Shown here in pieces: positions 1 through 4,878 of a stretch of DNA of 4,878 nucleotides. Positions within the stretch are counted from its first letter, which is position 1. Every line of letters starts with the position of its first letter. Made by a program: the position numbers and the translations under genes. The notes beneath the pieces are model-generated. The model worked only from the letters and a program-made list of their open reading frames with translations. It was not told the origin of the DNA and ran no database searches. Origin of the DNA: a virus (taxonomy: Duplodnaviria > Heunggongvirae > Uroviricota > Caudoviricetes); IMG/VR virus record IMGVR_UViG_2558860274_000011, positions 1-4,878 of that record. The stretch is one strand, 5' to 3'.

Positions 1-914
1 GCTGCGTGAGCAGTACGGGGTCGGACCGCTATGCAGCGAACTGCATATTGCCCCGTCAACGTATTACCACTGTCAGCAACAGCGACATCATCCGGATAAA
101 CGCAGTGCCCGTGCGCAGCGCGATGACTGGCTGAAGAAAGAGATACTGCGCGTATACGATGGGAATCATCAGGTATACGGTGTGCGTAAAGTCTGGCGTC
201 AGTTGTTACGGGAAGGAATCAGGGTAGCCAGATGTACAGTGGCGCGCCTCATGGCGGTTATGGGACTTGCCGGTGTTCTCCGGGGTAAAAAGGTCCGTAC
301 GACCATCAGCCGGAAAACCGTTGCCGCAGGCGACCGCGTAAACCGTCAGTTCGTGGCAGAACGACCTGACCAGCTGTGGGTGGCTGATTTTACTTACGTC
401 AGCACATGGCAGGGCTTCGTCTATGTGGCGTTCATCATTGATGTGTTTGCCGGATACATTGTGGGGTGGCGGGTCTCATCGTCCACGGAGACGACATTCG
501 TGCTGGATGCACTGGAGCAGGCGTTATGGGCCCGTCGACCGTCCGGCACGGTCCATCACAGTGATAAAGGTTCTCAGTATGTATCGCTGGCCTACACACA
601 GCGGCTTAAGGAAGCCGGATTACTGGCATCAACAGGAAGTACAGGCGACTCGTATGACAACGCGATGGCGGAGAGCATCAATGGTCTTTACAAAGCGGAG
701 GTAATACACCGTAAGAGCTGGAAAAACCGTGCAGAAGTGGAACTGGCCACACTCACGTGGGTGGACTGGTATAACAATCGACGATTGCTGGAAAGGCTGG
801 GCCATACTCCTCCGGCAGAAGCAGAAAAAGCTTATTATGCTTCCATCGGAAACGATGATCTGGCAGCCTGAGTTCACAGATAAAACACTCTCCAGGAAAC
901 CCGGGGCGGTTCAT
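1..914 (+). mobile_element. 3' portion of an IS3-family insertion sequence (IS629/IS1203/IS3411-like by recollection), truncated by the window start
   Basis: The transposase OrfB frame is open from the window edge to 871. It is followed by about 40 bp ending ...CCCGGGGCGGTTCA at 914, consistent with an IS3-family terminal inverted repeat (5'-TG...CA-3' ends). Sequence character changes immediately after 914. The exact end and subgroup are from memory and not verified; the left end is outside the window. Confidence 0.8.
2..871 (+). CDS. IS3-family transposase OrfB (DDE integrase-type catalytic subunit), 5'-partial at window edge
   Basis: The frame is continuous from position 2 (LREQYGVGPLCSELHIAPSTYYHC...) into the listed ORF 182..871. 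Translation contains the DDE/RNase-H-fold signatures typical of IS3 OrfB: WVADFTYV (first D), HSDKGSQY (second D) and DSYDNAMAESINGLYK (E). Stop codon at 869-871. OrfA and the frameshift site would lie upstream of the window. Confidence 0.95.
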   Translation: MREQYGVGPLCSELHIAPSTYYHCQQQRHHPDKRSARAQRDDWLKKEILRVYDGNHQVYGVRKVWRQLLREGIRVARCTVARLMAVMGLAGVLRGKKVRTTISRKTVAAGDRVNRQFVAERPDQLWVADFTYVSTWQGFVYVAFIIDVFAGYIVGWRVSSSTETTFVLDALEQALWARRPSGTVHHSDKGSQYVSLAYTQRLKEAGLLASTGSTGDSYDNAMAESINGLYKAEVIHRKSWKNRAEVELATLTWVDWYNNRRLLERLGHTPPAEAEKAYYASIGNDDLAA

Positions 915-1151
915 TGAATCTTATCCAGGCAATTGTGCGTGTCCGTATAATCATGCAAGGAATGGTAGTAGATGTGGTGGACGCAGTGCATATAGCCGTA
1001 CTGGAGGGTATGACGTGGTATGTTATGAAAGTGATGTTACCGATGAAATGATCCGGCAATGGAAGCAGGAGAATGCTGAGTAATCTCTTTTAACTGATTT
1101 GTTGTGCGAGCATTATGTGCAGTTAACGCCTCACTAGCTAGTGAGAGTTCC

Positions 1152-1186
1152 AAAAAGAAACCCCGCAGTTTTTACGCTGCGGGGTT
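1152..1186 (-). terminator. Rho-independent terminator, probably for the hok transcript; usable in both directions
   Basis: Perfect 8-bp GC-rich stem CCCCGCAG (1161-1168) / CTGCGGGG (1177-1184), extendable to 10 bp with flanking A-T pairs. On the minus strand the hairpin is followed by UUUCUUUUU (complement of 1152-1160). On the plus strand it is followed by TTGTTATT, a weaker U-tract. It lies about 90 nt downstream of the hok stop codon. Confidence 0.6.
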
Positions 1187-1272
1187 GTTATTCATGCCTA
1201 TGAGATAGGGTGCCTTATCGGCCTTACCCTAGCAACCGATTGACGGGGAGTTGCCTCCCCGTCGCGGTTTCC

Positions 1273-1413
1273 TTACTGCTTACACTGTAAGAACGCCGCA
1301 AACTCCGCTCCCCAGAAGCTCATCCGTATTTCACACAGCGAACCGTGCAGCATCCAGATGATGAGGATTACCGTCACGCAGAACGTGATGGCCGTAAGCG
1401 ATTTTTGCGACAT
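1273..1413 (-). CDS. hok: Hok/Gef-family type I toxin (small membrane-depolarising peptide), 46 aa
   Basis: Hand translation of the minus strand from ATG (complement of 1411-1413) to TAA (complement of 1273-1275) gives MSQKSLTAITFCVTVILIIWMLHGSLCEIRMSFWGAEFAAFLQCKQ. It has an N-terminal hydrophobic helix followed by the SLCEI motif and a C-terminal AAFLxCK, closely resembling Hok-family peptides as I recall them (HokA-like ...WMIRDSLCEL...ELAAFLACK). A GGAG Shine-Dalgarno lies 8 nt upstream of the ATG. Not in the ORF track because it is under the length cutoff. Confidence 0.8.
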   Translation of the reverse strand: MSQKSLTAITFCVTVILIIWMLHGSLCEIRMSFWGAEFAAFLQCKQ

Positions 1414-1543
1414 AGCGCTTGCTCCTTTGTTGGAGAGGCGCTAACCTATCACTTGCTAAGGTTAGACGGTTAGGGCCTCGGTTAAACAGAAATGTTTTCC
1501 GGGGCCTTTCCACATCTGGCCTTCGGGTATTCCCTCCGACCAT
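1331..1543 (-). CDS. Possible mok-like overlapping reading frame (modulator of killing) covering the hok start
   Basis: A 70-codon frame starting at ATG (complement of 1541-1543) overlaps the first 83 nt of hok in a different frame and stops inside hok. This is the layout expected for mok in hok/sok-type loci, where hok translation is coupled to mok. There is no convincing Shine-Dalgarno at this ATG, and the true start could be an internal GTG. The protein sequence itself is uninformative. Confidence 0.3.
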   Translation of the reverse strand: MVGGNTRRPDVERPRKTFLFNRGPNRLTLASDRLAPLQQRSKRYVAKIAYGHHVLRDGNPHHLDAARFAV

Positions 1544-1603
1544 CAGCCGAAAGGCACCCGCGCGTAATCTATCGCTTTTTTGTTACTCCGGCAATTCTGC
1601 TTG

Positions 1604-1864
1604 TTAATTCTGAGATAAAGGCAAACTCATCTGATTGTTTCCCCTGTGTGAAGCTGGCAGCTCATGCCACGGGATACCTTCTGAAGAGTGAACGCCGGAG
1701 GCGTGTTTTGATGTGAATTTATGGAAAGCTTCCAGTGTTGAGAAGCATACGCCGCATTCCAGATTGTTACACTGGTAATACTTTTGCCGCACGGTGTTTG
1801 AATCATTTTCCGGACGACTGGTGCGGATACGGGCAGATGCGCCACAAAGCGGACAACGGAACAT
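1604..1864 (-). CDS. ogr: Ogr/Delta-family zinc-finger late-gene transcriptional activator (P2 Ogr-like), 86 aa
   Basis: Translation MFRCPLCGASARIRTSRPENDSNTVRQKYYQCNNLECGVCF... shows the Ogr-family CxxC-N24-CxxxxC zinc-binding pattern and the ARxRTSR motif. It aligns by eye with P2 Ogr as I recall it (MFHCPLCQHAAHARTSRYITDTTKERYHQCQNVNC...). A strong GGGAGGT Shine-Dalgarno lies 5 nt upstream of the ATG. The protein is about 14 aa longer at the C-terminus than the ~72-aa family norm. Confidence 0.85.
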   Translation of the reverse strand: MFRCPLCGASARIRTSRPENDSNTVRQKYYQCNNLECGVCFSTLEAFHKFTSKHASGVHSSEGIPWHELPASHRGNNQMSLPLSQN

Positions 1865-1906
1865 AGCGACCTCCCTTAACGTGGTGCTGTCGCTATTCTA
1901 AGTTCC

Positions 1907-2344
1907 TCACTCTGTTTCCGCTATCCATTCCGGGATTTTTGCCTCAAGCTCAATCTGTGTGGTAAAGCCACTGTTATCAATGGTGTGCTCGGCTTTTGCA
2001 ATAATCCAGTCCTGATTATCAATCTCGCTTTTAAATCCTGTTACCGTGCCATGCATTTCGGGGTAGAGTTCTGCGCGTCCACGTGCCAGTGTGATGGAGA
2101 ATGATGCGGCTCCGCGTTGTAGCTGCTGCCACTTTGCCGCCGCTGCGCGTCTTGCTGCCTGCTCGTTCTGATAAGTCTTGCGTAACACAAACACATTGCC
2201 TTCCGCACCTTCCATATAATCACCTTCACGGCTGCTGCTTTTCTCCTTTTTGGGTTTTGGTGGTTTGCGGCGTTTCACGCTGACTTTTTTCTTTTTCCCG
2301 TAATTAAGATCAAGCCAGTAAGCGCGTATCGTGAAGAACTTGTT
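1907..2344 (-). pseudogene. Probable C-terminal fragment of a P2 gpD-like tail protein (prophage remnant); the N-terminal two thirds are absent
   Basis: A minus-strand open frame runs stop-to-stop from 2344 down to 1907 (about 145 codons). The track calls a GTG start at 2278. It ends 42 nt upstream of ogr, which is the conserved P2 gene order D-ogr. A full gpD is roughly 390 aa, so this is at most the C-terminal third. The assignment rests mainly on synteny, since I cannot recall the gpD sequence reliably. Confidence 0.5.
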
Positions 2345-2390
2345 TCATAGTGGTATATTGTGATCATCTAATAGCTCGTGAAATCATTTT

Positions 2391-2408
2391 GGTATCAAAA
2401 AAGATACC
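2391..2408. promoter_or_regulatory. Perfect inverted repeat GGTATC-N6-GATACC, candidate operator just upstream of the XRE regulator gene
   Basis: GGTATCaaaaaaGATACC lies 16 bp upstream of the 2424 start codon, in the divergent intergenic region between the gpD fragment and the regulator. A further TGGTAT copy sits at 2351-2356, next to a TGATCA palindrome. This is a typical arrangement for an autoregulated HTH repressor operator, but it is inferred from symmetry only. Confidence 0.3.
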
Positions 2409-2423
2409 TGTCAAGGTTTTTGT

Positions 2424-2828
2424 ATGAAAAATGATATTGGTCAGCGGTTGCGTGAGGAAAGGGAAAGATTGGGACTTAGTCAAGTTGCCATGAGCGACAT
2501 TGGTGGAGTCAAAAAGCTAACTCAGCTTAGATATGAGAAAGGAGATAGCTTTCCTGATGCTGCGTATTTGGCAGCGCTGTCTCGTTTTGGCCTTGATGTT
2601 CAGTATGTTGTGTTGGGAATTCACTCACCTGAAACTTATAACGATGATGAGCAGGAGTTGATTACTCGCTTTCGAGCAGCTTCGTTAGATGTGAAAAACG
2701 CGGTGATTGGGGCTTTAAAAGGTGCGATCAGTGAAAAGGAAACTCAGCCATCAGGACGTGAGTTAAATATTTCTGGTGGTAATAACCGTATCGCTGGTCG
2801 TGACTATAACGAAACTAAGGGTAGGTGA
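2424..2828 (+). CDS. XRE-family (Cro/CI-type) helix-turn-helix transcriptional regulator, 134 aa; candidate immunity repressor of the element
   Basis: The N-terminal ~65 aa (IGQRLREERERLGLSQVAMSDIGGVKKLTQLRYEKGDSFPDAAYLAALSRFGLDV) matches the XRE HTH consensus architecture. AAGG lies 8 nt upstream of the ATG. It is the first gene of a same-strand operon ending in the integrase, analogous to the P2 C-int arrangement. The C-terminal tail carries the motif GGNNRIAGRDYNE. Confidence 0.85.
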   Translation: MKNDIGQRLREERERLGLSQVAMSDIGGVKKLTQLRYEKGDSFPDAAYLAALSRFGLDVQYVVLGIHSPETYNDDEQELITRFRAASLDVKNAVIGALKGAISEKETQPSGRELNISGGNNRIAGRDYNETKGR

Positions 2829-2843
2829 TAGTAGGGAGGTGAC

Positions 2844-3494
2844 ATGGCCGTCAACTCAAACGGTTCAAACAATCGCGTTGCTGGGCGTGATTTTCACGAA
2901 AAGAATATTCAGATAGAGCGATATGATGGTTCTCATACCGTCAATATCGCAATCCCTTCGAATAATGATGATGACGATCGCCCTTTGCTTAAGGCTCAGC
3001 GTAAGGAGCTAAATAGCTTGGTTGCTGCTATTGCAGAAGCTAGCAATACTGAAGCGTTTATTATTTGGCAAAAAGTACATGCGGAGATTGGTGTAGCTGG
3101 TATTGATGATATGACAGTAAATCAATATAAAACAGCGGAGAGTTTTCTGCATGCAATGCTTGAGCGATGTAAAGATCATGATGCCTGTAAGGCTCTTGTA
3201 AGTTTATTACTACGTAACAGTGAAGACTGTGGACTTCGACAAAAACTTCTGCGGTATTGCCATATCAATTTCGGTACAGGACGTTTAAACGATCTTACTC
3301 GTTCTCAGTTACAGTCTGCATTGTCGTGGTTAGAGCAACAATCGGCATCAAGCCACACAGAGAGTTCGACCTTACCAGAAGTCCGACTTCGTGCTTCAGA
3401 ATTAATCCGACTTTATCCAAAAGAAATAATATTCTTTATCTGCGTAGGGGTTTTGGTAGGCGGTGTCATTTCTAGGGCGTTTTTTAATTTGTAA
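2844..3494 (+). CDS. Hypothetical protein, 216 aa: predicted cytoplasmic domain with a single C-terminal transmembrane anchor; function unknown
   Basis: Strong Shine-Dalgarno GGGAGGT 5 nt upstream of the ATG. The C-terminal segment IIFFICVGVLVGGVISRAFF is a plausible tail-anchor transmembrane helix. An acidic DDDD patch lies near the N-terminus, which also carries the motif SNNRVAGRDFHE shared with the upstream regulator. The gene is AT-rich compared with the IS and hok regions. I recognise no family. Confidence 0.7.
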   Translation: MAVNSNGSNNRVAGRDFHEKNIQIERYDGSHTVNIAIPSNNDDDDRPLLKAQRKELNSLVAAIAEASNTEAFIIWQKVHAEIGVAGIDDMTVNQYKTAESFLHAMLERCKDHDACKALVSLLLRNSEDCGLRQKLLRYCHINFGTGRLNDLTRSQLQSALSWLEQQSASSHTESSTLPEVRLRASELIRLYPKEIIFFICVGVLVGGVISRAFFNL

Positions 3495-3523
3495 TCTTAC
3501 TTGAGCTAAATTGAGGTAATGAT

Positions 3524-3871
3524 ATGAAAGTAAAAAATGTTCAACTATTAGTTACTTTTTTATCTATGTTTTCTTTTTCCGCCGTCGCAATGCCTTTTAA
3601 AACTATTGAACGTGAGAGTTTTAATGGGGTATGGCCATTTAATACTGATGAGGTTCAATTACAGTGTCTTGATGGTAATCCTTATGTGATGAATTTTGAC
3701 GATAATAAGTTATATGCACTTACAGGTTTGGCTCGAATAAAAGGTAAAACATTTGGTGCGTTACCGTTAGATAACAATAATCCATTTTGGCTAGATAATG
3801 ATGCCGCCCCAGGGTTAAAAAAGAGTCTGGGGGATGTCACTAAGGCTGCATTTGATTTATGTGATAAGTAA
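3524..3871 (+). CDS. Hypothetical secreted or periplasmic protein, 115 aa, with an N-terminal Sec signal peptide; function unknown
   Basis: Shine-Dalgarno GAGGT 6 nt upstream of the ATG. The N-terminus MKVKNVQLLVTFLSMFSFSAVA has a basic n-region, a hydrophobic core and an AVA cleavage motif. The mature part has two Cys (possible disulfide) and is rich in N, D and P. The gene is markedly AT-rich. No family recognised. Confidence 0.75.
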   Translation: MKVKNVQLLVTFLSMFSFSAVAMPFKTIERESFNGVWPFNTDEVQLQCLDGNPYVMNFDDNKLYALTGLARIKGKTFGALPLDNNNPFWLDNDAAPGLKKSLGDVTKAAFDLCDK

Positions 3872-3876
3872 CTAAA

Positions 3877-4878
3877 ATGTCGGTTCGTAAGATTCCATCA
3901 GGTAAATGGCTTTGCGAATGTTATCCCTACGGGGCATCGGGAAAACGCATTCGTAAACAGTTTGCGACAAAAAGTGAGGCGCTCTCTTATGAGCGCCGTT
4001 TAATGAATAGTAGAGTTGGAGACGAGTTTCAAGATGGTTCTGGTCCTCGTCTTTCTGAGTTGATTGCTCGTTGGTTTGAGATGTACGGTAAAACCTTGTC
4101 CTCTGGTGCAGAGCGCAAAGTCAAACTTGAGGCGATTTGTTCCAGGCTGGGAGATCCATTTGCTTCTCAGTTTGACAAAAATATGTTTGCTACTTATCGG
4201 GAAAGAAGGCTATCAGGAGAATGGAATCCCAAGGGGAAGAAAAAACTTAGTGAAGCAACCGTTAATCGCGAGCAGTCATATCTACATGCTGTTTTTGCCG
4301 AACTGAAGCGCCTTGGGGAGTGGTCTGGTGAAAACCCCCTGACTGGTATTCGCAAGTTTCGTGAGGAAGAAAAGGAACTGGCGTTTCTGTATGTAGATGA
4401 GATTGAACGCCTTCTGATTGCGTGTGATGAGTCACGGAATAAAGATTTGGGGGTTGTTGTCCGTATTGGGCTTGCGACGGGTGCTCGGTGGAGTGAAGCA
4501 GAAGGATTAAAGCAATCTCAAGTACTGCCCGGTCGAATCACATTTGTTAAAACTAAAGGAAAGAAGAACCGCACTGTACCGATTTCACCTCAATTGCAGG
4601 CTATGCTTCCTAAAAAACGAGGAGCGCTATTTTCACCATGTTATGAGGCTTTTGACGCTGCAATTAAGAGAGCGAAGATCGAGCTTCCTGATGGGCAATT
4701 AACTCATGTGCTACGTCACACGTTTGCCAGTCATTTTATGATGCGGGGCGGAAATATTCTTGTGTTGCAAAAAATACTGGGGCATAGCGATATAAAAATG
4801 ACTATGCGTTATGCGCATTTTGCTCCAGGTCATTTAGAGGCTGCTGTTGAATTGAACCCTTTTGACAATAGAGGGTAA
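3877..4878 (+). CDS. int: Tyrosine site-specific recombinase / phage integrase, P2-Int-like, 333 aa, complete (stop at window end)
   Basis: Translation shows the catalytic signature of tyrosine recombinases: LATGARWSEA (Arg), HVLRHTFASHF (HxxR) and MTMRYAHFAP (Tyr nucleophile). It also has blocks I recall from P2 Int (GKRIRKQF..SEA, RITFVKTKGKKNRTVPIS, GGNILVLQKILGH). The ATG is 5 nt after the upstream stop, suggesting translational coupling. TAA at 4876-4878. Confidence 0.95.
   Translation: MSVRKIPSGKWLCECYPYGASGKRIRKQFATKSEALSYERRLMNSRVGDEFQDGSGPRLSELIARWFEMYGKTLSSGAERKVKLEAICSRLGDPFASQFDKNMFATYRERRLSGEWNPKGKKKLSEATVNREQSYLHAVFAELKRLGEWSGENPLTGIRKFREEEKELAFLYVDEIERLLIACDESRNKDLGVVVRIGLATGARWSEAEGLKQSQVLPGRITFVKTKGKKNRTVPISPQLQAMLPKKRGALFSPCYEAFDAAIKRAKIELPDGQLTHVLRHTFASHFMMRGGNILVLQKILGHSDIKMTMRYAHFAPGHLEAAVELNPFDNRG

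Follow-up and report, generated by a model that had tools for sequence, protein, structure and literature searches.

The window, by which we mean the whole 4,878-nt stretch of DNA analyzed, encodes on its minus strand a 46-residue peptide of the Hok/Gef toxin family; the gene and the elements that surround it are listed in Table 1. Family membership, which had been proposed in an earlier sequence-only reading of the window, was confirmed with the Pfam profile HOK_GEF (PF01848), against which the peptide scored 30.1 bits (curated cut-off, 22; E 3.7e-7), with residues 7-44 aligned to profile positions 5-42 of 42. Both motifs which that reading had listed as hallmarks, SLCEI and a C-terminal AAFLxCK, can be read in the peptide, the latter as AAFLQCK, and the gene has the GGAG ribosome-binding site of its own that had been described. 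An N-terminal transmembrane helix was recognized on visual inspection of the sequence. Residues C27 and C44, 17 positions apart, are invariant across the aligned 46-residue relatives; the same spacing separates Cys29 and Cys46 of HokB, and the disulfide between these two is reported to be essential for toxicity in a recent preprint (Escalera-Maurer et al., bioRxiv 10.1101/2025.08.07.668861).

A protein search returned 68 homologues, with E values down to 1e-22, and outlined a compact clade of 46-residue peptides from E. coli, Shigella, Salmonella, and Klebsiella. Within the alignment of this clade, M1, Q3, K4, G24, C27, E28, and the segment AExAAxLQCK do not vary. The best-scoring NCBIfam model, the HokA equivalog NF007290, gave 35.8 bits against a cut-off of 89, and the Hok subfamily model NF007279 gave 23.6 bits against a cut-off of 73; as both scores lie far under their cut-offs, the peptide belongs to a separate clade and is not a HokA orthologue. 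Differences among the hok relatives numbered 105, 46, and 185 at codon positions 1, 2, and 3, respectively, and 116 codon differences were synonymous versus 128 non-synonymous, a pattern that fits a Hok peptide under moderate purifying selection.

Table 1. Elements of the hok locus, with positions numbered along the window
Feature	Position	Strand	Description and basis
Putative hok promoter, -35 TTGCCG	1594-1589	-	17 nt ahead of the -10 element
Putative hok promoter, -10 TAGATT	1571-1566	-	6 nt before the +1
Full-length hok mRNA, 408 nt	1559-1152	-	+1 inferred at G1559; 3' end taken as terminator T-tract
tac (GGGUGCCUUUCGGCU)	1559-1545	-	pairs with fbi, alternatively with ucb; MFE fold and covariation
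70-codon overlapping ORF ("mok-like")	1543-1331	-	ORF list; judged fortuitous
ucb (GAAAGGCCCC)	1510-1501	-	pairs with GAGG region (full-length fold) or with tac (truncated fold)
Invariant GAGG, at R1 mok Shine-Dalgarno position	1479-1476	-	alignment of 54 sequences
GAGG/dcb hairpin, GAGGC-C-CUAACC ... GGUUAG-C-GCCUC	1479-1435	-	predicted Sok target in processed mRNA
hok Shine-Dalgarno, GGAG	1425-1422	-	8 nt upstream of ATG; sequence reading and fold
hok CDS	1413-1273	-	46 codons plus stop; product MSQKSLTAITFCVTVILIIWMLHGSLCEIRMSFWGAEFAAFLQCKQ; peptide of catalogue entry 1628
3' stem-loop, GACGGGGAG-GCAA-CUCCCCGUC, 9 bp	1263-1242	-	scan and covariation
3'-UTR segment (CGGUUGCUAGGGU)	1238-1226 (mRNA 322-334)	-	pairs with variable Sok-target segment, mRNA 98-111
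fbi (GGCCGAUAAGGCACCC)	1223-1208	-	3' partner of tac; MFE fold and pair counts
Intrinsic terminator of hok mRNA	1186-1152	-	stem 1186-1159, T-tract to 1152; terminator scan
Predicted Sok-like promoter	1419-1447	+	-35 TTGCTC 1419-1424, 17-nt spacer, -10 TAACCT 1442-1447
Predicted Sok-like RNA, ~59 nt, ends approximate	1454-1512	+	variable 5' tail, hairpin, short U run

Genomic setting and earlier knowledge of the locus

A stretch of 551 bases spanning the locus matches DNA of many complete E. coli chromosomes at 100% identity, and RefSeq annotates this identical DNA as "Hok/Gef family protein", adjoining an ogr/Delta zinc-finger gene. Matches were found in 1,550 of the 5,426 complete E. coli genomes, and at least 80% of the 551-base query was covered in 1,205. 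The gene order in E. coli 2015C-3108 is tail genes, gpD, ogr, hok, a small hypothetical gene, tRNA-Leu/Cys/Gly, and pgsA; this region forms the right-hand end of a P2-like prophage. P88-like (Peduoviridae) prophages have hok downstream of ogr, the same cassette is found at 95-97% identity in phage P88 and in further genomes of Xuanwuvirus (Peduoviridae), and many Stx2a phages carry a version with 84% identity. Some of the P88/Xuanwuvirus phage records label the 46-residue product "MokW-like host killing", which is a misnomer. The prophage in the window has lost ~29.5 kb and carries an IS3-family insertion. Window positions 912-2328 are 99.93% identical to the intact prophage, which leaves the promoter, the two RNAs, and the terminator unaltered here. 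Survival of the locus in a prophage reduced by ~29.5 kb fits, without proving, a role in addiction or retention.

The exact peptide is already on record, as entry 1628 among the cluster-72 sequences of a 2026 preprint on Hok diversity (Escalera-Maurer et al., bioRxiv 10.1101/2025.08.07.668861). According to that source, two cluster-72 representatives, 72_1621 (of which V15A is the sole difference) and 72_1589, were cloned for the toxicity assay, and 42 of the 45 Hok homologues tested were toxic. The three sequences named there as non-toxic (19_179, 60_1482, and 69_1540) come from other clusters, and neither cluster-72 representative is among them. The preprint also describes hok as enriched in prophages, and places mok, Sok, and mRNA structure deliberately outside its analysis. 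The RefSeq annotation, the catalogue entry, and the toxicity of the cluster together mean that the toxin gene was already known: the locus is a genuine, already catalogued hok/sok-type toxin-antitoxin at the end of a decayed P2-like prophage. The gene find itself thus adds nothing, as the NCBI pipeline names the gene, and the survey lists the peptide and reports a toxic cluster; its value is that a reader of raw sequence can recover a 46-codon toxin missed by ORF tracks. Together with the Pfam result and an Rfam leader match (below), the annotation and the catalogued peptide bear out the central claim of the sequence-only reading, a Hok/Gef type I toxin locus. We put at roughly 0.88 the probability of the reading in which the locus is an intact type I toxin-antitoxin cassette of the hok/sok type that a P88-like (P2 family) prophage carries as cargo at its ogr end.

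The hok mRNA and a predicted antisense RNA

We compared 54 distinct homologous transcripts, including that of the window. A profile scan of genome contigs, built from the peptide alignment, contributed seven loci, and a scan of viral sequences yielded mainly near-identical ones; the diversity in the set came from searches with Salmonella and Klebsiella variants. Some of the contig loci carry odd labels (a Planococcaceae MAG, Vagococcus, and Xanthomonas pisi), and probably reflect contamination with Enterobacteriaceae DNA.

The Rfam model RF01794 aligns end to end (model positions 1-157) with window positions 1559-1403 on the minus strand (E 3.3e-8), at a score of 45.9 bits that is under the gathering score of 59. 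Although named "sok", this family describes the leader of the hok mRNA, which runs from +1 to the hok AUG. We set the +1 at G1559 because position 1 of the model aligns there and CGGGUGCC is conserved. The -35 and -10 elements of the putative hok promoter match 8 of 12 consensus positions, and GCGATAGATTACGCGCGGGTGCC, at the putative -10, is kept in most E. coli relatives. A sigma-70 scan with a threshold of 9 of 12 flagged no promoter on either strand, so that both this promoter and the antisense promoter described below are assigned by positional homology and conservation. Downstream of the gene, the strong intrinsic terminator that had been noted earlier was recovered as a stem followed by a T-tract, one of three terminator-like sites found by the scan versus 0.7 expected. 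The stem of this terminator scores on the plus strand as well.

The predicted fold of the transcript contains the elements known from hok of plasmid R1, and tac, ucb, and fbi, the placing of which had been proposed as a check, could all be located (Table 1). In the minimum free energy (MFE) fold, tac and fbi form a 15-bp helix in which 4 of the 15 pairs show compensatory changes and 96.5% of the cells in the 54-sequence alignment are paired; this percentage, like those given below, is inflated by the fact that the structures derive from the window's own MFE fold, whereas the compensatory changes are not. For example, CGGC/GCCG in E. coli is replaced by CGAC/GUCG in Salmonella. Across the 54 sequences, tac columns 33 and 34 covary both with fbi (columns 388 and 387) and with ucb (columns 76 and 75), a pattern that is the "coupled covariation" signature of the R1 hok folding pathway. 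The 9-bp stem-loop with a GCAA loop after the stop codon, also described previously, was confirmed: 5 of its 9 pairs are compensatory and 99.6% of cells are paired across the same sequences. By analogy with R1, this stem-loop is probably the protective end of a processed mRNA. Between it and fbi, a 3'-UTR segment pairs in the full-length fold with the variable part of the predicted Sok target, forming a helix with compensatory changes in 8 of 14 pairs (84.6% of cells paired; 54 sequences).

Two local hairpins lie in the leader. The GAGG/dcb hairpin, present both in the leader fold and in the fold of mRNA 1-322, has 14 pairs, is 93% paired among the 54 sequences, and is mostly invariant. It includes the CTAACC...GGTTAG complementarity previously reported around 1441-1466, which we also found, with CTAACC at 1465-1460, a second copy at 1473-1468, and GGTTAG at 1446-1441, all on the minus strand. 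In the full-length MFE fold, the hok Shine-Dalgarno sequence is enclosed by a hairpin, UAGCGC-C-UCUCC...GGAG-CA-AGCGCUA, that reaches the AUG and has 11 pairs (96% paired; 54 sequences). For the structure as a whole, the observed covariation was reached in none of 500 shuffles, and sliding the 3' partners lowered pairing from 94.7% to ~40%. The earlier suggestion of a structured hok mRNA is, in this way, backed by compensatory changes over the 54 sequences.

The sequence-only reading had looked for an antisense Sok promoter or terminator on the plus strand around 1480-1600 and had located none that was convincing. That interval lies too far upstream, and a candidate can be placed instead at ~1419-1512 of the same strand, on the basis of its homology in position to R1, where dcb, forming the 3' half of the GAGG/dcb stem, contains the Sok promoter and is the site of an R1 Sok promoter mutation. 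On the antisense strand, the R1 promoter reads TTGCGC-17 nt-TATCCT and that of the window TTGCTC-17 nt-TAACCT, which agrees with the consensus at 6 of 12 positions and went unflagged in the scan. Of the 54 relatives, 52 have TAACCT and 2 have TATCCT as the -10, and the -35 occurs as TTGCTC, TTTACT, or TTGCCT, at a constant spacing of 17 nt.

The RNA predicted to start from this promoter would consist of a single-stranded tail of 14-19 nt, a hairpin (GGGCCUCGG..AAACA-GAAA-UGUUU.CCGGGGCCU), and the sequence UUUCC; as a terminator, it has a 3-U tail only. Its predicted fold has a free energy of -24.1 kcal/mol (z -3.56), and none of 200 shuffles was equally stable. In each of the 33 variants compared, folding was more stable for the antisense strand (-18.7 to -28.3 kcal/mol) than for the sense strand (-8.0 to -18.3 kcal/mol); where the antisense stem has a U-G pair, a C-A mismatch stands in the sense stem. 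This consistent difference points to selection on the antisense RNA. No part of the locus varies more than the 5' tail of the predicted Sok, the target of which covaries with the 3'-UTR clamp.

Conservation of this kind weighs against regarding the cassette as an intact but silent relic that, like the chromosomal hok genes of K-12, is expressed in this host at too low a level to matter, and that persists only by hitch-hiking on a prophage remnant. E. coli, Salmonella, Klebsiella, and Citrobacter all retain the antisense promoter motif and hairpin, at least four helices are preserved by compensatory changes, and third codon positions vary most (46 second- versus 185 third-position differences). 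A silent relic would agree with the poor consensus match of both promoters (8 and 6 of 12 positions), with the decay of the surrounding prophage through a 29.5-kb deletion and an IS insertion, and with the failure of chromosomal hokA, hokB, and hokC in tests of post-segregational killing, as cited in the preprint (bioRxiv 10.1101/2025.08.07.668861). However, cluster-72 peptides are toxic in published work, and a single chromosomal copy of R1 hok is lethal without Sok. We consider the silent relic unlikely.

The leader reading frame

A 70-codon frame overlapping the start of hok does exist, as had been reported, but its proposed equivalence to mok did not hold, because the frame is not conserved. 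Its ATG lies at mRNA +17, inside tac, with no Shine-Dalgarno sequence, and its product has no Pfam or NCBIfam match. Only 9 of the 54 distinct sequences, that of the window included, are open from the same ATG (at -130 relative to hok); 8 others have read-through ORFs with scattered starts, and the remaining 37 have none, most of them containing either a UAA in frame at -43 or, within the variable segment, an indel of 1 nt. Indels of 1 nt are found inside the frame even among otherwise near-identical relatives. As a positive control, the script used for this survey recovered the true R1 mok at -58 from the hok ATG.

The GAGG at the position of the R1 mok Shine-Dalgarno sequence is part of a CCGAGGC that is invariant in 54 of 54 sequences. 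Whereas R1 has GAGG-7 nt-mok ATG, the window has no ATG at that place: the conserved GAGG is followed by CCCUAACCGUC, and none of the 54 sequences offers an ATG, GTG, or TTG initiator there. Two further candidates were considered and rejected. A short frame beginning ATG(1516)-TGG-AAA could encode a leader peptide, but its ATG is missing in Salmonella and Klebsiella, and it stops (TAA) ~45 nt before the hok ATG; non-canonical mok starts (CTG, ATT, ATC, or ATA) are absent from the open stretch in most relatives. The K-12 hokA leader was also set aside as a reference, being interrupted by IS150 and too divergent.

The missing Shine-Dalgarno sequence, the poor conservation, and the lack of a family match led us to judge the 70-codon frame fortuitous, and we conclude from the aligned sequences that the clade has no conserved mok. 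A canonical hok/mok/sok system, in which this frame would be a working mok that is needed for hok translation and blocked by Sok, is accordingly very improbable: that the frame overlaps the hok start, that R1 mok likewise has 70 codons, that the GAGG is invariant, and that nine sequences share the open frame from -130 are set against a start codon inside tac with no Shine-Dalgarno sequence, a GAGG with no start codon after it, scattered starts or no read-through ORF in the other relatives, 1-nt indels between near-identical sequences, and a frame that resembles no family. That the locus is no gene at all, merely a chance small ORF with hairpins of a size (46 codons) matched by many other ORFs in the window, is already refuted by the Pfam score above the curated cut-off, the 68 homologues with E values down to 1e-22, the RefSeq annotation, and the published catalogue and experiments in which close variants of the peptide are toxic.

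Although mok-dependent coupling is treated as integral to hok/sok regulation, the comparison of 54 relatives suggests that it is not universal in the family. Our literature search, which did not extend to older Gerdes-lab papers, found no paper stating explicitly that mok is missing from some hok loci, and a prior description is possible. The residual interest of the locus lies in this apparently mok-less regulation and in the mapped candidate Sok, neither of which the recent Hok survey addresses.

Proposed regulation and comparison with known systems

We propose that the weak promoter (1594-1566, minus strand) would produce a 408-nt mRNA (1559-1152) in which tac is clamped to fbi, ucb is paired with the GAGG region, the 3'-UTR segment covers the Sok target, and the hok Shine-Dalgarno sequence and AUG are held in their local hairpin. 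With these clamps and the local hairpin in place, the full-length mRNA would be silent and unable to bind the antisense RNA. Slow 3' trimming to the GCAA hairpin (1263-1242) would then remove both fbi and the 3' clamp, after which tac could pair with ucb, and the GAGGC thus freed with dcb. Because dcb (GGUUAGCGCCUC) is predicted to overlap the 5' arm of the hairpin at the hok translation initiation region (TIR; UAGCGC...GCGCUA), with UAGCGCCUC as the shared nucleotides, formation of GAGG/dcb would open the hok start. The 46-residue membrane toxin would then be translated directly from its own GGAG, with no need for a mok leader frame. Where the antisense RNA (~1454-1512, plus strand) is present, it would pair through its 5' tail with the target hairpin and so prevent the rearrangement; bound to mRNA 48-106, Sok would let the hok-TIR hairpin re-form, and the duplex would be exposed to RNase III, as in R1.

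Folding of mRNA 1-322 agrees qualitatively with this order of events, in that GAGG/dcb replaces the hok-TIR hairpin and that the latter returns when positions 48-106 are blocked. The mean unpaired probability of the hok TIR was 0.27 in the full-length mRNA, 0.37 in the processed form, and 0.24 in the Sok-bound form, a modest change in accessibility that speaks weakly for the mok-independent relay. Hok is probably translated directly after refolding of the mRNA. The transcript ends, 3' processing, and expression of Sok, as well as the mok-independent relay and a role in prophage retention or lysis, are steps that we infer; those shared with R1 (the clamp, trimming, tac/ucb refolding, antisense binding, and RNase III) are suggested by the conserved elements together with the literature.

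A broader reading, which we offer tentatively and at slightly less than even odds, is that the cluster-72 hok genes are a natural mok-less branch of the family. Hok would be made directly from its own Shine-Dalgarno sequence, and the GAGG, ancestrally the mok Shine-Dalgarno sequence, would survive as an RNA-structure element only, in the GAGG/dcb stem and as part of the Sok hairpin. Sok would act by blocking the relay and through RNase III, not on a leader ORF; its hypervariable 5' tail covaries with both the target and the 3'-UTR clamp. If true, a mok-less branch with a hypervariable Sok tail could give each prophage copy a private antitoxin specificity.

The hok/mok/sok (parB) locus of R1 shares with that of the window (i) a Hok/Gef peptide with SLCEI and two cysteines 17 residues apart; (ii) an mRNA of ~400 nt with a tac/fbi clamp, an alternative tac/ucb stem, a GAGG/dcb hairpin, and a stable stem-loop upstream of fbi; and (iii) an antisense RNA, predicted in our case, made up of a single-stranded 5' tail and one hairpin. 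The two differ in the host element, here a P2-like prophage and in R1 a plasmid, and in the peptide, which is 39% identical over 31 residues and has 46 residues here versus 52 in R1. In R1, translation of mok up to the hok Shine-Dalgarno sequence is mandatory. As judged by sequence, the locus of the window fails this one classical defining feature of hok/sok, mok itself; without a mok, the predicted Sok cannot act by blocking a leader ORF. An arrangement without a leader ORF, in which the antitoxin RNA binds at a long distance upstream of the start codon of the toxin, is known from tisB/istR-1 and zorO/orzO, which resemble what a mok-less hok would require by analogy only, their toxins and RNAs being unrelated.

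The closest named Hok is HokA of E. coli K-12, at 43% identity, with a common MxQK N-terminus, WM, SLCE, and AAFLxCK. Both cysteines are hard-coded in HokA and in the peptide of the window, so that neither needs A-to-I editing. The leader sequences of the two differ, and K-12 hokA is interrupted by IS150. Another prophage-borne hok/sok pair, hokW-sokW of the Stx2 prophage Sp5, differs in its peptide (HokW has 51 residues), in its leader, and in its host, a lambdoid rather than a P2-like phage; it has been shown to be a working type I toxin-antitoxin that is partly RNase III- and Hfq-dependent and that aids lysis upon induction.

Prophage ends and deletion junction

Comparison with complete genomes such as that of E. 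coli strain 2015C-3108, which carries an intact P2-like prophage, placed the two prophage ends that meet in the window (table) about 29.5 kb apart, at record positions of about 1,001,806 and 1,031,305 in 2015C-3108, which makes the window a remnant of a P2-like prophage. Besides int, ogr and hok (the Hok/Gef toxin gene), the remnant retains three small genes and a 3' piece of gpD. The gpD fragment scored 28.3 bits against its profile, under the cut-off of 30.1 bits. At the integrase end, the 216-aa protein of the cargo block (2424-4878, plus strand) had no real family match in the profile search. The window's junction arrangement was found in none of the complete E. coli genomes in the collection.

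Features of the window and of two related Salmonella contigs
Feature	Position	Strand	Remarks
IS3-family insertion sequence, 3' part	1-911
ALIL frameshift pseudoknot	1-55		48.8 bits; 5' end cut off
Transposase orfB	182-871		rve domains
Ogr/Delta zinc-finger late activator, intact	1604-1864	-	52.4 bits; comes after gpD fragment
Truncated gpD/baseplate-hub gene	1907-2278	-	profile positions 218-304 of 305 only
Deletion junction	2326-2328		joins 912-2328 and 2326-4878, two ends of one P2-like prophage
Integrase-end cargo block	2424-4878	+	four proteins
HTH protein	within 2424-4878	+	134 aa
DUF2511 protein	within 2424-4878	+	115 aa
Tyrosine integrase	within 2424-4878	+	333 aa; Int_N and Phage_integrase
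Tandem hok copies, L098	701-841 and 1195-1335
Tandem hok copies, L099	701-841 and 1191-1331

Sequences flanking hok

The insertion-sequence segment shares 99.1% identity with copies from E. coli E2348/69, and approximately 4,200 of the 5,426 complete E. coli genomes contain it. Homology between the window and the intact prophage ends at 912, which shows that the small hypothetical gene normally located 3' of hok is broken by this insertion.

When window positions 1152-1207 were compared with related hok loci (L003, L012, L015, L019, L030, L075 and L085), the sequence 3' of fbi (the 3' mRNA element that partners tac) was unrelated in several relatives and took the place of the window's terminator. 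This replacement puts the cassette boundary, or a recombination or att junction, directly after fbi. The stem of the window's terminator (1159-1186) is likewise scored as a terminator when the plus strand is read.

Related loci and their annotation

Five phage records (NC_026014 (P88), NC_049391, NC_049343, NC_049344 and PP925824) carry the annotation 'MokW-like host killing' for the 46-aa Hok product. This label is a misnomer, as the product is a hok-type toxin, and neither a mok product nor HokW.

Near-identical hok loci (L005, L006 and L009) were also found on contigs labeled as a Planococcaceae MAG, Vagococcus sp. and Xanthomonas pisi; most likely, these represent Enterobacteriaceae contamination of the assemblies. 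Two Salmonella contigs, L098 and L099, encode the 46-aa hok twice in tandem, approximately 490 bp apart, and the copies differ in their Sok-tail/target sequences, i.e., the variable 5' tail of the predicted antisense RNA and its mRNA target. In L098, a YafO-family toxin gene adjoins the tandem copies.

Follow-up and report, generated by a model that had tools for sequence, protein, structure and literature searches.

A P88-like P2-family prophage in Escherichia albertii KF1, very probably reduced by an internal deletion to its two joined ends

In the E. albertii KF1 chromosome, a gene for an Ogr/Delta-type late-gene activator and a fragment of tail gene D lie back to back with an operon that runs from a regulator to an integrase. 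The locus raises the question of how genes from opposite ends of a P2-like prophage became neighbors, and whether the arrangement is a product of decay or a system in its own right. The stretch of DNA analysed here (the window) is 4,878 nt long and comes from accession CP007025.1. A first-pass annotation, made from the sequence alone, had proposed that an internal deletion brought together both ends of a single P2-like prophage, and that the product could be a domesticated remnant. We consider it very probable that the window holds what is left of a P2-family prophage of the P88-like type (Xuanwuvirus, Peduoviridae) in leuZ (tRNA-Leu) of KF1, now defective after an internal deletion that joined both ends. 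P88 is a viable, mitomycin-inducible P2-like phage (PMC5285337).

Gene content of the window

All ORFs named in the first-pass annotation were found where it had placed them (Table 1). However, it had started the element at position 1604; hok/sok (1273-1559) and the small cargo ORF (914-1083) also belong to it, and the element runs past IS629 to leuZ. The P2-family assignment draws on the Ogr/Delta-type gene downstream of D, on the P2-type gene set that joins both arms in close relatives, on a P2-type integrase that reads outward at the end opposite D'-ogr and on att direct repeats flanking the element.

Table 1. Features of the window, with the evidence for each
Feature	Position	Strand	Evidence and remarks
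IS629 (IS3 family), 3' 913 bp of a 1310-bp copy	1-913	+	Pseudoknot 1-55, orfB 182-871, right inverted repeat 889-913
Small cargo ORF, 3' part (hypothetical secreted Cys-rich protein)	914-1083	+	Colinear with intact-prophage sequence L002, 5737-5904, inside WP_071529678.1
GC-rich hairpin, T-runs on both strands, terminator-like	1159-1186		Consensus scan only; between cargo ORF and hok
Type I toxin gene of the hok family (MokW-like), part of the cargo carried at the ogr end	1273-1413	-	Pfam HOK_GEF 30.1 bits (cut-off 22); phrog_251 E 2.5e-23
Candidate hok mRNA leader/sok antisense region	1403-1559	-	Rfam sok RF01794 45.9 bits, E 3.3e-8, below gathering score 59
Intact ogr (86 aa), encoding a late-gene activator of the Ogr/Delta type with a C4 zinc finger	1604-1864	-	Pfam Ogr_Delta 52.4 bits (cut-off 26.3), E 5e-14
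Tail gene D, 3' fragment (last 139 codons and stop; N-terminal approximately two-thirds deleted)	1907-2328	-	PHROG; colinear with full-length D of UTAK-5
Stub of Arc-like (ribbon-helix-helix) first early gene	2310-2348	-	ATG and 7 codons kept, then out of frame into D: 12-codon ORF MKQVLHDTRLLA, then stop
Deletion junction, GTA 3-bp microhomology	2326-2328		Left arm matches to 2328, right arm from 2326; both breakpoints read
Candidate repressor-operon promoter Pc, extended -10 TGgTATATT	2351-2359	+	Read by eye; faces Pe
Candidate early lytic promoter Pe, TTGACA-17-CAAAAT	2386-2414	-	Promoter scan, 10/12 matches
HTH (XRE-type) regulator, 134 aa, first lysogeny-operon gene	2424-2828	+	Pfam HTH_31/HTH_19/HTH_3, below cut-offs; PHROG regulator/repressor families, best E 2.5e-14
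ORF216, Flk-N-like domain and C-terminal transmembrane tail anchor, lysogeny-operon gene	2844-3494	+	phrog_5825 (unknown function) E 4e-103
DUF2511 (YebY-like) protein, N-terminal signal sequence, lysogeny-operon cargo	3524-3871	+	Pfam DUF2511 28.3 bits (cut-off 21); phrog_2950 E 1.6e-39
P2-type tyrosine integrase, intact, 333 aa	3877-4878	+	Pfam Int_N E 5e-32, Phage_integrase E 2.5e-22

The proposal of joined ends hinged on the D-like ORF being related to gpD. This ORF (1907-2278, minus strand) is gpD-derived and matches, at 99.9% DNA identity, the 3' portion of full-length D in intact prophages; the fragment matched phrog_12925 (tail protein, E 7e-70) and phrog_52 (E 1.4e-46), both at the C-terminal end of the profiles. 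The frame had been thought to end at either 2278 or 2344, and neither position holds; the former is an internal Val codon read as GTG, the latter is where the frame merely stays open, and D-derived sequence reaches 2328. The order D'-ogr matches that of intact relatives. A SNP at 1953 in D' (Ile for Leu, compared with E. coli UTAK-5) is the only difference in the left arm; ogr is therefore identical to the intact-prophage copy. It is preceded by the ribosome-binding site GGAGG, and its product is 42% identical to OgrK of E. coli K-12. The neighboring hok homologue is annotated as Hok/Gef in intact prophages.

On the other side lies the HTH regulator, presumed to be the immunity repressor; in intact prophages its gene reads away from the Arc-like and Cox-like early genes. 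ORF216 showed a partial match to the NCBIfam Flk family (E 8.6e-16), and Pfam Flk_N was listed for it in a precomputed table. The integrase is 38-56% identical to integrases of P2-like phages; its stop codon is the final position of the window, and the int-side att copy begins 107 bp further.

Both arms are ends of one prophage

The left arm (914-2328: small ORF, hok/sok, ogr and the last 139 codons of gpD) was 99.9% identical to one end of a 37-kb P88-like prophage; hundreds of E. coli genomes carry this prophage at leuZ. The right arm (2326-4878: switch, repressor, Flk-like ORF, DUF2511 ORF and integrase) matched the lysogeny end of the intact prophages at 100% identity across 2553 nt. In the E. 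coli chromosomes that match the right arm, positions 1180-2328 showed 99.9% identity to the same prophage, and the two arms lie 29.5-34 kb apart. Strains carrying both arms on one prophage include UTAK-5, C7 and O18 as well as the O111 and O121 strains. The annotation of UTAK-5 places P2-family capsid, terminase, portal, baseplate V/W, tail sheath/tube, tape measure and replication endonuclease genes between the arms, and phage records of the relatives are classified as Peduoviridae; Xuanwuvirus.

In CP007025.1, two 137-nt direct repeats (97% identical to each other), the only such pair, enclose the whole element and lie outside the window; the first-pass annotation had anticipated att repeats beyond 4878 and below 1604. 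The repeat consists of the 3' part of leuZ and the leuZ terminator, and both copies survive in KF1. A repeat search of the source genome detected no internal att copy in the element; i.e., int and ogr share one att pair instead of having separate sites. Together with the occurrence of both arms on one prophage in many E. coli, this bears out the proposal of two ends joined by an internal deletion. Through prophage and att, as far as the final att base, E. albertii KF1 is identical to E. coli UTAK-5, and the host flank diverges directly after, indicating that the prophage was acquired horizontally and recently and that the deletion is still more recent.

The deletion junction and the genes lost

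The junction had been expected near 2280-2350, and comparison with intact prophages mapped it to 2326-2328. GTA is the sole sequence common to both intact-prophage breakpoints. Between 2328 and 2329, KF1 lacks approximately 32.8 kb of the intact prophage, a span that begins within tail gene D and extends to codon 8 in the first of the early genes. An inducible prophage would carry excisionase, replication, capsid, tail and lysis genes and cos, and all of these lie in the missing span, as do the Cox-like gene, the N-terminal approximately two-thirds of D and the Arc-like gene except for 7 codons (intact ORF: 68 aa, L001 19817-20023; phrog_3431 Arc-like repressor, E 1e-28). The integrase operon keeps int, and the excisionase gene is gone. 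The UTAK-5 copy also contains an S8 peptidase and an AAA ATPase in a cargo locus between the portal gene and replication gene A, a position known as a defence hotspot in P2-like phages; judged on UTAK-5, this locus is deleted in KF1.

One illegitimate deletion at the GTA microhomology very probably accounts for the loss. The remaining DNA is exactly the arc of the circular genome across attP, in the order D'-ogr-hok-(small ORF)-att-int-DUF2511-ORF216-repressor-switch. A two-step deletion, or a deletion across two tandem lysogens, would give an identical end product.

Switch region and predicted properties of the remnant

The interval 2279-2423 had been described as a divergent region shared by both gene sets. 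Only 2349-2423 is the native intergenic control region; the remainder is a composite of D coding sequence (2279-2328), the junction GTA and codons 1-7 of the Arc-like gene (2328-2348). A perfect palindrome, GGTATC-N6-GATACC, was read at 2391-2408, where it fills the spacer of candidate Pe, and is a candidate repressor operator. Direct repeats containing TGGTAT occur at 2345-2356 and 2384-2395. Candidate Pc was not reported by a simple promoter scan because its -35 is poor. Candidate Pe, the palindrome and the Pc-like extended -10 are candidates for the face-to-face promoters and operator of a P2/186-type switch between divergent repressor and early genes. The deletion ends 26 bp upstream of candidate Pc's -10 hexamer and could have taken an upstream element of this promoter, weakening repressor expression.

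The operon that candidate Pc would drive (repressor, ORF216, DUF2511 and int) appears intact to the core promoter, and repressor production by the remnant, and with it homoimmunity, probably persists. Because the Cox-like and Arc-like genes are gone, no element-encoded factor is left to flip the switch, and immunity is predicted to be locked on. Excision of P2 requires Cox. From its gene content, we infer that the remnant is incapable of excising on its own, replicating or being packaged.

In P2, the ogr promoter lies in the D region upstream of ogr. The KF1 ogr retains approximately 420 bp of D sequence upstream; low-level Ogr may therefore be made, as reported for the K-12 remnant. After the deletion, candidate Pe is oriented into D' and ogr, and a consensus scan of the minus strand from 2379 to 1604 revealed no terminator-like site. 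Repressor-controlled Pe, if active, would also read through D' into ogr. Beyond ogr, hok/sok may disfavour additional loss of that prophage end.

Decay, domestication and other explanations

The junction was not found in 5,426 complete E. coli genomes, 185,579 species representatives or a metagenome collection, and the exact D' product was found on one contig only. In the complete E. coli genomes, ogr and this repressor occurred within approximately 1.2 kb of each other in none of the 5,426. The arms differ from intact prophages by 0-1 substitutions. The lack of recurrence and at most one SNP in the arms point to a recent strain-specific accident rather than a domesticated module, where strain-specific means not seen in the complete E. 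coli genomes, species representatives and metagenomes; other E. albertii genomes lay outside this sample.

The opposing view is that the element is a module kept by selection, acting through superinfection immunity, exclusion by ORF216/DUF2511 or a transactivator that interferes with incoming P2-like phages. The retained genes are all intact and identical to those of functional relatives, the switch with its candidate promoters and palindrome survives to within 26 bp of where the deletion ends, a hok/sok addiction module is present, and an ogr remnant, reportedly functional, is also kept in K-12. However, the arrangement is a singleton that has lost its excisionase and, judged on UTAK-5, the cargo carried between portal gene and gene A, and IS629 already sits in the remaining cargo. 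Moreover, the near-identity to intact prophages leaves too little time for selection to show. We therefore regard domestication, which the first-pass annotation had raised, as unlikely. The KF1 remnant came from the decay, seen this once, of an ordinary P2-like prophage, and it shows no sign of being conserved or a new system. A recent stage of prophage decay is the best reading, and nothing indicates selection for the arrangement.

An assembly artefact, in which KF1 carries the full prophage and the assembly skipped 33 kb, was also considered. The KF1 assembly is a hybrid of short reads (Ion Torrent, Illumina and 454, the last from an 8-kb mate-pair library); gaps were filled in silico, and long reads played no part. 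However, the breakpoints share 3 bp only, which offers no repeat for an assembler to collapse; the join is clean single-copy sequence, and a 33-kb omission would have conflicted with the 8-kb mate-pair library. This explanation is very improbable, and a deletion in the chromosome itself is preferred.

There is next to no likelihood that the element is a phage satellite, P4-like or similar, exploiting a P2-like helper through int and the Ogr/Delta-type activator. P4-like satellites carry a tyrosine integrase and an Ogr/Delta-family zinc-finger activator, and they resemble the KF1 element in both, in small size and in integration at a tRNA gene. They differ in having satellite replication, capsid-redirecting and cos functions, and no primase/replicase, sid/psu/epsilon gene or cos was found among the window ORFs. 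In addition, the whole of 914-4878 runs colinear with prophage DNA of the helper type (99.9-100% identity). Equally negligible is a chance pairing of an old D'-ogr remnant, which K-12 shows can stand alone, with an unrelated integrase island, both having att sites of their own; the arms differ in G+C (approximately 50% vs 42%), but they form the ends of one prophage with the identical G+C mosaic in hundreds of genomes, one att pair surrounds both, and the junction falls within two phage genes instead of at an att site, so this reading is refuted.

Comparison with known prophages and remnants

The intact leuZ P88-like prophages (UTAK-5, NZ_CP157152.1; Escherichia phage 520873, NC_049344.1) share the integration site, att repeat and end gene order with KF1. 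UTAK-5 is 99.9-100% identical to KF1 for hok, ogr, the D 3' end, switch, repressor, ORF216, DUF2511 and int; phage 520873 is 98% identical over the right arm only. Compared with these prophages, KF1 lacks the central 32.8 kb (excisionase, replication, structural, lysis and packaging genes) and has gained IS629.

K-12 cryptic prophages such as e14, CP4-57, Rac and DLP12 arose by deletion decay of temperate phages and often keep integrase, repressor, toxin-antitoxin or exclusion genes. They are older, mosaic and lineage-shared, whereas the KF1 element shows a single clean deletion without sequence decay in one genome. Slettan et al. reportedly found in 1992 that the ogr genes of K-12 and B are functional. 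The closest precedent for the KF1 remnant is the K-12 cryptic prophage PR-X (ogrK-yegZ), termed a 'P2-like remnant' by Barreiro and Haggard-Ljungquist (1992). PR-X (629 bp; ogrK and the D-fragment pseudogene yegZ) is likewise a P2-family remnant, with the D 3' end followed by intact ogr beside the former attR. However, PR-X lies at another chromosomal locus, derives from a P2-proper lineage (its Ogr is only 42% identical) and has lost the whole int/repressor end, whereas KF1 kept both ends and both att copies.

A separate insertion at the cargo end

Positions 1-913 were 98.6% identical to annotated IS629, with rve domains present and an Rfam ALIL frameshift pseudoknot. In the source genome, 25-nt inverted repeats 1260 nt apart delimit the 1310-bp element, and comparison with the uninterrupted copy revealed a 3-bp target duplication, TTG. 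IS629 is a separate insertion, foreign to the original phage, that interrupts the small cargo ORF and severs it from its 5' part.

Gene content and source of the window

We drew the layout of the window from an ORF listing and family scans (table below). The gene calls and coordinates of the first-pass annotation matched both and are therefore correct.

Features of the window (coordinates in nucleotides)
Feature	Position	Strand	Support
IS3-family element	1–913	+	
Small ORF, truncated	914–1083	+	
hok-family toxin gene	1273–1413	−	
sok-like region	1403–1559	−	Rfam E 3e-8, under gathering score
ogr	1604–1864	−	Pfam Ogr_Delta, over cut-off
ORF, C-terminal end of P2-type tail protein D	1907–2278 as listed	−	phrog_12925, E 7e-70
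HTH regulator, XRE-type	2424–2828	+	
216-aa ORF (ORF216), Flk-N-like domain and C-terminal membrane anchor	2844–3494	+	
DUF2511 protein with signal peptide	3524–3871	+	
Tyrosine integrase, P2-type	3877–4878	+	

The exact product of D′, the 3′ fragment of tail gene D, was recorded on one contig, CP007025.1 (the Escherichia albertii KF1 chromosome), and the gene layout of the KF1 locus (L004) was exactly that of the window (L004 position = 12279 minus window position). The element sits between leuZ and yecA. A single pair of 137-nt direct repeats (97% identical), comprising the 3′ part of tRNA-Leu(taa) and its terminator, encloses it; no internal att copy was found in the KF1 element. With the IS the remnant measures 6.2 kb, and 4.9 kb when the IS is subtracted, and the DNA that was kept forms a single contiguous arc over attP on the circular phage map.

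The IS in KF1 was IS629 (1310 bp, 25-nt inverted repeats, TTG target duplication), inserted within the small cargo ORF. This ORF, interrupted by IS629 (window 1–913) and resuming at 914–1083, encodes a predicted secreted Cys-rich product, and the window starts inside IS629, at its frameshift pseudoknot (Rfam ALIL, 1–55). Beyond the window, at L004 13050–13130, the interval from leuZ/att to the small cargo ORF holds a degenerate second copy of the hok/sok leader motif next to the ogr-side att site (...CTAGGGCCTTGGTTAAACC...; TTTTGGTGGATGGTAGGAGGAA versus TTTCGGCTGATGGTCGGAGGGA), perhaps the relic of another hok/sok locus.

The two arms are the ends of one prophage

We compared the window with 5,426 complete E. 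coli genomes using megablast. Positions 2326–4878 were 100% identical (2553/2553 nt) to a block whose annotation reads HTH protein, hypothetical protein, DUF2511 protein and integrase; for positions 1180–2328 the identity was 99.9%, to a block in which Hok, Ogr and D are annotated. The two blocks co-occurred on single chromosomes, 29.5–34 kb apart, in UTAK-5, C7, O18, EC5931 and O111/O121 strains, and no contiguous record spanning both was found among the 5,426 genomes. According to its annotation, a complete P2-type prophage fills the DNA between the blocks in UTAK-5; it carries tail sheath/tube, tape measure, baseplate, lysis, capsid, terminase and portal genes, an S8 peptidase and AAA ATPase cargo pair, a replication endonuclease gene, small early genes, and Cox-like and Arc-like genes. 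In phage records, the relatives are classed as Peduoviridae, genus Xuanwuvirus. The right arm had a 98% match in phage 520873, the left arm a 96% match in P88-like phages. P88 itself, a P2-like coliphage, is viable and can be induced with mitomycin (PMC5285337).

In the Xuanwuvirus prophages at two of the loci, the block from tail sheath to U has the opposite orientation to D-ogr and adjoins a DNA invertase gene (L002, an intact prophage locus, 7995–13149; L003, the locus of phage 520873, 27238–34782), whereas FI-FII-E-T-U-D-ogr are co-directional in P2 itself. The inversion is a rearrangement at the genus level and no single-strain defect. The RefSeq "phage" record of 520873 (NC_049344.1) is a predicted prophage excised together with host DNA (yecA); its integrase is frameshifted and its tail sheath gene carries IS100 (L003 1–685, 1039–2039 and 31966–33746), and it is therefore a poor reference for an intact group member. 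In the intact UTAK-5 prophage (L001), the S8-family peptidase and AAA ATPase genes lie between the portal and replication genes (9931–13301). In P2-like phages, this portal-to-gene A position is known as a hotspot for defence genes; the pair, absent from the KF1 remnant, is possible anti-phage cargo.

The arms are joined at a 3-bp microhomology

Both UTAK-5 breakpoints were read against the window. The left arm ends at ...AAGCGCGTA and the right arm starts at GTATCGTGAAG..., giving the junction string GCCAGTAAGCGCGTATCGTGAAGAACTTG. The window holds a single GTA, at 2326–2328, which indicates that the arms were joined illegitimately at a microhomology of 3 bp; compared with UTAK-5, 32,844 bp are missing. 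Of the D ORF (at most 413 codons), the final 139 codons remain, with one SNP (1953). On the early-gene side, an Arc-like (ribbon-helix-helix) gene of 68 aa is cut after its codon 7, and its leftover start codon at 2348 opens a 12-codon out-of-frame ORF running into D. The first-pass annotation had described 2279–2423 as a region shared by divergent genes. Since D sequence and the Arc-like stub flank the junction, that region is composite; only 2349–2423 stands as native control region.

A multi-step deletion, or one across two tandem lysogens, would leave the same end product as a single deletion. An IS-mediated deletion was rejected, as the IS629 end (913) lies 1.4 kb from the junction; a site-specific, att-mediated junction was likewise rejected, as both breakpoints fall within coding sequences and have GTA alone in common. 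An assembly artefact is unlikely, given that the breakpoints share just 3 bp and that the KF1 assembly included an 8-kb mate-pair library. The single att pair, together with the colinearity of both arms with one prophage, excludes two unrelated elements lying side by side. The gene content, with satellite genes absent, excludes a phage satellite.

Age and recurrence of the deletion

KF1 was identical to E. coli UTAK-5 from the integrase to the very end of the att repeat, and the host flanks differed at once beyond it; the prophage was therefore recently acquired horizontally. The deletion postdates that acquisition. Among the loci that we compared, the 43-nt junction string was present only in CP007025.1. 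An exact 43-nt pattern had no match in species-representative genomes, and an exact 29-nt pattern had none in metagenome contigs. We also built a synthetic query in which hok-ogr was joined to repressor-ORF216, such that 80% coverage was reachable only with both ends within approximately 1.2 kb; 0 of the 5,426 E. coli genomes contained a mini-element with ogr and this repressor at that spacing. The repressor search in species representatives returned distant relatives only (Gilliamella, Pectobacterium, Yersinia, Arsenophonus and others), none bearing on the deletion.

The first-pass annotation had suggested a domesticated remnant that retains integration, immunity and a late-gene transactivator. 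The absence of the junction and of mini-elements from the collections searched counts against domestication, as do the loss of the cargo locus (portal to gene A, judged on the UTAK-5 copy) and the insertion of IS629 in the remaining cargo.

Retained control region and predicted behavior

The retained control region spans 75 bp. A promoter scan found a strong promoter-like site on the minus strand (TTGACA-17-CAAAAT, 2414–2386), the candidate early lytic promoter Pe, and its spacer is occupied by a perfect palindrome, GGTATC-N6-GATACC (2391–2408). On the plus strand, an extended −10, TGgTATATT, was read at 2351–2359. Promoters of the P2 and 186 switches are arranged face to face; by analogy, the KF1 control region would have the same arrangement.

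We infer the expression, immunity and excision behavior of the remnant from its sequence. The core of the rightward promoter appears to be kept, with the deletion end 26 bp upstream of the −10, so that the repressor-ORF216-DUF2511-int operon is probably still expressed. Repressor expression would give immunity against phages of the same operator specificity, and with the Arc-like and Cox-like genes lost, there would be no internal exit from the repressed state. P2 excision requires Cox; an element without an excisionase should therefore not be excised by its integrase alone.

At the other end, ogr is intact, with a GGAGG ribosome-binding site and approximately 420 bp of upstream D sequence, in which the scan found a weak promoter-like site (2044–2015). 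The leftward early promoter would now be directed through D′ into ogr, and the scan found no terminator-like site between the two; derepression would therefore also drive ogr. The hok/sok locus may disfavor additional deletion at the hok/ogr end.

We consider it very improbable that the deletion turned the remnant into a repressor-gated late activator, that is, a working anti-phage module as opposed to inert debris. If it did, transcription would start at Pe, where the operator palindrome lies, cross D′ and enter ogr before heading toward hok; a related infecting phage that carries an antirepressor or titrates the repressor would set off a burst of chromosomal Ogr. Such a burst could mistime the late and lysis genes of the invader, resembling abortive infection, or could alternatively wake resident satellites, and the module would also take in the retained immunity repressor together with the lysogeny genes for the Flk-like and DUF2511 proteins.

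Comparison with the K-12 remnant

The nearest known parallel is PR-X, a 629-bp cryptic prophage of E. coli K-12 made up of ogrK and the D-fragment pseudogene yegZ. PR-X was reportedly described as a P2-like remnant by Barreiro and Haggard-Ljungquist in 1992, going by their title. The KF1 remnant belongs to another P2-family lineage (Ogr 42% identical) and lies at a different chromosomal site; unlike PR-X, it has kept both att copies as well as the int/repressor end. It resembles an earlier step along the PR-X decay path, a precursor-like state of the long-known K-12 ogr-D′ remnant.

The KF1 remnant is a further case of a well-known kind and reveals no new kind of system; its importance beyond annotation is small. 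It offers a clean, base-resolved case of decay of a P2-family prophage, in which one microhomology deletion spared only the attP arc. As a natural minimal construct, it could serve to study the immunity of the widespread Xuanwuvirus lysogeny module, the role of the uncharacterized Flk-like and DUF2511 genes, and trans-activation by chromosomal ogr.

A repressor and Flk-like gene pair

The C-terminus of the repressor (ELNISGGNNRIAGRDYNET) and the N-terminus of ORF216 (VNSNGSNNRVAGRDFHEKN) share a motif (window 2760–2905). In Pectobacterium colocasium (L011 5908–7031), an HTH repressor is followed by a Flk-N-like tail-anchored membrane protein, with neighbors that differ from those in KF1, and a similar Gly/Asn/Gln-rich stretch ends the first protein and starts the second. 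The two genes may form a conserved lysogeny cassette; ORF216 falls in phrog_5825, to which PHROG assigns no function. ORF216 was similar to Flk, a flagellar regulator, over the N-terminal part of that protein (NCBIfam PRK10715 at E 8.6e-16, well short of the equivalog cut-off; the precomputed table lists Pfam Flk_N), and both proteins end in a single C-terminal transmembrane helix. ORF216 would be a phage-borne Flk-like protein, with expression predicted from the lysogeny operon.

What the first reader, a model, noticed from the sequence alone, without database searches (positions are those of the whole stretch)
2844..3871. Two uncharacterised cargo genes between the repressor and the integrase: candidate prophage-encoded exclusion or defence module
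Between the XRE regulator and the integrase lie two genes with good ribosome-binding sites and no family I can recognise. One is a 216-aa protein with a soluble N-terminal domain and a single C-terminal membrane anchor. The other is a 115-aa protein with a clear Sec signal peptide. Both are visibly more AT-rich than the IS and hok regions. The C-int interval of P2-type elements normally has no such genes, so they behave like inserted morons expressed from the repressor promoter in the lysogenic state. A membrane-anchored protein paired with a periplasmic partner under repressor control is the kind of arrangement seen in superinfection-exclusion and abortive-infection systems. The function itself is pure inference.
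Basis: partly seen in the sequence, partly recalled or inferred. Interest (0 to 1): 0.75.

Follow-up and report, generated by a model that had tools for sequence, protein, structure and literature searches.

The report
Prophage repressor's membrane partner plus cargo
The two genes are real but are not a pair: the first encodes a membrane-anchored protein that always accompanies this type of prophage repressor and carries a copy of the repressor's tail motif, while the second is one of many interchangeable cargo genes encoding a small secreted protein.

Summary
Both ORFs exist exactly as described (2844-3494, 216 aa, C-terminal membrane anchor; 3524-3871, 115 aa, signal peptide), and both are AT-rich. 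Neither is family-less. The first has an Flk_N domain (PF27202, phrog_5825). The second is a DUF2511/YebY protein with the conserved Cys48-Cys113 pair.

The window is a remnant of a P2-like prophage at yecA with a 32.8-kb internal deletion. 511 of 5426 complete E. coli genomes carry the two genes.

The "two-gene defence module" reading fails. In 80 of 80 viral contigs, and in every other locus examined, the Flk_N gene directly follows the repressor gene. The gene after it varies among about 15 unrelated families, mostly exported, lipoprotein or membrane proteins. No PADLOC model matches.

The main new observation is a matched motif. The repressor's C-terminal tail (NISGGNNRIAGRDYNE) is repeated at the N-terminus of the Flk_N protein (NSNGSNNRVAGRDFHE). 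In Mu-like and other P2-like prophages the motif differs, yet it again matches within each pair. A repressor homologue without the tail has no Flk_N neighbour.

I infer a repressor/membrane-partner immunity cassette coupled through this motif, followed by a cargo slot. The mechanism is untested.

The parts
2326..2328 (.). Deletion junction of the prophage remnant. A 3-bp microhomology joins the middle of gpD to the region 98 nt upstream of the repressor gene.
   Evidence: blastn of the window against the intact prophage L026: window 912-2328 = L026 2691-4107, and window 2326-4878 = L026 36949-39501.
2386..2414 (-). Promoter-like site (TTGACA-17-CAAAAT) pointing leftward. It is in the position of the early lytic promoter (the Pe equivalent), whose operon is deleted here.
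   Evidence: Consensus scan. The role is inferred by analogy with the annotated P2 Pe/Pc arrangement.
2424..2828 (+). XRE-family HTH repressor (134 aa) at the position of P2 C. It consists of an HTH, a helical segment, a Gly/Ser/Ala-rich linker and a C-terminal motif.
   Evidence: Pfam HTH_31/HTH_3, NCBIfam RstR/DicA (weak) and phrog_8. It lies at the same position in intact prophages.
2763..2813 (+). Tail motif of the repressor, LNISGGNNRIAGRDYNE, followed by TKGR and a stop.
   Evidence: The motif is conserved in repressor homologues.
2826..2843 (+). Three consecutive stop codons (TGA TAG TAG), then GGAGGTGAC carrying the Shine-Dalgarno sequence. The repressor and the next gene are in the same reading frame.
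   Evidence: Sequence and six-frame context 'KGR***GGDMAVNS'.
2844..3494 (+). Flk_N-domain tail-anchored inner-membrane protein (216 aa), the constant neighbour of the repressor.
   Evidence: phrog_5825 E 4e-103 and NCBIfam Flk N-terminal region E 9e-16. Homologues carry PF27202 Flk_N. Contexts.
2850..2900 (+). N-terminal copy of the motif, VNSNGSNNRVAGRDFHE.
   Evidence: 10 of 17 residues are identical to the repressor tail, and 6 of those 10 use different codons. The score is 62, against 20.4 +/- 4.4 for shuffles. pLDDT is below 50 in the monomer model.
2979..3359 (+). Helical Flk_N domain (residues about 46-172), cytoplasmic.
   Evidence: AlphaFold2 pLDDT 83-93 with five helices. It aligns to Flk residues 20-149. 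No solved relative was found.
3417..3491 (+). C-terminal transmembrane tail anchor (residues 192-216).
   Evidence: Hydropathy, model helix 192-215. The homologues end at the hydrophobic segment.
3524..3871 (+). Secreted DUF2511/YebY-family protein (115 aa). It is variable cargo in the slot before int.
   Evidence: Pfam PF10709 28.3 bits (cut-off 21). phrog_2950 E 2e-39. Profile against PDB: YebY 7n0j E 4e-6, MlbQ 2mvo E 0.13. Slot variability.
3524..3589 (+). Signal peptide (residues 1-22, ...SAVA|MPF).
   Evidence: Sequence and hydropathy. YebY family members are periplasmic (PMC8689200).
3665..3667 (+). Cys48 codon. It is one half of the conserved disulfide pair, whose other half is Cys113 at 3860-3862.
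   Evidence: Both Cys are invariant in 14 homologues. The same numbering, Cys48-Cys113, forms the disulfide in E. coli YebY.
3877..4878 (+). P2-type tyrosine integrase, the last gene of the lysogenic unit. The attachment site lies next to yecA in intact lysogens.
   Evidence: Pfam Int_N and Phage_integrase. Contexts.

Best explanation
The interval holds two unrelated things.

(1) The 216-aa gene is the fixed second gene of a two-gene immunity cassette, repressor followed by partner. This cassette is shared by a lineage of P2-like prophages and by Mu-like prophages. Its product sits on the cytoplasmic face of the inner membrane, held by a C-terminal tail anchor. It exposes a helical Flk_N domain and a flexible N-terminal peptide of 17-25 residues that copies the C-terminal tail of the repressor.

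I infer that the two proteins are physically coupled through this shared Gly/Asn-rich motif. The coupling could be homotypic beta-strand association of the two copies. Alternatively, the Flk_N domain could bind either copy. In both cases the partner would tether, buffer or switch the repressor at the membrane and so tune maintenance or release of lysogeny.

(2) The 115-aa gene is interchangeable cargo in a slot between this cassette and int. Here the slot holds a periplasmic YebY-fold protein, co-expressed in the lysogen. It most likely acts on the cell envelope (lysogenic conversion or exclusion).

What is shown: gene order, conservation, topology, family membership, and the matched and co-varying motif. 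What is inferred: physical interaction, the direction of regulation, and the cargo's function.
For: - Adjacency. The order repressor then Flk_N gene holds in 80 of 80 IMG/VR loci and in 9 of 9 species genomes. It also holds in Klebsiella, E. coli and Erwinia and in Mu-like contigs. It holds again in Gilliamella and Pectobacterium.
- Intergenic distance. The gap is 15 nt in this window and 9-18 nt in the other class A loci read. In the other loci it is 1-3 nt or a 4-nt overlap, with two wider gaps of 32 and 66 nt.
- Motif match in this window. 10 of 17 residues are identical. The score is 62, against 20.4 +/- 4.4 in 3000 shuffles, none of which reached it. The motif occurs only twice in the 40-kb intact prophage.
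- Concerted evolution. The two copies within one genome score 37-67. Orthologous tails across the two motif classes score only 13-32. Over 8 further pairs, cognate pairing exceeds all but 0.36% of permutations.
- Not gene conversion. Six of the 10 identical residues use different codons.
- Phyletic link. A tail-less repressor homologue has no Flk_N neighbour.
- The motif as a tag. Extra small proteins in Mu-like lysogeny operons start with the same motif.
- Topology..
- Cargo slot. About 15 unrelated families follow the Flk_N gene, most with a signal peptide, lipobox or transmembrane segment. The cargo gene has the lowest GC, 0.348.
- YebY family membership..
Against: - No experiment or complex prediction shows that the two proteins touch.
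- No fused repressor-Flk_N protein was found among the 120 best repressor homologues.
- The monomer model leaves the motif disordered. That fits a binding peptide but proves nothing.
- Within the second motif class, the cognate partner is the single best match in only 2 of 8 rows. Specificity is therefore at the level of motif classes and sub-classes, not of individual phages.
- The identity of the XRE protein as the immunity repressor rests on position and family, not on a test.
- Two loci have another gene between repressor and partner: L011 (a YebY gene) and L023 (an 88-aa ORF).
Confidence: 0.5

Rival explanations
1. The membrane protein and the periplasmic protein form a two-component superinfection-exclusion or abortive-infection module carried as cargo.
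For: - Both genes are in the lysogenic unit and are AT-rich.
- Prophage operons next to repressors often carry exclusion genes (general knowledge, for example lambda rexAB).
- One related locus has a TIR-domain gene two genes downstream of the Flk_N gene.
Against: - The pair is not conserved. The Flk_N gene has at least 15 different downstream neighbours, and the YebY gene can sit upstream of it.
- There are no PADLOC hits.
- The tail-anchored protein has no periplasmic part that could meet a periplasmic partner.
- The Flk_N gene is tied to the repressor, not to the cargo.
Confidence: 0.05
2. The Flk_N protein alone is a membrane-located exclusion or host-modulating factor, acting like chromosomal Flk, which blocks an export gate from the cytoplasmic side. 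Under this view the shared motif is only a common recognition tag for a third party, such as a protease, a chaperone or an antirepressor, and not a contact between the two proteins.
For: - The protein is homologous to the Flk N-terminal region.
- Flk is a cytoplasmic, C-terminally anchored inhibitor of the flagellar type III secretion switch (PMC13344023).
- The same tag occurs on further small proteins in Mu-like operons. This fits a shared reader of the tag.
- Some related prophages encode a 'Derepression'-family protein.
Against: - Hosts such as Klebsiella carry the cassette in hundreds of contigs although they lack flagella (general knowledge). The Flk target itself is therefore unlikely.
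- A third-party reader does not by itself explain the strict adjacency to the repressor or the tight translational coupling.
- No candidate reader was identified.
Confidence: 0.22
3. The matched motif is a relic of gene fission or duplication at the gene boundary and has no present function. The Flk_N gene is simply an old, stably linked passenger.
For: The two genes are in the same reading frame in the window and in two related lineages, separated only by stop codons.
Against: - The motif is retained in both proteins down to about 40% overall identity.
- It has changed in parallel in both copies between lineages.
- Synonymous differences rule out recent copying.
- In other lineages the genes overlap out of frame.
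- A tail-less repressor lacks the partner.
Confidence: 0.05

Closest known systems
Flk (Fluke/RflH) of Salmonella and E. coli
   Same: It shares a homologous N-terminal helical domain (NCBIfam PRK10715 region 20-149, E 9e-16; Pfam Flk_N). The topology is also the same: a cytoplasmic protein held by a C-terminal membrane anchor.
   Different: - It is about 120 residues shorter.
- It carries an N-terminal Gly/Asn-rich motif that Flk proteins lack.
- It is encoded in prophage immunity regions next to a repressor.
- Its score is far below the equivalog cut-off (58 against 353 bits).
- It is common in non-flagellated hosts.
[quoted passage not shown]
   Same: It passes the Pfam DUF2511 threshold. 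It has a signal peptide and the invariant Trp37 and Cys48-Cys113 pair. Its length is the same.
   Different: - Identity to YebY is only about 25-30% in the printed alignment.
- There are no copper genes nearby. The gene is prophage-borne and AT-rich.
- The JBC paper noted, without follow-up, yebY homologues between a recombinase gene and a phage repressor gene.
Amyloid-signalling gene pairs (Bell/NLR BASS motifs; Bab/Agp BASS11 in E. coli prophage hotspots)
   Same: The defining genomic signature is present. A short matching motif lies at the C-terminus of the first protein and at the N-terminus of the protein encoded by the adjacent, collinear, closely spaced gene (searches compared).
   Different: - The domains are an HTH repressor and an Flk_N tail-anchored protein, not a pore-forming effector and an NLR/TPR sensor.
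- The motif family is not one of those described.
- Amyloid formation was not tested.
Repressor-inactivating partners that act by sequestration or aggregation (RstC on CTX-phi RstR; Qtip on the VP882 repressor; Tum on 186 CI). Recalled from memory and not checked here.
   Same: A small phage protein controls a repressor through protein-protein contact. The repressor here has weak similarity to the RstR family.
   Different: - Here the partner is co-transcribed with the repressor in the lysogenic operon.
- It is membrane-anchored.
- It shares a sequence motif with its presumed target.
P2 C-int immunity/integration region
   Same: The layout is the same: a repressor, then the integrase on one strand, facing a cox-type early operon, with ogr and D at the other prophage end.
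   Different: - P2 has no gene between C and int.
- The repressor here belongs to an unrelated XRE family.
- Two extra genes are present.

Membership tests
Pfam Flk_N (PF27202) / phrog_5825 | Significant match to the family profile over the helical domain | tested here: met
   phrog_5825 E 4e-103, full length. Precomputed PF27202 on 118 of the 120 listed homologues and on the called genes in related loci. The local Pfam copy returned no Flk_N hit for this protein.
Flk (flagellar regulator, NCBIfam PRK10715 equivalog) | Full-length score above the curated cut-off (353 bits) | tested here: not met
   58.1 bits. Only residues 37-166 align, to Flk 20-149. The protein shares a domain with Flk and is not an Flk orthologue.
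Flk (flagellar regulator) | Cytoplasmic protein with a single C-terminal membrane anchor | tested here: met
   Hydropathy and model. The Flk topology is taken from PMC13344023.
Flk (flagellar regulator) | Controls the flagellar type III secretion specificity switch | not testable with these tools
   Needs genetics. The distribution in Klebsiella prophages argues against it (plus general knowledge that Klebsiella is non-motile).
DUF2511 / YebY (PF10709) | Score above the Pfam gathering threshold | tested here: met
   28.3 bits against a cut-off of 21, covering profile positions 2-87 of 87. The family profile hits YebY 7n0j at E 4e-6.
DUF2511 / YebY (PF10709) | Signal peptide and the two strictly conserved cysteines that form the disulfide | tested here: met
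   Cys48 and Cys113 are invariant in 14 homologues. These are the same residues as in YebY.
DUF2511 / YebY (PF10709) | YebY/MlbQ fold (four-stranded sheet with helices) | tested here: inconclusive
   The AlphaFold2 model has mean pLDDT 67 from a shallow alignment. Foldseek against the PDB gave nothing at E <= 0.001 and did not recover 7n0j.
AZY copper operon member | Encoded with yobA (CopC) and yebZ (CopD) | tested here: not met
   The neighbours are a repressor, the Flk_N gene and an integrase.
Amyloid-signalling gene pair (BASS type) | Matching motif of at least 15 residues at the C-terminus of protein 1 and the N-terminus of the adjacent, collinear protein 2, with a very short intergenic distance | tested here: met
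   17-24-residue matches in most of the pairs examined; two gave only 13-residue segments. The gap is 15 nt here and mostly 1-3 nt or a 4-nt overlap elsewhere. The criterion is as stated in 10.1101/2020.01.06.895854.
Amyloid-signalling gene pair (BASS type) | Partners are a membrane-targeting cell-death effector (Bell/HeLo-like) and an NLR, TPR or other immune sensor | tested here: not met
   The partners are an XRE HTH protein and an Flk_N tail-anchored protein. No NLR, Bell or PADLOC hit was found.
Amyloid-signalling gene pair (BASS type) | The motif forms amyloid fibrils and templates its partner | not testable with these tools
   Needs peptide fibrillation assays, solid-state NMR or GFP-foci assays, as in 10.1101/2024.11.07.622273.
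Known anti-phage defence systems (PADLOC-DB 2.0) | Match to any defence-protein model | tested here: not met
   No family at E <= 0.1 for either protein. Among the alternative cargo proteins, only weak WYL and PDC-S48 hits were found, for the Klebsiella 288-aa protein.
Prophage moron / cargo gene | Present or absent, or replaced, at a fixed position among otherwise syntenic relatives, with deviant base composition | tested here: met
   Met for the DUF2511 gene only: about 15 alternative families occupy the slot, and its GC is 0.348. Not met for the Flk_N gene, which is constant.

The most novel reading that the evidence does not exclude
The repressor tail and the N-terminus of its membrane-anchored partner are a cognate self-templating (amyloid- or beta-zipper-type) signalling motif. 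A change in the assembly state of the membrane protein would then be transmitted to the repressor by conformational templating, either inactivating it or clustering it. This would be a protein-conformation switch for lysogeny, shared by P2-like and Mu-like phages, and the first amyloid-signalling-type pair whose output is a transcription factor and not a cell-death effector.
Probability: 0.15. Interest if true: 0.9.

Novelty: new variant of a known kind. Interest (0 to 1): 0.6.

Why it matters
About one in eleven complete E. coli genomes, including O157:H7, O111, O121 and O103 strains, carries these genes. Hundreds of Klebsiella and other Enterobacterales assemblies carry the cassette. Yet all three proteins are annotated only as hypothetical, DUF or XRE regulator.

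If the repressor is coupled to a membrane-anchored partner through a shared terminal motif, this would be an undescribed way of wiring a lysis-lysogeny switch. It would possibly link the switch to the state of the membrane. It could be tested directly with motif swaps between the two classes.

The work also defines a cargo slot next to int that collects envelope proteins and at least one TIR protein. That slot is a practical place to look for lysogenic-conversion and exclusion functions.

Finally, it corrects the tempting reading of the two genes as one defence module.

Tried and rejected
- PADLOC scan of both proteins and of six alternative cargo proteins found nothing convincing.
- A sequence search of the PDB with the 216-aa protein and with its family profile gave no relative.
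- The AlphaFold2 model of the DUF2511 protein was of low confidence, and Foldseek gave nothing. The fold claim therefore rests on sequence only.
- Search for a Rosetta-stone fusion of repressor and Flk_N protein found none among 120 repressor homologues.
- Deposited phages: only Escherichia phage 520873 carries the genes. There they are unannotated and frameshifted. No cultured Mu-like phage in the collection carries the second motif class.
- Rfam found no RNA family in the window at gathering thresholds.
- Literature searches for Flk with prophage, for phage repressor with amyloid, and for CP-933T/Sp13 found no description of the cassette.
- Read-through or frameshift fusion of the two genes was rejected. 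Three consecutive stops separate them here, and other lineages overlap out of frame.
- Gene conversion as the cause of the motif match was rejected on synonymous differences.
- The weak Pfam hits zf-P11 and ELYS for the 216-aa protein are below threshold and were ignored. Weak GemA and ORF6C hits in distant family members are kept only as leads.
Full report
**1. What is in the window**

The six-frame ORF list and the family scans give this order:
- a partial IS3-family transposase orfB (182-871, + strand);
- a hok/gef toxin gene (1273-1413, - strand);
- ogr (1604-1864, - strand);
- the C-terminal third of tail gene D (1907-2278, - strand);
- an XRE-family HTH regulator (2424-2828, + strand);
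- the two ORFs of the finding (2844-3494 and 3524-3871, + strand);
- a P2-type integrase (3877-4878, + strand).

Comparison with complete E. coli genomes shows that the two halves of the window are the two ends of one P2-like prophage. This prophage is inserted between the glyW-cysT-leuZ tRNA cluster and yecA. Window 912-2328 equals positions 2691-4107 of the intact prophage in strain UTAK-5. Window 2326-4878 equals positions 36949-39501. The window is therefore a remnant in which 32.8 kb has been deleted across a 3-bp microhomology. The deleted part runs from mid-D to just upstream of the repressor gene and includes the whole early lytic operon. No complete E. coli genome in the collection has this exact configuration.

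**2.

- Both ORFs are present with good Shine-Dalgarno sequences.
- The 216-aa protein has one hydrophobic segment, at its very C-terminus. Its AlphaFold2 model has a confident helical domain (residues 50-172, pLDDT 83-93), a disordered first 45 residues, and a terminal helix at 192-215.
- The 115-aa protein begins with a signal peptide ending A-V-A.
- GC content is 0.413 and 0.348, against 0.545 for the IS and 0.511 for hok.
- In P2 itself, C and int are 115 bp apart with nothing between them.
- Both proteins are conserved in many genomes.
- The 1028-bp stretch is found in 511 of 5426 complete E. coli genomes, nearly always at 99% identity or more. These include O157:H7, where the whole module is intact next to yecA.

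**3. Both proteins belong to catalogued families**

The 216-aa protein:
- It matches phrog_5825 end to end (E 4e-103).
- Its residues 37-166 match the N-terminal part of the flagellar regulator Flk (E 9e-16).
- Its homologues carry Pfam PF27202, Flk_N.
- A profile search of 1.84 billion representative proteins finds only 136 relatives. About 60 are proteins of about 190-230 residues with the same layout. About 30 are longer Flk-type proteins, most with a C-terminal anchor. Most of the rest are soluble proteins or fragments.
- No solved structure is related by sequence or convincingly by fold.

The 115-aa protein:
- It passes the Pfam threshold for DUF2511.
- It keeps the two cysteines, Cys48 and Cys113, that form the YebY disulfide.
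- My structure model of it was too poor to confirm the fold.
- The YebY paper had already remarked, in one sentence, that yebY homologues lie between a recombinase gene and a phage repressor gene in some Enterobacteriaceae.

**4. The two genes are not a pair**

I looked at the neighbourhood of homologues in several collections:
- Klebsiella, other E. coli and Erwinia;
- nine further species;
- 80 viral contigs.

The gene for the Flk_N protein directly follows the repressor gene in 80 of 80 viral contigs and in all but one of the genome loci. The exception is Erwinia pyrifoliae L011, where the YebY gene lies between them.

The gene between the Flk_N gene and int changes from lineage to lineage:
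- DUF2511 in the E. coli lineage of this window and in a few others;
- a 288-aa BRCT-domain protein in Klebsiella and Enterobacter;
- an acidic 85-96-aa DUF8087 protein;
- a 244-aa membrane protein;
- a 202-aa exported protein;
- several others, or nothing.

In Erwinia the YebY gene sits before the Flk_N gene, not after it. Over 125 loci, the next gene falls into about 15 unrelated families, most with a signal peptide, lipobox or membrane segment. In one Mu-like contig a lipoprotein gene and then a TIR-domain gene follow.

The DUF2511 gene is therefore cargo in a variable slot. The Flk_N gene is part of the conserved core.

**5. The matched motif**

Reading the proteins side by side shows that the last residues of the repressor are repeated at the start of the Flk_N protein:
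- repressor tail: ...LNISGGNNRIAGRDYNE-TKGR;
- Flk_N protein start: M-A-VNSNGSNNRVAGRDFHE...

Ten of 17 residues are identical. The ungapped score is 62, against 20.4 +/- 4.4 for composition-preserving shuffles, none of 3000 reaching it. The motif occurs nowhere else in the 40-kb intact prophage. Six of the ten identical residues use different codons, so this is not recent copying.

The same match is seen in all relatives down to about 40% identity (Hafnia, Arsenophonus).

More telling, the cassette also occurs in Mu-like prophages and in more distant P2-like ones. There the repressor is clearly homologous, but its tail reads, for example, KQTFHGSVGQSVAGNVTNKSGVTFNVGD. The partner then begins MSQDFHGDVGQAAAGDINNYGVSISLVD. 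This is a different motif, again matched within the pair.

Lineage-specific details are shared within pairs:
- QIAG..IY in Gilliamella;
- FNG...GQF...II in Pectobacterium;
- HGDVG in locus L023;
- QVF in locus L024.

Quantitatively:
- The two copies within a genome score 37-67, whereas orthologous tails of the two main classes score 13-32.
- Over eight further pairs, the cognate assignment beats all but 0.36% of permutations.
- However, the cognate is the single best partner in only 2 of 8 rows. The matching is therefore at the level of classes and sub-classes.

Further observations:
- A repressor homologue that lacks the tail (119 aa, common in E. coli P2-like prophages at pgsA) has no Flk_N neighbour.
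- In several Mu-like loci a third small protein of the same operon starts with the same motif. The motif thus behaves as a shared tag.
- In class A the genes are 9-18 nt apart. In the other loci they are mostly 1-3 nt apart or overlap by 4 nt, with two wider gaps of 32 and 66 nt.

**6. Interpretation**

What is shown:
- This is a two-gene cassette, repressor plus tail-anchored Flk_N protein.
- It is inherited together in two unrelated groups of temperate phages.
- A terminal motif is kept matched between the two products by selection.

What I infer is that the motif couples the two proteins physically. Two forms are equally compatible with the data. In the first, the two copies associate with each other as beta strands. 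In the second, the Flk_N domain binds the motif, its own N-terminus competing with the repressor tail. Either way the partner would hold or switch the repressor at the inner face of the membrane.

Supporting context:
- Chromosomal Flk is itself a cytoplasmic, C-terminally anchored inhibitor that locks a membrane machine in one state. This fits a role as a membrane-located protein-protein regulator. The flagellar target cannot apply in hosts such as Klebsiella.
- The genomic signature is exactly the criterion used to discover amyloid-signalling pairs, including the Bab/Agp system of E. coli prophage hotspots. That signature is a matching motif at the C-end of one protein and the N-end of the next, in collinear and nearly touching genes.
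- The domains here are different, however, and amyloid formation is untested. I keep that reading as the novel case at a probability of about 0.15.

Alternatives that cannot be excluded:
- a common third-party reader of the tag (protease, chaperone or antirepressor);
- an exclusion function of the Flk_N protein on its own.

A non-functional relic is unlikely, given the parallel change of both copies.

**7. The cargo gene**

The DUF2511 protein is a secreted, disulfide-bonded YebY-fold protein without the copper-operon partners. It is expressed, by position, from the lysogenic unit, and no terminator is predicted between 2424 and 3877.

The company it keeps in this slot consists of lipoproteins, exported and membrane proteins, and a TIR protein. 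Its nearest studied relative binds a lantibiotic. An envelope-directed lysogenic-conversion or exclusion role is therefore the most likely one, but nothing here tests it.

**8. Novelty and verdict**

- The genes are known only as hypothetical, DUF or XRE entries.
- One deposited phage carries them, unannotated.
- I found no paper describing the cassette or the motif match.
The defence-module interpretation is only partly supported: it is plausible for the cargo gene and wrong for the pair.
- What emerges instead is a new variant of a phage immunity region, a repressor with a dedicated membrane-anchored partner that carries a copy of its tail.
- This is widespread and directly testable, but the mechanism is inferred.

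Noticed in passing
window 880-2328 and 2326-4878: The window is a prophage remnant. A 32.8-kb internal deletion with a 3-bp microhomology joins mid-gpD to the repressor promoter region and removes cox and every lytic gene. The repressor, the Flk_N gene, the DUF2511 gene and int remain 100% identical to those of intact prophages. An IS3-family element ends just beyond the hok end. No complete E. coli genome in the collection has this configuration.
   Followed up: partly
window 2826-2846: The repressor gene and the Flk_N gene are in the same reading frame, separated by three consecutive stops (TGA TAG TAG) and three sense codons. The same frame relation holds in the Klebsiella (L003) and E. coli (L007) relatives. 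In Mu-like relatives, by contrast, the genes overlap out of frame.
   Followed up: partly
L109 4004-4396; L110 4304-4702; L112 4303-4695; L122 4015-4398; L107 4173-5018; L022 707-1003: In Mu-like and other loci with the cassette, a third and sometimes a fourth small ORF of the same operon begins with the same Gly/Asn-rich motif (for example MEFHGNFGQVAGGNIYNYGL...). The motif therefore looks like a tag shared by several proteins. The 130-aa family has no PHROG match.
   Followed up: partly
L142 2501-3632: A tail-less homologue of the repressor (119 aa, listed in 409 index blocks of the contig collection, mostly E. coli, in a P2-like prophage at pgsA) is followed by two other genes and not by an Flk_N gene. 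These encode a 117-aa protein with two CxxC pairs and a 140-aa coiled-coil protein. The 140-aa protein is again C-terminally membrane-anchored. A tail-anchored protein downstream of the repressor may be a recurrent theme.
   Followed up: no
L026 26879-30249 (intact prophage in strain UTAK-5): The intact prophage carries an S8-family peptidase gene and an AAA ATPase gene between the portal gene and the replication gene. From memory, this is the position of the P2 tin/old cargo hotspot. It looks like a separate defence-type cargo.
   Followed up: no
L001 6503-7543 (Escherichia phage 520873, NC_049344): This is the only deposited phage with these genes. It leaves both unannotated. tblastn recovers each in three pieces and the integrase is split into two CDS, which suggests frameshift errors in that record.
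   Followed up: partly
cluster of window 2424-2825 (protein P0308): An 86-aa truncated form of the repressor, lacking the tail, is recorded in 142 contigs and named from E. coli O157:H7 str. EC4115. Other O157:H7 genomes have the full 134-aa gene (L139).
   Followed up: no
L007 5840-6097; L014 5657-5947; L017 5659-5904: One alternative occupant of the cargo slot is a very acidic 81-96-aa protein (DUF8087, phrog_17127) with runs of Asp and Glu. This is the kind of composition seen in DNA-mimic anti-restriction proteins. That resemblance is only an impression.
   Followed up: no
alignment A2 (distant Flk_N-family members): There are weak, sub-threshold Pfam hits to Mu GemA (3 of 23 members, best E 3e-4) and to the ORF6C domain of phage antirepressor-type proteins (4 of 23, best E 0.0095). 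There are also weak PHROG hits to Ant antirepressors. Together they hint that Flk_N belongs to a wider group of phage regulatory helical domains.
   Followed up: partly
window 1273-1413 and 1420-1600: A hok/gef toxin ORF passes the Pfam threshold, but Rfam found no Sok or other RNA family at gathering score anywhere in the window.
   Followed up: no
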